In this document: positions 1 through 64,000 of the stretch, piece by piece | Position numbering within the stretch: position 1 is the stretch's first letter | Layout: each line of letters starts with the position of its first letter | Assembly: GCF_003334255.1 (NCBI RefSeq) | Contig: NZ_QOWU01000023.1 | Direction: 5' to 3' (one strand) | DNA: 64,000 bases | Origin: Escherichia coli | Lineage (GTDB): Bacteria; Pseudomonadota; Gammaproteobacteria; Enterobacterales; Enterobacteriaceae | Notes under the pieces: model-generated | Database searches by the model: none | Told to the model about the DNA's origin: nothing | Seen by the model: the letters and a program-made list of their open reading frames with translations, nothing else | Made by a program: the position numbers and the translations under genes

Positions 1-189
1 CCGTGGCGTTACTACAACGATCGCGATGTACGCACAATCGTTGAGCTGGGGAAAGCCATAGACTTCGATGCCAGAACTGCTACCCCATTCGAAGGTGAGC
101 GCCATAATGCACTTGATGACGCCCGTTATCAGGCAAAATACGTTTCAGCTATCTGGCAAAAACTGATCCCGAGTCAGGCTGATTTTTAA
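1..189 (+). CDS. 3' end of a prophage DnaQ-like (DEDDh) 3'-5' exonuclease; CDS is truncated by the window start
   Basis: Open frame from position 1 to TAA at 187-189 translates to ...ERHNALDDARYQAKYVSAIWQKL..., containing an H-x4-D exo III-type motif. It lies directly upstream of xis and int on the same strand, as exo-xis-int does in lambda. Confidence 0.45.
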   Translation, partial: PWRYYNDRDVRTIVELGKAIDFDARTATPFEGERHNALDDARYQAKYVSAIWQKLIPSQADF

Positions 190-252
190 TGTTCAACCCC
201 GGTCGTTGCCACCAGCTATAGTGGCGGCGACCATGATTAGCGAACGACGCTC

Positions 253-501
253 ATGGCAAGACTTATTCTGCTCACTGAGTGGGCAAAAGAGGAATTCAGT
301 GAACCGGTCCCTACTCCGAGTACGTTAAGTAAATACGCTAAAGCCGGAATGATATTTCCTCTCCCCAAAAAAGTTGGGAGACGCTGGCGAGTGGATCCGC
401 AAGCTCGCTTTGTCGGAATGGTAAACAAGCCGGAGGTGATCGCCACAGATCACCCTGCTTTGAAGAGGATACTGGAAGATGGCGCGCCCGCGAAAATATA
501 A
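253..501 (+). CDS. xis: Phage excisionase (lambda Xis-like)
   Basis: 82-aa ORF whose N-terminus (LILLTEWAKEE...MIFPLPKKVGRRWRV) resembles lambda Xis; its 3' end overlaps the start of int by 23 nt. Confidence 0.6.
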   Translation: MARLILLTEWAKEEFSEPVPTPSTLSKYAKAGMIFPLPKKVGRRWRVDPQARFVGMVNKPEVIATDHPALKRILEDGAPAKI

Positions 502-1609
502 AACCGATGTTCCGGGATTATCTCCGTATTTTGACAAAAGAAATAACAAAGTTTACTGGCGTTACAGGCATCCCATAACAGGCAAAAATCACGGTCTCGG
601 CAGTATTGACCAGAAACTGGCAGAAACTATTGCAGCAGAAGCGAACAGCCGTCTTGCCCGGCAGCAAATGGAACAAATGCTCAGTCTGCAGGAGAAAATT
701 ATTAGTGATACCGGCGGTTCATCAACCGTTACCATTTTTCTGAATAATTACAGAAAAATTCAACAGGAAAGATATGAAAACGGCGAGATCAAACTCAACA
801 CGCTGAAACAGAAAGCGGCCCCTCTCAGGGTATTTGATGAACGTTTTGGCACCAGACCGTTAGATGCCATAACCGTAAAAGATGTGGTATCAGTACTGGA
901 AGAGTACAAGGCCAGAGGACATAACAGAATGGGACAAATTTTCAGGAAGGTACTGATCGATGTTTTCCGGGAAGCTCAGCAAACGGGCGATGTACCGCCA
1001 GGCTTTAACCCTGCAGAATCGGCAAAAAAACCGCAGGTGCGGATATCAAGACAGCGACTGACTTTTGATGAGTGGATGATGATTTATAACGCAGCGGAAA
1101 AGGATGGTTACTTTTTACAGCGCGGTATGCTGCTGGCACTGATGACAGGCCAGCGCCTTTCAGATATTTGCAAAATGCAATTTTCGGATATCCGGGATGG
1201 TTATCTTCATGTCGAACAGCAAAAAACAGGAACCCGGATTGCCATCCCTCTGGCTCTGCGTTGCGATAAATTAAATCTCACCCTGGATGATGTGGTGTCA
1301 TCCTGCCGCGATTGCGTTCTTAGTCCGTGGCTATTGCACCACCATCACGCGAAAGGGACAGCTAAGCGCGGCGGGATGGTTAAGCCAGCAACATTAACCG
1401 TTGCATTTAAAAAAGCCCGGGATTCTGTGGATTACAACTGGCGTGCTAATGGCACCCCTCCCTCTTTCCATGAGCAGAGATCTTTATCAGAGCGATTGTT
1501 CAGAGAGCAGGGGGTTGATACCAAAATTTTGCTAGGCCATTCGAATCAAAAAATGACCGATATTTACAACGACGCACGCGGTAAGGAATGGAAAAAACTG
1601 GTCATTTGA
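479..1609 (+). CDS. int: Phage tyrosine integrase (lambda Int family)
   Basis: 376-aa ORF with the length and xis-int arrangement of a lambdoid integrase; it ends 45 bp from the ompW stop codon. Confidence 0.85.
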   Translation: MARPRKYKTDVPGLSPYFDKRNNKVYWRYRHPITGKNHGLGSIDQKLAETIAAEANSRLARQQMEQMLSLQEKIISDTGGSSTVTIFLNNYRKIQQERYENGEIKLNTLKQKAAPLRVFDERFGTRPLDAITVKDVVSVLEEYKARGHNRMGQIFRKVLIDVFREAQQTGDVPPGFNPAESAKKPQVRISRQRLTFDEWMMIYNAAEKDGYFLQRGMLLALMTGQRLSDICKMQFSDIRDGYLHVEQQKTGTRIAIPLALRCDKLNLTLDDVVSSCRDCVLSPWLLHHHHAKGTAKRGGMVKPATLTVAFKKARDSVDYNWRANGTPPSFHEQRSLSERLFREQGVDTKILLGHSNQKMTDIYNDARGKEWKKLVI

Positions 1610-1616
1610 TGACCAG
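1598..1616. terminator. Perfect inverted repeat (ctggtca-tttga-tgaccag) spanning the int stop codon; candidate terminator or att-core element
   Basis: 7-bp stem and 5-nt loop read directly from the sequence, followed by a T-run on the + strand. Confidence 0.4.
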
Positions 1617-1650
1617 TTTTGCAGAGGGGTTTTGCAGAGGTTTTGCAGAG
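1616..1650. repeat. Short tandem repeat, about three copies of a 12-bp unit (gttttgcagagg), between the int and ompW stop codons
   Basis: Read directly: gttttgcagagg / ggttttgcagagg / ttttgcagag. Confidence 0.7.
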
Positions 1651-1654
1651 AAAA

Positions 1655-2293
1655 TTAAAAACGATATCCTGCGGAGAACATAAACACCCACGGATCCAGT
1701 CGCACCGAGTCTTTTACGGTAGTAACACCAGATTTGTACTTAGCCGTGGTATCGATATCCATGTACCACACTGACATGTTAACCAACCAGTCACGGTTAA
1801 TCAGATAATCAACCCCCACCTGCCCGGCAGCTCCCCAGGAATCTTTCAGACTGAGATCGGAAAGCCCTGCCTCTTTGCCATGATCGTTAAATCCATTATC
1901 AAAGAAGGTGGTGTAGTTAATACCTGCCCCAACGTAAGGACGGAATTTGCTGCTGGCATCACCAAAATACCACTGCGCCATCAGTGTTGGTGGCAGATGA
2001 TGAACGGTTGCAATATCGCCGGTCGCCCGGGTGCCGATTTTATGGCGGAACGGCGTCGCTGCCAGTAATTCCACACCAATGTTGTCGGTCGCCATATAAG
2101 TAAACGTAAGGCCCAGTTGCGTGTTATTGGTCACGCTGAATCCACCCAGACTTCCTAACGTACCACCAGCACCTTCTGTTGGACGTACGGTTGCAGAACC
2201 TGCACGCATAAAAAATTCGCCTGCTTCATGCGCAAAGGCACTGCCAGAGAGAAGAGTTGTTACTGCCAAAGCCGCCACTGTTAACTTTTTCAT
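1655..2293 (-). CDS. ompW: Outer membrane protein W
   Basis: 212-aa ORF with a signal peptide (MKKLTVAALAVTTLLSGSAFA) and C-terminal ...GYRF; position next to yciC matches K-12 synteny. Confidence 0.95.
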   Translation of the reverse strand: MKKLTVAALAVTTLLSGSAFAHEAGEFFMRAGSATVRPTEGAGGTLGSLGGFSVTNNTQLGLTFTYMATDNIGVELLAATPFRHKIGTRATGDIATVHHLPPTLMAQWYFGDASSKFRPYVGAGINYTTFFDNGFNDHGKEAGLSDLSLKDSWGAAGQVGVDYLINRDWLVNMSVWYMDIDTTAKYKSGVTTVKDSVRLDPWVFMFSAGYRF

Positions 2294-2396
2294 ATCCGCT
2301 CCGTCGTTATGGTTATAAAAACGTGACGAATATACCTACATTGGAGTAACAAATGATCCTACATAGATCACATTACATATGATAATTCACCCTTTA

Positions 2397-2455
2397 TTGA
2401 TCTGGATTAATTTAGAAGTTGCATTGAGAATCCTGGTTAATGTGATTTAAATCAA
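2397..2455 (-). promoter_or_regulatory. Two FNR-like boxes in the ompW promoter region
   Basis: TTGATctggATTAA at 2397-2410 and GTGATttaaATCAA at 2442-2455, each one mismatch from TTGAT-N4-ATCAA and centred 45 bp apart. ompW is known to be anaerobically induced. Confidence 0.4.
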
Positions 2456-2649
2456 TTTTTAAATATTTTCGCTACGCAAATATTAACTCGGTCGCCACTT
2501 GCCGCGATTTGCCCATGCCTGAAGGCCAGCAATTACCTCCGCTTTACAAAGATATGCTTTTCCATACAAGACCTGATGCTGCCACCCGAGGCTTAACCAG
2601 GGTACAATTGCCCGCTAATTAACACCTGCATAAAACTCAAGGAGAGTGC

Positions 2650-3393
2650 ATGTCTATCACGGCGCAGTCCGTATACCGTGACACCGGAAATTTCTTCCGT
2701 AATCAATTTATGACCATTCTGTTGGTATCGTTGCTATGTGCGTTTATCACAGTGGTGTTAGGGCATGTTTTCTCACCCAGTGATGCACAGCTTGCGCAGC
2801 TCAATGACGGCGTGCCCGTTAGCGGCAGTAGTGGGTTGTTCGACCTGGTTCAGAATATGTCACCGGAACAGCAACAAATTTTGCTGCAGGCTTCAGCGGC
2901 GTCCACTTTTTCAGGATTAATCGGTAACGCCATTCTCGCCGGAGGCGTAATATTAATTATCCAGCTGGTGTCTGCGGGTCAGAGAGTCAGTGCGCTGCGA
3001 GCTATTGGTGCCAGTGCGCCGATATTGCCAAAGTTATTTATTCTGATTTTTCTGACTACCCTTTTAGTACAGATTGGCATCATGCTGGTGGTCGTTCCGG
3101 GAATTATCATGGCCATTTTACTGGCCCTGGCACCGGTGATGTTGGTACAGGACAAAATGGGCGTTTTTGCCTCGATGCGTAGCAGTATGCGGCTGACTTG
3201 GGCGAATATGCGTCTGGTGGCACCCGCAGTACTGAGCTGGTTGCTGGCAAAAACACTGTTGCTGCTTTTTGCCTCTTCTTTTGCCGCATTAACCCCGGAA
3301 ATTGGTGCCGTACTGGCGAACACCTTGAGCAACCTGATTTCAGCCATATTGCTCATCTATCTGTTCCGCCTGTATATGTTGATTCGCCAATAA
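2650..3393 (+). CDS. yciC: UPF0259 inner membrane protein YciC
   Basis: 247-aa hydrophobic ORF in the expected position in the ompW-yciCBA-tonB block. Confidence 0.9.
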
Positions 3394-3422
3394 CCTTAAG
3401 CATTTGATTACGGAATCGTAAA

Positions 3423-3962
3423 ATGAAGCAGTTTCTTGATTTTTTACCGCTGGTTGTCTTTTTCGCGTTTTACAAGATTTATGACATCTATGCGGCTACT
3501 GCGGCGCTGATCGTCGCCACGGCGATTGTGCTTATCTATAGCTGGGTTCGCTTTCGTAAGGTTGAGAAGATGGCCCTGATCACTTTTGTTCTGGTGGTCG
3601 TCTTCGGTGGCTTGACGCTGTTCTTCCACAATGATGAGTTTATTAAATGGAAGGTTACAGTCATTTATGCTCTATTTGCGGGAGCCCTGTTAGTCAGCCA
3701 ATGGGTGATGAAAAAGCCGCTAATTCAGCGGATGCTGGGTAAAGAACTCACGCTGCCGCAACCGGTATGGTCGAAGCTGAATCTGGCCTGGGCTGTTTTC
3801 TTTATCCTTTGCGGTCTGGCAAACATCTACATCGCATTCTGGCTGCCGCAAAATATTTGGGTCAACTTTAAAGTCTTTGGCCTGACCGCCCTTACCTTAA
3901 TCTTCACATTGTTAAGCGGTATCTATATCTACCGCCACATGCCGCAGGAAGATAAATCCTAA
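3423..3962 (+). CDS. yciB: Intracellular septation protein A (YciB)
   Basis: 179-aa polytopic membrane ORF; synteny. Confidence 0.9.
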
Positions 3963-4066
3963 CCAGACTGCCAGTCCTTCGGGGCTGGCGCTGTATCTCC
4001 TCTGTTCTCCTCAGGAAAATCATAGTAGCATCGCGCCTGTGATTTTCCTTTTAAGTCGGTTTTACC

Positions 4067-4465
4067 ATGTCTACAACACATAACGTCCCTCAGGGCGATC
4101 TTGTTTTACGTACTTTAGCCATGCCCGCCGATACCAATGCCAATGGTGACATCTTTGGTGGTTGGTTAATGTCACAAATGGATATTGGCGGCGCTATTCT
4201 GGCAAAAGAAATTGCCCACGGTCGCGTAGTGACTGTGCGGGTTGAAGGAATGACTTTCTTACGGCCGGTTGCGGTCGGCGATGTGGTGTGCTGCTATGCA
4301 CGCTGTGTCCAGAAAGGGACGACATCGGTCAGCATTAATATTGAAGTGTGGGTGAAAAAAGTAGCGTCTGAACCAATTGGGCAACGCTATAAAGCGACAG
4401 AAGCATTATTTAAGTATGTCGCGGTTGATCCTGAAGGAAAACCTCGCGCCTTACCTGTTGAGTAA
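4067..4465 (+). CDS. yciA: Acyl-CoA thioesterase YciA
   Basis: 132-aa ORF consistent with a hotdog-fold thioesterase; synteny. Confidence 0.9.
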   Translation: MSTTHNVPQGDLVLRTLAMPADTNANGDIFGGWLMSQMDIGGAILAKEIAHGRVVTVRVEGMTFLRPVAVGDVVCCYARCVQKGTTSVSINIEVWVKKVASEPIGQRYKATEALFKYVAVDPEGKPRALPVE

Positions 4466-4467
4466 TA

Positions 4468-4497
4468 GTCAAAAGCCTCCGGTCGGAGGCTTTTGAC
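4468..4497. terminator. Bidirectional rho-independent terminator between convergent yciA and tonB
   Basis: Hairpin gtcaaaagcctccg-gt-cggaggcttttgac, symmetric and lying between the two stop codons. Confidence 0.7.
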
Positions 4498-4504
4498 TTT
4501 CTGC

Positions 4505-5224
4505 TTACTGAATTTCGGTGGTGCCGTTAATTTTAAACAGGATATTCACCACAATCCCACTGCCTGGCTTACCCGGCTCATAACGCCATCTGCGCATCGC
4601 ATTTTTCACCTCACGCTCAAACATGTTCGCAGGCTTGGCTGAGAGGATTTGTACGTTATCCACGCGACCATCCGGCGTAACGTCAAATTTAACTTTAACC
4701 TGCCCTTCAATGCGCAATGCCTGTGCTCGTGCCGGATACTGCGGCTGATTACGGCTTAATGCGCGTGGTCCTGAAGCCACACTGGTAACCGGCTTGCTGG
4801 TTGCAGCCGTTGCTGTACTTGATGTCAGGCGTGCCGGTGCCGTATTTTCAAACGGTGATGCCGGACGCGACTCTACGGGTTTGACATCGCGTTTTGGCTG
4901 CTCCTGTACCTTTTTCACCGGCTTCGGTTTTGGCTTAGGTTTCGGCTTCGGCTTTTCAATGACCACCGGTGCTTCTTTTGGCGGTTCGGGGATCGGCTCA
5001 GGTTCCGGTTCTGGCTCTACCACCGGCTCCGGTGGCGGCTGAACGGCTTGTGGCGGTTCGAGATCAGCAGGCGTAACCATCGTGACAGAAATCGGCTGCG
5101 CAGGCGCAGGTAGTTCAATAACCTGATGTACCGAGGTATAGAGCAGACCCGCCACAACAGCACCATGAATGCAGACCGAAAGTAACGTCGGCCAGGGGAA
5201 GCGGCGAGGTAAATCAAGGGTCAT
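4505..5224 (-). CDS. tonB: TonB energy transducer
   Basis: ORF contains MTLDLPRRFPWPTLLSVCIHGAV..., the (EP)n and (KP)n proline-rich spacer and the C-terminal domain. Start trimmed from the 256-aa ORF to the internal Met that gives the 239-aa length I recall for K-12 TonB. Confidence 0.9.
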   Translation of the reverse strand: MTLDLPRRFPWPTLLSVCIHGAVVAGLLYTSVHQVIELPAPAQPISVTMVTPADLEPPQAVQPPPEPVVEPEPEPEPIPEPPKEAPVVIEKPKPKPKPKPKPVKKVQEQPKRDVKPVESRPASPFENTAPARLTSSTATAATSKPVTSVASGPRALSRNQPQYPARAQALRIEGQVKVKFDVTPDGRVDNVQILSAKPANMFEREVKNAMRRWRYEPGKPGSGIVVNILFKINGTTEIQ

Positions 5225-5447
5225 TGAAGTCATAATCATTTCAGTAGAAAAACCAGGTCTCGATTTTAAATGCAAATAGCAATCATATTCAATAAGGCAA
5301 GACGATCAGGATCAGTGAAAATGTCATTTTTGGCGTAATTACCCTTACTTTATGCATGGCCTTAACAAAGACATCATCTTTCCGTTGCAGATCTTCGCCC
5401 TTTCAAATAACGTACTTTACAACTTTCCCGAACAAGGAGTTGTGCCC

Positions 5448-5744
5448 GTGTTGTATGTTATTTACGCTCAAGACAAAGCTGATAGCCTCGAAAAACGCCT
5501 TTCCGTTCGTCCGGCACATTTAGCACGTTTACAGTTACTGCATGATGAAGGTCGTTTGTTGACAGCTGGTCCAATGCCAGCGGTAGACAGTAACGATCCA
5601 GGGGCTGCGGGATTTACTGGCTCAACCGTTATTGCTGAATTTGAATCGCTGGAAGCAGCTCAGGCCTGGGCCGATGCTGACCCGTACGTAGCGGCAGGAG
5701 TCTATGAACACGTTTCAGTGAAACCATTTAAGAAAGTGTTCTGA
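5448..5744 (+). CDS. yciI: YciI-like protein
   Basis: Start set to the GTG at 5448, preceded by aaggag at 5434-5439; the 130-aa ATG ORF looks 5'-extended. Confidence 0.75.
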
Positions 5745-6043
5745 ATAGAGATTCAATATTTAAGGGCACGGTTTTTGCAACCGTGTTCTTGTTTGGCCTT
5801 TCCTTATAGCCGGTCAGTGCATTCACCACCACAAGCAGATAATAACTTTATCTGTATTTCTTTATATGATGTGAGCATATTCAGGAAAAATGACCTTTCC
5901 TGAGGTACAGTTGCTCGCTCAAATCCTTTGATTACTGCGGATAAAGTCATCTACTATTGTTTAACACATTCACGCGCTGCATGTATGTTCAGAAAATGTG
6001 CACGCTAAGATAATTAAACAAAATTGTGGTTACAGAGGTATCA

Positions 6044-7297
6044 GTGAGTCACTGGGCTACATTCAAACAAACAGCAACAAATTTATGGGTGACCCTTCGG
6101 CACGACATTCTCGCGCTGGCCGTCTTTTTAAATGGATTGCTTATTTTTAAAACAATCTATGGTATGTCGGTCAATTTGCTTGATATTTTCCATATCAAAG
6201 CATTTTCAGAGTTGGATCTCTCCTTGCTGGCAAACGCCCCACTCTTTATGCTCGGCGTCTTTCTTGTCCTGAACTCCATTGGCTTACTGTTCCGGGCAAA
6301 GCTCGCATGGGCAATCAGTATCATTTTGTTGTTGATAGCGCTAATTTACACCCTGCATTTTTATCCCTGGCTGAAATTTAGTATTGGATTTTGCATTTTT
6401 ACGCTGGTGTTTTTGCTGATACTGCGCAAAGACTTCTCCCACAGTAGCGCCGCAGCCGGGACAATTTTTGCATTTATTAGTTTCACGACATTACTGTTTT
6501 ACTCAACCTACGGTGCGCTTTATTTAAGCGAAGGTTTTAATCCGCGAATAGAAAGTTTGATGACCGCGTTCTATTTTTCGATAGAAACCATGTCAACCGT
6601 CGGCTATGGCGATATTGTCCCTGTTTCTGAATCAGCACGATTGTTCACTATTTCGGTCATTATTTCCGGCATTACCGTTTTTGCCACATCTATGACCTCA
6701 ATTTTTGGTCCGCTTATCCGCGGAGGATTCAACAAACTTGTAAAAGGAAACAATCATACAATGCATCGTAAAGATCATTTTATTGTTTGCGGACATTCGA
6801 TTCTCGCCATCAATACGATCCTGCAACTGAATCAACGCGGACAAAACGTAACGGTTATCAGCAACTTGCCTGAAGATGATATCAAGCAACTTGAGCAACG
6901 CTTAGGCGATAATGCTGATGTTATCCCCGGTGACAGTAATGACAGTTCTGTATTAAAGAAAGCGGGAATCGATCGTTGCCGGGCCATTCTGGCGCTGAGT
7001 GATAACGATGCAGATAACGCGTTTGTTGTACTCTCGGCAAAAGATATGAGCAGTGATGTCAAAACAGTTCTCGCCGTCAGTGATAGCAAAAACCTGAATA
7101 AGATTAAGATGGTACATCCGGATATCATTCTCTCACCGCAACTGTTTGGCAGCGAAATTCTGGCGCGAGTTTTAAATGGTGAAGAGATTAATAATGATAT
7201 GCTCGTTTCAATGTTGTTGAACTCAGGTCATGGTATTTTCAGCGATAACGATGAACTAGAAACGAAAGCTGACAGTAAAGAATCGGCGCAAAAATAG
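6044..7297 (+). CDS. kch: Voltage-gated potassium channel Kch
   Basis: Contains the K+ selectivity filter TVGYGD and a C-terminal RCK/TrkA-like domain. Start set to the GTG giving MSHWATFKQ... (417 aa). Confidence 0.85.
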   Translation: MSHWATFKQTATNLWVTLRHDILALAVFLNGLLIFKTIYGMSVNLLDIFHIKAFSELDLSLLANAPLFMLGVFLVLNSIGLLFRAKLAWAISIILLLIALIYTLHFYPWLKFSIGFCIFTLVFLLILRKDFSHSSAAAGTIFAFISFTTLLFYSTYGALYLSEGFNPRIESLMTAFYFSIETMSTVGYGDIVPVSESARLFTISVIISGITVFATSMTSIFGPLIRGGFNKLVKGNNHTMHRKDHFIVCGHSILAINTILQLNQRGQNVTVISNLPEDDIKQLEQRLGDNADVIPGDSNDSSVLKKAGIDRCRAILALSDNDADNAFVVLSAKDMSSDVKTVLAVSDSKNLNKIKMVHPDIILSPQLFGSEILARVLNGEEINNDMLVSMLLNSGHGIFSDNDELETKADSKESAQK

Positions 7298-7351
7298 AGT
7301 TTAAAGACGGAAGAGTAAACTTATTGGGCACCGCAATGGTGCCCAGTACAT

Positions 7352-7636
7352 TTAGATATTGTAGATCGCAAACAATAACGAGTTACGCTGTTTGTTTAGA
7401 ATGCACTTCCTGATGCTGTGGATACGCATATTTCGGCGCGATTGCCCCTCAAGCCAACGCGATTTACGTCGGCTAGCCTGACGCTGCATGCGCCAGCGCC
7501 CCACTTCCGTTCTACTCCGCTTCATGTTAACTACTCTATGCAATAACAGAATGGTCATTATACCCCCACCCCCGACGCTGACCAGTGCTTTTCCCGCGTT
7601 TTTATTTGCCAGATGAATCCATATGCGTAAACTCAT
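7352..7636 (-). CDS. Hypothetical small protein(s) in the kch-cls spacer; N-terminal hydrophobic segment, C-terminal Arg-rich tail
   Basis: 94-aa ORF on the strand opposite kch and cls, with an internal Met giving MKRSRTEVGRWRMQRQASRRKSRW.... K-12 carries small genes (ymiA/yciX) at this position as far as I recall, but I cannot confirm identity. Confidence 0.3.
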   Translation of the reverse strand: MSLRIWIHLANKNAGKALVSVGGGGIMTILLLHRVVNMKRSRTEVGRWRMQRQASRRKSRWLEGQSRRNMRIHSIRKCILNKQRNSLLFAIYNI

Positions 7637-7667
7637 AACAATGCGCTTTCAAAAGGATTTCTAATCT

Positions 7668-9492
<1,825 letters not shown>

Positions 9493-9513
9493 ATAATCGC
9501 TTTTAGCGTGAAA

Positions 9514-9537
9514 AAGGGCTGACAACTGTCAGCCCTT
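9514..9537. terminator. Bidirectional terminator between convergent yciU and oppF
   Basis: Perfect palindrome aagggctgacaactgtcagccctt flanked by T-runs on both strands. Confidence 0.65.
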
Positions 9538-9544
9538 ATTGTTT

Positions 9545-10549
9545 TTAAAGCGGATCGACTTTCAGGCAAGAAACGGCGTGTCTGAAACTCCCCTCCAGAA
9601 CAGGACGTGTTTTGGCGCACTCTGGACCGGCAATCGGGCAACGGGTACGGAAAACACAACCGGAAGGCGGGTTGATCGGCGACGGTAATTCCCCTTCCAG
9701 TAACTGGATGGTTTTGTTCTTCTCCAGATCCGGATCAGGTATGGGGACTGCCGACATCAATGCCCTGGTGTAAGGATGTAGTGGATTGTGGTAGACCTCA
9801 TCATAGGTCCCCAGTTCTACCGCATGGCCGAGATACATCACCAACACACGATCGGAAATGTGTTTTACCACGGCCAGGTCATGAGCGATAAAAATTAATG
9901 ACAATCCCATCTCACGTTGCAATTGCTGGAGCAGGTTGACCACCTGTGCCTGAATTGACACGTCCAGCGCCGACACCGGCTCATCACAGATAATCAGCTT
10001 CGGTTCAAGAATAAGAGCACGCGCAATCCCGATACGCTGGCACTGCCCACCAGAGAACTCATGCGGATAGCGGTTAATCAGGTTAGGCAATAACCCGACT
10101 TTCAGCATCATCGCCTTCACGCGCTCGCGAACTTCCTGGCGTGACATTTTCGGATGATAAGTACGCAGTGGTTCAGCGATGATCTCGCCGATGGTCATAC
10201 GCGGGTTTAGCGATGCCAACGGATCCTGGAAAATCATCTGAATATCACTGCGAACGGCACGCCATTCATCGGGTTTCATGCCCAGCAACTCTTTACCTAA
10301 CCAGGCAACATGACCGTCGGTCGCCTTGACCAAACCGATGATGGCGCGAGCAAAGGTGGACTTACCGCATCCCGATTCCCCTACCACACCTAATGTTTCC
10401 CCTTCATACAGGCGAAGAGTGACACCATCGACGGCTTTGAGCGTTTTCGGCGGTTGCCAGAACCACTGTTTGCCATCTTTGATTTCAAAGTGCACTTTAA
10501 GATCGGCGATTTCAAGGAGGACTTTTCTTCCTTCAGTTACAGCATTCAT
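9545..10549 (-). CDS. oppF: Oligopeptide ABC transporter ATP-binding protein OppF
   Basis: 334-aa ORF with Walker A (GESGCGKST) and ABC signature; last gene of oppABCDF. Confidence 0.95.
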   Translation of the reverse strand: MNAVTEGRKVLLEIADLKVHFEIKDGKQWFWQPPKTLKAVDGVTLRLYEGETLGVVGESGCGKSTFARAIIGLVKATDGHVAWLGKELLGMKPDEWRAVRSDIQMIFQDPLASLNPRMTIGEIIAEPLRTYHPKMSRQEVRERVKAMMLKVGLLPNLINRYPHEFSGGQCQRIGIARALILEPKLIICDEPVSALDVSIQAQVVNLLQQLQREMGLSLIFIAHDLAVVKHISDRVLVMYLGHAVELGTYDEVYHNPLHPYTRALMSAVPIPDPDLEKNKTIQLLEGELPSPINPPSGCVFRTRCPIAGPECAKTRPVLEGSFRHAVSCLKVDPL

Positions 10550-11559
10550 AACAGTTCCTCCACCGGTTTAAAGCAAGCACGCAGACGGCCAGGCGTAAAC
10601 TCTTCCAGCGGCGGTGCGCTACTACAAATTTCCATCGCATGCGGACAACGTGGCTGGAACGGGCAACCTTTCGGTAATCGCAGCAGGTTTGGCGGATTAC
10701 CCGGGATGGTCAACATTGTTTCACCTTCCGCATCGAGACGCGGCACCGCGTTGAGCAAACCGATAGAATAAGGATGAACGGGTTGATAAAAGACATCGCG
10801 CGCGTTGCCATATTCCATCGTGCGCCCGGCGTACATTACCAGCACTTTGTCGCAGATCCCCGCCACCACGCCAAGATCGTGGGTGATCATAATGATGGCG
10901 GTATTAAATTCCCGCTTCAGTTCATTTAATAGCGTCATGATCTGCGCCTGTACGGTGACGTCCAGCGCAGTTGTTGGTTCATCCGCAATCAGCAGCTTAG
11001 GTCGACATAACAAGGCCATCGCAATCATGACTCGCTGACGCATGCCGCCAGAAAATTCGTGCGGGTACATTTTCATGCGTTTACGCGCTTCCGGCATTTT
11101 TACCGCATCGAGCATCCGCACCGACTCTTCAAACGCCTCAGCTTTGCTCATGTTCTTATGCAGCATCAGCACTTCCATCAACTGCTCACCGACGCGCATA
11201 TAGGGATTCAACGAAGTCATTGGGTCCTGAAAAATCATTGAGATTTGTTCAGCGCGCAGTTTATTGAGTTCATGCTCTGGCAAATTGAGGATTTCACGCC
11301 CATTGAAGGTTGCCGATCCGCCAATACGTCCGTTGGCAGCCAACAGGCCCATCAACGCAAATGCAGTTTGCGATTTACCCGAACCAGACTCACCTACAAT
11401 ACCCAGCGTTTCTCCGGCACGTAGGGAAAAATTCAAATCATTGACCGCCGTGACGTCGCCGTCCGGGGTACTAAAGGTGACACGCAAATCTTTCACGTTC
11501 AGCAGTGCGTCAGCCTGTTGTTGTGCGAGCGGCACAGTTGCAGTTTCAATTACGCTCAT
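10546..11559 (-). CDS. oppD: Oligopeptide ABC transporter ATP-binding protein OppD
   Basis: 337-aa ORF with Walker A (GESGSGKSQ); overlaps oppF by 4 nt. Confidence 0.95.
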   Translation of the reverse strand: MSVIETATVPLAQQQADALLNVKDLRVTFSTPDGDVTAVNDLNFSLRAGETLGIVGESGSGKSQTAFALMGLLAANGRIGGSATFNGREILNLPEHELNKLRAEQISMIFQDPMTSLNPYMRVGEQLMEVLMLHKNMSKAEAFEESVRMLDAVKMPEARKRMKMYPHEFSGGMRQRVMIAMALLCRPKLLIADEPTTALDVTVQAQIMTLLNELKREFNTAIIMITHDLGVVAGICDKVLVMYAGRTMEYGNARDVFYQPVHPYSIGLLNAVPRLDAEGETMLTIPGNPPNLLRLPKGCPFQPRCPHAMEICSSAPPLEEFTPGRLRACFKPVEELL

Positions 11560-11570
11560 GGCTGCACTCC

Positions 11571-12479
11571 TTAACGATCTTTCGGGTCGAGGGCATCACG
11601 CAAGCCATCGCCGATAAAGTTGAAACAAAACAGCGTCACCACGAGGAATCCCGCTGGGAACAACAATAACCATGGAGAGACTTCCATCGAGTTCGCGCCA
11701 TCACTCAGCAATGCACCCCAGCTGCTTAACGGCTCTTGCGTACCCAACCCCAGGAAGCTAAGGAAAGATTCAAAGAGGATCATGCTGGGCACCAGAAGTG
11801 ATGCGTAGACCACCACCACACCGAGTACATTCGGCACAATGTGGCGAATAACAATGCCCGATGTCGATACACCGCCAACTTGTGCCGCCTCAATAAACTC
11901 TTTGCGCTTCAGACTCAGGGTTTGCCCACGCACAATACGAGCCATATCCAGCCAGGAAACCATGCCTATCGCCACGAAAATCAGCAGGATGTTTTGACCG
12001 AAAAAGGTCACCAGCAAAATGACGAAGAACATGAATGGGAAGGAGTTGAGGATTTCCAGCAGACGCATCATTACCGAATCCACTTTACCGCCCAGATAAC
12101 CGGAAAGCGAACCATAAAGTGTCCCGACGACCACAGCCACCAGTGCCGCAGCAACACCGACCATGAGTGAGATACGCCCGCCAATCGCAACGCGCACAAG
12201 CAGGTCGCGACCGGATGAGTCAGTACCAAAGTAGTGACCGGACTCCATATCCGGGGCGCTGGACATCATCGCCCAGTCAGTATCGTCATAGGCAAACTGG
12301 GAAAGCATCGGTGCCAGGATTACAAATAACGCGATCAGCACCAGCACTATCAGACTGGCAACCGCCGCACGGTTATGCATAAAACGTCGACGTGCGTCCT
12401 GCCACAAGCTGCGCCCTTCGACCTCCAGCTTTTCACTGAAATTTTCCAGCGTCTCGCTGTTTTTCTTACTTAACATCAT
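11571..12479 (-). CDS. oppC: Oligopeptide ABC transporter permease OppC
   Basis: 302-aa polytopic membrane ORF; operon position. Confidence 0.95.
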   Translation of the reverse strand: MMLSKKNSETLENFSEKLEVEGRSLWQDARRRFMHNRAAVASLIVLVLIALFVILAPMLSQFAYDDTDWAMMSSAPDMESGHYFGTDSSGRDLLVRVAIGGRISLMVGVAAALVAVVVGTLYGSLSGYLGGKVDSVMMRLLEILNSFPFMFFVILLVTFFGQNILLIFVAIGMVSWLDMARIVRGQTLSLKRKEFIEAAQVGGVSTSGIVIRHIVPNVLGVVVVYASLLVPSMILFESFLSFLGLGTQEPLSSWGALLSDGANSMEVSPWLLLFPAGFLVVTLFCFNFIGDGLRDALDPKDR

Positions 12480-12493
12480 CGCGAGCTCCAGTA

Positions 12494-13414
12494 TCAGTAA
12501 CGGATTTTCGGGTCGATAACCGCATATAGCACATCGACAATGGCATTAAACAAAATGGTTAAAGCACCAACCAGGATGGTCAGGCTTAACACTAAGGAAT
12601 AGTCACGGTTCAATGCGCCATTAACGAACAGTTGTCCAATCCCCGGCAAACCATAAATGGTTTCGATAACCATAGAACCGGTAATAATGCCGACAAATGC
12701 GGGGCCCATATAAGAGAGCACGGGTAACAGAGCAGGTTTTAATGCGTGACGTAAAATGATCCGCCGCATAGGTAACCCTTTCGCCCGGGCAGTACGAATA
12801 AAATTGGAGTGTAATACTTCAATCATAGAGCCACGGGTAATACGCGCAATACTGGCGATATAAGCGAGTGACAACGCCACCATCGGCAATATCATGAATT
12901 TAAGCGCCCCACCATTCCAGCCACCGCCCGGCAGCCAATGCAAAATGATCGCAAATATCATGACTAATAATGGTGCAACCACAAAACTGGGGATAACAAC
13001 CCCGGTCATTGCCAGCCCCATCACGGTATAGTCCCATTTGGTGTTTTGTTTTAATGCGGCAATAACGCCAGCACTAACACCCAGTATTACCGCAAGGAAA
13101 AATGCTGCGGCTCCCAGTTTGGCAGAAACGGGAAAACTGGATGCAACCAAGTCATTGACCGAATAATCTTTATATTTAAACGATGGACCGAAATCACCGT
13201 GCGCCAGTTGTTTCAGGTAGCTGAAATACTGTGTCATGATCGGATCATTAAGATGATATTTCGCTTCGATATTGGCCATCACTTCTGGCGGTAAAGTACG
13301 TTCGCCGGTAAAAGGGCTTCCCGGCGCGAGGCGCATCATAAAGAACGAAATAGTAATAAGAATAAATAGCGTCGGAATCGCTTCCAGACAGCGACGTAGA
13401 ATAAATTTTAACAT
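12494..13414 (-). CDS. oppB: Oligopeptide ABC transporter permease OppB
   Basis: 306-aa polytopic membrane ORF; operon position. Confidence 0.95.
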   Translation of the reverse strand: MLKFILRRCLEAIPTLFILITISFFMMRLAPGSPFTGERTLPPEVMANIEAKYHLNDPIMTQYFSYLKQLAHGDFGPSFKYKDYSVNDLVASSFPVSAKLGAAAFFLAVILGVSAGVIAALKQNTKWDYTVMGLAMTGVVIPSFVVAPLLVMIFAIILHWLPGGGWNGGALKFMILPMVALSLAYIASIARITRGSMIEVLHSNFIRTARAKGLPMRRIILRHALKPALLPVLSYMGPAFVGIITGSMVIETIYGLPGIGQLFVNGALNRDYSLVLSLTILVGALTILFNAIVDVLYAVIDPKIRY

Positions 13415-13499
13415 TGCCCTACCTTCTGGCCTGTGCCTTCTGTAATGCGATAAAAATCAGACACCGTGGAGCAGGACACTCCTGCCCCACGTATTGCCA

Positions 13500-15131
13500 T
13501 TAGTGCTTCACAATGTACATATTCCGGGTATAGGTATTATCCAGCGGATCTTTGCCGGTATAGCCACCAACCCACGGTTTCACCAGACGCGCATTCACGT
13601 AGTAATAAACAGGAACAATGGCCGAATCCTTATCCAGCTGTTGTTCTGCTTTAGTGTACAGAGCTGTGCGCTGCGCCTCGTCAGTCACTTTCAGCGTTTC
13701 CGCCATAATGCTGTCAAAGGCCGGGCTCTTATAATGCGCGGTATTCATCGAGCTGTTCGAAAGCATGGTGTTCAGGAAGGAAGTTGGTTCGTTGTAGTCA
13801 GCACACCAGCCTGCACGGGCCACATCAAAAGTACCCTGGTGACGGGTGTCGAGGAACGTTTTCCACTCCTGGTTAACCAGTTTGACGTTTACACCAATGT
13901 TTTTCTTCCACAATGAAGAGGCAGCAATCGCCAGCTTTTTATGCAGATCGGAGGTGTTATACAACAGGTTGATGGTCAACGGTTTGTCTGCGGTATAACC
14001 CGCTTCAGCCAGCAGTTTTTTCGCTTCTTCGTTACGTTTTTCCTGGCTCCAGCCAAACCATTCTGGCTGAGTCAATTTTGCGCCATCAGTATACGGTGGA
14101 GTGTAACCATAGGCGGGCATGTCGCCCTGCGCTTTCACTTTATTAACAATGATATCGCGGTCCATACCTAGTTTCAGTGCGGTACGCACACGCACATCGT
14201 TGAATGGCGGTTTCTGGTTGTTAATTTCGTAATAGTAAGTGCACAGGTATGGATCAACGTGAACTTCGTCCGGGATCTCTTTTTTCAGCTTCTGGAACAA
14301 TTCGATCGGCATGTTGTTATACGTCATGTCGATTTCACCACTACGGTAGCGGTTGACATCGGTAACTTCAGAAGCAATAGGCAAATAGGTTACCTGGTTA
14401 ATAACGGTTTTCGCGTTGTTCCAGTAGGTCGGGCTGCGTTCAAGAACGATTCGTTCGTTTACGACCCAATCTTTTAAGGTATAGGCACCGTTGGTGACGA
14501 TATTACCAGGCTGGGTCCATTTTTCGCCGAATTTCTCGATAGCGGCTTTTGGCACCGGTGAAGTTGATGGGTGAACAAGTAATTTATAGAAGTACGGAAC
14601 GGGTTCACTTAAGGTGACTTCTAATGTGTGATCATCAATAGCTTTCACGCCGAGATCGGTAATCGGTTTTTTCCCTTCAAGAATTTCATCAATACCGGCG
14701 ATATGCCCATATTGCAGATAACTGGCATACGGAGAAGCAGTGTTCGGATCAACAGAACGTTGCCAGCTATACACAAAGTCTTGTGCTGTGACTGGCGTGC
14801 CATCAGACCATTTCGCATCTTTACGCAAATGGAAGGTCCAGACTTTCGCGTCTTTATTATCCCAGGATTCAGCGACGCCAGGTGCTGGATGACCGTCAAG
14901 ATCGCTGACCAGTAAGCCTTCAAACAGGTCTCGGCTGATATTAGACTCCGGAACACCTTCAATTTTGTGCGGATCTAATGACTGAACTTCTGAACCATTG
15001 TTACGTACCAGTGTTTGTTTTTCCGCCAGTGTGACGCCTGCGGGTACATCAGCTGCCAGCGCGACATTCCCTGCCATTAGCGCAGCCAGAACGCCAGCTG
15101 CTACTAAACTTCTCTTGGTGATGTTGGTCAT
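13500..15131 (-). CDS. oppA: Periplasmic oligopeptide-binding protein OppA
   Basis: Start trimmed to MTNITKRSLVAAGVLAALMAGNVALA (signal peptide), 543 aa; the ORF-track start is 24 codons upstream. Confidence 0.95.
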   Translation of the reverse strand: MTNITKRSLVAAGVLAALMAGNVALAADVPAGVTLAEKQTLVRNNGSEVQSLDPHKIEGVPESNISRDLFEGLLVSDLDGHPAPGVAESWDNKDAKVWTFHLRKDAKWSDGTPVTAQDFVYSWQRSVDPNTASPYASYLQYGHIAGIDEILEGKKPITDLGVKAIDDHTLEVTLSEPVPYFYKLLVHPSTSPVPKAAIEKFGEKWTQPGNIVTNGAYTLKDWVVNERIVLERSPTYWNNAKTVINQVTYLPIASEVTDVNRYRSGEIDMTYNNMPIELFQKLKKEIPDEVHVDPYLCTYYYEINNQKPPFNDVRVRTALKLGMDRDIIVNKVKAQGDMPAYGYTPPYTDGAKLTQPEWFGWSQEKRNEEAKKLLAEAGYTADKPLTINLLYNTSDLHKKLAIAASSLWKKNIGVNVKLVNQEWKTFLDTRHQGTFDVARAGWCADYNEPTSFLNTMLSNSSMNTAHYKSPAFDSIMAETLKVTDEAQRTALYTKAEQQLDKDSAIVPVYYYVNARLVKPWVGGYTGKDPLDNTYTRNMYIVKH

Positions 15132-15831
15132 TGTTTTTTGGACTCCCTCATTATAATTACTGGTATTAACCAGCATGTGTAATCCCGGATTGGGACCCTG
15201 CACAGGCTCGGAGACTTTCTGCTGTCAGGTTACTTTATCGTTACGTATTACTATCACCGACTTTATTTATTCTGGTGATTCAGACGATCACCTTATGTCG
15301 ATTCGTACTGTGTCTCCCCTGTCGAGACACATTATTCTTTCGCGACGCTCTTTAATTGTTAATTATTCTCATTACCAATAAAGAATCGTCTGGCGGTTGC
15401 CCGGAAAGTACCAAATGCGGTTCTTACTCGCCAATACATTTTGCAAAATTGTTAAGCAATTCTCTTTTATTGACCGTATCAGAATCTATAGCTTGCATCC
15501 ATGCCTTAACAAACATCTTTCAATTCAATCAAATAGAGATTGGCTAAGCATGTCTATCTTTTCTGATTACAGTTCCAGTAGTGAAATGCACAATAATTTA
15601 ACAATTGATTATTATTTAGCACTTTCCTCTACCAAAGGCAGTGGAATTACTAATATCATTTCAATTATTCTTCAGCAAGCCCAGGATTATGATGTGGCGA
15701 AAATAACATGATGGTGAGGAGAAGCAGTTAAGGAAATCCTTATAACTAACTGTAATTTGAGAAGAATATTTTTACCTATTCCTTTTGCTTTTGATAACTG
15801 CGCGGGAACAAAGTAAAAATAATGACGAAGT

Positions 15832-15860
15832 AAACGGAGCATGGCAGCTCCGTTTCATTT
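15832..15860. terminator. Hairpin immediately 3' of ychE
   Basis: aaacggagc-atggca-gctccgttt with a flanking T-run. Confidence 0.5.
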
Positions 15861-15868
15861 GAAAGGAA

Positions 15869-16516
15869 TTAATTAAGCAGGCCGGGGAAAATCCCCTTAA
15901 TACCAGTAACGATAAATTCAATCCCCAATGCCATCAGCAATAGCCCCATAATACGCGTAATCACGTTGATGCCGGTCTGGCGTAAAACCCGTACCAGCCA
16001 CGGTGCCATGCGGAACAATCCCCAACAACATAAAGCGAACAATGCAATAGCCACAAAGAAACCAAACAGATAGCTAATGCTGTGATAACGCGTACCCCAG
16101 ACGATGGTAGAACTGATCGCCCCTGGCCCCGCCATCAACGGCAACGCCAGTGGCACCACACCAATGCTTTCACGTACCGCGGTTTCTGATTTTTCTTGCT
16201 TGTTCTGTTTATCCTCGCCAAGCTTGCCGCTGATCATCGACATCGCTATTGTCACCACCAGGATACCCCCGGCGATACGGAACGAATCAATTGATATACC
16301 AAAAAGTTGTAGAATCGTGTCGCCGAGAAAAAGCGAGATCCACAAGATAATGGCCACAGACAGGTTGGCTGTAAGGTTAGTTTTGTTTCGCGCTGCCGCT
16401 GTCTGATAACTGGTCATGCTGATAAAGACGGGAATAATCCCTACCGGGTTGACCAGCGCAAATAACCCGATGAAAAATTTGAAGTAAACGGGAAAATCAA
16501 AAAAGGTCTGAATCAC
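15869..16516 (-). CDS. ychE: MarC-family (UPF0056) inner membrane protein YchE
   Basis: 215-aa membrane ORF; synteny between oppA and adhE. Confidence 0.85.
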   Translation of the reverse strand: MIQTFFDFPVYFKFFIGLFALVNPVGIIPVFISMTSYQTAAARNKTNLTANLSVAIILWISLFLGDTILQLFGISIDSFRIAGGILVVTIAMSMISGKLGEDKQNKQEKSETAVRESIGVVPLALPLMAGPGAISSTIVWGTRYHSISYLFGFFVAIALFALCCWGLFRMAPWLVRVLRQTGINVITRIMGLLLMALGIEFIVTGIKGIFPGLLN

Positions 16517-16992
16517 GGTTAGCTCCGAAGCAAAAGCCGGATAATGTTAGCCATAAATAAGGTTGAAAAGACGCGCTGACAATACGCCTTTTGACAGCAT
16601 TTTTCACCTCCTAACTACTTAAAATTGCTATCATTCGTTATTGTTATCTAGTTGTGCAAAACATGCTAATGTAGCCACCAAATCATACTACAATTTATTA
16701 ACTGTTAGCTATAATGGCGAAAAGCGATGCTGAAAGGTGTCAGCTTTGCAAAAATTTGATTTGGATCACGTAATCAGTACCCAGAAGTGAGTAATCTTGC
16801 TTACGCCACCTGGAAGTGACGCATTAGAGATAATAACTCTAATGTTTAAACTCTTTTAGTAAATCACAGTGAGTGTGAGCGCGAGTAAGCTTTTGATTTT
16901 CATAGGTTAAGCAAATCATCACCGCACTGACTATACTCTCGTATTCGAGCAGATGATTTACTAAAAAAGTTTAACATTATCAGGAGAGCATT

Positions 16993-19668
16993 ATGGCTGT
17001 TACTAATGTCGCTGAACTTAACGCACTCGTAGAGCGTGTAAAAAAAGCCCAGCGTGAATATGCCAGTTTCACTCAAGAGCAAGTAGACAAAATCTTCCGC
17101 GCCGCCGCTCTGGCTGCTGCAGATGCTCGAATCCCACTCGCGAAAATGGCCGTTGCCGAATCCGGCATGGGTATCGTCGAAGATAAAGTGATCAAAAACC
17201 ACTTTGCTTCTGAATATATCTACAACGCCTATAAAGATGAAAAAACCTGTGGTGTTCTGTCTGAAGACGACACTTTTGGTACCATCACTATCGCTGAACC
17301 AATCGGTATTATTTGCGGTATCGTTCCGACCACTAACCCGACTTCAACTGCTATCTTCAAATCGCTGATCAGTCTGAAGACCCGTAACGCCATTATCTTC
17401 TCCCCGCACCCGCGTGCAAAAGATGCCACCAACAAAGCGGCTGATATCGTTCTGCAGGCTGCTATCGCTGCCGGTGCTCCGAAAGATCTGATCGGCTGGA
17501 TCGATCAACCTTCTGTTGAACTGTCTAACGCACTGATGCACCACCCAGACATCAACCTGATCCTCGCGACTGGTGGTCCGGGCATGGTTAAAGCCGCATA
17601 CAGCTCCGGTAAACCAGCTATCGGTGTAGGCGCGGGCAACACTCCAGTTGTTATCGATGAAACTGCTGATATCAAACGTGCAGTTGCATCTGTACTGATG
17701 TCCAAAACCTTCGACAACGGCGTAATCTGTGCTTCTGAACAGTCTGTTGTTGTTGTTGACTCTGTTTATGACGCTGTACGTGAACGTTTTGCAACCCACG
17801 GCGGCTATCTGTTGCAGGGTAAAGAGCTGAAAGCTGTTCAGGATGTTATCCTGAAAAACGGTGCGCTGAACGCGGCTATCGTTGGTCAGCCAGCCTATAA
17901 AATTGCTGAACTGGCAGGCTTCTCTGTACCAGAAAACACCAAGATTCTGATCGGTGAAGTGACCGTTGTTGATGAAAGCGAACCGTTCGCACATGAAAAA
18001 CTGTCCCCGACTCTGGCAATGTACCGCGCTAAAGATTTCGAAGACGCGGTAGAAAAAGCAGAGAAACTGGTTGCTATGGGCGGTATCGGTCATACCTCTT
18101 GCCTGTACACTGACCAGGATAACCAACCGGCTCGCGTTTCTTACTTCGGTCAGAAAATGAAAACGGCGCGTATCCTGATTAACACCCCAGCGTCTCAGGG
18201 TGGTATCGGTGACCTGTATAACTTCAAACTCGCACCTTCCCTGACTCTGGGTTGTGGTTCTTGGGGTGGTAACTCCATCTCTGAAAACGTTGGTCCGAAA
18301 CACCTGATCAACAAGAAAACCGTTGCTAAGCGAGCTGAAAACATGTTGTGGCACAAACTTCCGAAATCTATCTACTTCCGCCGTGGCTCCCTGCCAATCG
18401 CGCTGGATGAAGTGATTACTGATGGCCACAAACGTGCGCTCATCGTGACTGACCGCTTCCTGTTCAACAATGGTTATGCTGATCAGATCACTTCCGTACT
18501 GAAAGCAGCAGGCGTTGAAACTGAAGTCTTCTTCGAAGTAGAAGCGGACCCGACCCTGAGCATCGTTCGTAAAGGTGCAGAACTGGCAAACTCCTTCAAA
18601 CCAGACGTGATTATCGCGCTGGGTGGTGGTTCCCCGATGGACGCCGCGAAGATCATGTGGGTTATGTACGAACATCCGGAAACTCACTTCGAAGAGCTGG
18701 CGCTGCGCTTTATGGATATCCGTAAACGTATCTACAAGTTCCCGAAAATGGGCGTGAAAGCGAAAATGATCGCTGTCACCACCACTTCTGGTACAGGTTC
18801 TGAAGTCACTCCGTTTGCGGTTGTAACTGACGACGCTACTGGTCAGAAATATCCGCTGGCAGACTATGCGCTGACTCCGGATATGGCGATTGTCGACGCC
18901 AACCTGGTTATGGACATGCCGAAGTCCCTGTGTGCTTTCGGTGGTCTGGACGCAGTAACTCACGCCATGGAAGCTTATGTTTCTGTACTGGCATCTGAGT
19001 TCTCTGATGGTCAGGCTCTGCAGGCACTGAAACTGCTGAAAGAATATCTGCCAGCGTCCTACCACGAAGGGTCTAAAAATCCGGTAGCGCGTGAACGTGT
19101 TCACAGTGCAGCGACTATCGCGGGTATCGCGTTTGCGAACGCCTTCCTGGGTGTATGTCACTCAATGGCGCACAAACTGGGTTCCCAGTTCCATATTCCG
19201 CACGGTCTGGCAAACGCCCTGCTGATTTGTAACGTTATTCGCTACAATGCGAACGACAACCCGACCAAGCAGACTGCATTCAGCCAGTATGACCGTCCGC
19301 AGGCTCGCCGTCGTTATGCTGAAATTGCCGACCACTTGGGTCTGAGCGCACCGGGCGACCGTACTGCTGCTAAGATCGAGAAACTGCTGGCATGGCTGGA
19401 AACGCTGAAAGCTGAACTGGGTATTCCGAAATCTATCCGTGAAGCTGGCGTTCAGGAAGCAGACTTCCTGGCGAACGTGGATAAACTGTCTGAAGATGCA
19501 TTCGATGACCAGTGCACCGGCGCTAACCCGCGTTACCCGCTGATCTCCGAGCTGAAACAGATTCTGCTGGATACCTACTACGGTCGTGATTATGTAGAAG
19601 GTGAAACTGCAGCGAAGAAAGAAGCTGCTCCGGCTAAAGCTGAGAAAAAAGCGAAAAAATCCGCTTAA
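16993..19668 (+). CDS. adhE: Bifunctional acetaldehyde-CoA/alcohol dehydrogenase
   Basis: 891-aa ORF starting [23 protein letters not shown]..., with an aldehyde dehydrogenase N-half and iron alcohol dehydrogenase C-half. Confidence 0.97.
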
Positions 19669-19791
19669 TCAGTAGCGCTGTCTGGCAACATAAACGGCCC
19701 CTTCTGGGCAATGCCGATCAGTTAAGGATTAGTTGACCGATCCTTAAACTGAGGCACTATAACGGCTTCCACAACAGGGAGCCGTTTTCTT

Positions 19792-20688
19792 ATGCCACTT
19801 CTCAATGATCTGCTCGATTTCAGTGACCATCCGCTTATGCCTCCGCCCTCTGCACAACTATTTGCAGAACACCTTCCCACCGAGTGGATACAACACTGCC
19901 TGACGCTTTCTGCTCATGCGACCGTTCGCCGCCGTCGTTTACCGGGGGACATGGTTATCTGGATGGTGGTGCAATGAGCCAATTACCGATGTTGTTCGCC
20001 GTCTGAACCTGAGCGCGGATGGCGAAGCGGGGATGAACCTGCTGGCCCGCAGCGCTGTCACCCAGGCGCGTCAGCGCGTGGGGGCCGCCCCAGTGGAATG
20101 GCTCTTCCGCCAGACCGCACAGACAGGGGCGCGGAACGTTACCTGAAGGATGACTGGCACGGCCTGCAACTTTTTGCCATTGATGGCGCACAGTTCAGGA
20201 CACCTGATAAACCCGAGCTGCGTGAATATTATGGGTCTGCCAACACATCCACTAAGCGGCAGAACGCCTACCCGGTTATGCGTCTGGTGGCCTTAATGAA
20301 CCTGGGAAGTCACATTCTGCTGAATGCCGTGACCGCACCTTACCGGCAGAGCGAAACTGTGCTGGCCCACTCCATGCTCGCCACCATCCCGGATAACTCT
20401 ATTACGTTGTTTGATAAACTTTTTTACAGCGAAGACCTGCTGCTGACGCTGAACCAGAAGGGTTGTAACCGCCACTGGCTACTGCCTGCGTGGAAGAATA
20501 TCGCATCAGAAATGATAGAGCTGGGAAACACGGCGTCACCAGGGACCATCCCGAAACGACTGGAGCATCTTCGGGGTGCTCTGGAAGTGGTGTTCATAAC
20601 AAAACGCCCCCGACCATCAAGGCCGAGGTCGGTTAAGATATCAAAAACCCGTTATCCTGTGAAACATAGTGCCGCTCCTCTTAAGTGA
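19792..20688 (+). pseudogene. insZ: IS4-family transposase remnant (insZ/ychG-like), frameshifted
   Basis: Three overlapping ORFs in different frames (19792-19977, 19916-20146, 20098-20688) together resemble one IS4-type transposase; no intact gene or paired terminal repeats are evident. Confidence 0.65.
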
Positions 20689-20969
20689 ACGGCATTGCCC
20701 TTCTGGGGCCGTATTTTTTGTTTACCCAAAGCAACTTTTCCATAAACCGACAGCATTAGCCTTCATCATATTTGCGACGATGTATAACGCCTAAACACAG
20801 GGATATTGTACTTTACAGGTCACAAGTCAACGTCGGTGCTTAAGAGCCCTGTGAGGCGTATAGCGGCGTTAAAAAACTGCCGAGAAGGGTATATAGCCCG
20901 GAAGAAGTGCGTAAAACGAACTGACAGGATAAAAGTGCCCTGCTCACCCTGTCAGTAAAGAAATTCTTA

Positions 20970-21587
20970 TTAATCGTGGCGATGCCTTTCCTGAATAGCC
21001 GTTAATGAGTCGACTTGTAACGCCTCTTTATAGTGTTTACGGCATACAGAAACGTATCGTTCATTACCACCAATTACCACCTGCTCACCTTCGTTATAAG
21101 GTCTGCCTGCTTGATCAAGACGCAGCACCATGCTTGCTTTACGGCCACAAAAACAGATGGTTTTTAATTCAACCAGTTTGTCGGACCATGCCAGTAAGTA
21201 TTGGCTGCCAATAAATAATTCACCTCGAAAATCGGTACGTAAACCATAACAAAGTACGGGTATATCGAGTTGATCGACAACCTCCGATAATTCATATACT
21301 TGTTGTCTGGTTAAAAACTGGCATTCATCAACCAGTACGCAATGAATTGCCTGCTGTTCATGTTCCGCACGAATCTCATCAAATAATGATGAATTTTGGT
21401 TAAATAATTTTGCAGGCGATGACAAACCTATACGCGAACTGACTTTCCCGGCACCAAAGCGATCATCAATTTCTGCCGTATATACGACAGTGCGCATGCC
21501 GCGTTCCTGGTAATTGTATGAAGATTGCAACAATGCTGTAGACTTACCCGCATTCATTGCGGAATAGTAGAAATATAGCTGTGCCAT
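20970..21587 (-). CDS. tdk: Thymidine kinase
   Basis: 205-aa ORF starting [20 protein letters not shown] (P-loop); synteny. Confidence 0.92.
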
Positions 21588-22191
21588 CAGCCACAGGCCC
21601 TCAATGATATGAAATAAAGTTGGCTGGAGTTTATCATAATTCGTCAGTTTTTCAGCTCAACAGTATGCACAGAAGTGGGTATATGCGTTCTCCCTTACGA
21701 AGCCTTGCATAATCCTTCTGAGCTATCATTACAACTGCCTCGCTTGTTATAAGCGGGTAAATGACTGCTGGTAACTATTCACAATCTTTAACCTGTTGCG
21801 CAAGTAATAGCCCTCTGTTGACCTCCAGGAGATAGTGCAATACTAAGTCCATGCTCTTATTGCGACTGTTCTACTTTTCATCATTCGCTTAATAGGGAAT
21901 TCTCGTAAACACAACTAATACAGAAGACTGAAAGGTCGTCAGCCTACGATAATCTCCCCATAAAATGTGACATGAATCAGGAAGTTTTAACCTCACGTGC
22001 TGCGAAATCATCGGTGTAAATAGGGCTATATGCCGCGTCTTTTCTGGCTAATTTTATGAAAAGATATTTATTGGCGGCACAAAATAAAGAACAATTTTGA
22101 ATTCCTTACATTCCTGGCTATTGCACAACTGAATTTAAGGCTCTATTATTACCTCAACAAACCACCCCAATATAAGTTTGAGATTACTACA

Positions 22192-22605
22192 ATGAGCGAA
22201 GCACTTAAAATTCTGAACAACATCCGTACTCTTCGTGCGCAGGCAAGAGAATGTACACTTGAAACGCTGGAAGAAATGCTGGAAAAATTAGAAGTTGTTG
22301 TTAACGAACGTCGCGAAGAAGAAAGCGCGGCTGCTGCTGAAGTTGAAGAGCGCACTCGTAAACTGCAGCAATATCGCGAAATGCTGATCGCTGACGGTAT
22401 TGACCCGAACGAACTGCTGAATAGCCTTGCTGCCGTTAAATCTGGCACCAAAGCTAAACGTGCTCAGCGTCCGGCAAAATATAGCTACGTTGACGAAAAC
22501 GGCGAAACTAAAACCTGGACTGGCCAAGGCCGTACTCCAGCTGTAATCAAAAAAGCAATGGATGAGCAAGGTAAATCCCTCGACGATTTCCTGATCAAGC
22601 AATAA
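22192..22605 (+). CDS. hns: Nucleoid-associated protein H-NS
   Basis: 137-aa ORF starting [33 protein letters not shown]..., which I recognise as H-NS. Confidence 0.97.
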
Positions 22606-22628
22606 TCTTTTGTAGATTGCACTTGCTT

Positions 22629-22657
22629 AAAATCCCGCCAGCGGCGGGATTTTTTAT
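22629..22657 (+). terminator. hns rho-independent terminator
   Basis: aaaatcccgcc-agc-ggcgggatttttt. Confidence 0.75.
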
Positions 22658-22692
22658 TGTCCGGTTTAAGACAATTTAATAAGAATAAGCTA

Positions 22693-22725
22693 TAAAAAAA
22701 CGGCGTCGATTGCTCAACGCCGTTT
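22693..22725 (-). terminator. galU rho-independent terminator
   Basis: On the minus strand: gaaacggcgttgagcaatcgacgccgttttttt. Confidence 0.6.
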
Positions 22726-22748
22726 CGTGGATAACACCGATACGGATG

Positions 22749-23657
22749 TTACTTCTTAATGCCCATCTCTTCTTCAAGCCAGGCTTTAAATTCCGTGCCA
22801 AGGGTGTTATGACGAATACCGTATTCAACGAAGGCCTGCATGTAACCTAATTTATTACCGCAGTCATGGCTCTTCCCTTTCATATGATAGGCTTCCACCG
22901 TTTCTTTTTCGATCAGCATATCAATTGCGTCGGTGAGCTGAATTTCATCACCAGCTCCCGGAGGGGTTTTTGCCAGCAACGGCCAAATATCCGCGCTAAG
23001 TACGTAACGACCCACAATAGCGAGATTAGACGGCGCAACATCCGCTTTCGGTTTTTCTACCACACCAACCATCGGTACGCTTTCACCCGGCGCTAATTCA
23101 ACGCCTTTGCAATCCACAACGCCATATGCGGTCACATCAGCAACCGGTTCAACCATGATCTGGCTATGACCCGTTTCATCAAAGCGGCGGATCATCTCTG
23201 CCAGGTTATCCTGTGACAAATCGGATTCATATTCATCCAGAATAACATCAGGCAAAATAACAGCTACCGGTTCATCACCCACTACCGGGTGAGCACACAA
23301 TACCGCGTGTCCCAGGCCTTTCGCCAGACCCTGACGAACTTGCATAATAGTCACGTGCGGTGGACAAATAGACTGCACTTCATCAAGCAGTTGACGTTTT
23401 ACACGTTTTTCCAGCATTGCTTCCAGTTCAAAACTGGTATCAAAGTGGTTTTCAATAGAGTTTTTAGATGAGTGTGTAACCAGCACAATTTCAGTAATGC
23501 CAGCCGCAATACATTCATTCACGACGTATTGAATTAATGGCTTATCGACAAGTGGCAGCATCTCTTTCGGGATGGCTTTCGTCGCCGGCAACATCCTGGT
23601 TCCTAATCCCGCAACGGGGATAACGGCTTTTTTGACTTTCGTATTAATGGCAGCCAT
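22749..23657 (-). CDS. galU: UTP-glucose-1-phosphate uridylyltransferase
   Basis: 302-aa ORF starting [33 protein letters not shown].... Confidence 0.95.
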
Positions 23658-23858
23658 TTAAATTCTCCTGGACTGTTCGTGTTTTGAACGTGTTCATATT
23701 TCTGTATCGCATCCCAGTATATCAGCACCCCGAAGGGGCTAAGTTCTGAAAAGGAGGCGAGTTAGCATAATTAAGACAATTACTTATACGAATGGCGACG
23801 ATAGTACCACCAGCCGACATTAGCAGGTAATGCAAATTTAGCCCGCGTTATCGTTTGC

Positions 23859-35635: not shown

Positions 35636-35649
35636 TTGATAACGATCAA
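35636..35649 (-). promoter_or_regulatory. FNR box of the narG promoter (expected at -41.5)
   Basis: Perfect TTGATaacgATCAA, 98 bp upstream of the narG start codon. Confidence 0.8.
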
Positions 35650-35686
35650 GAGTGATGGGGATGAAAAATAAAGTAAATTCCTAAGA

Positions 35687-35812
35687 TACCCCTTTAGGAT
35701 AATTAACAGCCACCACATAACAGACTGTAAATTAAGACGTTTTATACCTGTAGTTATTTAAACTATTAAGATTTTTATGCAGATGGGTATTAAGGAGTAT
35801 TCCCCATGGGTA
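35687..35812 (-). promoter_or_regulatory. NarL heptamers upstream of narG
   Basis: TACCCCT at 35687-35693 and three heptamers (TACCCAT, TACTCCT, TACCCAT on the narG strand) at 35783-35812. With a transcription start inferred from the FNR box these fall near -89, -185, -195 and -208, as described for narG. Confidence 0.6.
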
Positions 35813-36059
35813 ACATATTAATGGCTCTTAATGAAATCCGGCGAAATAAACCATATAACATTAGTATGTTGTAACTAAATGACGCATAAAAAAAGCGCGA
35901 CATCATGCCGCGCAAAGGATAATCAAATATTTTACTCTATATAATTCGGTTTACAGGAAGGCGGCAAGTGAATGAATCCCAGGAGCTTACTAAAGTAAGT
36001 GACTGGGGTGAATGAACGCAGCCGCAGCACATGTAACCCGAAGTATGACGAGTAACGGT

Positions 36060-37451
36060 TTATTTTTTAGAATGCCGACCATATACCGCCCAGGTAATCA
36101 CTACGCAGGCGATATAGAAAATCAAAAATACCTTCATTGCGCCGACTGGCGAACCCGTTAATGCCAGCGAGCTACCAAACGCTTTCGGGATAAAGAAGCC
36201 ACCAATCGCGCCAATCGCAGAGATGAAACCCAGCGCCGCCGCCGTGTCGGTTGCCGCTTCACGCATCGCACGTTCGTCAGAACCCCCTTCTGCTTTCACG
36301 CGATCCATTGTCAGTTTACGGAAGATCACTGAAATCATCTGGAAAGTGGAACCACTACCCAGCCCAGCTGTCAGGAACAGCGCCAGGAAGACCGCGAAGA
36401 ACGCCATGAAGCTTCCGCCCTGCCCGTCAGTCGGTAAGGTCAGGAACAGCAGGCCGCTGAAAATCGCCATCAGAATAAAGTTCACCAGCGTGACACGAGT
36501 TCCGCCCAGACGGTCAGATAATGCACCACCTGCAGAACGCGCCAGCGCACCAATAAACGGCCCGAAGAAAGCGTATTGCAGAATCTGAACATCCGGGAAC
36601 TGCGTTTTTGACAGCATTGCAAAGCCCGCGGAGAAGCCGATGAAGGAGCCGAAGGTTGCCAGATACAGCAGGCTCATAATCCACAGATGACCCCGTTTGA
36701 GTACCGGCAACTGCTCCTTGATGGAGGCTTTCGAGGTAGCAAGATCGTTCATGCCAAACCACGCCGCAATGGTGAAGATGGCAAGGAACGGCACCCATAT
36801 CCAGGACGCATTCGCCAGATACAGCTCAGTCCCATCCGGCTGTTTGACGCCCTGGCTACCAAATACTGCGAAAATCGACAGTGATACCACCAGCGGAGCA
36901 ACCAACTGCATGACGCTGACGCCCATGTTTCCCAGACCACCATTCAGACCCAGCGCGCCACCCTGCTTCTGTTTCGGAAAGAAGAAGCTGATGTTTGCCA
37001 TACTGGATGCGAAGTTCGCGCCAGCAAAGCCGCATAGCAGAGAGATGATGATGAAGACGCTATAAGGCGTGGAGGTATCCTGCACGGCAAAACCCAGCCA
37101 GACGCAAGGAATAATCAGAATACCGGTGCTGAACGCCGTCCAGCGACGACCACCGAAGATAGGAACCATAAAGGAGTATGGAACACGTAATAACGCGCCA
37201 GAAACCGAAGGCAGCGCAGTCAACATAAATAGCTGATCGGTCGTAAAATTAAAGCCGACTTTCGGTAGGTTCACCGCAACAGCGCTGAACAACATCCATA
37301 CGCAAAACGCCAGCAGCAGACAGGGAACGGAAATCCACAGGTTGCGGCTGGCAATACGTTGACCGCGTTGTTGCCAGAACGCAGGATCTTCCGGTCGCCA
37401 ATCTGTAATGACAGCTCCAGTAGCCCTTTCGGGGGCGGATGAGTGACTCAT
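36060..37451 (-). CDS. narK: Nitrate/nitrite transporter NarK (MFS)
   Basis: Polytopic membrane ORF; start set to the second Met (MSHSSAPERATG..., 463 aa). Confidence 0.9.
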   Translation of the reverse strand: MSHSSAPERATGAVITDWRPEDPAFWQQRGQRIASRNLWISVPCLLLAFCVWMLFSAVAVNLPKVGFNFTTDQLFMLTALPSVSGALLRVPYSFMVPIFGGRRWTAFSTGILIIPCVWLGFAVQDTSTPYSVFIIISLLCGFAGANFASSMANISFFFPKQKQGGALGLNGGLGNMGVSVMQLVAPLVVSLSIFAVFGSQGVKQPDGTELYLANASWIWVPFLAIFTIAAWFGMNDLATSKASIKEQLPVLKRGHLWIMSLLYLATFGSFIGFSAGFAMLSKTQFPDVQILQYAFFGPFIGALARSAGGALSDRLGGTRVTLVNFILMAIFSGLLFLTLPTDGQGGSFMAFFAVFLALFLTAGLGSGSTFQMISVIFRKLTMDRVKAEGGSDERAMREAATDTAAALGFISAIGAIGGFFIPKAFGSSLALTGSPVGAMKVFLIFYIACVVITWAVYGRHSKK

Positions 37452-37510
37452 AGACACCTCTGATACTCGTTTCGATGTCTGCCACCTTAGTGTCTGTAGC
37501 TAAAGGCAAT

Positions 37511-37562
37511 TTGATGTAAATCAAACGATAAGATAACTTTATCTATCATTGATATTTATCAT
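37511..37562 (-). promoter_or_regulatory. Two FNR boxes of the narK promoter
   Basis: TTGATgtaaATCAA at 37511-37524 and TTGATatttATCAT at 37549-37562, centred 38 bp apart, consistent with the -41.5/-79.5 arrangement; NarL-like heptamers (tacccat) are nearby. Confidence 0.75.
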
Positions 37563-37789
37563 TACCCATAGTGAGTACAGTGACTTCATAAAAATTATGA
37601 GATTTTTCACGGTGCTGTAAAATCCCTACCCTTACCGATGTAAAGCGACTAACCACACGGCAAATAAGGAGTAACTCTTTCCGGGTATGGGTATACTTCA
37701 GCCAATAGCCGAGAATACTGCCATTCCAGAATGTATCGTCACATTCATTAAGGTTATTGCTCATTTAAAGCCTGAAGGAAGAGGTTTAC

Positions 37790-39586
37790 ATGCTTAAACG
37801 TTGTCTCTCTCCGCTCACCCTGGTTAATCAGGTTGCGCTTATTGTGTTGCTTTCTACTGCTATTGGACTGGCAGGGATGGCGGTTTCTGGCTGGCTGGTG
37901 CAAGGCGTTCAGGGCAGCGCCCATGCGATCAACAAAGCGGGATCGCTGCGCATGCAAAGTTACCGTCTGTTGGCGGCAGTGCCATTAAGCGAGAAAGACA
38001 AGCCCTTAATTAAAGAGATGGAACAAACGGCATTTAGCGCCGAGTTGACTCGAGCAGCAGAACGAGACGGACAACTGGCGCAATTACAGGGTTTACAAGA
38101 TTACTGGCGTAATGAACTGATCCCTGCGCTGATGCGTGCACAAAACCGAGAAACGGTGTCAGCGGATGTCAGCCAGTTTGTTGCCGGGCTTGATCAACTG
38201 GTATCTGGTTTTGACCGCACCACGGAAATGCGCATCGAGACAGTGGTACTGGTCCATCGGGTAATGGCGGTATTTATGGCACTTTTACTGGTGTTCACTA
38301 TTATCTGGTTGCGGGCGCGACTGCTACAACCGTGGCGGCAACTGCTGGCAATGGCGAGTGCCGTCAGTCATCGCGATTTTACCCAACGCGCAAACATCAG
38401 CGGGCGCAACGAAATGGCGATGCTTGGAACTGCGTTGAACAATATGTCTGCAGAACTGGCCGAAAGTTATGCCGTACTTGAGCAGCGGGTTCAGGAGAAA
38501 ACCGCCGGGCTGGAGCATAAAAATCAGATCCTCTCTTTTTTATGGCAGGCTAACCGCCGTTTGCATTCCCGCGCCCCGCTGTGTGAACGCCTGTCACCTG
38601 TACTCAACGGCTTACAGAATTTAACCCTGCTACGTGATATCGAATTGCGGGTGTATGACACTGATGATGAAGAGAATCATCAGGAGTTTACCTGCCAGCC
38701 AGATATGACTTGTGATGATAAAGGCTGCCAGCTCTGCCCGCGCGGCGTATTACCCGTTGGTGATCGCGGCACGACCCTGAAGTGGCGGCTGGCTGACTCT
38801 CATACGCAGTACGGTATTTTGCTGGCGACCCTGCCGCAGGGGCGTCATCTTAGCCATGATCAACAACAACTGGTGGATACCCTGGTTGAACAACTCACCG
38901 CCACGCTGGCGCTGGATCGCCATCAGGAACGTCAGCAACAGTTGATCGTGATGGAAGAGCGTGCCACCATTGCGCGCGAACTGCATGATTCTATTGCCCA
39001 ATCTCTCTCTTGCATGAAGATGCAGGTGAGTTGTTTACAGATGCAGGGCGATGCGCTGCCAGAAAGCAGCCGCGAACTGTTAAGTCAGATCCGTAACGAA
39101 CTGAATGCATCCTGGGCGCAGTTGCGTGAATTGCTCACCACATTCCGCTTGCAGCTCACCGAGCCTGGATTACGTCCGGCGCTGGAGGCGAGTTGCGAAG
39201 AGTACAGCGCCAAATTTGGCTTCCCGGTGAAGCTGGATTATCAATTGCCGCCTCGCCTGGTGCCTTCGCATCAGGCAATCCACTTGTTGCAAATTGCCCG
39301 TGAGGCATTAAGTAACGCCCTCAAACATTCGCAAGCGAGTGAAGTCGTGGTGACGGTGGCGCAAAACGATAATCAGGTCAAACTGACCGTCCAGGATAAC
39401 GGCTGCGGCGTGCCTGAAAATGCCATCCGCAGCAATCACTACGGCATGATAATAATGCGCGATCGTGCGCAAAGTTTACGAGGCGATTGCCGCGTCCGCC
39501 GTCGTGAATCAGGTGGCACCGAAGTGGTGGTCACCTTTATTCCCGAAAAAACTTTCACAGACGTCCAAGGAGATACCCATGAGTAA
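37790..39586 (+). CDS. narX: Nitrate/nitrite sensor histidine kinase NarX
   Basis: 598-aa ORF with an N-terminal transmembrane and periplasmic sensor region and C-terminal histidine-kinase region; divergent from narK. Confidence 0.95.
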
Positions 39587-40229
39587 TCAGGAACCGGCTA
39601 CTATCCTGCTGATTGACGATCACCCGATGCTGCGAACTGGCGTAAAACAGCTTATCAGTATGGCACCAGATATCACCGTGGTTGGCGAAGCGAGTAATGG
39701 CGAACAGGGTATTGAACTGGCGGAGTCTCTTGATCCCGATCTGATCCTGTTAGATCTCAATATGCCCGGCATGAACGGTCTGGAAACGCTGGATAAACTG
39801 CGCGAAAAGTCCCTCTCAGGGCGCATTGTGGTATTCAGCGTCTCTAACCATGAAGAAGATGTGGTCACCGCACTGAAACGCGGCGCGGATGGCTATCTGT
39901 TAAAAGATATGGAACCGGAAGATCTGCTGAAAGCATTGCATCAGGCAGCTGCTGGCGAAATGGTATTAAGCGAAGCATTAACGCCTGTTCTGGCCGCCAG
40001 CTTGCGCGCTAACCGTGCCACTACTGAGCGCGATGTTAACCAGTTAACCCCACGCGAGCGCGATATTCTCAAGCTGATTGCCCAGGGTTTGCCGAACAAG
40101 ATGATTGCCCGCCGCCTGGATATCACCGAAAGCACAGTAAAAGTGCACGTCAAGCACATGCTGAAGAAAATGAAGCTCAAGTCTCGCGTGGAAGCAGCGG
40201 TATGGGTGCATCAGGAGCGCATTTTCTGA
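39579..40229 (+). CDS. narL: Nitrate/nitrite response regulator NarL
   Basis: Start set to [19 protein letters not shown] (216 aa); overlaps the narX 3' end by 8 nt. Confidence 0.95.
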
Positions 40230-41624
40230 TTACGGTTCCCAGCGCAGTTCGTCGTTTGACAATGCATCGAACGGTTCGACAAGCGTTAGCGTGATCTCAT
40301 TGGAGGAGACACGCTGCCCCTGGTTATCTTCCACCACCACAGACAATCGCCAGTGATTGCTTGCCCCTTCCCCGTTCTGCCAGTCAGGCATGATCAGCGT
40401 CCAGCCCTCCGCGCTGTTGGCTTGTGCGCCCGGCGTCAAACTTAATATCTGCGTATCGCCCTGCCAAATCAGTTGCCGAATACCGTAACGACTGCGGATT
40501 TGTAATTTCAGCGGCACTGTTTCGCCAGGTTTTAGATCCCACGGCGGTGTCGCCAGAAACACCGTTAACGTTTTTCGCTGTCGGTACTCAAGAGTCGGTA
40601 GATTATTTCGCTGCGGATTGTCATAGCGACTACCACGTAACGACTGACTTTCGGCAACCTCGCCCGCAGAAAGTTGTTTTTTGAGCGGTACACCAAAGCG
40701 GTAATTAAGATTCAGCCCGAGGTTATTTTGATTTTCGCCACTTTCACCCTGTTTATGCTGGGCCGTCACAGTGACTAATGGCACAGGGGTGTAATTTAAT
40801 CCCAGACTCAACGCGACGGGATTGTGATAACCCGTACCAGAGTTAAACAAATCAACACGATCACCAAAATACTGTTCTAGGCTGACACTGGTATTGAGGT
40901 GTTGATAGAACGGCATGCGCATCCGAGCTGTCAGGTCGTACCCGCGCGCCATCCGTTGTTCCTGCGTGGCTGTCTGTTCATGCCATGCAGCAAACGGCTG
41001 ATAAAAGTTTGCCGATAATCGCAAATATTCGCCCCACGCTTCGGCACCAAAGCCCGCTCGCTGAAGATTTTCGTCCAGCAAGTTGTCATAAAAAGTGTTA
41101 TAACCCACCAGCCAGTTGCCGCGCGCCCAGCGTTGCCCAACGCCCACATTGCTCACCAACCCATTATCCTGCTGAGTAAGACCAAGCTGGCTCCAGGTGA
41201 GATAACGATCATTATCTTGTAACGGCACAAACCAGCTTCCACGACTGCCGGTGAAATGTCCTTCGTTATCCACTTTGACGTCAACACTGGCATTTCCCCA
41301 CGGTGATAGCCAGGACTCTACGTGCTGATTAACCTGTTGACTAAGCGCGTCGCGGACTTTTCCCAATGCGAAAGCTTTTGCCTGCTCGCCAGTATCCAGC
41401 CCGTTATCATTCATACTGGTTTCGCCGAAATCTTTCACAATTTCAGCAAAGTGTTTTTCCCCATCATGATTTTCGGGAGCCATGCCTAAATCCGGCAGAC
41501 CATCATTGTTATTATCAAAGGGATTTGCCGCTTTTTGCTCGAAGGTAGATTGTGCGTTAGCTGTACCGCCTGCTACAAGCAAGAGTAAATAAAACGGGAT
41601 AATGCGAGGAACGAAACGGCTCAA
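40230..41624 (-). CDS. ychO: Invasin/intimin-family outer membrane protein YchO
   Basis: 464-aa ORF with a signal peptide; synteny. Its stop codon abuts the narL stop. Confidence 0.8.
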   Translation of the reverse strand: MSRFVPRIIPFYLLLLVAGGTANAQSTFEQKAANPFDNNNDGLPDLGMAPENHDGEKHFAEIVKDFGETSMNDNGLDTGEQAKAFALGKVRDALSQQVNQHVESWLSPWGNASVDVKVDNEGHFTGSRGSWFVPLQDNDRYLTWSQLGLTQQDNGLVSNVGVGQRWARGNWLVGYNTFYDNLLDENLQRAGFGAEAWGEYLRLSANFYQPFAAWHEQTATQEQRMARGYDLTARMRMPFYQHLNTSVSLEQYFGDRVDLFNSGTGYHNPVALSLGLNYTPVPLVTVTAQHKQGESGENQNNLGLNLNYRFGVPLKKQLSAGEVAESQSLRGSRYDNPQRNNLPTLEYRQRKTLTVFLATPPWDLKPGETVPLKLQIRSRYGIRQLIWQGDTQILSLTPGAQANSAEGWTLIMPDWQNGEGASNHWRLSVVVEDNQGQRVSSNEITLTLVEPFDALSNDELRWEP

Positions 41625-41646
41625 AACGTCGGTAACTTCCGGTAAT

Positions 41647-41686
<40 letters not shown>

Positions 41687-41687
41687 A

Positions 41688-41791
<104 letters not shown>

Positions 41792-41808
41792 GAATACAGG
41801 AGTAAATA

Positions 41809-42162
41809 ATGCAAAAAATCGTGATCGTTGCCAATGGCGCACCTTACGGGAGCGAATCCTTGTTTAACAGCTTGCGGCTGGCCATTGCGTTACGAGAGCA
41901 GGAGAGCAATCTGGATCTGCGTCTGTTCCTCATGTCTGATGCGGTCACAGCCGGGTTGCGCGGGCAAAAACCAGGGGAAGGCTACAACATTCAGCAAATG
42001 CTGGAGATCCTTACCGCTCAGAATGTACCGGTGAAATTGTGCAAAACCTGTACCGACGGGCGCGGGATTAGTACACTTCCTCTGATTGATGGGGTGGAAA
42101 TCGGTACTCTTGTGGAACTGGCGCAATGGACGCTGTCAGCCGATAAAGTGCTCACATTTTAA
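41809..42162 (+). CDS. ychN: DsrE/DsrF-like family protein YchN
   Basis: 117-aa ORF; synteny. Confidence 0.85.
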   Translation: MQKIVIVANGAPYGSESLFNSLRLAIALREQESNLDLRLFLMSDAVTAGLRGQKPGEGYNIQQMLEILTAQNVPVKLCKTCTDGRGISTLPLIDGVEIGTLVELAQWTLSADKVLTF

Positions 42163-42169
42163 TGTTTGA

Positions 42170-42190
42170 GGGGGCGTCTGACGCCCCACT
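42170..42190. terminator. Hairpin between convergent ychN and chaC
   Basis: gggggcgtc-tgac-gccccac. Confidence 0.5.
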
Positions 42191-42205
42191 ATGCGGGAAG
42201 TTTAC

Positions 42206-42901
42206 TCAGGCGAATCCCGGACGTAACACACCATCCGGAAAATTCTCCGCCAGCAGTTTTTTTACCGATACCAGCAAATCATTCAGCCCATCGTCCTGCA
42301 TTCCCAGTTTGATAAGCTCCTGTTCCAGTGAAAACAGGTATTGTGCGTTGGTTCCCAGCGGACCGCTCGCCGCCGCAATCAACGGCGCGATGACCTGAGC
42401 GCGAGTATCAGATTCATATTCTGGATGTCGCGGGTCCATAATAAACACAATGGCGTTTACTGTGCGTCCATCATCAAGATCAAGCTGACACCAGGTTGGC
42501 AGATAACAGCCGGTAATCATCTCTCGCTTCCACAACAGGGTTAGTTCCTGCTCCAGCGTCTCTTCTGGCAGTCGATAGGCGACGCCTGTGGTGCGTCCGC
42601 CCTCTTTCAGTGCAAGCATCCGTCCCGGCTGGTGCGCAGTCCCGCGCCCGGCGGTCAGGCGCAGGCAAAATGCGCGATGCCATCCAACCAGTGTACCGGT
42701 GCACGATTCGGTAAACTCCAGTGCCGGATTCCACATCAACGATCCATAGCCGAAGATCCACACCGGTCCCTCATCAGGTCGACAAGCCAGCGTCGCCGCC
42801 AGCGAAGCCGCCCGTTGTTCTGCTGACCATAAGAGTGATTCTTCAATGGCACCAAATGCCGTTTTACAATCGGCATTCATCAAGAAATCACGCGTTATCA
42901 C
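42206..42901 (-). CDS. chaC: ChaC-family gamma-glutamylcyclotransferase
   Basis: Start trimmed to the GTG giving (M)ITRDFLMNADCK... (231 aa); the 243-aa ORF is probably 5'-extended. Confidence 0.75.
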   Translation of the reverse strand: MITRDFLMNADCKTAFGAIEESLLWSAEQRAASLAATLACRPDEGPVWIFGYGSLMWNPALEFTESCTGTLVGWHRAFCLRLTAGRGTAHQPGRMLALKEGGRTTGVAYRLPEETLEQELTLLWKREMITGCYLPTWCQLDLDDGRTVNAIVFIMDPRHPEYESDTRAQVIAPLIAAASGPLGTNAQYLFSLEQELIKLGMQDDGLNDLLVSVKKLLAENFPDGVLRPGFA

Positions 42902-43058
42902 CTTACACCTCCGCCACTGCATACTTCCCTGCGACAACTTTTTGGTGTCTTCCGGACATTTTTACTGCTCATTTTGAAACCACTAACGGGACAATATGCA
43001 ATCCACGGACCACTTGCAAGGCAACACCGCACGAATAGCTTTAACTAAGCGACCGGTT

Positions 43059-43289
43059 TTACGATTTTTTATGCCATTTATCATCATCCCCTTTGGCATA
43101 TTCATGCTTCACAGCAGCCCAGGCCACTTTATGCGCGGTTTCTTCGCGACTGGCGTCATCACGCCGATCTTCTTTATCTTTATATTGATCCCATGCGCTG
43201 TTGAACGCTTCTTTATAGATATCCTGGGCATGAGACGGTAGAACGTGCTTTACGCTTTCCGGCAGATCGCTTTTCGTTTTATACGGCAT
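43059..43289 (-). CDS. chaB: Cation transport regulator ChaB
   Basis: 76-aa ORF; synteny. Confidence 0.85.
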   Translation of the reverse strand: MPYKTKSDLPESVKHVLPSHAQDIYKEAFNSAWDQYKDKEDRRDDASREETAHKVAWAAVKHEYAKGDDDKWHKKS

Positions 43290-43558
43290 CGTTGACTCCT
43301 TTTACAAAGTTGAACATTAAGTGTGGTCAACAATATCTACTCTTGCCAAAACATAAGAATTTTCAGGTCAGACTCTTCTTAAGAAACGCTAAAACAAACA
43401 TTGTCTAAACGTAATACTTATTTTTATGCCCCAATGAGTAAAAAATCGACAGCGGGGTAAAAATTCGTAAAATGTTACCGATATCCAGACACTTTCTGTT
43501 ATTTTTCCTACCTATTTTTTACATTTTCGATAAATTCATCTGCAAAGGGATAACCATA

Positions 43559-44659
43559 ATGTCAAATGCTCAAGAGGCGGTAAAAACCCGCCACAAGGAG
43601 ACTTCGCTTATTTTCCCGGTTCTGGCGCTGGTAGTGCTGTTCCTGTGGGGAAGCAGCCAGACACTACCAGTGGTCATTGCCATCAATCTTCTTGCGCTTA
43701 TTGGTATTTTAAGTAGCGCCTTTAGTGTTGTCCGTCATGCGGACGTATTAGCCCATCGCCTGGGAGAACCTTACGGTTCGCTTATTCTTAGCCTTTCAGT
43801 GGTTATTCTTGAAGTCAGTTTGATTTCAGCTTTAATGGCAACCGGCGACGCCGCGCCAACGCTAATGCGTGATACGCTCTATTCAATCATTATGATTGTT
43901 ACCGGTGGGCTGGTTGGCTTTTCATTATTGTTGGGCGGTCGTAAGTTTGCCACCCAATATATGAATCTGTTTGGTATCAAGCAGTATTTAATTGCGCTGT
44001 TCCCCCTGGCGATAATCGTACTGGTATTTCCAATGGCTCTGCCTGCGGCGAATTTTTCAACCGGTCAGGCGTTACTGGTAGCATTAATTTCTGCGGCAAT
44101 GTATGGCGTATTTTTGCTGATCCAGACCAAAACGCATCAAAGTTTGTTTGTCTACGAGCACGAAGATGACAGTGATGATGACGACCCGCATCACGGTAAA
44201 CCGTCTGCCCATAGCAGCCTGTGGCATGCTATCTGGTTGATTATCCATCTGATTGCCGTTATTGCGGTGACCAAAATGAACGCCAGCTCGCTGGAGACAT
44301 TGCTCGACAGCATGAATGCCCCTGTCGCCTTTACTGGCTTCCTGGTGGCACTGTTGATTCTGTCGCCGGAAGGTTTAGGTGCATTAAAAGCAGTGTTGAA
44401 CAACCAGGTTCAGCGCGCGATGAATCTGTTCTTTGGTTCAGTGTTAGCAACCATTTCGCTTACCGTACCTGTCGTCACGCTAATTGCCTTTATGACGGGT
44501 AACGAATTGCAGTTTGCACTTGGTGCGCCAGAAATGGTGGTGATGGTGGCCTCTTTAGTGCTGTGCCATATCTCCTTCTCCACCGGACGTACTAACGTGC
44601 TCAATGGCGCAGCGCATCTGGCACTGTTTGCCGCCTATTTGATGACGATATTTGCCTGA
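43559..44659 (+). CDS. chaA: Ca2+/H+ (Na+/H+) antiporter ChaA
   Basis: Start set to MSNAQEAVKTRHKETSLIFPV... (366 aa); the 395-aa ORF is 5'-extended. Confidence 0.9.
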   Translation: MSNAQEAVKTRHKETSLIFPVLALVVLFLWGSSQTLPVVIAINLLALIGILSSAFSVVRHADVLAHRLGEPYGSLILSLSVVILEVSLISALMATGDAAPTLMRDTLYSIIMIVTGGLVGFSLLLGGRKFATQYMNLFGIKQYLIALFPLAIIVLVFPMALPAANFSTGQALLVALISAAMYGVFLLIQTKTHQSLFVYEHEDDSDDDDPHHGKPSAHSSLWHAIWLIIHLIAVIAVTKMNASSLETLLDSMNAPVAFTGFLVALLILSPEGLGALKAVLNNQVQRAMNLFFGSVLATISLTVPVVTLIAFMTGNELQFALGAPEMVVMVASLVLCHISFSTGRTNVLNGAAHLALFAAYLMTIFA

Positions 44660-45062
44660 CAGTTATATCTCCTCCGATGACGGTAATCGGGGGAGATAAT
44701 ATAAATTCCTGCTTATTGTATTTCTTCATACTACCTGGACAGGTCGTTAATCAGAATTGCGAGCCTGTACCACACCCTGCACGAAACCACTGCAACAGCT
44801 GTTGAAAAGCCGGAATGTACTCTTCATTGCAAACATTTCAGGGATGAAGTGAAGATGAATTGCGACGTAGTATCCACACCAAGCCGGCGTTATCCGGTGA
44901 GGCGCAATGTTGCGGGGCTTTATCCCTGGTGGCATTGGTTGCTGGAAAGAGAAAACCCCCGCACGTTGAGAGGTAAAACCTGACAACAAAACGGGGGCTA
45001 ATCTTGAAACCAGACACTTCAAGAATAGCCGCAAAATGTTGTCATTACAACAAGGCGGCTAT

Positions 45063-45170
45063 ATGACGCTCGCGCAGTTTGCCATGATTTTCTGGCACGA
45101 CCTGGCAGCACCGATCCTGGCGGGAATTATTACCGCAGCGATTGTCAGCTGGTGGCGTAACCGGAAGTAA
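45063..45170 (+). CDS. ldr: Ldr-family type I toxin peptide (35 aa)
   Basis: ATG at 45063 to TAA at 45168-45170 translates MTLAQFAMIFWHDLAAPILAGIITAAIVSWWRNRK, which matches the LdrA/B/C toxins as I recall them. It is too short to appear in the ORF track. Confidence 0.8.
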   Translation: MTLAQFAMIFWHDLAAPILAGIITAAIVSWWRNRK

Positions 45171-45318
45171 GGTGAAAACGGGCGTCAGGCTGCCGTGATG
45201 GCAATATGCGCCCGAAACCGGCCGCAGGGGTAACAGCCTGCGGCCTTTTTTGTATCCGGCACCCATGAAAAAAGTCTTAACGCAGAACGCTAATACTTTA
45301 TTTTTCAAGCAAAAAAGA

Positions 45319-46182
<864 letters not shown>

Positions 46183-46208
46183 TTAATCTTGAGTAAAATG
46201 TCGATTAA

Positions 46209-47018
46209 TTAATGCAGCACAATATGTTTATGCGCGATGTTATTTATTTGCGCACGGATCATTTCGCTGATCGGGTCTTCCGGACACTGTTCAACGAAAT
46301 AACTTAAATCGTTCAACGCAACGTGTTCGCAATCCAGTTGCGCATAAATCAACCCGCGATCGCGAATTTCATAGGGATCTTCAGGGTTGAATTGTAATAA
46401 AGCTTCGCTGGTGCGTAACGCCAGCTCCATCTGATTTTCTTCCATCAACGAGGCTTTGAGTGTATCCAGCAATTTGCGGATTACCTCAATGTTATCAGCT
46501 TCATCAAGGTCTTCATAAAACAGTTCCGCCGACGGGCTGATATTTCCCTTTAACCATACGTCCAGCATATGTTCGCTTAACGATTCACCGTTAAAAGGAT
46601 TAATCAGCCAAATTTCGCCATCCGGACATTCAATGCGCAATATCAGCTGCGTAGGGAAAATCACCGGCAGCAGCGGCAAATCGAGACGATTCGCGACCCA
46701 TAATAAAACCGCACCTAATGATACCGCACTGCCCTGTCGATTCTTTAACACCTGGTCCAGCCATAATGCATCGGAAAGACGATAAACACCGCGTGAGGCT
46801 TTAAATCCCCAGTCGCCGTAAAACAGCGCGATCAGTTTTTCCAACTGCTCTTCTAAAGGCAGAAGCTGGCTGATTTCTTCCTTCGCCAGACTAACGAGAC
46901 GCTCCAGTTCGTCGTAAACATCTTGCGAGGGAAAATCGCGGCGGATTGCTTCGCAAGCCAGGATCATGCCTTCGCACAATGGCGCTTTATTAAATTCGAA
47001 ATCAGCTAACGATCTCAT
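46209..47018 (-). CDS. sirB1: SirB1 (YchA), transglutaminase-like/TPR protein
   Basis: 269-aa ORF; synteny within the hemA-prfA-prmC-sirB2-sirB1-kdsA block. Confidence 0.85.
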   Translation of the reverse strand: MRSLADFEFNKAPLCEGMILACEAIRRDFPSQDVYDELERLVSLAKEEISQLLPLEEQLEKLIALFYGDWGFKASRGVYRLSDALWLDQVLKNRQGSAVSLGAVLLWVANRLDLPLLPVIFPTQLILRIECPDGEIWLINPFNGESLSEHMLDVWLKGNISPSAELFYEDLDEADNIEVIRKLLDTLKASLMEENQMELALRTSEALLQFNPEDPYEIRDRGLIYAQLDCEHVALNDLSYFVEQCPEDPISEMIRAQINNIAHKHIVLH

Positions 47019-47021
47019 GAC

Positions 47022-47414
47022 TTACCCCAGTAACGGTACTTTTGTGGTGGCGAGTTTAATGATGATGTACAGCACCACCAACGCCAGCGGGAAGGCAATA
47101 ATGCGCGCCTGCTGACTGTGCATACGACGATAATCGAGTGCAATAAAACCCAAAACGATATAAATGATAACTCCAAACAGCTTTTCAGTCAGCCACTGTG
47201 CCTGCCCGGAAAATGGCAGGATGTGCGCTTTAGCCATCAACGCAATGCCGCTTAACAGTAACAGCGTATCGACAACCGGCGGCACAATGCGCGTCCAGCG
47301 AGCAAATGCCTGTGGATGCTTCTGATAACGTAGCCAGAAACGTAAGGTTAATAGCCCAACAGAAAGCGCGATACTAATAAGATGAACACTAAGCAGTGTA
47401 GAAAAACTTGTCAT
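47022..47414 (-). CDS. sirB2: SirB2 (YchQ) inner membrane protein
   Basis: 130-aa membrane ORF; synteny. Confidence 0.85.
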   Translation of the reverse strand: MTSFSTLLSVHLISIALSVGLLTLRFWLRYQKHPQAFARWTRIVPPVVDTLLLLSGIALMAKAHILPFSGQAQWLTEKLFGVIIYIVLGFIALDYRRMHSQQARIIAFPLALVVLYIIIKLATTKVPLLG

Positions 47415-48244
47415 TGATAATAGCGGCCGAGCGTTACGCGCTCGTTATCACCATAGTCACGGCAGGTTTCGACGTCATGATACCCCGCGAGGATAAATGC
47501 TTGTCGCACCGCTTCGCCCTGCTGCCAGCCATGTTCCAGAAGCAGAAAGCCGCCGGATACCAGCGCGTTACGCGACTGTTCGATGATATGCACGATGTCT
47601 GCCATTCCACTGTCTGCCGCAACCAGCGCAGTGAGCGGCTCAAAGCGGACATCGCCTTGTTGAAGATGAGGGTCCTGCTCGTCAATATACGGCGGATTGC
47701 TGACAATCATCGCAAACTGCTGCCCGGCTAGCGCGCTAAACCAGTCGCTTTGCAGAATGTGGATATTTTTGATCGCCAGATGCTGGGCATTACGTTGTGC
47801 CAGGGAGACAGCATCAGGCATACGATCTACAGCGATAATTTCGCAGTCCGGGCGCTCGCTAGCCAGCGCAAGCGCAATCGCCCCGGTACCCGTCCCGAGA
47901 TCGAGAATACGGCAAGGTTGTTCAGGCAACCGCGCCAGTGCCTGCTCCACCAGACACTCCGTATCCGGGCGCGGAATTAAGGTCGCTGGCGAAACAAATA
48001 ACGGCAACGACCAGAATTCTCGCACCCCGGTTAAATGAGCAATGGGTTCACCATCGCGACGACGTGTCAGTAGCGCATCAAGTTGCTGACATTGTTCGTC
48101 AGTCAGCTGCGTTTCACCAAAGGCGAGAATAAAAGTACGCCCTCTGCCGGTAACATGCTCCAGCAGGATTTCAGCATCACGCCGCGGGCTTTCGCTCGCC
48201 TGAAGTTGGCTTATTGCTTCACGTAACCAGTGTTGATATTCCAT
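47411..48244 (-). CDS. prmC: Release factor glutamine methyltransferase PrmC (HemK)
   Basis: 277-aa ORF with the NPPY motif (IVSNPPYI). Confidence 0.92.
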   Translation of the reverse strand: MEYQHWLREAISQLQASESPRRDAEILLEHVTGRGRTFILAFGETQLTDEQCQQLDALLTRRRDGEPIAHLTGVREFWSLPLFVSPATLIPRPDTECLVEQALARLPEQPCRILDLGTGTGAIALALASERPDCEIIAVDRMPDAVSLAQRNAQHLAIKNIHILQSDWFSALAGQQFAMIVSNPPYIDEQDPHLQQGDVRFEPLTALVAADSGMADIVHIIEQSRNALVSGGFLLLEHGWQQGEAVRQAFILAGYHDVETCRDYGDNERVTLGRYYQ

Positions 48245-49326
48245 TATTCCTGCTCGGACAACGCCGCCAGTTGGTCGGCCTGATGTTCCTGGATAATCGG
48301 TTCAATCAGCATATCCAGCTTACCTTCCATCACTTCATCCAGGCGGTAGAGCGTCAGGTTGATGCGGTGATCGGTAACGCGCCCCTGCGGGAAGTTGTAA
48401 GTACGGTTACGGTCGCTGCGATCGCCACTCCCCAGCAGGTTACGACGGGTAGACGCTTCGGCCTGTTGGCGTTTTGCCATTTCAGCAGCGTGGATGCGAG
48501 CACCGAGAACAGAAAGTGCTTTAGCTTTGTTTTTATGTTGTGAACGTTCGTCCTGACATTCAACAACAATCCCGGTCGGCAAGTGAGTAATACGAATTGC
48601 CGAATCGGTGGTGTTAACGTGCTGACCACCCGCCCCTGACGAGCGGAAAGTATCAATGCGTAAATCTGCTGGGTTGATGTCCGGCAGTTCTGCGTCAGGC
48701 AGTTCTGGCATTACCGCAACGGTACAAGCAGAAGTATGAATACGACCCTGCGATTCCGTAGCAGGAACACGTTGCACGCGATGACCGCCGGATTCAAATT
48801 TCAGACGACCATACACACCATCACCGCTAATTTTGGCGATGATCTCTTTATAACCACCATGTTCACCCTCGCTGGCGCTCATGATTTCTACCCGCCAGCG
48901 GCGGGCTTCGGCATAACGGCTGTACATACGGAACAGATCGCCCGCGAACAGCGCCGCTTCGTCGCCGCCGGTTCCGGCTCGGACTTCGAGGAAGGCGTTA
49001 CGTTCGTCATCAGGATCTTTTGGCAGTAACAGAACCTGTAATTGCTGTTCCAGTTGCTCGCTTTTTTCTTTAGCTTCGCGCAGTTCATCCTGCGCCATCT
49101 CACGCATTTCAGGATCATCGAGCATCATCTGTGCGGTTTCGATATCTTCCTGAACCTGTTGCCAGTCGGTAAAACAGCGCGAAACATCACTTAACTGCGC
49201 ATATTCGCGTGATAATGCGCGAAAACGTTCCTGGTCGGCGATAGTTTGCGCGTCACCCAGCAACGCCTGAACTTCTTCATGGCGTTCATGCAGGGCTTCC
49301 AGTTTGGCAACGATAGAAGGCTTCAT
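48244..49326 (-). CDS. prfA: Peptide chain release factor 1
   Basis: 360-aa ORF with the GGQ motif ([14 protein letters not shown]) and PxT motif. Confidence 0.97.
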
Positions 49327-49367
49327 AGGCGTAAATGCACCCTGTAAAAAAAGAAAATGATGTACTG

Positions 49368-50624
49368 CTACTCCAGCCCGAGGCTGTCGCGCAGAATATT
49401 CAGGCGTTCGTTATCCCCGTCACGGGCGGCCTGTTGAAGTGATTTCGTTGGCGCATGGATCAAGCGGTTAGTCAGTTTCCATGCCAGATCCTGCATAATG
49501 GCTTGCGCGTCGCCGCCCTGCTCAAGGGCCGCTAACGCTTTGGCGGTTAACTCATCGCGAACTTGCTCTGCCTGGCTGCGATACTCGCGAATGGTTTCGC
49601 TGGCGCTTTGTGCTCGCAGCCACGCCATAAATTCGCTGGTTTCCTGAGCGACAATAGTTTCCGCCTCAACCGCTGCGGCTTTACGCTGCGCCAGGTTGTG
49701 CGAAATGATGCTTTGCAGATCATCAACGCTATAAAGATAAGCATTCGCCAGTTTGCCAACTTCCGGCTCAACATCGCGCGGAACGGCAATATCCACCAAC
49801 AGCATTGGTTGGTTGCGACGGCTTTTTAATGCGCGCTCCACCATGCCTTTCCCGATAATCGGTAACGGGCTGGCGGTGGAACTGATGATGATATCGGCTT
49901 CGCGCAGACGTTCGTCGATATCACTCAGGGCAATCACTTCCGCGCCGACTTCATCTGCCAGAATTTGGGCACGTTCGCGAGTGCGGTTGGCGATAATCAT
50001 CTTCTGTACTTTGTGTTCGCGCAGATGACGCGCCACCAGCTCGATAGTTTCGCCCGCGCCTACCAGCAACACTGTGACCGTAGAGAGCGATTCAAAGATC
50101 TGCCGCGCCAGCGTACAAGCCGCAAAAGCGACAGACACAGCGCTGGCACCGATATCTGTTTCAGTGCGAACGCGTTTCGCGACAGAGAAAGATTTCTGGA
50201 ACATGCGTTCCAGTTCGCTGGCCTTCATATGACCTTTTTGCGAATCGGCAAACGCTTTTTTAACCTGACCGAGGATCTGCGGCTCCCCCAGAACCAGTGA
50301 ATCCAGGCCGCTGGCAACACGCATTAAATGGCTAACCGCGTCGTTATCCTGATGCCAGTAGAGGCTTTTACGCAGATCTTCTTCATTAAGATTGTGATAA
50401 TCGCAAAGCCAGCGGATTAACGCCTCTTGCAGGTTGTCCTGCTCTTCAACGCTAAGATAAAGTTCCGTGCGGTTGCACGTCGACAGCACCACGCCGCCCT
50501 GCACCATCGGCTGCGCAAGCAGGCTGTCAAGCGCCTGATCGAGCTTATCCGGCGAAAACGATACACGTTCTCGCAGCGATACAGGTGCCGTTTTATGGTT
50601 GATACCGAGTGCTAAAAGGGTCAT
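49368..50624 (-). CDS. hemA: Glutamyl-tRNA reductase
   Basis: Start trimmed to [19 protein letters not shown] (418 aa); the 484-aa ORF is 5'-extended. Confidence 0.9.
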
Positions 50625-50768
50625 GTCTGCGGGAAATAATACCAACGTTGATAGGGTTAGTCTGCTTGCATCATACAGGATGCGTAAGATCAATAAAAGA
50701 GAGCGCCCCCTTTTGGAGTAATTGCCGAAAGCCGTTAGATTCTGGCAATTAAGACAACTTGAACATAG

Positions 50769-51460
<692 letters not shown>

Positions 51461-51461
<1 letters not shown>

Positions 51462-52312
51462 TGCGGACACAGTGGCCCTCTCCGGCAAAACTTAATCTGT
51501 TTTTATACATTACCGGTCAGCGTGCGGATGGTTACCACACGCTGCAAACGCTGTTTCAGTTTCTTGATTACGGCGACACCATCAGCATTGAGCTTCGTGA
51601 CGATGGGGATATTCGTCTGTTAACGCCCGTTGAAGGCGTGGAACATGAAGATAACCTGATCGTTCGCGCAGCGCGATTGTTGATGAAAACTGCGGCAGAC
51701 AGCGGGCGTCTTCCGACGGGAAGCGGTGCGAATATCAGCATTGACAAGCGTTTGCCGATGGGCGGCGGTCTCGGCGGTGGTTCATCCAATGCCGCGACGG
51801 TCCTGGTGGCATTAAATCATCTCTGGCAATGCGGGCTAAGCATGGATGAGCTGGCGGAAATGGGGCTGACGCTGGGCGCAGATGTTCCTGTCTTTGTTCG
51901 GGGGCATGCCGCGTTTGCCGAAGGCGTTGGTGAAATACTAACGCCGGTGGATCCGCCAGAGAAGTGGTATCTGGTGGCGCACCCTGGTGTAAGTATTCCG
52001 ACTCCGGTGATTTTTAAAGATCCTGAACTCCCGCGCAATACGCCAAAAAGGTCAATAGAAACGTTGCTAAAATGTGAATTCAGCAATGATTGCGAGGTTA
52101 TCGCAAGAAAACGTTTTCGCGAGGTTGATGCGGTGCTTTCCTGGCTGTTAGAATACGCCCCGTCGCGCCTGACTGGGACAGGGGCCTGTGTCTTTGCTGA
52201 ATTTGATACAGAGTCTGAAGCCCGCCAGGTGCTAGAGCAAGCCCCGGAATGGCTCAATGGCTTTGTGGCGAAAGGCGCTAATCTTTCCCCATTGCACAGA
52301 GCCATGCTTTAA
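51461..52312 (+). CDS. ispE: 4-diphosphocytidyl-2-C-methyl-D-erythritol kinase
   Basis: 283-aa GHMP-kinase ORF; synteny. Confidence 0.9.
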
Positions 52313-52336
52313 GCCGGGCAAGCTGAGTTTCGGTGA

Positions 52337-53410
<1,074 letters not shown>

Positions 53411-53426
53411 TCGAACCCGGCTCAAA

Positions 53427-53449
53427 GACCCGCTGCGGCGGGTTTTTTT
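53427..53449 (+). terminator. prs rho-independent terminator
   Basis: gacccgc-tgc-ggcgggttttttt. Confidence 0.7.
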
Positions 53450-53534
53450 GTCTGTAATATCCATTTGTATGACCTATGCCTCCTTCACCTGCCATTTAGT
53501 TGACAGATGATGCGCTCACGGATGAAACATTATT

Positions 53535-55214
53535 GTGAACAAAATATTTTCCTCACATGTGATGCCTTTCCGCGCTCTGATCGACGCTTGCTGGAAAGAA
53601 AAATATACTGCCGCACGGTTTACCCGTGACCTGATTGCCGGGATAACCGTCGGGATTATTGCTATCCCGCTGGCGATGGCGTTGGCTATTGGTAGTGGTG
53701 TGGCACCCCAGTACGGTTTATATACCGCAGCTGTTGCGGGGATTGTCATTGCTCTGACGGGTGGGTCACGCTTTAGCGTTTCCGGTCCGACTGCGGCATT
53801 TGTGGTAATTCTCTATCCCGTGTCGCAACAGTTTGGACTGGCAGGACTGCTGGTTGCGACCTTGCTGTCGGGGATCTTTTTGATTCTGATGGGTCTGGCA
53901 CGCTTTGGTCGCCTGATTGAGTATATTCCGGTTTCCGTCACCTTAGGTTTCACCTCGGGTATCGGGATCACCATCGGTACCATGCAGATTAAAGATTTTC
54001 TCGGTCTGCAAATGGCCCATGTCCCGGAACATTATCTACAAAAAGTCGGCGCATTATTTATGGCGCTGCCGACCATTAATGTGGGTGATGCTGCCATTGG
54101 CATTGTGACGCTAGGTATTCTTGTTTTTTGGCCGCGTCTGGGCATTCGTTTACCCGGTCACCTTCCGGCCTTGCTGGCTGGTTGCGCGGTGATGGGGATT
54201 GTTAACCTGCTCGGCGGACATGTTGCTACCATCGGTTCGCAATTCCACTACGTCCTGGCCGATGGTTCTCAGGGTAACGGTATTCCGCAACTGCTGCCGC
54301 AACTGGTGCTGCCGTGGGATCTGCCTAATTCAGAATTCACGCTAACCTGGGATTCTATTCGCACACTGCTGCCTGCGGCATTCTCAATGGCAATGCTCGG
54401 CGCAATCGAATCTCTGCTCTGCGCCGTGGTGCTGGATGGTATGACCGGGACGAAACACAAGGCGAACAGCGAACTGGTTGGACAGGGACTGGGGAATATT
54501 ATCGCTCCGTTCTTTGGTGGTATTACCGCTACAGCTGCCATCGCGCGTTCTGCCGCTAACGTCCGTGCCGGGGCAACGTCCCCTATCTCGGCGGTGATCC
54601 ACTCTATTCTGGTTATTCTTGCCCTGCTGGTACTGGCACCGCTGCTCTCCTGGCTGCCGCTTTCCGCCATGGCAGCCCTGCTGTTGATGGTGGCGTGGAA
54701 CATGAGTGAAGCGCACAAAGTGGTCGACTTGCTGCGTCATGCGCCGAAAGATGACATCATCGTCATGCTGCTGTGCATGTCGCTGACCGTGTTGTTTGAT
54801 ATGGTTATTGCCATCAGCGTGGGGATCGTGCTGGCATCGCTGCTGTTTATGCGTCGTATCGCACGTATGACTCGCCTGGCACCGGTAGTCGTAGATGTTC
54901 CAGACGATGTCCTGGTTCTGCGCGTTATTGGCCCGCTGTTTTTTGCTGCTGCTGAAGGCTTATTCACGGACCTGGAGTCACGTCTTGAAGGCAAACGGAT
55001 TGTGATTCTGAAGTGGGATGCCGTTCCGGTACTTGATGCTGGTGGTCTTGATGCGTTCCAGCGTTTTGTGAAGCGTCTGCCCGAGGGATGTGAACTGCGC
55101 GTGTGCAACGTGGAATTCCAGCCACTGCGCACTATGGCTCGCGCTGGCATTCAACCGATCCCGGGACGCCTGGCGTTCTTCCCGAATCGTCGCGCGGCGA
55201 TGGCGGATTTATAA
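53535..55214 (+). CDS. dauA: SulP-family C4-dicarboxylic acid transporter DauA (YchM)
   Basis: 559-aa ORF with a membrane domain and C-terminal STAS domain. Confidence 0.9.
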
Positions 55215-55223
55215 GTACGAGAT

Positions 55224-55251
55224 TGACCAGTCAGCGCAAACTGACTGGTCA
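55224..55251. terminator. Hairpin between convergent dauA and ychH
   Basis: tgaccagtcag-cgcaaa-ctgactggtca. Confidence 0.55.
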
Positions 55252-55268
55252 GCAAACTGCATTATTTG

Positions 55269-55547
55269 TTAGCTATGACGGCGATTATCGCTACGGCGGC
55301 AACGTTTGTCATAGTGGCGAACCCACCAGTAACGGTCGCACACCTGTTCATGCCCGCCAACACGGGCACCCGCCAGCCAGAGAATGGCACCGACGAAAAT
55401 ACTTAGCACTGCACCATGTGCGAAATACTGGGGCATATTAAACTGTGGTAACTGGTTGAGGATTGAATACCCCACGCCGACCACCATTACCACCAGACCC
55501 AACCCCATGAGCACGTTACCGAGTAACGAAGCGTTTTTGCGTTTCAT
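55269..55547 (-). CDS. ychH: Small inner membrane protein YchH
   Basis: 92-aa ORF with two predicted transmembrane segments; synteny. Confidence 0.8.
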   Translation of the reverse strand: MKRKNASLLGNVLMGLGLVVMVVGVGYSILNQLPQFNMPQYFAHGAVLSIFVGAILWLAGARVGGHEQVCDRYWWVRHYDKRCRRSDNRRHS

Positions 55548-55824
55548 ATGTCACCTCCGGAACTTTCTGGGTTGTAACAGGGAATACCCCTCTTCCTTAT
55601 GTGTAAAGTATAGACAACACCCAGTGGGTTATGTGCGGGCGTGATCACAATTACAACCCTTATTTCAACAAAACTTTACAAATAAACGCCTGAACACCTT
55701 GACTTTCTAATAGTCCACTCAGGCAATTATTACGTTATCTGCATTTGATACGCAGTTTTTTGTCAAGCGGGGCCGCAACCAGTAAACTACGCGCCAGTTA
55801 TGTACACACTCAGGACAAAAAAAC

Positions 55825-56409
55825 GTGACGATTAAATTGATTGTCGGCCTGGCGAACCCCGGTGCTGAATACGCCGCAACGCGACATAATGCTGGTGCCT
55901 GGTTCGTTGACTTACTGGCAGAGCGTTTGCGCGCTCCGCTGCGCGAAGAGGCTAAATTCTTTGGTTATACTTCGCGAGTCACTCTTGGAGGCGAAGATGT
56001 CCGCCTGTTAGTCCCGACTACATTTATGAATCTCAGCGGCAAAGCCGTTGCGGCGATGGCCAGTTTTTTCCGCATTAATCCGGACGAAATTCTGGTGGCC
56101 CACGACGAACTGGATCTGCCTCCTGGCGTCGCCAAATTTAAATTGGGCGGTGGCCATGGTGGTCACAATGGACTGAAAGACATCATCAGTAAATTGGGTA
56201 ATAACCCTAACTTTCACCGTTTACGCATCGGAATCGGTCATCCGGGCGATAAAAATAAAGTTGTCGGTTTTGTGTTAGGCAAACCGCCTGTTAGTGAACA
56301 GAAGTTAATTGATGAAGCCATTGACGAAGCGGCGCGTTGTACTGAAATGTGGTTTACAGATGGCTTGACCAAAGCAACGAACCGATTGCACGCCTTTAAA
56401 GCGCAATAA
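55825..56409 (+). CDS. pth: Peptidyl-tRNA hydrolase
   Basis: 194-aa ORF starting [29 protein letters not shown].... Confidence 0.95.
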
Positions 56410-56525
56410 GTCGTTGTCTGCGGCATTTTTGCCGAGTGCCGTGTATAATAGGCAAAGTTATTTCCATTTCTGCAATCTGTTAGCAATAACAGGTTGATTA
56501 TTAAGATATTAAGGTGATTTAAATC

Positions 56526-57617
56526 ATGGGATTCAAATGCGGTATCGTCGGTTTGCCCAACGTCGGGAAATCTACCCTGTTCAACGCGCTGACCAAAGCC
56601 GGTATTGAAGCGGCCAACTTTCCATTCTGCACCATTGAGCCGAACACAGGCGTCGTACCAATGCCTGATCCTCGCCTGGATCAACTGGCTGAAATCGTAA
56701 AACCGCAGCGTACGCTTCCCACGACCATGGAATTTGTCGATATCGCCGGTCTGGTAAAAGGCGCATCGAAAGGCGAAGGTCTGGGTAACCAGTTCCTGAC
56801 CAACATCCGTGAAACCGAAGCGATCGGTCACGTTGTTCGCTGCTTTGAAAATGACAACATCATTCACGTTTCCGGCAAAGTTAACCCGGCTGACGATATT
56901 GAAGTTATCAACACCGAACTGGCGCTGGCAGACCTCGACACCTGCGAACGTGCGATTCATCGCGTACAGAAGAAAGCCAAAGGTGGCGATAAAGACGCGA
57001 AAGCTGAGCTGGCGGTCCTGGAAAAATGCCTGCCCCAGTTGGAAAATGCAGGTATGCTGCGCGCGCTGGATTTAAGCGCTGAAGAGAAAGCGGCTATTCG
57101 TTACCTGAGCTTCCTGACGCTGAAACCAACAATGTACATCGCCAACGTCAACGAAGACGGTTTTGAAAACAACCCATATCTTGACCAGGTGCGTGAAATC
57201 GCGGCGAAAGAAGGTTCTGTTGTGGTTCCGGTTTGTGCTGCTGTTGAAGCAGACATTGCCGAACTGGACGACGAAGAACGTGACGAGTTTATGCAGGAGC
57301 TTGGGCTGGAAGAGCCGGGCCTGAACCGTGTGATCCGTGCCGGTTATAAACTGCTGAACCTGCAAACTTACTTCACCGCTGGGGTGAAAGAAGTGCGTGC
57401 ATGGACCATTCCGGTTGGAGCAACCGCGCCGCAGGCAGCGGGCAAAATCCATACTGATTTTGAAAAAGGCTTTATCCGTGCACAAACCATCTCGTTTGAA
57501 GATTTCATCACTTACAAAGGTGAACAAGGCGCGAAAGAAGCAGGCAAAATGCGTGCAGAAGGTAAAGATTACATCGTGAAAGATGGCGATGTGATGAACT
57601 TCCTTTTCAACGTCTAA
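56526..57617 (+). CDS. ychF: Ribosome-binding ATPase YchF (Obg-family GTPase)
   Basis: 363-aa ORF starting [23 protein letters not shown].... Confidence 0.95.
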
Positions 57618-57673
57618 TTAATTTATTGTCTCATGAGGTTTCGCTAAATCTCATGAAGAGCGCAAAAGTATAT

Positions 57674-57700
57674 AAAATCCACGCAATTGCGTGGATTTTT
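57674..57700 (+). terminator. ychF rho-independent terminator
   Basis: aaaatccacgc-aatt-gcgtggattttt. Confidence 0.7.
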
Positions 57701-58385
57701 CATTTCACCGAGTCCTAATCATTCTTGTAACATCCTACACTTTTGTGCTTATTGCCTATAGTGAACCACGAGAATAATTAAAGACATAAGTGTTCAGATG
57801 ACGGATATCTCATTAGCAGTGATATAACGTAAGTTTTTGTATCACTACACATCAGCCCCCTTCACAGCTGATCAAAATTGATCACGCTCCAATATGCTGG
57901 CAAGATGAAAATGATAACCAGTAGCACAATAACAACGATAGGCCAGAAAACCCATTGACCAAAAATGAATATCGATGTTTTTTGCTTTTTCTTATTAGTA
58001 ATGCAAAAATGGCGCATATTGTTTTTGTTATGCAGATACATCAAGCGAAATTCCCATAACTAATTAGGATTATTACAAAAAATCTTCACCAAATTTTTTA
58101 ACCGCTGTTTGTTGTAATATTTTTGCCATATTTATAGTAACGAATTGGAATAAGTAACGACAACTTAGGGAATAACTCGATATAAACTCACCTTTGTAAG
58201 GGGGATGTTAAATATATATTAATTCCTGTGTTCCTGATTTTGCCCGGTAATAGAGAATTATTCTCTGAGAAGCTCATCATGATTGCACCATACAAATATC
58301 ATGATGATAAGAGGATATTATTCATTGATTTAAACAAAATGACAAAATCCATAGACCCATAGTCTGGGTACTATATAGGAGTGGT

Positions 58386-61253
58386 ATGGGCATCAAACAA
58401 CACAATGGGAATACCAAAGCAGATCGTCTCGCTGAATTAAAAATCCGTTCGCCCTCAATTCAACTGATAAAATTTGGCGCTATTGGTTTGAATGCAATTA
58501 TCTTTTCCCCCCTGCTGATAGCTGCTGATACAGGAAGTCAATATGGCACCAATATTACTATTAATGATGGTGACAGAATTACAGGAGATACCGCCGATCC
58601 ATCAGGAAACCTCTATGGTGTAATGACCCCAGCAGGAAACACGCCTGGCAATATCAACCTGGGTAATGATGTCACCGTCAATGTCAACGACGCCTCTGGA
58701 TATGCAAAAGGAATCATTATTCAGGGCAAAAACAGCTCCCTGACAGCTAACCGACTCACAGTAGATGTTGTTGGTCAAACCTCTGCCATCGGCATTAACT
58801 TAATTGGTGACTATACCCATGCTGACTTAGGCACAGGCAGCACCATTAAGAGTAACGATGACGGCATCATTATTGGGCATAGCTCAACACTAACAGCCAC
58901 TCAATTCACCATTGAAAACTCGAACGGTATAGGCCTAACCATCAATGACTATGGCACCAGTGTCGATCTTGGAAGCGGAAGTAAAATCACGACCGATGGA
59001 AGTACAGGTGTTTATATCGGTGGTCTCAACGGCAATAACGCCAATGGTGCTGCGCGTTTTACGGCTACAGACCTGACAATCGATGTTCAGGGCTACAGCG
59101 CCATGGGGATAAACGTACAGAAAAACTCTGTTGTCGATCTCGGAACAAACAGTACCATTAAAACCAATGGCGATAATGCTCACGGCCTCTGGAGCTTTGG
59201 CCAGGTTAGCGCGAATGCACTCACTGTTGATGTAACTGGAGCCGCGGCCAATGGCGTCGAAGTTCGTGGTGGTACAACCACTATCGGTGCAGATAGCCAT
59301 ATTTCTTCCGCGCAGGGCGGTGGCCTCGTCACCAGTGGTTCAGACGCGATAATCAATTTTACTGGCACGGCAGCGCAACGAAACAGCATCTTTTCCGGCG
59401 GTTCTTATGGTGCCTCGGCCCAGACGGCAACGGCTGTTGTCAACATGCAAAATACCGATATTACAGTTGATCGTAATGGCAGTCTGGCGCTGGGTTTGTG
59501 GGCTCTCAGCGGCGGTAGAATAACCGGAGACAGTTTGGCTATCACCGGCGCGGCAGGAGCCAGGGGAATTTATGCCATGACCAACAGCCAGATCGACCTC
59601 ACGAGCGATCTGGTCATTGATATGAGTACACCCGACCAGATGGCCATCGCAACGCAACATGACGATGGTTATGCCGCCAGCCGCATCAACGCCTCGGGTC
59701 GTATGCTTATCAACGGTAGCGTTCTTTCCAAAGGTGGGCTAATCAATCTGGATATGCACCCTGGGTCGGTTTGGACAGGTTCCTCCCTCAGCGATAATGT
59801 CAATGGCGGAAAACTGGACGTTGCAATGAATAACAGCGTCTGGAACGTAACAAGTAATTCTAATCTCGACACGCTGGCGCTGAGCCATTCAACTGTCGAT
59901 TTTGCCAGCCACGGGTCAACTGCCGGCACATTTGCCACATTAAACGTAGAGAACCTGAGCGGTAACAGTACCTTTATTATGCGTGCTGATGTTGTTGGCG
60001 AGGGTAATGGCGTTAATAATAAAGGGGATTTATTGAATATCAGCGGGAGTAGTGCTGGTAATCACGTATTGGCTATCCGCAACCAGGGCAGCGAGGCCAC
60101 AACGGGAAATGAAGTTCTGACAGTGGTAAAAACCACTGACGGCGCGGCCTCGTTCAGCGCGTCTTCTCAGGTTGAGTTGGGGGGATATCTGTACGATGTG
60201 CGTAAAAATGGCACTAACTGGGAGCTTTACGCTTCCGGGACAGTTCCGGAACCGACTCCTAATCCTGAACCCACACCAGCTCCCGCTCAGCCTCCCATAG
60301 TCAACCCCGATCCTACGCCTGAACCCGCTCCCACGCCTAAACCCACCACGACCGCAGATGCTGGCGGCAATTATCTCAATGTCGGTTACTTATTGAACTA
60401 TGTTGAAAACCGTACGCTGATGCAACGGATGGGTGACCTGCGAAATCAGAGTAAAGACGGTAATATCTGGTTGCGCAGTTATGGGGGAAGCCTGGACTCC
60501 TTTGCCAGTGGCAAACTGAGCGGCTTTGACATGGGTTACAGCGGTATCCAGTTTGGTGGGGATAAACGTCTCTCTGATGTAATGCCGTTGTATGTCGGTC
60601 TGTATATTGGCTCAACACATGCATCGCCGGACTATAGCGGAGGCGACGGTACCGCACGTTCAGACTACATGGGAATGTACGCCAGTTACATGGCACAAAA
60701 CGGTTTTTACAGCGATCTCGTTATAAAAGCATCGCGCCAGAAAAATAGTTTCCACGTACTGGACAGTCAGAACAACGGCGTTAACGCCAACGGCACTGCG
60801 AATGGAATGAGCATCTCCCTGGAAGCCGGGCAGAGGTTCAACCTGTCCCCTACTGGTTATGGGTTCTATATAGAGCCGCAAACCCAGCTTACATACAGCC
60901 ACCAGAATGAGATGACTATGAAGGCGAGTAATGGCCTCAATATACATCTGAATCACTACGAATCGCTGCTGGGGCGTGCCAGCATGATACTGGGGTATGA
61001 CATCACCGCAGGCAACAGCCAGCTGAATGTCTATGTGAAGACTGGCGCTATCCGCGAGTTTTCAGGGGATACCGAATATCTGTTGAACAACTCCCGGGAG
61101 AAGTACAGTTTCAAAGGTAATGGCTGGAATAACGGCGTGGGAGTCAGTGCACAGTATAACAAACAGCACACATTCTATCTCGAAGCGGATTACACGCAGG
61201 GTAACCTCTTTGATCAGAAGCAAGTCAACGGAGGATATCGCTTCAGCTTTTAA
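58386..61253 (+). CDS. ycgV: Autotransporter (type Va) putative adhesin YcgV
   Basis: 955-aa ORF with a Gly/Thr/Asn-rich repetitive passenger, Pro-rich linker (PEPTPNPEPTPAPAQPPIVNPDPTPEPAPTPKPTT) and C-terminal beta-barrel ending ...GYRFSF. Confidence 0.85.
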   Translation: MGIKQHNGNTKADRLAELKIRSPSIQLIKFGAIGLNAIIFSPLLIAADTGSQYGTNITINDGDRITGDTADPSGNLYGVMTPAGNTPGNINLGNDVTVNVNDASGYAKGIIIQGKNSSLTANRLTVDVVGQTSAIGINLIGDYTHADLGTGSTIKSNDDGIIIGHSSTLTATQFTIENSNGIGLTINDYGTSVDLGSGSKITTDGSTGVYIGGLNGNNANGAARFTATDLTIDVQGYSAMGINVQKNSVVDLGTNSTIKTNGDNAHGLWSFGQVSANALTVDVTGAAANGVEVRGGTTTIGADSHISSAQGGGLVTSGSDAIINFTGTAAQRNSIFSGGSYGASAQTATAVVNMQNTDITVDRNGSLALGLWALSGGRITGDSLAITGAAGARGIYAMTNSQIDLTSDLVIDMSTPDQMAIATQHDDGYAASRINASGRMLINGSVLSKGGLINLDMHPGSVWTGSSLSDNVNGGKLDVAMNNSVWNVTSNSNLDTLALSHSTVDFASHGSTAGTFATLNVENLSGNSTFIMRADVVGEGNGVNNKGDLLNISGSSAGNHVLAIRNQGSEATTGNEVLTVVKTTDGAASFSASSQVELGGYLYDVRKNGTNWELYASGTVPEPTPNPEPTPAPAQPPIVNPDPTPEPAPTPKPTTTADAGGNYLNVGYLLNYVENRTLMQRMGDLRNQSKDGNIWLRSYGGSLDSFASGKLSGFDMGYSGIQFGGDKRLSDVMPLYVGLYIGSTHASPDYSGGDGTARSDYMGMYASYMAQNGFYSDLVIKASRQKNSFHVLDSQNNGVNANGTANGMSISLEAGQRFNLSPTGYGFYIEPQTQLTYSHQNEMTMKASNGLNIHLNHYESLLGRASMILGYDITAGNSQLNVYVKTGAIREFSGDTEYLLNNSREKYSFKGNGWNNGVGVSAQYNKQHTFYLEADYTQGNLFDQKQVNGGYRFSF

Positions 61254-61352
61254 GTGCGGGATAGACAAGCCCTTAAACGATGCTGAAAATTGTTAGCGTG
61301 CGCCGGAATGAAATACAGATCACTCTGATGTATCAGAAATCGTTTCTGTCTT

Positions 61353-63272
61353 TCATACCCGGCGCTTAAACTGCCCTGCATCAATGCCATGTTGCTTCAT
61401 TTTCCGCCACAGCGTAGTGCGGCCGATCCCAAGTAAAGCCGACATTTCCTGAATGCGACCGCCTGTGACCTGGGCTGCGTTAATAATTGCCTCTTTTTCA
61501 ACTTCCGCAAATGACAGACTGGTGGAAAGGCGGGTGGCGCTGACATCATCTGTCGCCTGCTCGGTAAACAGATGTTCCGGCAAATCACTGACGCGAATGC
61601 GCCCGTTATCACTACTCAGAGCAAGATTCTCGATGACGCTGTAAAGTTCAAAATCGTTGCCTGGCCATGCACAAGAAACCAGGCGAGCGAGGGCATCGTC
61701 ATCAATTTTCAGCCGCGTAGAGAAGCGTTTTTCAAGACTGCGTAATTTGTTATTCACCAGCGCCGGAATGCTGCCACGCCGCATACGCAGAGGCGGGATG
61801 GTAATTTCAAATGCATGCAGCGCGTAATACAGCTGGCGACTAAAACGATTTTGTTCCACCAGCATTGCGAGGTCCGCGGTCGTTGTTGCAATCACTTTGA
61901 CATCAATTGGTATTAAACGCCGCGCATCCAGTCGCGTGATAACCCCCTGCTTGATAACCTGAAGCAAAGCAGACTGTAACTCCACCGCCAGATATTCAAT
62001 CTTTTCAAGAAACAGCGTGCCGCCGTGTGCCAGTTCCAGCCGACTCAGACGGCCATTTTCATTGTCCGTGCGATCGCCACCAATAAATTCTTCCGCCAGC
62101 GCAGCATCACCATATAACTCACAATTGACGGCGATATAAGGACCTGCAGCACGCTCGCTTTCATTATGAATTGCCTGACTTAGCAGTGCCTTGCCCACGC
62201 CCTCTTCTCCACAAAGCAGGACAGGAAAGCTACTGCGCGCCGCCTGGCGACCAAAATGAATCAAGCGGCGGGTTTGCGGATCGTCCTGTGGCATATGAGC
62301 GAAGGTATGGCTGACTTTTCCTAATTGACTGGTCATCAACTGCCGCATCTGTTCCACAGGATGGAGCAACAAAATAAAGCTGGTTCCCTGCGTTTCTATT
62401 ATCGGTTTAAGGGTTATCACCGCATCAATAAACTGATGCTGGCTTTCAAAGGTTGCTTCTACGTGTTTGAGCGGATGTGCCTGTTTTATTGCTTGTTGCA
62501 ATACGGCGGGTAACGTTAAGAGTTCAGTGATTGCCCGTCCCTGACTTGCCGTCGCGTCAAGGCGCAAGACCCGCGCCGCCTGGGCATTAATAAATTGCAA
62601 ATTACCCTGCTCGTCCCAGCTAATCACGCCATCATCCATACTTTCTAACAGGGCATTAAGTTGATTTAAATGACGGTTAGTTTCAGCGAGCAAACTGTCC
62701 GTCAGCAGTAAATTTCCGACCTCGCGGGCGATTGCCAACGTCAACGGCAAATCAGCTGCGGTAGTTTGCTCAACCGGACACGCCAGCGCTATTGTTCCCG
62801 TCAATCGGCCCTTGCTGTCAAACAACGGCGTTGCACAAAAGGCCCAGTTCCAGAGTACCTGTTTGAAATGTTGATCGGCCATCGTTTTCACGGCCTGACC
62901 AGAGATAGCCGCTAACGATAGCGCACAAGTACCAATAATTCCCTCGGCGCAATACGTGCCGTCATTGAATCCCAGTGCACTTAGCTGCTGCAAGGTTTGC
63001 GGATCGCCATTACGGCTGAGAATGCAGGCGGTTTCATCGAGGATAAACAGCGCACACTCTCGCGGTGCCATATATTCCCAGGCATCTTCCAGCGCAGCCT
63101 GCCCGAGCGTCAGCATCGCTTTCTTACGCCGATAAATAGAAGCAAATGTCACGCCCTGGGCCTGATGTGGTACGTTCCATGTCTCCCGTTTCATCAGCTT
63201 ATTGCATCGCTCCCAGGAGGTTGCAATTAAGGGAGATATGCCCCGACCATCGTTGTTAAAAGCGCCACTCAT
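61353..63272 (-). CDS. dhaR: Sigma-54-independent transcriptional activator of the dha operon, DhaR
   Basis: AAA+ core and C-terminal helix-turn-helix; start set to MSGAFNNDGRG... (639 aa); divergent from dhaK. Confidence 0.85.
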   Translation of the reverse strand: MSGAFNNDGRGISPLIATSWERCNKLMKRETWNVPHQAQGVTFASIYRRKKAMLTLGQAALEDAWEYMAPRECALFILDETACILSRNGDPQTLQQLSALGFNDGTYCAEGIIGTCALSLAAISGQAVKTMADQHFKQVLWNWAFCATPLFDSKGRLTGTIALACPVEQTTAADLPLTLAIAREVGNLLLTDSLLAETNRHLNQLNALLESMDDGVISWDEQGNLQFINAQAARVLRLDATASQGRAITELLTLPAVLQQAIKQAHPLKHVEATFESQHQFIDAVITLKPIIETQGTSFILLLHPVEQMRQLMTSQLGKVSHTFAHMPQDDPQTRRLIHFGRQAARSSFPVLLCGEEGVGKALLSQAIHNESERAAGPYIAVNCELYGDAALAEEFIGGDRTDNENGRLSRLELAHGGTLFLEKIEYLAVELQSALLQVIKQGVITRLDARRLIPIDVKVIATTTADLAMLVEQNRFSRQLYYALHAFEITIPPLRMRRGSIPALVNNKLRSLEKRFSTRLKIDDDALARLVSCAWPGNDFELYSVIENLALSSDNGRIRVSDLPEHLFTEQATDDVSATRLSTSLSFAEVEKEAIINAAQVTGGRIQEMSALLGIGRTTLWRKMKQHGIDAGQFKRRV

Positions 63273-63499
63273 ATCCCGCATCCCTTATGACAAAAGGTGT
63301 TCCGGCTCGCAATTTTAAGTATTAATACACGTAAAAGTTTCAATATGGAACATTCATTAAAGCATATGTTTCACTATGAAACATAATTTGGGCTAATTTT
63401 CTTTTCCCTTGCCTGATGCACAATGGATTCATCGGCAGTCAGTGGTCGCCGTGTCGTTGAACATCATCCATGCCCTACCGTAATTGCTGGAGCAAAATA

Positions 63500-64000
63500 A
63501 TGAAAAAATTGATCAATGATGTGCAAGACGTACTGGACGAACAACTGGCAGGACTGGCGAAAGCGCATCCATCGCTGACACTGCATCAGGATCCGGTGTA
63601 TGTCACCCGAGCTGATGCCCCTGTTGCAGGAAAAGTCGCCCTGCTGTCGGGTGGCGGCAGCGGACACGAGCCGATGCACTGTGGTTATATCGGTCAGGGG
63701 ATGCTTTCGGGGGCCTGTCCGGGCGAAATTTTCACCTCACCGACGCCCGATAAAATCTTTGAATGCGCCATGCAAGTTGATGGCGGCGAAGGTGTACTGT
63801 TGATTATCAAAAATTACACCGGCGATATTCTTAACTTTGAAACAGCGACCGAGTTACTGCACGATAGCGGCGTAAAAGTGACCACTGTGGTCATTGATGA
63901 CGACGTTGCGGTAAAAGACAGTCTTTATACTGCCGGGCGACGCGGCGTTGCCAACACCGTATTAATTGAAAAACTCGTAGGCGCAGCGGCGGAGCGTGGC
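63500..64000 (+). CDS. dhaK: Dihydroxyacetone kinase subunit DhaK, 5' part (truncated by the window end)
   Basis: ATG at 63500 opens [60 protein letters not shown]... and the frame runs to the window end. Confidence 0.9.

Follow-up and report, generated by a model that had tools for sequence, protein, structure and literature searches.

The integrase-proximal end of a PPompW-type lambdoid prophage, very probably inserted inside the 3′ end of Escherichia coli ompW

In Escherichia coli contig NZ_QOWU01000023.1 (assembly GCF_003334255.1), the 3′ end of ompW faces a phage-like exonuclease–xis–int cluster. This arrangement raises the questions of which element is inserted there, at what point the host chromosome gives way to it and whether all of ompW still belongs to the host. 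The stretch of 64,000 nucleotides that was analysed, referred to below as the window, holds 1.6 kb of the element. A first-pass annotation, made from the letters of the sequence, had described a lambdoid exo–xis–int edge integrated at the 3′ end of ompW and separated from its stop codon by 45 bp, with the att site in the spacer between int and ompW and the rest of the prophage, including any novel content, off the window to the left. The features of this edge were found where that annotation had put them (Table 1); int and ompW are convergent, with stop codons at 1607–1609 and 1655–1657, respectively, and 45 bp between them. Positions 1–1773 almost certainly make up the int-side end, corresponding to attL of lambda, of a lambdoid prophage of the PPompW type, which was placed inside the 3′ end of ompW by Int-mediated site-specific recombination.

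Table 1. Features of the prophage edge and of the adjoining ompW gene, with positions in the window
Feature	Position	Strand	Description and basis
Exonuclease gene, 3′ end	1..189	+	Last 62 codons and TAA stop; frame open at the left edge
xis, 82-aa excisionase	253..501	+	phrog_629, E = 3.7e-35; Pfam Exc PF07825, E = 1.4e-7
int, 376-aa lambda-type tyrosine integrase	479..1609	+	Pfam and alignment to lambda Int
Perfect 12-bp inverted repeat with 3-nt loop	1594..1620	both	Arms 1594–1605 and 1609–1620; straddles the int stop codon
Three direct copies of GTTTTGCAGAG	1616..1650	+	Exact; spacing 13 and 11 nt
121-bp att duplication, copy next to int (B-O-P′ junction; attL as named for lambda)	1653..1773	-	LC567822 repeat_region; alignments; intact attP; PMC8112680
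ompW, intact, 212 codons, chimeric	1655..2293	-	NCBIfam OmpW equivalog NF008202
28-bp block CAGTGTGGTACATGGATATCGATACCAC	1746..1773	-	Identical in attP, attB and both prophage junctions

The 62-aa exonuclease fragment, in which the sequence HNALDDA occurs, shows 100% collinearity with the C-terminal end of an 823-aa phage exonuclease; in strain DETEC-S792 the same DNA forms the end of the full-length gene. Residues 641–813 of the 823-aa protein match the Rv2179c-like 3′–5′ exonuclease family (Pfam PF16473, E = 2.7e-60), and the protein matches phrog_2082 over its whole length (PHROGs, 1838 bits). The part encoded in the window corresponds to the C-terminal part of the Rv2179c-like (DnaQ/DEDDh-fold) domain and includes motif III of the DEDDh set only (H-x4-D, HNALDD); with the full-length homologue matching PF16473, the earlier label of a DEDDh exonuclease fragment is a reasonable one. 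The excisionase, annotated as xisE in PPompW records, has the characteristics of a lambda Xis-like protein, namely a small winged-helix Exc domain and a gene located directly upstream of int; the 3′ end of xis overlaps the start of int by 23 nt.

The integrase comprises an arm-binding domain (Arm-DNA-bind_1, PF09003, residues 2–71, E = 1.6e-21), a Phage_int_M domain (PF22022) and a catalytic Phage_integrase domain (PF00589, E = 2.4e-16). Its residues 14–375 align to lambda Int structures (PDB 5j0n, E = 8.5e-56), and the R, K, HxxR, H and Y catalytic positions are conserved in this alignment; corresponding blocks of int and lambda Int (5j0n) are TGQRLSD/TGQRVGD, EQQKTG/EQSKTG, FHEQRS/FHELRS, LLGHS/LLGHK and IYND/QYRD. 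The protein thus possesses two features of a lambda-type (heterobivalent) integrase, the N-terminal arm-binding domain and the catalytic R-K-HxxR-H-Y set. It has the accession WP_000113674.1, which is also annotated in lysogens. An NCBIfam search of int and xis returned no useful family, whereas PHROGs and Pfam did match.

The search of xis and int against phage databases that the first-pass annotation had proposed gave phrog_629 as the match of xis and PPompW records as the matches of the DNA. Using megablast against phage records, 12 full-length matches to positions 1–1654 were found at 99.3% identity; 11 of them bear names of the form ‘Enterobacteria phage PPompW_...’ or represent Stx2a phages located within a PPompW, and the twelfth is Escherichia phage 204576, a record without annotation. 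The PPompW records annotate intE, xisE, the exonuclease and a ‘duplication due to insertion of PPompW’. Since the segment is 99.3–99.7% identical to annotated prophages, a chance junction is ruled out. As described by Nakamura et al. (2021, PLoS Pathog), PPompW are lambda-like prophages integrated in ompW, with 121-bp attL/R sequences confirmed by the sequencing of attP from mitomycin C-excised circles (PMC8112680). Members are recognised by an integrase gene more than 90% identical, over more than 90% of its length, to the PPompW integrase (PMC8112680); in the window, the whole of int lies inside the stretch matched by the 12 records. The second characteristic of the family is the 121-bp att at both ompW junctions; the int-side copy is located at 1653–1773 and the far-side copy lies beyond the window, adjacent to yciE in relatives. 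The likeness to PPompW (GenBank LC567818–LC567841; PMC8112680) extends from the exo–xis–int DNA and the insertion in ompW to the 121-bp att, the spacer repeats and the hairpin. PPompW members of EHEC and EPEC contain loci for T3SS effectors as well as internal attB sites, whereas the window holds the end of the element only.

The same junction is present in 1,706 of 5,426 complete E. coli genomes, a genome being counted if one place covered at least 80% of positions 1–2300, and an empty, uninterrupted ompW–yciE site is found in 3,432 of them. Of 767 complete E. coli genomes, 44% were reported to carry PPompW (PMC8112680), and Bobay et al. (2013; PMC3603311) count ompW as one of the prophage hotspots with the highest occupancy. 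The element is therefore an ordinary and common one; it belongs to the published PPompW family, and its integration site is a known hotspot. The novelty hinted at in the first-pass annotation is not upheld, and a prophage end that about one in three complete E. coli genomes carries is of little weight as a discovery.

In every relative examined, phage genes were found upstream of the exonuclease, in support of the earlier statement that the remaining prophage DNA is located leftward of the window. Several complete genomes share 99.9% identity with the window over 25 kb; one of them is that of strain G1/2, which has a prophage of about 58 kb that starts at a 126-bp remnant of ompW beside yciE and extends to the intact ompW. 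This prophage contains Rac-like early genes (racR, ydaT-like, dicB), as well as replication, antitermination, lysis, head and tail genes; its far end carries ISEc12, a SPATE-like autotransporter and a YadA-like gene. The corresponding region of EHEC O145:H28 contains the T3SS effector genes espO, nleG and espM, and comparison of the two far ends indicates that the cargo varies by lineage. The first-pass annotation was thus fair in looking for anything of interest beyond the window.

From these relatives we infer that the genome to which the window belongs carries a complete prophage. That it retains just exo–xis–int, as what is left of a decayed or truncated prophage or as an int islet, seems improbable, even though the window starts inside the element with nothing visible to the left of position 1, and defects such as IS-mediated deletions and pseudogenes are frequent in PPompW prophages (PMC8112680). 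The G1/2 copy itself has many annotated frameshifts, possibly sequencing errors. However, int, xis and the visible end of the exonuclease gene are intact open frames; positions 1–1654 are identical in DETEC-S792, where phage early, replication and regulatory genes are located upstream; and G1/2, the one relative that was fully surveyed, has the long prophage with head, tail, lysis and replication genes described above.

In K-12, ompW is followed by yciE, yciF, yciG and trpA; this empty ompW–yciE arrangement, given in the first-pass annotation, was confirmed by comparison and is shared by the 3,432 genomes with an uninterrupted site, and the junction in the window differs from it. Read along ompW, the window is identical to K-12 through CAGTGTGGTACATGGATATCGATACCAC (1773–1746). 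In the next 49 positions (1697–1745), 26 differ from K-12 and have the attP version; the final 44 bp of ompW, through the stop codon and TAATT, contain one mismatch to K-12, and divergence is complete beyond. As a whole, the 121-bp segment is a phage-carried, ompW-like sequence 77.7% identical to K-12 attB, with 27 mismatches in 121 positions, 26 of which are at positions 29–77. The 28-bp block is the only stretch identical between attP and attB, and holds the inverted hexamers GTGGTA/TACCAC around a GATATC centre. A junction at rlmC in E. albertii would put strand exchange at the extreme left edge of this block, not at the GATATC centre.

The record of phage 204576 represents an intact attP, in which int, the hairpin, the three repeats, the variant ompW tail (one mismatch to the window), the 28-bp block and phage DNA are arranged in succession. 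PPompW_132418 has, at its far end, unrelated phage DNA as far as CAGTGTGG, then a K-12-type tail (two mismatches to K-12) and K-12 downstream sequence; the far-side remnant in lysogens begins exactly at the same base (query positions 121/128 onwards). A four-way alignment that included the int-side junction, the far-side junction and the empty K-12 site showed host-type sequence to the left of the 28-bp block and phage-type sequence to its right at the int side, and the reverse at the far side, which is the reciprocal pattern expected of a crossover at this block. Strand exchange must have taken place within the 28-bp block or at its edge; the exact crossover point is one that we infer. From 1745 leftward, the window consists of phage DNA, including the last 29 codons of ompW. 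For the purposes of annotation, the prophage boundary is inside ompW, at about 1746–1773, and not in the intergenic spacer.

There is very little probability that the prophage instead lies just downstream of an untouched ompW, with the att core in the 45-bp spacer (1598–1654), where the first-pass annotation had placed it. The short distance between the end of int and the ompW stop codon and the full length of ompW fit such an arrangement, as do the last 44 bp of the gene and TAATT, which are almost those of K-12, the homology seeming by eye to end at 1653. However, positions 1610–1652 have no counterpart in K-12 and are contiguous phage DNA in the intact attP; the far-side junction begins 121 bp upstream of that apparent end of homology, at CAGTGTGG; about 50 bp within the gene (1697–1745) differ from K-12 at 26 positions and have the attP version; and the published att comprises 121 bp within ompW (PMC8112680). 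The lambdoid exo–xis–int edge at the 3′ end of ompW thus stands as first described; the att placement gives way to the 121-bp segment at 1653–1773 inside the gene, the spacer is pure phage DNA, and the phage origin of the last 29 codons of ompW had been missed.

The position of the crossover inside ompW was also examined at the population level using chimeric queries. The first, in which the variant ompW tail was joined to the K-12 downstream (yciE) region, had no full-length counterpart in any of the 5,426 complete genomes, the best full-length match (95.7%) being the K-12 allele; in this set, therefore, the variant tail never occurs without the prophage. With the second, a K-12-type tail joined to the phage spacer, a K-12-type tail beside int was found at ≥99% in only three of about 1,720 lysogens (HH97, MLI104K2 and 2013C-3181), and two intermediates matched at 96.3%. 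Given this rarity, a crossover upstream of the variable patch is the rule; the three exceptional lysogens could be explained by gene conversion from one copy to the other or by variants of attP. A crossover in the distal 44-bp homology was considered as well, and both searches argue against it.

The idea that the divergent tail (residues 185–194) is a natural host allele unrelated to the phage has hardly any likelihood, for although ompW allelic variation exists in E. coli and some genomes match the region at only about 90%, the variant tail is joined to the native yciE region in none of the 5,426 genomes, it is present in the intact attP of a phage record, the displaced far-side copy in lysogens is of the K-12 type (two mismatches), and the only species-representative genome with an exact match, that of E. 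albertii, has the variant tail beside the same int. The exact-match scan, which used one genome per species, returned E. albertii alone and gave no lead to the donor of the ompW-like segment.

With PPompW as the inserted element and the 28-bp block as the place of crossover, integration would proceed as follows. The phage attP would bring in a 121-bp ompW-like segment, the first 28 bp of which match the host exactly, with the next ~50 bp diverged and the last 44 bp nearly identical. Strand exchange in or at the 28-bp block would join host codons 1–183 to phage-borne codons 184–212, and the phage spacer downstream would supply a hairpin terminator for ompW; the resulting gene would be full-length and presumably expressed. 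The native ompW tail would be displaced to the far prophage end, becoming the 126-bp remnant beside yciE, while the GTTTTGCAGAG repeats between ompW and int would serve as P′-arm sites.

The hairpin at 1594–1620 has predicted folding energies of -14.9 and -14.4 kcal/mol on the two strands (z = -4.2 and -5.5), and none of 200 shuffled sequences folds as well. On the ompW strand the hairpin precedes U6, on the int strand only U4. It is likely to act as a terminator for ompW and, less clearly, possibly also for int, as predicted from its sequence; a simple consensus promoter/terminator scan did not call it. Downstream of K-12 ompW there is a native hairpin (-16 kcal/mol), which the phage hairpin replaces.

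As well as the three copies of GTTTTGCAGAG in the spacer, a fourth copy with one mismatch is present in the same orientation in the other attP arm of phage 204576, at a distance of about 120 bp past the 28-bp block; four matches were obtained in none of 200 shuffles of this attP locus. No GTTTTGCAGAG with up to one mismatch was found in the far arm of PPompW_132418, where the alignment shows conservation of only the 9-mer CTGCAAAAC at the equivalent position. The copy number varies in lysogens, with three copies in the window, two in G1/2 and five in O157:H7 E32511. The repeats are probably arm-type (P′ arm) sites for the N-terminal domain of the integrase, a putative assignment that is plausible because the integrase has a lambda-type arm-binding domain. 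The attP of lambda has three P′ sites, P′1–P′3, next to int, and the layout of the spacer repeats is similar.

The resemblance to the lambda Int/Xis/attP system is not limited to this layout. The integrase is a full-length homologue of lambda Int, with the arm-binding N-terminal domain and the catalytic residues conserved; xis is located upstream of int and overlaps it, attP adjoins the 3′ end of int, and three direct repeats are found on the int-proximal arm. Unlike lambda, the attB of which is intergenic (gal–bio), PPompW has its target inside a protein-coding gene; the homology between attP and attB is 121 bp long (28 bp exact), in contrast to the 15-bp common core of lambda; and the repeat motif GTTTTGCAGAG is unrelated to the lambda arm sites, the arm sites of PPompW being putative.

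The product of the chimeric gene matches NF008202 over residues 1–212 of 212 (402 bits, against a cut-off of 287). Codons 1–173 are those of the host, codons 174–183 fall in the shared block, and codons 184–212 with the stop codon are phage-derived. The OmpW proteins of the window and of K-12 are identical at 205 of 212 residues; all seven differences are located at residues 185–194 (N185K, L188S, G190V, A191T, Q192T, Q193V and H194K). Members of the OmpW family form barrels of eight strands, in which the extracellular loops are long, the periplasmic turns are short and L3 includes a small helix (PMC2993939). According to this generic topology and to the counting of strands from the L3 helix region, residues 185–194 would be placed at the tip of extracellular loop L4, between the last two strands, WLVNMSVWYMDIDTTA and VRLDPWVFMFSAGYRF. 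A single-sequence AlphaFold2 model of the window OmpW, made to place these residues, was unusable (mean pLDDT 28).

OmpW is the receptor for colicin S4 (PMC2649078) and, according to PMC10132071, for some phages in other genera. PPompW integration could conceivably, though rather doubtfully, amount to a lysogenic conversion of OmpW, whereby an altered recognition by colicin S4 or by OmpW-dependent phages would benefit the lysogen or exclude competitors. If true, this would be a modest but neat example of conversion through the att site itself. In the literature searched, neither an OmpW conversion via a phage-borne tail nor any test of a changed L4 was found. The OmpW of lysogens, including O157:H7, is a host–phage chimera, which is useful for annotation; about a third of sequenced E. 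coli carry the phage-derived OmpW tail.

A similar exchange is known for phage 21 and e14 in icd (Wang et al. 1997, as cited in PMC3603311), where attP bears a diverged copy of the gene's 3′ end, and integration within the ORF restores a gene of full length whose C-terminal codons come from the phage. PPompW differs in its target gene and in its integrase specificity; in icd, the end of a cytoplasmic enzyme is replaced, whereas the part replaced by PPompW would include a surface-exposed loop of an outer-membrane protein.

A K-12-type ompW tail is joined straight to the phage spacer and int in three of the approximately 1,720 lysogens. This arrangement suggests either a variant attP or gene conversion in which one 121-bp copy of the att duplication served as template for the other. 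The spacer itself varies as well: the GTTTTGCAGAG(G) repeat is present in three copies in the window, in two in E. coli G1/2 and in five in O157:H7 E32511. If these repeats are integrase arm sites, the differing copy number might alter the efficiency of integration or excision. In DETEC-S792, the part of the ompW–yciC intergenic region that corresponds to window ~2533–2622 bears the annotation of a pseudogene, a partial 'YkgJ family cysteine cluster protein'.

The exo-xis-int-att module is also found in Escherichia albertii NBRC 107761. There, past the 28-bp block that is shared by attP, attB and both prophage junctions, the sequence runs on into an internal part of rlmC rather than into ompW. 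The junction coincides with the leftmost edge of the block, and the resulting chimeric ORF fuses an rlmC fragment to the phage-borne OmpW tail. It may have arisen by integration at a secondary site or by rearrangement.

The far end of the ompW prophage can be followed in E. coli G1/2, which is 99.9% identical to the window across 25 kb. The SPATE-like autotransporter encoded there consists of S6 peptidase fragments and a β-barrel. Many genes of this prophage are annotated as frameshifted, possibly owing to sequencing error.

Positions of the features at the prophage junctions and elsewhere in the window
Feature	Genome or strain	Position	Strand	Details
GTTTTGCAGAG(G) repeat	Window; G1/2; O157:H7 E32511	1616–1650; L006 49090–49110; L010		Between int and ompW
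K-12-type ompW tail at int side	E. coli HH97, MLI104K2, 2013C-3181	L011 (HH97)
exo-xis-int-att module	E. albertii NBRC 107761 (NZ_BBMY01000048.1)	L007 5600–6500
Far end of ompW prophage	E. coli G1/2	L009 7480–17000; L006		ISEc12; SPATE-like autotransporter; YadA C-terminal domain gene
tyrT/tyrV locus	Window	27492–28698		Three tRNA-Tyr(GTA) genes, at 27492, 27786 and 28080
rdlD-type antitoxin RNA match	Window	44950–45015	−	Single; 91.8 bits

Two RNA loci of the window lie outside the prophage. At tyrT/tyrV, where K-12 has two tRNA-Tyr genes, the three tRNA-Tyr(GTA) genes look like a tandem copy-number variant; five RtT repeat elements are located between these genes and after them. In the neighbourhood of the rdlD-type match K-12 has a tandem ldr/rdl array, so copy number may differ between the window and K-12.

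Follow-up and report, generated by a model that had tools for sequence, protein, structure and literature searches.

The closest characterised relative of the integrase considered here is that of phage 21 (50% identity), which targets icd, as opposed to the ompW target of the present element. In the phage 21 GenBank record, three tandem subsites, labelled 'P1P2P3' and conforming to the consensus YYTTCCCCAAAA, are found 12 bp past the int stop codon. When read in the int sense, these appear as three copies of GTTTTGGGGAA, starting GTTTTG and spaced by 13 and 12 bp. An annotated terminator and then a surrogate icd 3' end follow the repeats, with a further, fourth copy of the repeat being located in the other attP arm, about 125 bp beyond the core. 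The e14 element found in the icd region of K-12 was also tried as an intE-type comparison but was set aside as uninformative, given that its int is not adjacent to att.

A more distant relative is the lambda integrase, with which the present protein shares 36% identity. From the lambda int stop codon onward come the contiguous 10-bp units TAATGATTTT|ATTTTGACTG|ATAGTGACCT, which correspond to P'3, P'2 and P'1, respectively. Two arm-type sites are located in the distal arm of lambda attP. Lambda Xis binds tandem direct repeats (X1/X1.5/X2) that are confined to the P arm, distal to int. The lambda target is intergenic (gal-bio) and lambda attP carries no gene tail. There is also no hairpin at the lambda int stop codon. 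Lambda int is subject to retro-regulation by sib, which is found past att.

As for ompW itself, PPompW prophages of STEC and EPEC strains integrate into this gene, creating 121-bp attL/R sequences, and most such prophages are reported as defective (Nakamura et al., 2021; PMC8112680). Those portions of the published description considered here define the att duplication and attB-in-prophage sites, with arm-type sites, a hairpin or repeat-number variation not being mentioned.

Phage origin of the int-ompW junction

In the 64-kb stretch of Escherichia coli DNA analysed (referred to below as the window), an ORF encoding an excisionase (xis; 253-501, + strand) overlaps the start of int (479-1609, + strand; stop codon TGA at 1607-1609), which encodes a 376-residue tyrosine integrase of the lambda family. 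In strain S792, where this region is identical, the first of these ORFs is annotated as 'excisionase', and in PPompW phage records it corresponds to xisE. Residues 2-71 of Int correspond to the Pfam family PF09003 (Arm-DNA-bind_1; E 1.6e-21), PF00589 is also present, and residues 14-375 align to the lambda Int structures 5j0n/1z1b (E about 1e-55). Convergent with int is ompW (1655-2293, - strand; stop codon at 1655-1657), shown by its ORF and by alignment to be chimeric, with yciC and yciB coming after this gene in the window. The window element, given an Int that is 100% identical and DNA that is 99.8% identical to published PPompW, is readily identified as the published PPompW prophage.

The space between int and ompW contains an inverted repeat followed by tandem direct repeats, which the original prediction suggested might correspond to the ompW terminator, reused as the attB core. 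Indeed, the hairpin lies between convergent genes and is terminator-like. Comparison with prophage-free strains was proposed as the means of separating host from phage sequence. Accordingly, complete E. coli genomes were considered. The int/hairpin/repeat/ompW junction was detected in 1729 of 5426 such genomes, with ompW itself being present in 5423 of the 5426. The similarity of K-12-type genomes to the window begins only at about 1651-1653, with all such matches starting at the same point. At the empty K-12 site, ompW is convergent with yciE and a different hairpin, GACCCCGTA..TACGGGGTC, lies between the two; neither the window hairpin nor the repeats are present at this ompW-yciE site, a result that favours their belonging to an att element.

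The other end of the prophage was examined in S792, a strain whose sequence matches positions 1560-1760 of the window exactly and in which a lambdoid prophage of ~57 kb is found between ompW and yciE. At the far junction in this strain, a 126-bp ompW 3' remnant, annotated as 'OmpW, missing N-terminus', adjoins yciE. The hairpin and the three-copy array are absent from this yciE-side junction, where only a single copy of the repeat motif, belonging to the P arm, is found. When the two prophage junctions, int-side and far, were aligned with the empty site of K-12, the original ompW tail was placed at the far end and the tail found in the window, from 1655 to about 1745, was revealed to be a diverged copy brought by the phage.

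These boundaries can be related to the 121-bp att duplication of PPompW phages, listed as a repeat_region in LC567822.1. Using an int offset of -22, together with alignment, this duplication was placed at 1653-1773 of the window, where it would comprise a phage-borne surrogate ompW 3' end and the core. The duplication is diverged from K-12 over about 1697-1745, while its right-hand end, the 28-bp block GTGGTATCGATATCCATGTACCACACTG (1746-1773), is identical in attP, attB and the int-side junction and is also common to the far junction. This block, which contains the inverted repeat GTGGTA..TACCAC, is the probable core/crossover region.

Because the K-12 site is without both features, because the ompW remnant lies at the far end and because of the published duplication, the crossover can be placed inside ompW and the hairpin and repeats assigned to the phage. 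That the hairpin is the host ompW terminator doubling as att core is thus scarcely credible and is taken as refuted, as the shared att region, including that portion of perfect identity, lies outside the hairpin and repeats, and as the hairpin is missing from both the empty site and the far junction. Rather, both features belong to the phage and occupy that portion of the int-proximal attP arm which separates int from the att duplication, while the recombination site lies within the ompW coding sequence. The earlier placement of these features exactly at the int/ompW junction thus holds for the annotated genes, with int ending at 1609 and the ompW stop codon found at 1655-1657, but not for the phage/host recombination junction, located ~100-125 bp deeper in ompW.

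In the resulting chimeric gene, the 5' part is of host origin and the last roughly 30-40 codons are phage-supplied. Through this phage-supplied tail, the sequence of the last OmpW loop changes from NYKLGGAQQHD to KYKSGVTTVKD. This replaced loop, probably surface-exposed, differs between phage variants.

The repeat array and the two arms of attP

The array comprises three exact copies of the 11-mer GTTTTGCAGAG, identified by repeat finding and motif comparison, at 1616-1626, 1629-1639 and 1640-1650 (+ strand), with spacing of 13 and 11 bp, in agreement with the originally reported presence of about three tandem repeats after the hairpin. Each copy is a candidate arm-type site of the int-proximal (P') arm. 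Copy 1 overlaps the last five bases of the hairpin 3' arm, and 4 nt separate the end of copy 3 from the ompW stop codon. The remainder of the 64-kb window offers only one match to GTTTTGCAGAG, with 1 mismatch. The array as a whole (1616-1650) lies inside no reading frame and contains no predicted promoter. A full-text literature search for the motif returned only unrelated primer matches.

The motif is not restricted to this arm. In S792, a fourth exact copy, GTTTTGCAGAG(G), is found at the far junction in the same orientation, 119 bp beyond the core. Indeed, across the ~60 kb of S792 DNA that span the prophage, these four places alone match the motif with no more than one mismatch. The uninterrupted attP, in which int, the hairpin, the three repeats, the ompW tail, the core and the P arm succeed one another, was found in several viral contigs. 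Across three versions of attP with diverged P arms, the motifs are located at identical positions (+28, +41, +52 and +305; core at 171). Within the P arm, conservation is highest in a block terminating at the fourth motif copy, with similarity falling off sharply past this point. A single clear copy was found in this distal arm, a second, inverted P2-like copy being represented only by weak matches (6-7 of 8 positions).

The original prediction had considered both integrase and IHF arm-type sites. Neither the repeats nor the hairpin conform to the IHF consensus, a strict match to which, AATCAATCAGTTA, is found solely in the P arm, about 20 bp core-proximal of the fourth motif copy. This IHF site is present in two of the attP versions and is one base off (ATCAG) in the third (L061).

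To compare the layout with that of related elements, viral contigs encoding Int relatives were scanned. As most prophage contigs end at the int stop codon, about eight loci offered usable downstream DNA. In ushA-adjacent relatives, whose Int proteins are 55-58% identical to that encoded in the window, three copies of GTTTTGCAG are found with the same 13/11 spacing, while Klebsiella phage Kp4865-4 and the potC-adjacent phage 813R8 present three copies of GTTTTGATAA and of GTTTTGGrGAr, respectively. By contrast, no obvious repeats follow the int stop codon in one locus (L075) encoding a 68% identical Int, an unexplained exception that is possibly a decayed element. The motif also appears to vary with the N-terminal segment of Int, in that three PGLS-Y Ints are associated with GTTTTGCAG and PNLY or AGLY Ints with GGGG or GATAA variants, a pattern drawn from a small sample of six lineages.

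The arrangement seen here resembles that of phage 21 in presenting, in addition to the int stop codon, three ~12-bp units, a terminator, a target-gene tail and a core in coding sequence. The two differ in the 3' half of the motif (GGGAA in phage 21 versus CAGAG here). In addition, the phage 21 terminator separates the repeats from the gene tail, whereas the one here is found on the int side of the repeats, overlapping the int stop codon, such that the repeats fall within the ompW 3'UTR. With lambda, the present system shares a heterobivalent Int with an arm-binding N-terminal domain and three adjacent units directly 3' of int. Lambda P'2, which reads ATTTTGACTG in the int sense, has TTTTG in common with the motif described here. 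The lambda P' sites are, however, about 50-85 bp from the core, as compared to about 110-145 bp here. As such, phage 21 attP can be regarded as a close structural analogue of the present arm arrangement and lambda attP as a more distant one.

Were the repeats simply a functionless minisatellite in the spacer between int and the ompW tail, generated by slipped-strand events or unequal crossover, then differences in copy number between strains would be expected. Such differences exist. Among individually inspected genomes, two units were found in L021, in which int is frameshifted, and in L023, three in the window and in most genomes, four in L020, and five in L019 (O157:H7 strain NE122). Exact matches to four- and five-copy arrays came mainly from O157:H7 strains. 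Because copy-class counts derived from BLAST identity bands are confounded by the joining of repeated pieces, reliable copy-number data are limited to the individually inspected loci and to the three-copy figure, namely, identity of 99% or better to a three-copy query for at least 1283 of the 1730 carrier records. Three copies is thus the strongly predominant state, although slippage or unequal exchange does occur and, given the range of two to five, exactly three copies are not strictly required.

The earlier description of the array as a slipped-strand hotspot is accordingly true as a property, with 2, 3, 4 or 5 copies being found across E. coli genomes, yet describes variation rather than function. 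As a full account of the repeats, a functionless minisatellite is quite unlikely when set against this predominance of three copies, the fixed offset of the fourth copy in the other arm, the retention of the same 13/11 three-copy array in ushA-adjacent phages despite the divergence of their Int proteins, and the presence of arrays built of other motifs in phage 21, Kp4865-4, 813R8 and lambda.

The repeats could instead bind Xis or another accessory DNA-bending protein and not Int. Their tandem, direct arrangement and a spacing of roughly one helical turn recall lambda X1/X1.5/X2 and, like the presence of xis at 253-501, are in line with such a role. At the same time, the repeats are found in the int-proximal arm, at the place of lambda P'1-P'3 and of the phage 21 'P1P2P3' subsites, and the presence of one copy in the other arm is what bridging by Int would predict. 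The repeats also offer no match to the IHF consensus, for which the sole strict match is in the P arm, beside the fourth copy. Binding of Xis or a similar protein is therefore very unlikely.

Identification of the repeats as integrase arm-type sites, one of the options raised originally, has the support of the fourth copy in the other arm, the layout seen in relatives and the arm-binding domain of Int. Int presents a separate N-terminal arm-DNA-binding domain, the P' cluster lies directly 3' of int, and copies of the short motif, which bears no relation to the core, are present in both attP arms, away from the site of crossover. The phage origin of the repeats, their position relative to the core, the distribution of the motif, the family-wide layout and the arm-binding domain are matters of direct observation. 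The three repeats very probably serve as P'-type arm sites bound by the N-terminal domain of the integrase.

The manner in which such sites would function can be proposed. A PPompW phage would recombine inside ompW, at a core found at about 1746-1773, bringing its own last ~120 bp of ompW so that the gene would be intact after integration. The GTTTTGCAGAG units would be the counterparts of lambda P'1-P'2-P'3 and would be bound by the N-terminal domain of the Int encoded next to them. The three units, together with the distal copy about 119 bp past the core, would let Int bridge the arms and the core, probably with the help of IHF-induced bends, as the recombination complex assembles.

The hairpin at the int stop codon

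The original prediction described an inverted repeat with a 7-bp stem spanning the int stop codon. Such a structure was confirmed by repeat finding and folding, with its stem proving to be longer than noted, namely, a perfect 12-bp inverted repeat (1594-1620). Its arms, AAAACTGGTCAT (1594-1605) and ATGACCAGTTTT (1609-1620), are separated by a 3-nt loop, TTG, with the int stop codon (TGA, 1607-1609) running from the loop into the 3' arm by one base. In the core of the stem (1598-1605/1609-1616), 4 of 8 pairs are G-C, such that the stem is moderately G+C-rich. Four 12-bp inverted repeats with a perfect stem and a loop of 3-8 nt were found in the window, as compared to none in 20 mononucleotide shuffles. 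RNA folding of the hairpin yielded z-scores of -5.2 for the - strand and -4.0 for the + strand, with none of 200 shuffled sequences folding as well.

On the ompW strand (-), the stop codon is followed by four bases, the three repeat units, a stem-loop of 8-12 bp and UUUUUU, this U6 tail being the complement of 1592-1597 and lying 35 nt past the ompW stop codon. On the int strand (+), the hairpin is followed by a U4 tail (1617-1620), at the int stop codon. On each strand, then, a stable stem-loop followed by a U-tract is found past a stop codon of that strand, as in an intrinsic terminator. The hairpin was not listed by a consensus terminator scan, likely because four bases of the T-run are taken up into the maximal 12-bp stem, such that the tail criterion of the scan fails; this is a limit of the scan rather than positive evidence against a terminator. 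In having a perfect stem-loop bordered by an A-run and, at the opposite end, a T-run, the hairpin resembles bidirectional terminators found between convergent genes, from which it differs in that the stem is only moderately G+C-rich and the 5' arm codes for the end of Int.

The hairpin is kept in diverged phage variants that present many substitutions in the adjoining ompW tail, with L022 presenting one stem mismatch and L007 an altered loop. No compensatory substitutions in the stem were seen among the variants compared. As the 5' arm is the coding sequence for the last Int residues, it is constrained by the C-terminal codons of the protein. Still, the 813R8 Int also ends in KLVI, yet 813R8 is without the hairpin, indicating that it is the non-coding 3' arm that creates the structure. 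Terminator-like hairpins also occur in the equivalent module of Kp4865-4 and the ushA-adjacent relatives, where they lie between the repeats and the gene tail.

On balance, the hairpin would appear to be a bidirectional intrinsic terminator, better suited to ompW than to int. Since integration parts ompW from the native ompW/yciE terminator, which stays behind at the far prophage end, the phage module must supply a new ompW 3' end. The hairpin and U6 tail would act as a phage-supplied, factor-independent terminator of the rebuilt ompW transcript, while the hairpin and U4 tail would provide a weaker end to, or stabilise, int transcripts. The integrated ompW would also gain a new 3'UTR, made up of the arm-site array and the new terminator.

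This 3'UTR raises the possibility that the repeats act at the level of RNA. With the ompW stop codon (1655-1657) on one side and the hairpin/U6 on the other, the array would be co-transcribed with ompW, yielding a 3'UTR of ~60 nt containing three CUCUGCAAAAC units, the terminator hairpin and U6, which, in lysogens, could affect how stable the ompW mRNA is or serve as the source of a small RNA. However, an Rfam scan of 1400-2400 matched no family, and homologous arrays are found near the unrelated genes icd, ushA and potC, as well as in lambda, where there is no such gene. Moreover, in phage 21 and apparently also in the ushA-adjacent relatives, the hairpin precedes the repeats in the direction of the target gene, meaning that the repeats there would not be transcribed with that gene. 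An RNA-level role for the repeats is, as such, highly improbable.

Taken as a whole, the region is best read, with good confidence, as the int-proximal arm of attP, comprising arm-type sites together with a replacement two-way terminator.

Significance for PPompW prophages

The motif, the four-site geometry, the terminator over the int stop codon and the polymorphism in copy number all appear to be undescribed so far. The feature is nonetheless real but ordinary, being of a textbook kind that would hold no surprise for the specialist, and it leaves the understanding of site-specific recombination unchanged. A broader reading, in which the att module couples lysogeny to the remodelling of OmpW, a phage and colicin receptor, with the number of arm sites tuning prophage excision, is rather unlikely.

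In practical terms, the findings can be of use in prophage delimitation, in predicting mutual phage excision and in choosing minimal attP fragments for integration vectors. For the integrase group in question, which is unstudied, GTTTTGCAG offers a concrete candidate arm-site motif. For E. coli, the real phage/host boundary of a very common prophage lies inside ompW and not at the stop codon, with the carriers of the int-ompW junction including many Shiga-toxin strains.

Attachment sites beyond the ompW junction

In five prophage contigs (L008, L009, L011, L013 and L061), an intact ompW-type attP was found within ~0-330 bp past the int stop codon, with the adjoining int genes being 96-100% identical. 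Because attP is uninterrupted in each case, it cannot have served as the insertion site of these elements. In loci of the L008 type, CCGCCACTTTAACTGCATGAC lies ~300 bp beyond the ompW-type attP and corresponds to the reverse complement of the 21-bp sequence termed 'attB-in-PP_1' in PMC8112680.

In two other viral contigs, L012 and L014, int, the hairpin, the repeats and the ompW tail are all the same as in PPompW. Downstream of the ompW-like tail, different DNA begins directly past ...CCATGTACCAGACCG, suggesting that these junctions represent secondary or alternative insertion sites for the PPompW integrase. In L012, the DNA past CCATGTACCAGACCG is coding-like and G+C-rich, and bears no resemblance to ompW. 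Tandem repeats were present in all of the relatives examined except the viral contig L075 (Int 68% identical), where none are seen past the int stop codon; decay or replacement of the arm may account for this.

Prophage cargo and a ykgJ fragment

The prophage of strain S792 is of the same type as that in the window, and the cargo at its far end (L004 1377-7530) includes an adhesin-like gene with a YadA-C-terminal-domain and a gene encoding a 1335-aa S6-family peptidase (autotransporter protease), whereas the O145 PPompW phages described in PMC8112680 carry an effector locus at the corresponding end. On the basis of this comparison, the cargo adjoining the P arm is variable between PPompW-type prophages.

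A short pseudogene fragment annotated in RefSeq as 'YkgJ family cysteine cluster protein' (window ~2530-2620; locus L001 2381-2470) sits between ompW and yciC in K-12 and in the lysogen alike. PMC8112680 traces the origin of attB-in-PP_2, another prophage-borne attB, to the ykgJ-ecpE region.

The phage-borne end of OmpW

Protein comparison revealed that the phage-borne ompW 3' end (window 1655-1745, - strand) changes the last loop of OmpW, which reads KYKSGVTTVKD in the window versus NYKLGGAQQHD in K-12, with the flanking strands being the same in both. At this position, SYKSNGTPVKD or a longer loop, KYKSDGRKLAKGSYSD, is encoded by other phage variants. From the 8-strand barrel topology, the altered loop should be the last extracellular loop, and as such, approximately one-third of complete E. 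coli genomes may have a phage-rewritten OmpW surface loop. Such rewriting could mean receptor conversion.

Follow-up and report, generated by a model that had tools for sequence, protein, structure and literature searches.

The segment examined here occupies positions 7298-7667 of the window, the whole 64,000-nucleotide stretch of Escherichia coli DNA that was analysed, and corresponds exactly to the spacer between the kch stop codon (7297) and the cls ATG (7668). Both flanking genes lie on the plus strand, kch at 6044..7297 according to the RefSeq annotation and cls (clsA) at 7668..9128 according to the open reading frame (ORF) listing, the annotation and the MG1655 genome. For kch, the mechanical ORF opens with a GTG at 6026 (423 aa), as against the RefSeq start at 6044 (417 aa). 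Within the spacer, the minus strand carries the coding sequence of yciY (7352..7525; 57 codons plus a stop codon at 7352-7354), a real gene recognised by the RefSeq annotation (1603..1776 of locus L001), by MG1655 b4595 and by the NCBIfam family NF033701.

In E. coli K-12 MG1655, yciY (b4595) is found at 1308788..1308961, divergent from clsA and convergent with kch. The spacer DNA of the window is 100% identical to MG1655 1308646-1309015, and the 57-aa sequence and the neighbours are likewise the same; the two are the same gene (b4595; NF033701; PF26518). A megablast search with positions 7250-7720 gave a match of at least 95% identity in 5,423 of the 5,426 complete E. coli genomes searched, and a YciY family protein lay under the match in all of the 30 RefSeq E. 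coli records listed out of 5,424 matching, the name yciY being used in 29. The NF033701 (yciY_fam) model scored 109.8 bits with the 57-aa form, against a whole-protein cut-off of 30, and 107.7 bits (cut-off 30) with a longer mechanical ORF of 94 aa that overlies the gene, in which only residues 38-92 matched. The window protein holds all 25 invariant columns of the conserved YciY core, including S4, E7-V-G-R-W-R-M13, R23-W-L-E26 and Q28-S-R30. A Pfam-A scan of the 94-aa ORF gave no match in the library copy used, the PF26518 label being attached to homologues elsewhere.

The feature is thus very probably the known gene yciY, arranged as a compact, stand-alone transcription unit of 230 nt on the minus strand, and we found no evidence contradicting this gene model. 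The preliminary description of the region had treated it as holding unannotated small-protein candidates. The spacer contains no unannotated gene: both MG1655 and the listed RefSeq records of E. coli already carry yciY, and the gene is experimentally supported. YciY belongs among the many conserved small proteins of E. coli with proven expression.

Conservation and genomic context of yciY

A scan of species, with one genome per species, detected relatives of the locus in 343 stretches, and the best 80 loci were kept; the 81 sequences referred to below are these 80 species loci together with the window. The ATG of the 57-aa form is present in 81/81 sequences, with an ORF of either 57 or 59 aa, and 25 residues of YciY are invariant along the alignment. 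Nei-Gojobori analysis of 79 distinct sequences gave a pN/pS of 0.146 in the yciY frame (pS 0.627, pN 0.092), and variability by codon position was 0.088/0.052/0.323. The same test applied to the other frames yielded pN/pS values of 1.6-2.6 in four of them and of 0.31 in the antisense frame that shares wobble positions with yciY, the latter being the artefact expected from wobble sharing. Strong purifying selection at the protein level, together with the clear variation at third positions, shows that the peptide itself is selected. Four plus-strand ORFs antisense to the gene (7324..7413, 7392..7481, 7418..7546 and 7488..7616) were considered as candidates and rejected, with stops in most species.

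A protein search recovered 137 homologues, all of them PF26518, from Citrobacter, Salmonella, Klebsiella, Enterobacter, Cronobacter, Kluyvera and other genera. A profile HMM search of 1.84 billion cluster representatives returned only 38 hits, which were YciY-like fragments or members save for one repetitive 819-aa protein, and linked YciY to no larger family. The supplement of a published survey of Enterobacteriaceae microproteins places YciY clusters in 14 genera, including Dickeya, Edwardsiella, Morganella, Pantoea, Pectobacterium, Proteus, Providencia, Serratia and Yersinia. Two database labels fall well outside this range, namely Chryseobacterium sp. 18061 for a typical Enterobacteriaceae cls-yciY locus (L075, CACSKA010000003.1) and Listeria monocytogenes for a 58-member YciY cluster (P0054); both probably reflect contamination or mislabelling in public assemblies.

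The gene cls is divergent from yciY in 80/80 species loci, with a spacer of 136-146 nt from ATG to ATG, while only the five Escherichia loci (L003-L007) among the 80 have an orthologue of kch on the downstream side. In the three divergent family members whose surroundings were inspected, one of them Dickeya-like, yciY is again found divergent from a 486-aa PLD-type cls and yciU, and the downstream genes differ. The invariant cls neighbour and the genera of the published survey therefore indicate that the family is distributed across Enterobacterales and linked with clsA and not with kch. In the remaining loci (L008-L082), the gene downstream of yciY depends on the genus and may be, for example, a chemoreceptor gene, an unknown 244-aa gene or yciI directly; since the downstream genes differ by genus, the yciY terminator marks a recurrent boundary of insertion or deletion. 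The adjacency to clsA could have been conserved simply because the two promoters overlap and no neutral breakpoint lies between the genes. A deviating locus was observed in Kluyvera genomosp. 3 (L044, CP022114.1, 1404-2858), in which cls reached 68% identity by tblastn versus at least 86% elsewhere and the yciY frame stays open for 91 codons ahead of the gene; a problem of sequencing or a frameshift may underlie this oddity, or the allele may be divergent.

Expression of yciY and the divergent cls promoter

The transcription start site (TSS) table of Kim et al. 2012 (PMC3415461) assigns to yciY (b4595) a start at 1306787 (+) of NC_000913.2, supported by 27 reads and giving a 5' UTR of 25 nt, and the sequence listed upstream of it ends in ...GGGGGTATAATGACCATT / ...CTGGTCAGCGTCGGGGGTGGGGGTATAATGACCATT. 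The converted coordinate, which was checked, is 7550 on the minus strand of the window. Upstream of it, the promoter scan identified the -35 hexamer TGGTCA (7579..7584, minus strand), of which CTGGTC is conserved across the 81 sequences, and the -10 hexamer TATAAT (7557..7562, minus strand), near-invariant in the same alignment. A weak Shine-Dalgarno-like AGAG (7534..7537, minus strand) stands 8 nt before the ATG, and (A)GAG(T) is kept at this place in nearly all 81 sequences.

Tetracycline ribosome profiling by Nakahigashi et al. 2016 (PMC4909307) lists a single start in the spacer, at 1306812 of U00096.2, which is the ATG at window position 7525, and the sequences published for the DNA and the 57-aa peptide are identical to those found here. 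The same authors (PMC4909307) used a chromosomal yciY-Venus fusion (IVP3) as their positive control, and it fluoresced. Start-site profiling and tagging had been proposed as checks in the preliminary description, and both published experiments support the start of the 57-aa form. Spanning 7550 to 7321, the yciY mRNA is a monocistronic transcript of 230 nt in which the first AUG is that of yciY. In the sequence of events shown by these data, a sigma-70-type promoter (TGGTCA, 16 nt, TATAAT) fires at 7550 and yields a transcript with a leader of 25 nt and the weak AGAG motif ahead of the first AUG at 7525; translation then proceeds through 57 codons up to the stop at 7352-7354, and a GC-rich hairpin at 7345-7325 sets the yciY 3' end at 7321, the same hairpin ending the convergent kch transcript at 7350. 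The supplements of the Cappable-seq and SMRT-Cappable-seq studies, in the versions consulted, contain no entry for the yciY locus.

On the opposite strand, the promoter scan, the alignment and the published TSS agree on a cls promoter at 7606..7641 (+), with a -35 hexamer TTGCCA at 7606-7611, a -10 hexamer TAAACT at 7628-7633 and a start at 7641, the latter equivalent to the cls TSS at 1306696 (-) with a 27-nt UTR reported by Kim et al. 2012 (PMC3415461). The yciY and cls promoters thus stand back to back, a distance of 21 nt separating their -35 boxes. The intergenic alignment is marked by islands of conservation that follow them: the cls Shine-Dalgarno sequence, TAAACT, and TTGCCA with an A/T tract on the cls side, and CTGGTC, the near-invariant TATAAT and the AGAG(T) motif on the yciY side. 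A further weak start assigned to cls by Kim et al. 2012 (PMC3415461), at 1306925 of NC_000913.2 with 3 reads and a 256-nt leader, corresponds to window position 7412 (+); a transcript from this point would be antisense to most of yciY and would cross the yciY promoter into cls.

The 94-residue reading frame and the proposed gene names

The preliminary description had centred on a minus-strand ORF of 94 aa with a hydrophobic N-terminal segment and an Arg/Lys-rich tail of 57 aa opening at an internal Met. As a reading of the DNA this was accurate, as the quoted sequence is found exactly at 7352..7636 and contains ALVSVGGGGIMTILLL; in the ORF listing, its translation reads MSLRIWIHLANKNAGKALVSVGGGGIMTILLLHRVVN followed by MKRSRTEVGRWRM...LLFAIYNI. 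Met38 opens the 57-aa tail (MKRSRTEV...AIYNI), which is YciY and contains, as described, a marked excess of basic residues (13 Arg and 4 Lys, pI 12.0, net charge +14.6). What stood of the small-protein candidate is therefore the real gene that starts at the internal Met, while the longer form with the hydrophobic N terminus is not a protein. The hydrophobic segment, whose maximum Kyte-Doolittle mean over 19 residues is 1.69, is the translation of -35, spacer and -10 DNA: the ALVSVGGGGIMTILLL codons (7541..7588, minus strand) coincide with the -35 hexamer, spacer, -10 hexamer and TSS of yciY, the variable 16-nt spacer encoding 'VSVGGGG'. Since these codons are the yciY core promoter, the 94-aa ORF represents an open frame across promoter DNA, and it exists only because the frame happens to be open across the yciY and cls promoters in Escherichia and a few other genera.

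Two alternative identities of the reading frame deserve to be weighed here. According to the first, the full ORF would be translated, and a hydrophobic helix at the N terminus would anchor the small product in the membrane, leaving the basic tail in the cytoplasm. In its favour, the frame is open with an ATG at 7636, the hydrophobic window is the one noted above, and 94-aa versions are predicted also in Klebsiella and Trabulsiella. Moreover, when the 142 nt upstream of the real 57-codon gene were shuffled, at least 41 extra open codons appeared in ~4% of the shuffles and an ATG-led extension of at least 37 codons in only ~1%, so that the extension is mildly unusual in one genome, yet it is not conserved. 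The 37-codon extension (7526..7636, minus strand) is instead non-coding promoter DNA. Its ATG lies 86 nt upstream of the mapped yciY TSS (7550) and, as CAT at 7634-7636, falls between the cls -10 hexamer and the cls TSS, and is therefore absent from the yciY mRNA; nor is any start site listed at this ATG by Nakahigashi et al. 2016 (PMC4909307). An in-frame stop occurs 3-26 codons before the yciY ATG in most of the 80 species, interrupting the extension in Citrobacter and Salmonella among others. In the 25 loci used for the extension, its pN/pS is 0.87, as against 0.11 for the core of yciY, and it shows no 3-nt periodicity (0.289/0.304/0.328 by codon position); the codon-substitution check suggested in the preliminary description thus sustained the 57-aa frame but failed for the upstream 37 codons. 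Its hydrophobic residues lack conservation. Those amino acids of the extension that are conserved fall on the promoter hexamers of cls and yciY, and this partial conservation is explained by the conserved promoter elements that the codons overlie. In sum, the hydrophobic segment lies upstream of the TSS, is unconserved and is free of coding selection, and we regard translation of the 94-aa form as exceedingly improbable; nor does the annotated yciY gene of K-12 include the longer reading.

The other identity, that of the K-12 small genes ymiA/yciX, had been suggested in the preliminary description, and no evidence speaks for it. YmiA and YciX (b4522 and b4523) resemble YciY in being small, uncharacterised E. 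coli proteins encoded in an intergenic region, but they belong to another locus: in MG1655, ymiA, yciX and ymiC occupy 1335148-1335667 between cysB and acnA (ymiA and yciX alone, 1335148-1335458), ~26 kb from the spacer, and BLASTP of YmiA and of YciX against the ORF produced no alignment. This identity can be set aside altogether. Removal of both readings eliminates a false lead, in which the proposed names were wrong and the membrane-anchored 94-aa form was an artefact of reading across a promoter, and leaves yciY as the gene of this spacer.

A hairpin shared by the yciY and kch transcripts

The hairpin noted in the preliminary description just downstream of the ORF, at 7325..7345, proved to be a real functional element, with a perfect stem, a folding energy that stands out from shuffled sequences and mapped 3' ends on either side. 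It consists of an 8-bp stem, (T)GGGCACC / GGTGCCC(A), closed by a 5-nt loop; its folding energy is -16 to -19 kcal/mol (z = -2.9 to -5.3 relative to shuffles), and the motif is found a single time in the window and in 0/100 shuffles. Term-seq data of Adams et al. (10.1101/2020.07.18.207399) map the primary 3' end of the yciY mRNA to 1308992/1308993 (+) and a further 3' end, in kch sense, to 1308963 (-). The sequences listed there were verified as spanning -50 to +10 around each position, and the ends therefore correspond to 7321/7320 (7320..7321, minus strand), 4-5 nt past the stem, for the yciY mRNA and to 7350 (plus strand), 5 nt past the stem, for kch. A weak internal 3' end in the same data set (Adams et al., 10.1101/2020.07.18.207399), at 1308845 or window position 7468 (-), lies 57 nt into yciY, with a value of 937 versus 14,252 for the primary yciY end.

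A hairpin of the form GGGCACC(G)...(C)GGTGCCC follows the yciY stop codon in 80/80 loci, whatever gene lies downstream. In 79/81 sequences an uninterrupted arm of 6 bp or more begins 4-10 nt beyond the stop codon, and in the remaining 2/81 the stem folds with a mismatch or a G-U pair. RNAalifold analysis of 34 diverse sequences gave six consensus pairs with 0 broken, and one pair with a compensatory change. What is conserved in the stem is its sequence, with little sign of covariation: across genera (L003-L082), the core GGCAC/GTGCC (7326-7344) is invariant despite a pS of 0.63, whereas the loop and flanks vary freely and only the outermost stem pairs covary. This degree of sequence conservation exceeds what a generic terminator stem needs.

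The arrangement recalls the bidirectional intrinsic terminators of convergent genes, in which a single GC-rich hairpin is shared and 3' ends are located just past the stem on both strands, and in many other genera the yciY hairpin is indeed preceded by an A-tract and followed by a T-tract. The E. coli hairpin differs from these terminators in that its stem is sequence-conserved, the U-tracts are degenerate on both sides, as seen in the flanking tails AAUAAGUUUACUCUU and GUACAUUUAGAU, and a consensus terminator scan of the window did not call it. A run of at least 4 T within 12 nt past the stem was present in 28/81 sequences. Given the poor U-tract and the negative scan, the mapped 3' ends may be processed ends protected by the hairpin and not sites of termination. 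With RNA ends mapped on both strands, the element is best described as a bidirectional 3'-end former belonging primarily to yciY.

Possible function of YciY

The 57-aa protein has a GRAVY of -1.14 and lacks any hydrophobic run of sufficient length to cross a membrane. AlphaFold2, run with a 30-sequence alignment, predicted one continuous helix covering residues 5-56 with a mean pLDDT of 88.7, and conserved positions occur all around the helix (conservation moment 0.011). Taken together, YciY is predicted to be a soluble, extremely cationic protein (+15, pI 12) folded as a single long alpha-helix. The conservation on all faces argues against a simple amphipathic helix lying on the membrane surface and suggests a helix enclosed by a partner, which might be RNA, the ribosome or a protein complex, although it does not identify that partner. 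A profile search of the PDB found no relative of solved structure and gave as best match, at a non-significant E = 0.04, a basic helix of mitochondrial uS14m; this match and that to RNase P p29 (E 0.04-0.4) were rejected as compositional. Full-text literature searches for yciY/b4595 found no functional study.

We infer that YciY most likely works by binding a polyanionic partner, for which two candidates may tentatively be put forward. One possibility is RNA or the ribosome. RMF, Sra and bL34 are small, highly basic helical proteins associated with the ribosome or RNA, and YciY is like them in being ~45-60 aa long, Arg-rich and cytoplasmic with a pI of at least 11, a general resemblance only that comes with no detectable homology; to our knowledge, no ribosome association of YciY has been reported. 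About equally plausible, and hence just as tentative, is the anionic-lipid/cardiolipin-synthase system encoded by clsA, which is the most specific testable alternative because of the invariant divergent linkage to that gene. In its narrower form, in which YciY would be a dedicated partner of the cardiolipin system, its cationic Arg/Trp-rich helix binding ClsA or anionic phospholipid, or repressing or activating the shared promoter region, this proposal appears rather unlikely; if true, it would explain why yciY and clsA remain linked promoter to promoter across Enterobacterales while the downstream genes have been exchanged.

It could also be argued that the conserved unit acts mainly as DNA or RNA, either as a divergent promoter tuning cls or as a small RNA or antisense partner of kch, with the peptide being incidental. 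The back-to-back promoters with their strictly conserved spacing, the short 230-nt transcript with its sequence-invariant hairpin, and the overlap of 30 nt between the 3' ends of the yciY and kch transcripts would all fit such a role. Against it, however, stand the strong purifying selection on the protein with clear variation at third positions and the experimentally demonstrated translation of yciY; kch is not downstream outside Escherichia, and an Rfam scan of positions 6800-8200, with E values up to 1, gave no match. We consider this explanation very unlikely and favour the selected peptide as the main product of the unit, which may have an extra role in promoter coupling besides. The constant divergence from clsA, the near-invariant TATAAT, the invariant stem and the conservation on all faces of the helix offer starting points for a functional study of YciY. 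Between the two -35 hexamers, at 7585-7605, the A/T tracts AAATAAAAA and GGGAAAAGC (in yciY sense) are also conserved, and their position is where putative UP-element subsites of either promoter would lie.

Follow-up and report, generated by a model that had tools for sequence, protein, structure and literature searches.

The interval between adhE and tdk of Escherichia coli contains the remains of a transposase gene, and the locus raises the question of what was inserted there and whether the remnant still affects the two genes on either side. The window, by which the whole analysed stretch of 64,000 nucleotides of an E. coli contig (NZ_QOWU01000023.1) is meant, had been given a preliminary description from its letters alone, in which a frameshifted, non-functional IS4-type transposase relic was placed at 19669-20969. 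This assignment agrees with existing records. In a comparison with complete E. coli genomes, window positions 19600-21000 were 100% identical to a K-12-derived genome, in which RefSeq labels the equivalent of 19792-20688 as 'IS4 family transposase, frameshifted', and insZ has been named as a pseudogene between tdk and adhE (PMC3465305). The relic is the E. coli K-12 pseudogene insZ and was already catalogued; as first reported, the feature is an ordinary, annotated insertion-sequence relic and matters little. Its relation to the end of the adhE transcript is of more consequence. We consider it highly probable that insZ is a dead 989-bp copy of an element of the IS4 family, IS4 subgroup, which was inserted in the adhE terminator and now itself supplies the working terminator. 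The genes and the ends of the element are as follows.

16993-19668, plus strand: adhE

20970-21587, minus strand: tdk, convergent with adhE

19709-19726, plus strand: left terminal inverted repeat CAATGCCGATCAGTTAAG, the same as the left end of an intact copy (locus L001, from 1507)

20680-20697, plus strand: right terminal inverted repeat CTTAAGTGAACGGCATTG, the same as the right end of the intact copy

19722-19747, plus strand: subterminal palindrome TTAAGGAT-N10-ATCCTTAA, within the left end of the element

The relic does lie inside the interval first given, but the true element covers only 19709-20697 (989 bp); positions 20698-20969 are native intergenic DNA, which empty-site strains possess as well. 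The preliminary description recognized no paired inverted repeats at the ends. However, CAATGCCGATCAGTTAAG and CTTAAGTGAACGGCATTG pair at 16 of 18 positions, and an exact 10-bp direct repeat, CCCTTCTGGG, abuts both ends of the element at 19699-19708 and 20698-20707 and represents the target duplication. The IS4 subgroup has the end consensus -AATR--------WTW and target duplications of 10-13 bp (PMC2266710). The left repeat carries AATG at its positions 2-5 and TTA at positions 14-16, and the duplication of the insZ relic, at 10 bp, falls within that range; five other copies of the insZ-type relative are flanked by duplications of 10-11 bp. On either side of the subterminal palindrome, the left end has a GATC site for Dam methylation (19716-19719 and 19740-19743). 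In IS10 and IS50, Dam sites couple transposition to replication.

The intact relative is 1430 bp long, encodes a transposase of 445 residues and occurs on E. coli plasmids and chromosomes; an example is NZ_CP062837 33003-34432 (locus L001 1507-2936) with protein WP_029488891.1. The protein contains the domain Nterm_IS4 at residues 21-112 (E 2e-30) and the Pfam domain DDE_Tnp_1 at residues 129-356 (E 5e-22), and it scored 263 bits against NCBIfam model NF033592, for which the cut-off is 115 bits. A single-ORF DDE transposase with these two domains is as described for the IS4 family (PMC2266710). Of 5426 complete E. coli genomes, only 162 contained the relative at a coverage of at least 80%. A search for a specific IS name, by way of ISEc13 and a cluster look-up, returned only 'IS4 family transposase'. 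Other damaged copies were seen as well. A copy downstream of silE in ATCC 8739, ETEC H10407 and others (L008, L009, L012 301-1729) is 1429 bp long and annotated as frameshifted, so several near-full-length copies of the insZ-type element are also dead. A second insZ-type relic, 93% identical, frameshifted and differently deleted, lies near nanM in a 5.44-Mb E. coli strain (L019 1501-2247). The nanM relic also had a match in an O157:H7 genome, and in the O157:H7 genomes among the matches listed the adhE site is empty.

With the ends preserved, it may be asked whether the relic is still mobile as a non-autonomous element that is mobilised in trans by the intact relative or by InsG of IS4. K-12 carries one copy of IS4. 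Both terminal repeats are the same as those of the intact copy, and the first 35 nt of the left end (19709-19743) match true IS4 (L014 319-353) at 33 positions. Against this, a query spanning the 423-bp deletion junction of the relic matched about one place per genome, and its 1863 records agree with the 1884 genomes that carry the relic at adhE; this argues against a spread of the relic and gives no sign of extra copies. The relic-type and IS4 transposases are only 39% identical, and the right ends of the two elements, much less alike than the left ends, match at only 15 of 18 terminal positions. Continued mobility is therefore improbable. The near identity of the left ends despite such divergent transposases suggests that either the binding site in the left end is strongly constrained or the two elements have exchanged ends.

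The transposase gene was described beforehand as three overlapping ORF pieces, and these (19792-19977, 19916-20146 and 20098-20688) are indeed consecutive parts of one IS4-family transposase. ORF3 matched NF033592 with 82.5 bits (E 3e-23) and ORF2 with 30 bits (E 3e-7), both below the cut-off, and ORF1 aligned to residues 1-59 of the intact relative. That the pieces are frameshifted was correct, but they occupy two frames only, in the order 1, 2, 1. Alignment to the intact 1430-bp relative gave the following pieces.

19792-19970, plus strand: piece 1, residues 1-59, frame 1; ends at a 17-bp deletion between 19970 and 19971

19971-20125, plus strand: piece 2, residues 67-117, frame 2; ends at a 1-bp deletion after 20125

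20126-20504, plus strand: piece 3, residues 119-243, frame 1, with D137 and D214 kept; ends at a 423-bp deletion

20505-20688, plus strand: piece 4, residues 386-445 and the stop codon, frame 1

Taken together, the losses of 17 bp and 1 bp restore the frame, and the 423-bp deletion, at about 20504, is itself in frame. The latter removes approximately residues 244-385, including Y311, R314, E318 and K325. The insZ gene is dead because this deletion takes both the catalytic glutamate and the YREK motif, and no intact transposase gene is left in the element, as had been stated. The family signature Y-(2)-R-(3)-E-(6)-K (PMC2266710) is present in the intact relative and missing from the copy in the window, which is thus the descendant of a family member and not a functional member. 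Its length of 989 bp likewise falls short of the 1400-1650 bp given for the group (PMC2266710) owing to the deletions, whereas the intact relative has 1430 bp. The parts common to the relic and the intact copy are 92-98% identical, about 93% overall, with a dN/dS of 0.14; most of this divergence therefore predates the insertion.

The last of the ORFs, 20098-20688, is still open over 196 residues and has kept D137 and D214. Together with the low dN/dS between relic and intact copy, this could be taken as a sign that the truncated transposase has been domesticated for a host function, such as regulation by DNA binding or inhibition of transposition. Such a role is very improbable. The low dN/dS is expected if the divergence mostly predates the insertion, and in strain C311 an additional 4-bp insertion breaks this ORF. 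The Nterm_IS4 region (residues 21-112) falls in other frames, the active site is otherwise deleted, and the 3' end described below, at 19790, lies upstream of the ORFs.

The state of the locus before the insertion can be read from strains in which the site is empty, as it is in 2204 of the 5426 complete genomes; the view that the relic marks an old insertion site is supported by this number. The empty-site allele (L003) reads aaACGGCCCCttctGGGGCCGTatttttt; caatataaACGGCCCCttctGGGGCCGTattttttg. With a single substitution as the only difference, it corresponds to the two flanks in the window fused at one copy of the 10-bp repeat. The allele folds into a hairpin with an 8-bp stem and a 4-nt loop (-18.2 kcal/mol, z -4.9) that is followed by a U-run and begins 26 nt past the adhE stop codon. 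Judged by its sequence, the hairpin ACGGCCCC-TTCT-GGGGCCGT with its T-run is the native intrinsic terminator of adhE, and the element was inserted in its loop. In the window the terminator is split, and a third structure lies between its halves.

19694-19708, plus strand: left fragment of the split adhE terminator, comprising the left arm ACGGCCCC, TTCT and GGG and including the left copy of CCCTTCTGGG

20698-20719, plus strand: right fragment of the split adhE terminator, comprising the other copy of CCCTTCTGGG, the right arm GGGGCCGT and the T-run (terminator scan)

19761-19791, plus strand: internal terminator, a hairpin AACGGCTTCC-ACAACA-GGGAGCCGTT followed by TTCTT (terminator scan), just before the transposase ATG at 19792

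Both junction hairpins are weakened. The left one, at -9.7 kcal/mol compared with -18.2 kcal/mol in the empty-site allele, lacks a U-run, and the right one is reduced to -11.3 kcal/mol with its U-run kept. The internal hairpin (19761-19786) has a 10-bp stem with 6 G-C pairs and a 6-nt loop, folds at -16.5 kcal/mol (z -5.2) and is followed by a UUUUCUU tail. Its 3' arm includes GGGAG upstream of the transposase ATG. The same hairpin is found in the intact copy, and the leader of true IS4 contains a similarly placed one. A match of the region 19759-19795 to the Rfam family ctRNA_p42d was also obtained, with 33.4 bits compared with a gathering score of 50. An identity as ctRNA_p42d was not accepted for this sub-threshold match, which most likely reflects a general resemblance between structures made of a hairpin and a U-run.

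Published RNA 3' ends were used to decide where adhE transcripts stop. Term-seq of MG1655 by Adams and colleagues in 2021 (PMC7815308, Supplementary file 1) lists a 3' end at 1295324 on the minus strand, which was detected under each of the three growth conditions (scores of about 54,000, 51,000 and 100,000). Its 61-nt context string is identical to window positions 19740-19800. As comparison with the row for the hns terminator set the 3' end at the 51st base of the context string, the end corresponds to window position 19790, within the U-run of the internal hairpin. The 19761-19791 structure accordingly has all the parts of an intrinsic terminator, namely a G+C-rich stem-loop, a U-run directly after it and a 3' end within that run. 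The authors classed the end as 'orphan', as the adhE stop codon is more than 50 nt upstream of it (PMC7815308). Among the rows listed from the Term-seq tables (PMC7815308), the 3' ends at 1294198 and 1295324 are direct neighbours, and none is given for the right junction.

The suggestion that the relic bears on adhE termination is borne out by this 3' end. From their position and strand, the transcripts ending at 19790 would come from adhE, and the end would arise by intrinsic termination rather than by RNA processing. The relic very probably supplies the working adhE terminator in K-12. In our reading, the adhE mRNA of K-12 has a 3' untranslated region of 122 nt, of which the last 82 nt are derived from the element. 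The original role of the internal hairpin was probably to shield the transposase gene from read-in transcription.

The short palindrome TTAAGGAT...ATCCTTAA had been proposed as either the adhE terminator or a relic end. It exists, at 19722-19747, and as a stable hairpin beyond the stop codon of adhE (-13.4 kcal/mol, z -3.4) it has one property of a terminator. However, no U-run follows it and the 3' end at 19790 lies 43 nt further downstream. The palindrome belongs to the subterminal region of the element's left end and is conserved in the intact plasmid copy, which has no adhE nearby, and the empty-site allele reveals a different structure as the native terminator. That the palindrome terminates adhE is hardly credible.

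An influence of the relic on tdk had also been considered possible. The tdk gene has its own terminator outside the element.

20916-20957, minus strand: intrinsic terminator of tdk (fold -20.8 kcal/mol, z -5.5)

The sequence of this terminator is also present in empty-site strains. Term-seq places the 3' end of tdk at MG1655 position 1294198 on the plus strand (PMC7815308), which equals window position 20916; about 220 bp remain between it and the relic. The relic is unlikely to affect tdk.

The distribution of the relic was examined in the same 5426 complete genomes. The insZ-type relic was present in 1884 of them, and 1134 contained a different insertion, a relic of true IS4, at the adhE hairpin. 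The copies of K-12 and of an O26 strain (L018) are both 989 bp long and differ by substitutions only, so they share the same lesions. The possibility that the frameshifts are sequencing errors in a gene that is really intact, for which only the general occurrence of single-base frameshifts in assemblies can be cited, is negligible: at least 1863 independent assemblies share the 423-bp deletion junction (1863 records at 99% identity or more), the whole relic occurs in 1884 complete genomes, K-12 and O26 have equally long copies, RefSeq marks the K-12-type copies as frameshifted, and a loss of 423 bp is impossible as a base-calling error. In some genomes the site was empty although the flanks were 99% identical to those of K-12 over the equivalent of window 19600-21000 (hits H19-H22). 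Presence of the relic thus does not simply track the similarity of the flanks, and either recombination at the locus or an occasional precise loss through the 10-bp repeats is indicated. In NZ_CM136176.1 (1428379-1430845), the adhE-tdk interval with the relic also carries an IS903B-type element.

The IS4 relic is a decayed copy of 1145 bp with the ends TAATGCC...GGCATTA and a 12-bp target duplication, CCCCTTCTGGGG. Its carriers include Nissle and ST131 strains. Like the insZ-type relic, it bears a hairpin before its transposase ATG.

IS4 relic, before the transposase ATG: hairpin and U-run CCGGAAACG...CGTTTCCGGATTTTTTT

In strain fS58a an intact, oppositely oriented IS4 of 1426 bp occupies the adhE hairpin and has the 12-bp duplication of the IS4 relic. 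The adhE hairpin was thus hit at least three independent times by two different elements, which are counted as different because their transposases are only 39% identical.

To describe the target preference, the targets of six independent insZ-type copies and five IS4 copies were reconstructed, which gave eight distinct target sequences. In all eight, the middle of the duplication coincides with the loop of a G+C-rich hairpin, which in most cases lies between an A-run and a T-run. Seven of the eight targets passed a strict test for a centred hairpin (stem of at least 5 bp), compared with only 2.0% of the positions in the window. The insZ-type element and IS4 have two target sequences in common, namely the adhE terminator and the repeated hairpin ACCCCCAGCTAGGCTGGGGGT. 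The latter was hit by an insZ-type element downstream of gnd (L010 271-300 and 1731-1832) and by IS4 downstream of glcA (L016 272-301 and 1728-1829). The gnd and glcA targets share a stretch of about 130 bp (29 bp on the left and 102 bp on the right) that is identical in two unrelated contexts, so the ACCCCCAGCTAGGCTGGGGGT hairpin seems to belong to a sequence that is repeated or mobile. A further pattern, that the copies of the relative always have the same orientation as the upstream gene, was considered and set aside, as most sites lie between convergent genes and the four informative ones, although all co-oriented, are too few.

IS4 is said to follow an old target rule, AAA-N20-TTT, from Mayaux and colleagues; the pattern given here was derived from the sequences and not from that rule. 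IS4-subgroup elements are described as having strong specificity in the target arms (PMC2266710). The preference seen for the insZ-type element and IS4, as estimated from eight distinct target sequences and not from a systematic survey, fits the choice known for the IS4 subgroup, namely short palindromes rich in G+C with A and T runs beside them.

From these results the following course of events is highly probable. In an ancestor of the K-12 lineage, a single transposition placed the element in the loop of the adhE terminator, and the staggered cut duplicated 10 bp. This insertion parted the left arm of the terminator from its right arm and T-run. The copy afterwards lost 17 bp, 1 bp and 423 bp. 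Transcription of adhE would now run 82 nt into the element and stop at the internal hairpin and U-run (19761-19791), a structure that the element probably carries to block read-in transcription. A more general proposal, to which we give somewhat less than even weight, is that IS4-subgroup elements seek out the dyad centre of terminator hairpins with A and T runs on their flanks and bring a replacement terminator in their left end, so that the insertion would be nearly harmless, a 'safe harbour with a spare part'. If this were true, the 3' untranslated region and the terminator of adhE would be derived from insertion sequences in about 56% of the genomes (1884 + 1134 of 5426), and two lineages with different versions would exist, which could give the adhE mRNA a lineage-specific stability or regulation.

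The preliminary interpretation as a whole was right about the nature of the relic, while it missed the ends and misassigned the palindrome. As far as could be found, the splitting of the adhE terminator, the repeated targeting of this site by two IS4-type elements and the take-over of termination by the relic are new. These added details are of modest value and fit the known target choice of the IS4 subgroup. They offer an explanation of an 'orphan' 3' end of MG1655 as a real end of adhE mRNA, and the native adhE terminator is split by one of two IS4-type relics in over half of the surveyed E. coli genomes. The adhE hairpin is a clean natural example of repeated, independent and base-precise insertion. 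The results may be used for annotation of the adhE transcription unit, as a lineage marker and in studies of target choice by IS4-type transposases.

Compared with insZ of K-12, the relic in the window has the same locus and sequence, and there is no difference. The annotation of the K-12-derived genome, however, is limited to what is left of the coding sequence; neither the inverted repeats and target duplication nor the split and internal terminators are recorded there. The intact relative shares about 93% nucleotide identity with the relic and has identical terminal repeats and left-end hairpins, but it retains the complete transposase of 445 residues with the full DDE and YREK motifs. IS4, the founder of the IS4 subgroup with the transposase InsG, and the insZ-type element have a common domain layout, left ends matching at 33 of 35 nt, target duplications of 10-14 bp, a preference for the centres of G+C-rich palindromes with two target sequences in common, and a leader hairpin upstream of the transposase ATG. 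They differ in their transposases (39% identity), in the terminal base (T in IS4 versus C), in length (1426 bp in IS4 versus 1430 bp) and in the right end. The insZ-type element is distinct from IS4 and is not a copy of it.

Insertion of IS4-family elements into palindromic repeats is known, for example for the REP-targeting ISRm22 (PMC1525189), and the target pattern described here is in agreement with it. In contrast to the targets of ISRm22, the palindrome at adhE is not a REP repeat but the working terminator of a single-copy gene. Terminator-like sequences have been reported just upstream of insertion sequences and between the end of an element and its transposase gene (bioRxiv 10.1101/2025.07.22.666184). 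Compared with the terminator-carrying insertion sequences of that preprint, direct 3'-end data are available for the adhE locus, and they point to the element's own terminator taking over from that of the host gene.

Follow-up and report, generated by a model that had tools for sequence, protein, structure and literature searches.

How can two convergent genes end their transcripts when no DNA separates their stop codons, and do the resulting messages interfere with one another? The narL-ychO locus of Escherichia coli raises this question. It lies in a 64,000-nt stretch of DNA, referred to here as the window, and positions are those of the window unless MG1655 coordinates are given. A window position p corresponds to MG1655 position 1275179 + (40229 - p), in reverse orientation. 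The original prediction, made from the DNA letters, held that the two stop codons abut, that no room is left for separate terminators, and that the transcripts must therefore overlap at their 3' ends, with possible interference between the narXL and ychO messages. The essential facts that bear on it are already known from public annotation and two published genome-wide datasets.

Anatomy of the junction

The sequence at 40224-40235 is TTC TGA followed directly by TTA CGG. The intergenic distance is 0 nt, and the two coding sequences touch without overlapping. The predicted abutment of the narL TGA and the complement of the ychO stop is confirmed by the sequence, by the open reading frames and by the RefSeq annotation of MG1655, in which ychO occupies 1273784..1275178 (+) and narL 1275179..1275829 (-). 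PGAP annotations of other E. coli strains agree, and the junction block is 99.9% identical to that of MG1655. With a gap of 0 nt, full-length mRNAs of the two genes cannot both stop short of the opposite gene. The coordinates of the genes and of the elements discussed below are collected in Table 1.

The ends of both coding sequences are credible. Residues 2-216 of NarL match the solved NarL chains 1A04 and 1RNL over their full length. In YchO, the Pfam family IAT_beta matches residues 64-341. It is the only family that Pfam recognizes in the protein; a Pfam search of the C-terminal ~120 residues gave no match, and residues ~342-464 (40233-40600, minus strand) are presumed to be the passenger. 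At the other end of narL, the narX stop and the narL start overlap by 8 nt (39579-39586), a typical junction of a translationally coupled operon.

Table 1. Genes and transcript features at the narL-ychO junction (window coordinates).
Feature	Position	Strand	Remarks	Basis
narX CDS	37790..39586	+	First gene of the narXL operon	ORF list, RefSeq annotation
narL CDS	39579..40229	+	216 aa; stop TGA at 40227-40229	ORF list, RefSeq
First ~90 nt of ychO-sense RNA past the stop	40139..40229	-	Antisense to the narL 3' end; possible Rho entry	
Weak hairpin over the narL stop	40210..40231	+	-5.7 kcal/mol in narL sense, -3.8 kcal/mol in ychO sense	
Junction TGA/TTA	40227..40232	.	Two opposite-strand stop codons, 0 nt between	Sequence read
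ychO stop codon	40230-40232	-	TAA, complement of TTA	ORF list
ychO CDS	40230..41624	-	464 aa; TTG start; inverse autotransporter	ORF list, RefSeq, Pfam
narXL untranslated 3' tail	40230..40447	+	Antisense to the last ~72 ychO codons	Rho peak of PMC7815308, mapped
C-rich, G-poor tract in narXL-sense RNA	40295..40411	+	Candidate rut	C/G in 78-nt windows

Conservation of the spacer-less junction

Within the species the arrangement is nearly invariant. Of 5426 complete E. coli genomes, 5421 carry the 2.8-kb locus, and 5422 contain, uninterrupted and with at least 95% identity, a 201-nt query sequence that has the junction at its center. A YchO-based scan with one genome per species returned 72 loci. 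Two of these were left out, their contigs ending too early for narL to be present. In all of the other 70 Enterobacteriaceae species narL is the immediate, convergent neighbor of ychO. The genera represented include Escherichia, Citrobacter, Enterobacter, Leclercia, Lelliottia, Kosakonia, Phytobacter, Cedecea, Buttiauxella and Yokenella, and the scan also took in Salmonella arizonae and diarizonae. This peptide-pattern scan of contigs returned no ychO locus from Klebsiella and, from Salmonella, only the arizonae and diarizonae representatives; in Klebsiella and the other salmonellae ychO may be absent, too divergent, or missed by the peptide patterns.

Across the 70 species the gap between narL and ychO ranges from -4 to +28 nt, with a median of 1. 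Ten loci have a gap of -4 nt, the two stops sharing TTAG or TTAA, 21 have a gap of 0 nt, 27 a gap of 1-5 nt, and 12 a gap of 7-28 nt. The C-terminus of YchO can be aligned to within a few residues across the 70 species, and its stop position drifts between them. These comparisons indicate that the near-absence of a spacer is an ancestral, conserved trait rather than chance, and that exactly 0 nt is one of several interchangeable junction states and is not itself conserved. A drift of this size is what would be expected if the junction requires no sequence element.

The neighborhood is not generally this compact. Twelve convergent pairs of coding sequences lie in the corresponding region of MG1655, and the other 11 are separated by 39-281 nt, which leaves narL-ychO as the sole pair below 39 nt. 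For a nearby convergent pair, chaC-ychN, the Escherichia loci have gaps of 40-55 nt and those of other genera gaps of 535-600 nt. The larger distance outside Escherichia suggests the presence of a further small gene or element between chaC and ychN.

Absence of an intrinsic terminator

Both strands were also scanned and folded for terminators embedded in the coding sequences themselves. A terminator consensus scan of 37400-42300 returned 8 sites, all weak, against 5.0 +/- 2.5 expected. Folds of 221 nt across the junction had z-scores of -0.03 and +0.13 on the two strands. In a hairpin-plus-U scan extending 500 nt past either stop, the best candidates reached -6 to -10.7 kcal/mol with 4 U. The same scan applied to MG1655 as a positive control recovered hairpins of -14 to -23.5 kcal/mol at tonB-yciA, oppF-yciU, galU-hns, yciY-kch and ompW-yciE. 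Intrinsic terminators inside either coding sequence were therefore rejected, the three analyses having given only background-level candidates. An Rfam search of 39300-41900 returned no match at E <= 1. The prediction that there is no room for separate terminators holds: the gap is 0 nt, and none was detected nearby on either strand.

Each of the five control pairs has a single strong hairpin that can be read on both strands. Three other convergent pairs in the neighborhood, chaC-ychN, ychH-dauA and dhaR-ycgV, gave no strong hairpin-plus-U terminator in the same scan; the best candidates were -6 to -10 kcal/mol, and chaC-ychN had none. The ychH-dauA pair is likewise in the published excludome list (PMC12288877). 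For ychN, Adams et al. (2021, PMC7815308) record a 3' end at MG1655 1273216; the hairpin that precedes it, GGGGCGTC...GACGCCCC, has no U tract.

Rho termination of the narXL transcript

Published data show how the narXL transcript ends. In Supplementary file 2 of Adams et al. (2021, eLife; PMC7815308), a region of Rho termination antisense to ychO is listed with its peak at MG1655 1274961 (-). This maps to 40447, 218 nt beyond the narL stop; the call compares 800-nt windows under one condition (LB, OD 0.5), and the position is thus approximate. In their DirectRNA-seq data, 101 reads lie upstream and 6 downstream of 1274961 without bicyclomycin, and 649 upstream and 408 downstream in its presence; the Rho score given is 10.6, at a significance of 5e-14 (PMC7815308). 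None of the curated Term-seq 3' ends in that study is assigned to narL, narX or ychO. This fits ends that are terminated by Rho and, according to the authors, trimmed by exonucleases. The SMRT-Cappable-seq supplements have no entry for narL or ychO.

The RNA that precedes the Rho peak is rich in C and poor in G. The ratio of C to G peaks at 2.29 (40308-40385); among all 78-nt windows on both strands of the 64 kb, this value exceeds the 99th percentile. The C-rich tract starts 65 nt past the narL stop, just upstream of the Rho peak, and this distance after the departure of the ribosome matches what a Rho loading site requires. In the narXL direction, read-through that rises with bicyclomycin, about 80 nt of C-rich, G-poor RNA and the lack of an intrinsic terminator are thus found together.

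A similar trend, although weaker, is seen across species. Among 71 loci the median C/G is 1.38 at +60 to +120 and 1.56 at +120 to +180, versus about 1.0-1.2 elsewhere. The ratio of G to C at third positions (G3/C3) is raised in the last 120 codons of ychO. Shuffling synonymous codons within ychO nonetheless reproduces the ratio: the median over the 71 loci is 1.48 observed and 1.44 expected, the values for the window sequence are 1.73 and 1.80, and only 3 of the 71 loci fall below 0.05. On this ground, the idea that a rut site is under selection was rejected. The C-rich tract is explained by the amino acid composition of YchO and shows no sign of selection at the RNA level.

The end of the ychO transcript

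The opposite transcript probably ends by Rho as well, inside narL antisense. The C/G ratio of the first ~90 nt of ychO-sense RNA past the stop is modest, 1.6. Adams et al. report no Rho region antisense to narL or narX (PMC7815308), an absence that is uninformative given the low expression of ychO in their data; ychO is reported to be expressed under host-like or DMEM conditions.

Extent of the transcript overlap

Three published observations bear on the predicted overlap of the 3' ends, and all agree with it. First, ExcludonFinder (NAR 2025, PMC12288877) lists ychO-narL in its Table 1 as one of 165 convergent excludons of MG1655, defined as transcription units whose coverage overlaps in at least 50% of 58 RNA-seq samples, a condition that a 0-nt gap brings about almost automatically once both genes are transcribed. 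Second, the Rho termination region lies 218 nt into ychO. Third, antisense reads and p19-captured double-stranded RNA are reported by Huang et al. (2020, PMC7373196, Table S1), where ychO is named ychP. The genes are adjacent on opposite strands with their 3' ends facing, as the open reading frames and RefSeq show, and antisense reads cover both.

In the total RNA of Huang et al., sense and antisense reads over ychO are 8.6 and 5.5 RPM in the wild type, 9.9 and 10.7 in rnc-14, and 6.4 and 9.8 in rnc-38; over narL they are 72.5 and 1.6, 76.9 and 0.9, and 27.8 and 2.1, respectively, all being values from single samples and, since the strand column of their Table S1c looks scrambled in some rows, carrying uncertain sense and antisense labels. 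The p19-captured RNA amounts to 26-87 RPM over ychO and 2-10 RPM over narL. Antisense RNA over narL amounts to about 2% of narL mRNA, and over ychO it roughly equals the mRNA. The overlap is real but lopsided, and consists mainly of narXL running into ychO. Judged from these abundances, any interference would mainly run one way, from narXL onto ychO.

A model for the junction

Together these features suggest that narL-ychO is most likely a compact tail-to-tail arrangement in which the transcript ends are set by Rho inside the neighboring coding sequences, with no terminator element between the genes taking part, and the overlap is a tolerated by-product that involves no dedicated regulatory device. 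The ribosome would leave the narXL mRNA at the narL TGA, and RNA polymerase would run on into ychO antisense, making naked, C-rich and G-poor RNA 65-180 nt past the stop. Rho would load at this tract and release the narXL transcript ~100-220 nt, or somewhat more, inside ychO. The weakly expressed ychO message would run into narL antisense and probably be ended by Rho there. The outcome would be a narXL tail about as abundant as the ychO mRNA and a ychO tail at a few percent of the narL mRNA, and a small amount of double-stranded RNA would form at the 3' overlap.

Alternative explanations

One alternative is a convergent excludon that has a function: selection would keep the genes without a spacer, and narXL transcription would damp ychO or the reverse. 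Collisions between polymerases, and cutting of the 3' duplex by RNase III, would then couple nitrate sensing to adhesin expression. Apart from the inclusion of the pair in the MG1655 excludome (PMC12288877), such a device would fit the p19-captured RNA over ychO (PMC7373196) and the ychO antisense reads, which about double in the two rnc mutants, from 5.5 to 10.7 and 9.8 RPM (PMC7373196). The strongest argument for a function is the tight convergence in 70 of 70 species; next to a neighboring convergent pair whose gap ranges between 40 and 600 nt, it may be a sign that the overlap is selected. General synteny together with no need for a spacer would explain this conservation equally well, and both the gap and the YchO C-terminus drift among species. 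The sense reads of ychO show no consistent change in the rnc mutants (8.6, 9.9 and 6.4 RPM). Both genes are weakly expressed, so that collisions should be rare. The coverage rule behind the excludome listing is close to automatic at a 0-nt gap, and codon shuffling gave no indication, at synonymous sites, that the C-rich tract is selected. We consider a selected excludon unlikely.

A related possibility is that the junction, spacer-less throughout the history of the Enterobacteriaceae, is a selected link that acts in cis through antisense RNA, the Rho-limited narXL tail over the last ~70 codons of ychO tuning the amount of the YchO adhesin. The tuning would then follow narXL transcription or Rho activity. 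This also appears improbable. If such a link existed, the phenotypes of ychO deletions would partly reflect altered narXL 3' ends. More generally, a regulatory overlap would connect nitrate sensing to an adhesin, and nothing yet points there.

A bidirectional terminator at the junction, based on a hairpin or driven by collision, would confine the overlap of the two transcripts to a short, defined stretch. Such a mechanism is known from E. coli: SEnd-seq has described collision and hairpin-based bidirectional termination at convergent pairs such as ynaJ-uspE. The convergent orientation of the genes fits this idea, as does a small hairpin that spans the narL stop. This hairpin is weak on both strands, lacks U and A tracts, and shows no conservation across 71 junctions in RNAalifold, where the energies were -2.8 and -0.5 kcal/mol and column shuffles gave -0.56 +/- 0.96; a conserved junction hairpin was rejected as a candidate because these energies are no better than those of the shuffles. 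No stable GC-rich hairpin with flanking A and U tracts was found, nor were sharp 3' ends formed independently of Rho on the two strands; at the junction itself, Term-seq records no 3' end. Read-through into ychO is sensitive to bicyclomycin, whereas the SEnd-seq class is described as Rho-independent, and the low expression of both genes should make head-on collisions infrequent. A terminator of this kind is very improbable.

The last alternative, that one of the two proteins really ends elsewhere than at its annotated stop and the abutment is only apparent, is effectively refuted already: the ychO annotation has been revised over time, an older ychP model beginning 141 nt later, but the revision touched only the start and the stop is identical in both versions, solved structures end NarL at residue 216, and both reading frames are uninterrupted up to the junction in 70 species.

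Comparison with known systems

Among the systems to which a compact, Rho-ended junction may be compared is the class of Rho-terminated untranslated 3' tails and antisense RNAs described by Adams et al. (PMC7815308). The likeness extends to bicyclomycin-sensitive read-through, a site more than 50 nt beyond the stop, a C-rich and G-poor tract upstream, and the lack of a sharp Term-seq 3' end. There is no material difference, narL-ychO being one row of the published table, and 51.5% of the regions of Rho termination in that study are antisense to genes (PMC7815308). With convergent excludons, a concept of Sesto and Cossart that ExcludonFinder mapped in E. coli MG1655 (PMC12288877), the junction shares opposite-strand neighbors whose transcription units overlap at their 3' ends. 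Excludons are defined by mutually exclusive expression, and narL-ychO is placed among them by its overlap. The overlap here comes from the missing spacer and Rho termination, with no long antisense transcript dedicated to it.

Bidirectional intrinsic terminators, such as those of tonB-yciA and oppF-yciU in the same window, resemble the junction in that they end two converging transcripts in little space. The neighboring pairs of this type have spacers of 39-143 nt and two-strand hairpins of -14 to -23.5 kcal/mol, and narL-ychO has neither. Short convergent overlaps of coding sequences that share TTAG or TTAA stop tetranucleotides are known from surveys of bacterial genomes. The 4-nt shared stops in 10 of the 70 species are of this kind, and the 0-nt junction of E. 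coli is a neighboring variant in which the genes only touch.

Practical consequences

Deleting or 3'-tagging either gene alters the 3' untranslated tail of the other. The deletion of ychO (40233-41624) made in an APEC strain by Pilatti et al. (2016, PMC4787180) is an example. Its reverse homology arm ends exactly at the narL TGA, so the cassette replaces the narXL 3' tail and the Rho termination region. The 426-gene "pleiotropic" transcriptome of this mutant was interpreted without considering narXL (PMC4787180). The locus also illustrates, in a clean natural case, how Rho lets two genes share a border without a terminator, in an arrangement that is stable across about 70 species.

Neighboring features

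The window differs from MG1655 in several places (~15616-15619, ~44783-45253, 28047-28704 and 1-1652). The IS5 copy that lies between ychE and oppA in MG1655 is missing, the ldr/rdl toxin-antitoxin repeats are one fewer, and the tyrT-tyrV-rttR region has extra or rearranged repeats. Beyond ompW, the first ~1.65 kb of the window fails to align to MG1655.

Upstream of ychO, the sequence TCGGTACAGGTTTTGCA (42040-42056, minus strand) lies within ychN (41809-42162) and corresponds to IA11, one of the sigma-54 sites mapped by ChIP-seq (Bonocora et al. 2015, PMC4591121). The site is antisense inside ychN and points to ychO, ~416 nt upstream of the TTG start. IA11 may be a sigma-54-dependent promoter for ychO.

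Follow-up and report, generated by a model that had tools for sequence, protein, structure and literature searches.

The DNA between ychF and ycgV in Escherichia coli is made of two parts, the core 3′ untranslated region (UTR) of ychF and the AT-rich beginning of an accessory cassette that carries ycgV. The second part contains a short minus-strand open reading frame (ORF) with a very hydrophobic helix. Most likely, this ORF does not function as a gene: it appears to be a frame restricted to E. coli, without detectable protein-level constraint, and would represent a relic or a proto-gene. That H-NS binds the spacer and that it counts as a promoter island were already published, ycgV is a known cryptic adhesin gene and the ORF has been annotated automatically in places. 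What is added here is small: an allele series for the ORF and the finding that the spacer has two parts.

All positions refer to the 64-kb stretch of DNA analysed (the window), which is E. coli K-12-like DNA in the reverse complement of the MG1655 orientation; NC_000913.3 coordinates are obtained from window positions p as 1255952 + (58386 − p). The genes follow each other in the order pth, ychF, ycgV and dhaR (Table 1). With the last base of the ychF stop codon at 57617 and the ycgV ATG at 58386, the bounds of the spacer are exact. The MG1655 RefSeq record (NC_000913.3) leaves the interval between the two genes without any annotated feature. A preliminary description of this locus, made from the sequence, had pointed to a very AT-rich spacer of 768 bp at these coordinates, and the composition analysis agreed with it. 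The GC content of the spacer was 33.7%, compared to 49.7% for the whole window, and the density of TpA steps was twice that of the whole window. Only 0.09% of the 768-bp windows in the 64 kb had a GC content as low, and every one of them overlaps the spacer. The spacer therefore has the low GC content of an H-NS-silenced xenogeneic region.

Table 1 Features of the ychF–ycgV spacer and alleles of the minus-strand ORF (window positions)
Feature	Position	Strand	Remarks
ychF	56526–57617	+	
ychF–ycgV spacer	57618–58385		768 bp, 33.7% GC; lowest-GC stretch of the 64-kb window
Ancestral ychF 3′ flank	57618–57735	+	Alignable to its counterpart in E. coli L009 and Salmonella L013
First hairpin of the ychF 3′ UTR	57631–57656	+	TCATGAGGTTT / AAATCTCATGA; inverted-repeat scan; conserved in alignment
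ychF intrinsic terminator	57674–57699	+	Perfect 13+13 palindrome, then T run TTTTTCATTT
Accessory ycgV cassette (AT-rich upstream DNA and ycgV)	57736–61352	+	~3.6 kb; strain comparison
Orphan ORF	57862–58044	−	TTG start, 60 codons; ATG start at 58041, 59 codons; K-12-type deletion allele
CTGGC, last remaining direct-repeat copy	57897–57901		Junction of the 75-bp in-frame deletion
Hydrophobic helix codons	57898–57954	−	WVFWPIVVIVLLVIIFILP; Kyte-Doolittle 19-residue mean 3.06
Promoter island 1255333_301	57928–58228		Inferred conversion; assumes U00096.2 numbering, offset +777 to NC_000913.3
YbdO EMSA probe match	58257–58385	+	Primers from PMC11681634 = window 58257–58276 and 58366–58385
AGGAG Shine-Dalgarno	58377–58381	+	4 nt ahead of the ycgV ATG; read from sequence
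ycgV	58386–61253	+	
dhaR	61353–63281	−	
ORF, long allele			67 aa; ends at TAA (codon 68) inside the 75-bp segment absent from K-12
ORF, read-through 1			84 aa; TAA to CAA
ORF, read-through 2			84 aa; TAA to TCA; independent of the CAA read-through
ORF, K-12 type			59 aa; 75-bp in-frame deletion takes out the TAA
ORF, frameshifted copy			27 aa; truncated right after the lysine-rich NKKKQK; 1 of 19 sampled copies

Comparison with other strains located a boundary inside the spacer. The window, an E. coli record (L009) and a Salmonella record (L013) share the DNA downstream of ychF up to ~57735, including the first hairpin and an identical terminator palindrome. In the distant search, the Salmonella DNA just 3′ of ychF matched window positions 57620–57707 at 88%. 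With 5 segregating sites in 118 nt, the stretch from 57618 to 57735 is the least polymorphic part of the spacer. The hairpin at 57674–57699, found 3′ of the ychF stop codon and identical in L013, has the features of an intrinsic terminator, and ychF transcripts would end at this conserved structure. Because the terminator scan scored it on the minus strand as well, it could also end a minus-strand transcript. Its matches to the Rfam Leu_leader family were all sub-threshold, and an sRNA reading was dropped.

Beyond ~57735, ycgV is replaced by an integrase gene in both L009 and L013. A further record without ycgV (L010) differs from the window directly after the ychF stop codon, and homology restarts at the dhaR stop codon. 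The alignment with L009 and L013 and the divergence of L010 therefore indicate that 57618 to ~57735 is core ychF 3′ UTR and that ~57736 to 61352 is an accessory cassette. The whole spacer had been likened to H-NS-silenced adhesin promoters; its first ~118 bp are instead conserved ychF 3′ flank and terminator.

The upstream/ORF DNA of the cassette was detected in 4116 of 5426 complete E. coli genomes (4093 with a longer query), the ycgV cassette being missing from about one quarter of complete genomes. The AT-rich DNA is linked to the accessory gene, and in other strains the same site holds a 58-aa ORF or an integrase island. The best explanation is that a ycgV cassette was gained by horizontal transfer and that the AT-rich part is its front end. 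The DNA just past the ychF terminator appears to be a site of repeated insertion.

The tyrosine-integrase gene begins ~215 bp past the ychF stop codon (L009 4119–5508; L013 3497–4910), and the K-12 ycgV cassette starts at approximately the same point as that insertion. The 58-aa ORF (WP_001311636.1; L010 4310–4486) lies between ychF and dhaR where ycgV is missing; it encodes a lipoprotein-like signal sequence and a tail rich in His, Pro and Gly. Insertion sequences strike the ychF–ycgV locus repeatedly. In strain YZMc17-1 (L025 1027–1721), an IS1 within the spacer separates the ORF from ycgV, most of ycgV is deleted by IS1 in strain 14EC033 (L003 4642–5599), and the gene is truncated by an IS3-family element in strain EP91B (L024 2387–4001). 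Matches of the cassette to “plasmid” records were chromosome-sized or misassigned entries and revealed no mobile copies.

Published work places H-NS on the spacer. Promoter island 1255333_301, recorded as ycgV(-)ychF(-) with a length of 301 bp, is one of 78 islands in Table 1 of Panyukov and Ozoline 2013 (PMC3661553) and carries H-NS code A, bound in all ChIP-chip studies compared. Converted to window positions under the assumption of U00096.2 numbering, the island would cover the 5′ half of the ORF and DNA upstream of it. This spacer is itself a listed H-NS promoter island; it is AT-rich and, like most islands, adjoins an accessory gene (PMC3661553). It differs in that the island takes up only ~300 of the 768 bp and that the first ~118 bp are core ychF 3′ UTR. 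The suggestion of an H-NS-silenced adhesin promoter is therefore upheld for H-NS occupancy, which is known from published ChIP-chip (PMC3661553) and not from computation, and does not extend to those ~118 bp. A simple sigma-70 consensus scan of 57400–58600 returned 1 site versus 5.2 ± 2.3 in shuffled sequences. Since this is fewer than in shuffles, the “many promoters” property of the island depends on PlatProm, the predictor used by the authors of PMC3661553. The sole site (58345–58317, minus strand) faces the ORF. The H-NS high-affinity motif TCGATAAATT gave two matches only, each with 2 mismatches and both in the ychF 3′ flank, and was uninformative. An RpoH-holoenzyme SELEX peak has been described within the ychF–ycgV spacer (PMC5493296). 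Sigma-54 and GalR sites reported for ycgV are located inside its coding region and were discarded as irrelevant to the spacer.

The product of ycgV is an adhesin promoting adhesion and biofilm formation (PMC3796261), and the gene is cryptic in K-12 (bioRxiv 10.1101/2022.12.14.520158). Based on the literature, H-NS would coat the AT-rich cassette DNA and keep ycgV silent. YbdO has been reported to repress ycgV in an avian pathogenic strain; in EMSA, it shifted a 126-bp probe from the ycgV promoter (PMC11681634). Taking this report together with the sequence match of the probe, the LysR-type YbdO would bind the last ~130 bp before the ycgV start and add local repression beside the AGGAG. An inverted-repeat scan identified a perfect 10-nt inverted repeat (58274–58283 / 58298–58307) with a 14-nt gap inside the YbdO probe. 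A 15-nt palindrome, AGAGAATTATTCTCT (58252–58266), overlaps the probe start. The palindrome and the repeat are candidate operator sites.

Similarly to the cryptic K-12 autotransporter adhesins (ycgV, yfaL, ypjA; Roux et al. 2005, cited in PMC3796261) and to Ag43/flu, the locus has long AT-rich DNA upstream of an adhesin gene that stays silent under laboratory conditions. Among the cryptic adhesin genes, ycgV has a repressor, YbdO, binding near its start codon (PMC11681634). Unlike for Ag43/flu, there was no sign of Dam/OxyR-type phase variation at ycgV, the spacer having just two GATC sites, ~500 bp upstream of the ycgV ATG. These sites (57871–57874 and 57881–57884) are 10 bp apart and fall in the 3′-terminal part of the ORF in K-12. 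The genes with differentially methylated GATC sites listed in a preprint include ycgV (bioRxiv 10.1101/2022.12.14.520158), and the two sites of the spacer may be those concerned.

The minus-strand ORF of 60 codons and its transmembrane helix, WVFWPIVVIVLLVIIFILPAYW, were both recovered where the preliminary description had placed them. A single transmembrane helix was predicted, preceded by six Lys/Arg residues, so that the positive-inside rule is obeyed and the ORF has the form of a small membrane protein. Its length is unremarkable, because 45% of the dinucleotide shuffles of the spacer contained an ORF of at least 60 codons. The hydrophobicity of the helix (3.06) was reached in 0 of 2000 dinucleotide shuffles of the whole spacer. 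It was reached in 0.17–0.23% of shuffles made within 30–120-nt blocks, which keep the local T-richness, in 0.07–0.13% of block shuffles within an open frame of at least 40 codons, and in 0.02–0.04% of shuffles of the ORF or of its T-rich core. Among the 434 ORFs of at least 40 aa in the window, only four others exceeded a hydrophobicity of 2.6. All four were 247–559 aa long, and we take them to be membrane-protein genes; by its coordinates, dauA is one of them. The helix is thus more hydrophobic than chance would give (P about 0.001–0.002), and the signal stays moderately significant after allowing for the other non-coding DNA that would have been scanned. It looks like coding or formerly coding sequence. 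Base composition differed among the three codon positions of the ORF (p = 0.025). A weak GGGA precedes the ATG by 9 nt and the TTG by 6 nt, GGGA or GGGG being present there in all aligned strains, and an extended −10-like element, TGTAATAAT, was read from the sequence ~25 nt upstream of the ATG. Both kinds of match are cheap in AT-rich DNA.

One rival reading is plain coincidence: the minus strand of an AT-rich H-NS site, being rich in T (40% T in the core of the ORF), would simply read as Ile/Val/Leu/Phe codons. The expected length, the strand composition, the position of the 5′ part of the ORF inside the published H-NS-bound island and the neutral protein evolution described below are all consistent with it. 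It is harder to reconcile with the hydrophobicity, matched in about 0.1–0.2% only of the shuffles preserving local composition and approached by no other of the ~430 window ORFs of at least 40 aa except the four long ones, or with the difference between codon positions. We consider coincidence quite unlikely.

Database searches indicated that the ORF is confined to one species. A HMMER search of 1.84 billion representatives with the 84-aa allele returned 14 matches, corresponding to 13 variants of the ORF and one weak low-complexity match, and no homologue was found outside E. coli/Shigella. In a word-indexed search of 5.8 billion clusters, every named entry among the 93 matches was E. coli or Shigella. 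The public protein collection contains many frameshifted variants of the ORF, some perhaps being assembly errors. Pfam, NCBIfam, PHROGs and a tblastn search of phage genomes gave nothing for the ORF. A scan of one genome per species yielded two matches only, both on K-12-like E. coli contaminant contigs. The contigs come from an “Actinomycetes bacterium” MAG (L011, JAEWQO010000123.1) and from a Streptomyces assembly (L012, NZ_JARVKW010000136.1, a contig with 0.8x coverage) and carry the exact K-12-type locus; this E. coli DNA is almost certainly contamination of the records.

The annotation of the ORF is uneven. PGAP placed no annotation under it in 60 of 60 sampled RefSeq genomes; a “hypothetical protein” at the locus in one strain turned out to be a truncated ycgV. 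Some submitters annotated the ORF, as “membrane protein” in UniRef and as EDL933_1906 in one EDL933 annotation. The 67-aa allele appears as EDL933_1906 in the supplement of Neuhaus et al. 2016 (PMC4765031). We rejected this entry as evidence of expression, as it is a length-matched annotated control for structure prediction, outside the 72 footprinted ORFs (PMC4765031). Neither the ORF sequence nor the names of neighbouring genes were found in the supplements of the Sakai RIBOseq study (PMC5597208), the tables of which may list coordinates only.

The ORF resembles the small membrane proteins that have been validated in E. coli (Hemm/Storz sets; Weaver et al. 2019, bioRxiv 10.1101/511675) in its size, its single predicted transmembrane helix, its intergenic position and its basic N-terminus. 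Unlike these proteins, it is known here from sequence alone, shows neither conservation beyond the species nor purifying selection, and is outside the MG1655 annotation. It also shares a restriction to E. coli, a short length, hydrophobicity and a T-rich strand with the EHEC orphan ORFs (PMC4765031). The same traits, namely a species-restricted, short and hydrophobic product encoded on a T-rich strand, recall a further class of sequences. These are the Vakirlis-type transmembrane proto-genes, reportedly described in 2020 as arising from thymine-rich intergenic DNA.

Alignments of seven, then of eighteen to nineteen, E. coli lineages revealed several alleles of the ORF (Table 1). Compared to the long-allele strains, the window ORF carries a 75-bp in-frame deletion between two CTGGC repeats. 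The 4116 carrier genomes divide into 2121 with the long allele and ~1995 with the deletion allele. The TAA of the long allele is likely to be ancestral, because the CAA and TCA read-through codons are each one step away from it. Since this TAA belongs to the 75 bp deleted in K-12, the C-terminus varies by strain, and the read-through alleles recover the tail to which K-12 gains access by deleting the stop. Interrupting stops in relatives, which the preliminary description had counted against the ORF, were thus encountered in part: the TAA at codon 68 is present in about half of the ORF-bearing genomes and 1 of 19 copies is frameshifted, with the first 48 codons open in the other 18. This open frame is uninformative, because 18 random changes would leave it without a stop with a probability of ~0.5.

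The substitution pattern did not reveal selection on the protein. Codons 1–67 have accumulated 13 non-synonymous and 5 synonymous events over 158.3 non-synonymous and 42.7 synonymous sites, giving an omega of ~0.70. This value fits neutrality (p = 0.79) and rejects an omega of 0.1 (p = 1.3e-5), 18 events having little power to tell 0.7 from ~0.3. By contrast, a single YchF protein accession covers most strains even though 5 of 58 nt at the nearby 3′ end of ychF are segregating. Taken with the three C-terminal forms and the frameshifted copy, the ORF shows neither purifying selection nor conservation of its frame among relatives. The changes in the helix are mostly conservative (V/I, L/I). Codon 34 from the ATG (57941–57943), inside the helix, encodes Pro, Leu, His or Ser across 18 strains, following three separate non-synonymous changes. 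The first 142 nt of the ORF contain 9 segregating sites, compared to 42 in 323 nt of the flanks (Fisher p = 0.036). Because the start of the ORF is less polymorphic than its flanks, some constraint on the protein or on the DNA is possible. The lower polymorphism could equally reflect a DNA-level constraint in the H-NS-bound island, and as part of a coincidental ORF it would correspond to a role in H-NS nucleation or as a silencer. Polymorphism in the spacer peaks between the ychF flank and the ORF stop (57736–57861), with 21 segregating sites in 126 nt and length variation at a C run (~57856–57861).

A genuine gene would encode a small inner-membrane protein with its N-terminus inside and a single pass, of 67 aa ancestrally and 59 aa in K-12, divergent from ycgV and silenced by H-NS in the laboratory, with only the first ~48 residues being important. 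The non-random hydrophobicity, the 48 codons open in 18 of 19 copies, the polymorphism lower than in the flanks, the helix substitutions limited mainly to V, I and L, and the one transmembrane helix predicted for EDL933_1906 would all agree with such a gene, as would a 75-bp deletion that is in frame and common (~1995 genomes). The 13 non-synonymous to 5 synonymous events, with an omega of ~0.7, are not what it predicts, nor is a helix codon that tolerates P, L, H or S. The three C-terminal forms, the frameshift, the lack of a relative beyond E. coli and the weak Shine-Dalgarno sequence also argue against it. In addition, the ORF was left unannotated by the MG1655 curators and by PGAP and is missing from the Sakai RIBOseq supplements, where tables are perhaps limited to coordinates. 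We therefore regard a working small-membrane-protein gene as unlikely.

The small, very hydrophobic and intergenic product, with its basic N-terminus, also recalls the toxins of type I toxin-antitoxin-like modules. The ORF occurs as one copy per genome (median) and has no family members elsewhere, and its coding sequence is not conserved. No Rfam sRNA match reached the threshold, and no terminator-like site that could serve an antisense RNA was found on the plus strand within or beside the ORF. A toxin is therefore very improbable.

The preliminary description had left the choice between a real gene and a chance ORF, and neither fits cleanly: chance does not account for a helix this hydrophobic, but the ORF is limited to E. 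coli, its evolution is neutral and the K-12 copy is a deletion derivative. We infer that it has no function, since it is found only in E. coli and evolves as if unconstrained. It would have originated either as the decaying stump of a membrane-protein gene borne by the cassette or as a proto-gene from thymine-rich DNA, and a choice between these two origins would be equally inferential. The ORF faces away from ycgV, in DNA that would be bound and silenced by H-NS, and the K-12 copy has lost 75 bp in frame. A young E. coli-specific gene for a small inner-membrane protein, which came with the ycgV cassette or arose in it, is divergent from ycgV and is expressed only once H-NS silencing is lifted, seems to us distinctly unlikely.

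These results matter little beyond tidy annotation. The DNA controlling the adhesin is only the part of the spacer from ~57736 onward. Because substitutions look neutral, hydrophobicity alone should not make the ORF a gene, and K-12, in which the ORF is a deletion allele, is a poor strain for testing it. If translated, the ORF would add another small membrane protein, restricted to the species and without an assigned role. If it were indeed a young gene, the natural alleles of 59, 67 and 84 residues would provide a ready series on the birth and death of a transmembrane proto-gene.

Follow-up and report, generated by a model that had tools for sequence, protein, structure and literature searches.

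ycgV, carried here as the intact K-12 reference allele, is in all probability (about 95%) a chromosomal, strain-variable (accessory) gene encoding a classical type Va autotransporter adhesin. It was found in the window, i.e., the whole 64,000-nucleotide stretch of Escherichia coli DNA that was analyzed, as a single uninterrupted ATG-to-stop frame of 955 amino acids, identical to b1202 of E. coli K-12 MG1655 at 2868 of 2868 nucleotides (100%). The gene is therefore E. coli ycgV and already catalogued. The original prediction of a YcgV-type autotransporter is borne out by this identity and by the presence of a pertactin-type passenger end, a proline-rich linker and a barrel, and the question whether the gene is intact is settled by the 955 unbroken codons and the K-12 alignment. 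It had also been asked whether the repeats differ from reference alleles, which does not apply as the window copy itself is the reference allele. In MG1655, b1202 is annotated as 'putative autotransporter adhesin YcgV', which we take to be UniProt P76017.

The gene is located between ychF and dhaR in the order dauA-ychH-pth-ychF-ycgV-dhaR, as in NC_000913.3. Near the gene MG1655 and the window differ at two bases, one in the spacer (57801) and one, synonymous, in dhaR (62436). A scan 3' of ycgV found no terminator, and PADLOC, run on YcgV and on two small open reading frames (neighbouring or alternative), gave no matches. A GalR site listed within ycgV is an in-silico score only.

Architecture of YcgV

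The coding sequence and the parts of the mature protein are located as follows:

58386–61253, plus strand: ycgV coding sequence, 955 codons and stop, intact (open reading frame listing and MG1655 comparison)
58524–60239, plus strand: passenger, predicted right-handed parallel beta-helix, aa 47–618
58737–59348, plus strand: four degenerate repeat units of 48–57 aa, each about two helix rungs (MAFFT stacking)
59865–60230, plus strand: pertactin-type C-terminal passenger (autochaperone-like) domain, aa 494–615 (Pfam PF03212, PDB pertactin)
60240–60350, plus strand: proline-rich linker, aa 619–655, TVPEPTPNPEPTPAPAQPPIVNPDPTPEPAPTPKPTT, 43% Pro (composition, AlphaFold2)
60306–60344, plus strand: 18-bp tandem unit in 2.2 copies within the linker (TRF); other alleles have one unit more (+6 aa)
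60348–60431, plus strand: predicted alpha-helical segment preceding and plugging the barrel, aa 655–682 (AlphaFold2 helices)
60459–61250, plus strand: C-terminal outer-membrane beta-barrel, aa ~692–955, ending YRFSF
60607–60623, plus (sense) strand: published intragenic sigma54 binding motif TTGGCTCAACACATGCA, site IS15 (PMC4591121), matched exactly in the window

The passenger (aa 48–618) is rich in Gly (14.4%), Thr (10.7%), Ser (10.7%) and Asn (9.6%). In the AlphaFold2 model these residues form 56 short strands wound into an all-beta solenoid, for the most part at pLDDT above 90 (mean over the YcgV model 85.8). Composition and model thus agree with the Gly/Thr/Asn-rich, beta-helix-like passenger proposed from the sequence. 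Its repeats are weak and visible at the protein level only. Repeat finders detected no significant DNA-level repeats in the passenger, only short matches at chance level, and the passenger compared with itself by BLASTP showed no off-diagonal matches. As BLOSUM offset autocorrelation was also weak (maximum z 2.9, peaks at offsets 31, 47, and 49), the repeat units were stacked by hand and with MAFFT. This resulted in four units (A–D; aa 118–167, 168–224, 225–273, and 274–321) with pairwise identities of 20–52%, or 32–52% for every pair but B and D, and a recurring motif xDLG(T/S)xSxI at aa 146, 193, and 250.

The C-terminal end of the passenger matches PF03212 over the full model (1.4e-37, positions 1–120 of 121), and PDB pertactin matches aa 478–616 (4e-11). 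A modelled beta-helix that ends in an autochaperone-like domain is one of the type Va features of the YcgV passenger. The linker was found exactly where it had been predicted, at 60240–60350; it gave weak PARP and TonB polyproline matches in the Pfam search and is modelled as disordered (pLDDT below 50 at aa 620–648).

The absence of a barrel in profile searches had been set beforehand as the finding that would overturn the assignment; PF03797 matched over the full model (1.6e-37), and TIGR01414 matched at 2.1e-107 (359.9 bits, cutoff 16). DSSP divides the barrel of the AlphaFold2 model into 12–13 strand segments (two kinked strands can be counted in either way), and helices at 655–661, 663–674, and 678–682 directly precede it. 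By Foldseek the barrel superposes on those of EspP, Hbp, and BrkA with TM 0.84–0.90, and helix and barrel together superpose on pre-cleavage EspP (3slo, 310 residues aligned), Hbp, and the AIDA-I transport unit (4mee, 281 residues). Sequence matches in the PDB were Vag8, BrkA, EspP, pertactin, and Hbp. YcgV ends in GGYRFSF, and at least 90% of 51 homologues share the final Phe (BAM beta-signal). The C-terminal part of YcgV serves as a working surface-display anchor once it is given a signal peptide (PMC13101318).

Leader, upstream region and expression

Upstream of the passenger the following features were located:

58386–58523, plus strand: probable extended Sec signal peptide, aa 1–46 (hydropathy, AlphaFold2 pLDDT, orthologues)
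58507–58530, plus strand: C6 tract (58507–58512) and 10-bp direct repeat CTGCTGATAG in 1.9 copies (58512–58530), in the leader coding region (TRF)
58377–58381, plus strand: Shine-Dalgarno AGGAG, 4 nt before the ATG (read from sequence)
57618–58385, no strand: ychF-ycgV intergenic, AT-rich ycgV regulatory region, 768 bp, GC 0.33–0.37
57928–58228, no strand: published 'promoter island' (U00096.2 1255333, 301 bp; PMC3661553 Table 1, ycgV(-)ychF(-))
58260–58385, plus strand: 126-bp fragment to which the repressor YbdO bound in EMSA (primers of an APEC study, matched exactly)

The leader consists of a charged n-region of 29 residues and a hydrophobic core at aa 30–46, with the hydropathy peak at aa 30–47 and pLDDT below 50 over aa 1–45. 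Cleavage probably takes place after aa 46, between LIA and AD. Leader length and the AxA/A(D)xGSQ junction are kept in orthologues from Citrobacter, Leminorella, Morganella, and Pragia, with the GSQ motif invariant, while Pantoea orthologues have a conventional signal peptide of ~30 aa that ends at the equivalent position. As SignalP 6.0 reportedly gives the native signal peptide a probability below 0.5 (PMC13101318), its assignment is kept at probable. The leader is long like ESPR leaders but different in sequence, and the Pfam profile search found no match to the ESPR model (PF13018) in YcgV; P0083 and P0084, which are distant homologues, are listed with PF13018. It is conceivable, but unlikely, that the leader of 46–47 residues belongs to a further class of extended autotransporter signal peptides, one that has so far gone unrecognised. 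Targeting to the inner membrane could in that case be slowed or re-routed, and the embedded C6 tract and 10-bp repeat would then be a site of recurrent on/off mutation.

The missing SignalP call, together with the Leu found at position -3 of the putative cleavage site where Leminorella and Morganella have Val or Ala, would also fit a different reading, namely that K-12 ycgV is a decaying, effectively dead gene with a defective leader and a permanently silenced promoter, the product of which is never exported or used. Against this stands the gain in adhesion and biofilm formation with ycgV under a constitutive promoter (Roux et al., 2005, as cited in PMC3796261 and PMC9289746), which according to these reviewing accounts was obtained by chromosomal expression of YcgV with its own N-terminus.

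The spacer upstream of ycgV has a GC content of 0.33–0.37 (500-bp windows) compared to ~0.50 in the flanking genes. The K-12-type spacer is short of 75 bp that are present in other strains, the junction being at 57896/57897 between CTGGCRAGA direct repeats. A stringent sigma70 scan gave no plus-strand site upstream of ycgV and for this reason no promoter is named; overall it returned fewer sites (4) than shuffled sequence (7.8). A table of H-NS association (PMC3661553) includes the spacer as one of the 'promoter islands' described as silent in transcription, and we infer the window coordinates of the island by conversion anchored on the sigma54 site. Silencing of ycgV by H-NS is probable on the basis of such ChIP-based tables. 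The literature thus agrees with the poor expression in K-12 mentioned in the original prediction. In APEC, YbdO represses ycgV and binds to the 126 bp directly upstream (PMC11681634), and the EMSA primers match the window exactly at 58260–58279 (plus strand) and 58366–58385 (minus strand). In ordinary culture ycgV is probably nearly silent: its 768-bp upstream region of 33–37% GC is a promoter island associated with H-NS, and YbdO, a regulator of the LysR type, acts as repressor. The reported silence of the upstream region would suit a dead gene, but ycgV transcripts in APEC are measurable and regulated (PMC11681634), which argues against it.

Distribution and allele variation

Among the complete genomes of E. 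coli (n = 5,426), ~76% carry ycgV and the remaining ~24% lack it. Alleles were surveyed in 60 records spread over the 4,120 that matched, and lengths of 2868 nt (n = 35) and 2886 nt (n = 16) predominated. The common alleles exceed 97% identity; the 955-aa type is 99–100% and the 961-aa type about 98% identical. The sole recurrent length difference in the sample is one 18-bp unit (6 aa); when 955-aa and 961-aa alleles are aligned, it falls in the linker, not in the passenger, as an additional PDPTPN/T. In-frame passenger deletions of 57–130 aa were confined to singletons in the database. The expectation of strain-to-strain variation in passenger repeat content is thus largely not borne out, as the recurrent length variation in the 60 records sits in the linker.

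Disrupted alleles in the sample comprised four IS1/ISSen4 insertions, two frameshifts, and three 3' or larger deletions; a 3' deletion in O157 is among the variants. One frameshift, in WP8-S17-ESBL-05, reduces the C6 tract of the leader to C5, and the other, annotated as 'frameshifted' in O157:H7 FRIK2455, has lost one 10-bp leader copy. A protein cluster represented by an 867-aa sequence with a truncated barrel (P0006, 3,116 member sequences) was considered as a common frameshift allele and rejected, since clustering at 90% can group full-length proteins under a representative that is itself truncated, and since no allele of such length was present among the 60 sampled complete genomes.

Frequent inactivation, and the absence of ycgV from about a quarter of genomes, are what would be expected of a dead gene. 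On the other hand, the 955 uninterrupted codons and the >97% identity of common alleles argue for continuing constraint, ycgV was flagged as positively selected in two scans (PMC9110714), and ycgV mutations arose in biofilm-evolved delta-fim MG1655 populations (PMC10117834). That the K-12 gene is dead is considered quite improbable.

It could also be speculated that the short repeats form a contingency device, in which the C6 tract and the 10-bp duplication switch ycgV on and off and the 18-bp linker unit tunes its length. Two independent frameshift alleles inside one 24-bp stretch, and the gain or loss of one linker unit as the only common length polymorphism, would be in line with this. The tracts (six C's, 1.9 copies, and 2.2 copies) are however far shorter than in known phase-variable genes, only 2 of the 60 sampled genomes are affected, and the C6 to C5 change is possibly a homopolymer error of long-read assembly. 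Furthermore, the 955-aa and 961-aa alleles follow overall sequence divergence (99–100% versus about 98%) and hence look like lineage markers rather than products of frequent switching. A contingency device is very improbable, and ycgV is best regarded as an accessory adhesin gene.

Proposed export and relation to known autotransporters

As a type Va adhesin, YcgV would be exported in several steps. First, the precursor would pass through Sec by means of its 46-residue extended leader. Second, BAM would insert the C-terminal ~265 residues into the outer membrane as a 12-stranded barrel with the alpha-helix in its pore; the barrel fold is given by the model presented here, and insertion by BAM is presumed by analogy with the family. 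Third, the passenger would exit C-terminus first, and its pertactin-type end (aa 494–615) would fold first and template the right-handed beta-helix of ~570 residues. Fourth, the proline-rich spacer of 37 residues may keep the beta-helix away from the barrel and, fifth, the surface-exposed helix would mediate surface adhesion and biofilm formation.

Previous publications already cover the gene and its family as well as its cryptic expression and biofilm phenotype. Three small points can be added: length differences between natural alleles fall in the proline linker and not in the passenger; the native leader, a predicted one, is long and of conserved length across genera; and ycgV is an optional cassette frequently broken by IS elements, frameshifts, and deletions. 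These points may be of use in surface-display engineering with YcgV and in typing of E. coli adhesin repertoires.

UpaB, an autotransporter adhesin of UPEC, differs from YcgV in locus and in its binding of fibronectin and GAG, which are not known as ligands of YcgV. The SAATs AIDA-I, Ag43, and TibA share the overall type Va layout and the biofilm phenotype with YcgV, which is placed with them phylogenetically in Group 4 and for which SAAT-like self-association has been proposed by analogy (PMC9289746). SAATs have short consensus repeats of ~19 aa, whereas YcgV has its four degenerate units of 48–57 aa; the offset scan of the passenger showed no periodicity of ~19 aa, and no AIDA or PATR Pfam model matched YcgV at E ≤ 10. 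As a further difference, no glycosyltransferase gene adjoins ycgV, the neighbours of which are ychF and dhaR. Pertactin, BrkA, and Vag8 of Bordetella resemble YcgV in having a Pfam Pertactin domain at the C-terminus of the passenger and a region rich in proline close to where the passenger ends, and the BrkA barrel is 26–27% identical to that of YcgV with TM 0.88–0.90. Their passengers are however only 13–23% identical to that of YcgV, their leader is different, and RGD, C1-inhibitor binding, and serum resistance are functions of the Bordetella family without a known YcgV counterpart. Judged by sequence comparison and modelled fold, YcgV stands nearer to the group of pertactin, Vag8, and BrkA than to AIDA-I itself.

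The reference allele of ycgV and its upstream spacer

The gene at 58386-61253 is ycgV (b1202 in K-12 MG1655) by sequence identity, as its 2868-nt coding sequence equals MG1655 ycgV at every base (NC_000913.3 1253085-1255952, minus strand). The original prediction left it to be settled whether this autotransporter gene was intact and whether its repeats differed from those of reference alleles. The gene is intact, and as it is itself the reference allele its repeats do not differ; there is nothing new in this copy. Gene order matches that around b1202 in K-12, with dauA, ychH, pth and ychF on the upstream side and a convergent dhaR on the downstream side. Between 55000 and 64000 only two positions differ from MG1655, i.e., 57801 in the ychF-ycgV spacer (A in the window, C in MG1655, the window's base being common to all four other strains aligned) and 62436 in dhaR (A in the window, G in MG1655, synonymous). 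The window therefore represents a very close relative of MG1655, not MG1655 itself. GC content is about 0.50 within ycgV versus 0.33-0.37 upstream of it (57618-58385, 500-bp windows).

Features of the ycgV gene
58386-61253 (+): ycgV ORF, ATG to stop, 955 aa, no interruption
58377-58381 (+): AGGAG Shine-Dalgarno sequence, 4 nt before the ycgV ATG
58507-58530: C6 tract (58507-58512) and directly a 10-bp direct repeat (CTGCTGATAG x1.9, 58512-58530), inside the leader coding region
60306-60344: 18-bp tandem unit, 2.2 copies, within the proline-rich linker

At the junction 57896/57897 the K-12-type spacer between ychF and ycgV is short of 75 bp (positions 797-871 of the comparison locus L002) that are present in the other strains examined (O121, O157, HZDC01 and 10035210-2). 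A direct repeat lies at either end of the missing segment (CTGGCGAGA and CTGGCAAGA, CTGGCRAGA), which suggests deletion by slippage. In a spread sample from 5,288 matching records 9 of 30 rows were collinear with the short form, which is thus common and not confined to K-12; the deletion remains a curiosity of this spacer. The AT-rich spacer also holds an unannotated 60-aa ORF (57862-58044, minus strand) with one strongly hydrophobic helix (IFIFGQWVFWPIVVIVLLVIIFILP), which is 68 aa long with another C-terminus in strains keeping the 75 bp. It had neither a PADLOC match nor a RefSeq annotation, and may have arisen by chance in DNA so rich in AT. A hairpin with an 11-bp stem (AAAATCCACGCAATTGCGTGGATTTT, 57674-57699), flanked on each side by T/A runs, is located 57 nt beyond the stop codon of ychF; this is probably that gene's terminator, and as such would shield ycgV from read-through.

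A published set of 78 "promoter islands", which bind RNA polymerase yet are transcriptionally silent, includes the ycgV/ychF spacer, and the spacer is entered in an H-NS association table of that paper (PMC3661553). The island corresponds to about 57928-58228, with coordinates anchored on a published sigma54 site. This intragenic binding motif, TTGGCTCAACACATGCA (site IS15; PMC4591121), is found exactly at 60607-60623 (+) on the sense strand of the barrel-coding part of ycgV. In an APEC strain ycgV is repressed about 3-4-fold by YbdO, which shifts a 126-bp probe (PMC11681634) that maps to 58260-58385.

Variation among E. coli strains

A search of 5,426 complete genomes of E. coli gave a match to the ycgV coding sequence in 4,119, all matches being at least 95% identical, and at least 80% of the sequence was covered in 3,936. 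Allele classes were counted in 60 evenly spread records of the matching set.

Allele classes of ycgV among 60 sampled records
2868 nt (955 aa): 35
2886 nt (961 aa): 16
IS1 or ISSen4 insertion: 4
O157:H7, first 1631 nt only: 2
118-nt remnant adjoining IS1: 1
1-nt deletion: 1
Net +8 nt (10 nt lost, 18 nt gained), O157:H7 FRIK2455: 1

The 18 nt separating the two main classes are one more linker repeat unit (PDPTPN/T), and between their passengers, which are collinear, there are just scattered substitutions. A large protein database contained passengers shortened in frame by 57, 78, 76 and 130 aa, each a single sequence; what the 57-aa deletion takes out is precisely one repeat unit (VDLGSGS...VDLGTNS). 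Repeat variation in the passenger between strains, as originally proposed, is therefore possible but rare, while the common polymorphism sits in the linker.

The truncated O157 alleles (L005 6862-8840, the comparison locus of O157 AR-0429) result from a deletion that starts at ycgV codon 543 and takes in all of dhaR, leaving dhaKLM without its regulator. It was found in all O157 genomes examined but FRIK2455, which has a full-length, frameshifted copy. Nearby, treA is frameshifted in O157 AR-0429. Two arrangements are seen in strains without ycgV. In some, such as 2014C-3075 (L007 6590-6993), ychF and dhaR are separated by an unrelated spacer of about 400 bp, encoding a 58-aa ORF annotated as hypothetical, whose leader (…LLSAC) is lipoprotein-like and whose tail is rich in His, Pro and Gly. 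In others, such as AJ5 (L006 8232-16137), ychF is directly followed by a possible defence or mobile island, which is headed by a tyrosine integrase and also encodes an AAA ATPase, an HTH protein and a DEAD/DEAH helicase. From these two arrangements ycgV behaves as an optional cassette, and the unrelated segment in 2014C-3075 argues for a locus of alternative cassettes and not for simple deletion.

The long leader

The leader of YcgV consists of a polar and charged stretch (aa 1-29) and a hydrophobic core (about aa 30-46) followed by AADTGSQ. The Pfam ESPR model did not match YcgV, and a 2026 surface-display paper, in which SignalP 6.0 scored it at a probability under 0.5, labelled the protein "leaderless" (PMC13101318). 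In that work, though, the reporters preceded the YcgV scaffold, which kept the native leader away from the N-terminus. Orthologues from Citrobacter, Leminorella, Morganella and Pragia and related sequences keep the leader length of YcgV, with 56 residues up to a shared column, closing with VQA|AD, AQA|AD or ALA|AD right before a near-invariant GSQ. Pantoea orthologues have an ordinary signal peptide of about 30 residues with the same end point (SSA|AVVGSQ). This comparison points to an extended Sec signal peptide, with cleavage predicted after Ala46. Both the Shine-Dalgarno sequence and the conservation speak for the start codon as annotated. An extended leader of non-ESPR type remains a curiosity.

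So does the slippage-prone sequence clustered in the part that encodes the leader: two independent frameshifts, carried by 2 of the 60 sampled genomes, fall exactly at 58507-58530. The 1-nt deletion allele is a C6 to C5 change at 58507-58512 in WP8-S17-ESBL-05, and such a homopolymer change could be an assembly error. In FRIK2455 one 10-bp copy at 58512-58530 is gone and a linker unit is gained, and the gene is annotated as frameshifted.

Architecture and relation to known autotransporters

Pfam matches were obtained to the full-length Pertactin model (PF03212, aa 494-615, 1.4e-37) and to Autotransporter (PF03797, aa 694-935, 1.6e-37), and the NCBIfam model TIGR01414 spans aa 513-955 (2.1e-107, 359.9 bits, cutoff 16). 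An AlphaFold2 model from 51 homologues had a mean pLDDT of 85.8.

Segments of the AlphaFold2 model of YcgV
aa 1-45: disordered N-terminus
aa 56-616: unbroken all-beta solenoid, 56 short strands, about 24 residues per three-strand rung
aa 620-648: disordered segment
aa 655-682: helices
aa 692 to the C-terminal ...YRFSF: barrel

The autotransporter barrel, whose absence was to count against the original prediction, is thus clearly present in both profile matches and the model. The predicted proline-rich stretch is likewise real and lies exactly where it was placed (aa 619-655, TVPEPTPNPEPTPAPAQPPIVNPDPTPEPAPTPKPTT, 43% Pro; nt 60240-60350). The claim of a repetitive passenger holds at the protein level only. 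The passenger (aa 48-618) is rich in G (14.4%), T (10.7%), S (10.7%) and N (9.6%), and four successive units stack in it (aa 118-167, 168-224, 225-273 and 274-321), each equal to roughly two rungs of the helix in the model. They share the pattern (L/F)TAxxLT(I/V)(D/E)V..G....G(I/V)....xDLG(T/S)xSxI.(T/S), with pairwise identities of 20%-52% (32-52% for every pair but second versus fourth), as weak, ancient repeats. Repeat searches of the coding sequence gave no meaningful DNA-level repeats in the passenger, and automatic self-comparison of the protein missed the four units.

YcgV is a type Va autotransporter by all testable defining features except a direct signal-peptide call. The parts needed for the corresponding mechanism, i.e., barrel, helix, disordered proline-rich spacer, pertactin-type domain and beta-helix, are present. 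By analogy with the family, the long leader would direct Sec export, the barrel would be inserted in a BAM-dependent manner and the passenger would be secreted as a hairpin from C- to N-terminus, folding vectorially with the pertactin-type domain as nucleus, and the beta-helix would be displayed on the surface as an adhesin. The C-terminal part of YcgV serves as a display anchor once given a signal peptide (PMC13101318). Reviews citing Roux et al. (2005) credit YfaL, YpjA and YcgV with a part in initial adhesion and in the formation of biofilms (PMC3796261), ycgV mutations arose in biofilm-evolved delta-fim MG1655 populations (PMC10117834), and the gene has been flagged as positively selected (PMC9110714).

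In one review YcgV is grouped with Ag43, AIDA-I and TibA (phylogenetic Group 4) and said to have no known mechanism and no structure (PMC9289746). The nearest solved relatives by sequence were Vag8 (5.7e-25), the BrkA barrel (1.2e-23), EspP, pertactin (aa 478-616) and Hbp. The description of YcgV as AIDA-like is therefore apt in a broad sense but not in a strict one, as passengers of the AIDA-I type carry short consensus repeats that YcgV lacks, and by sequence and fold its closest kin are the pertactin/BrkA/Vag8 group.
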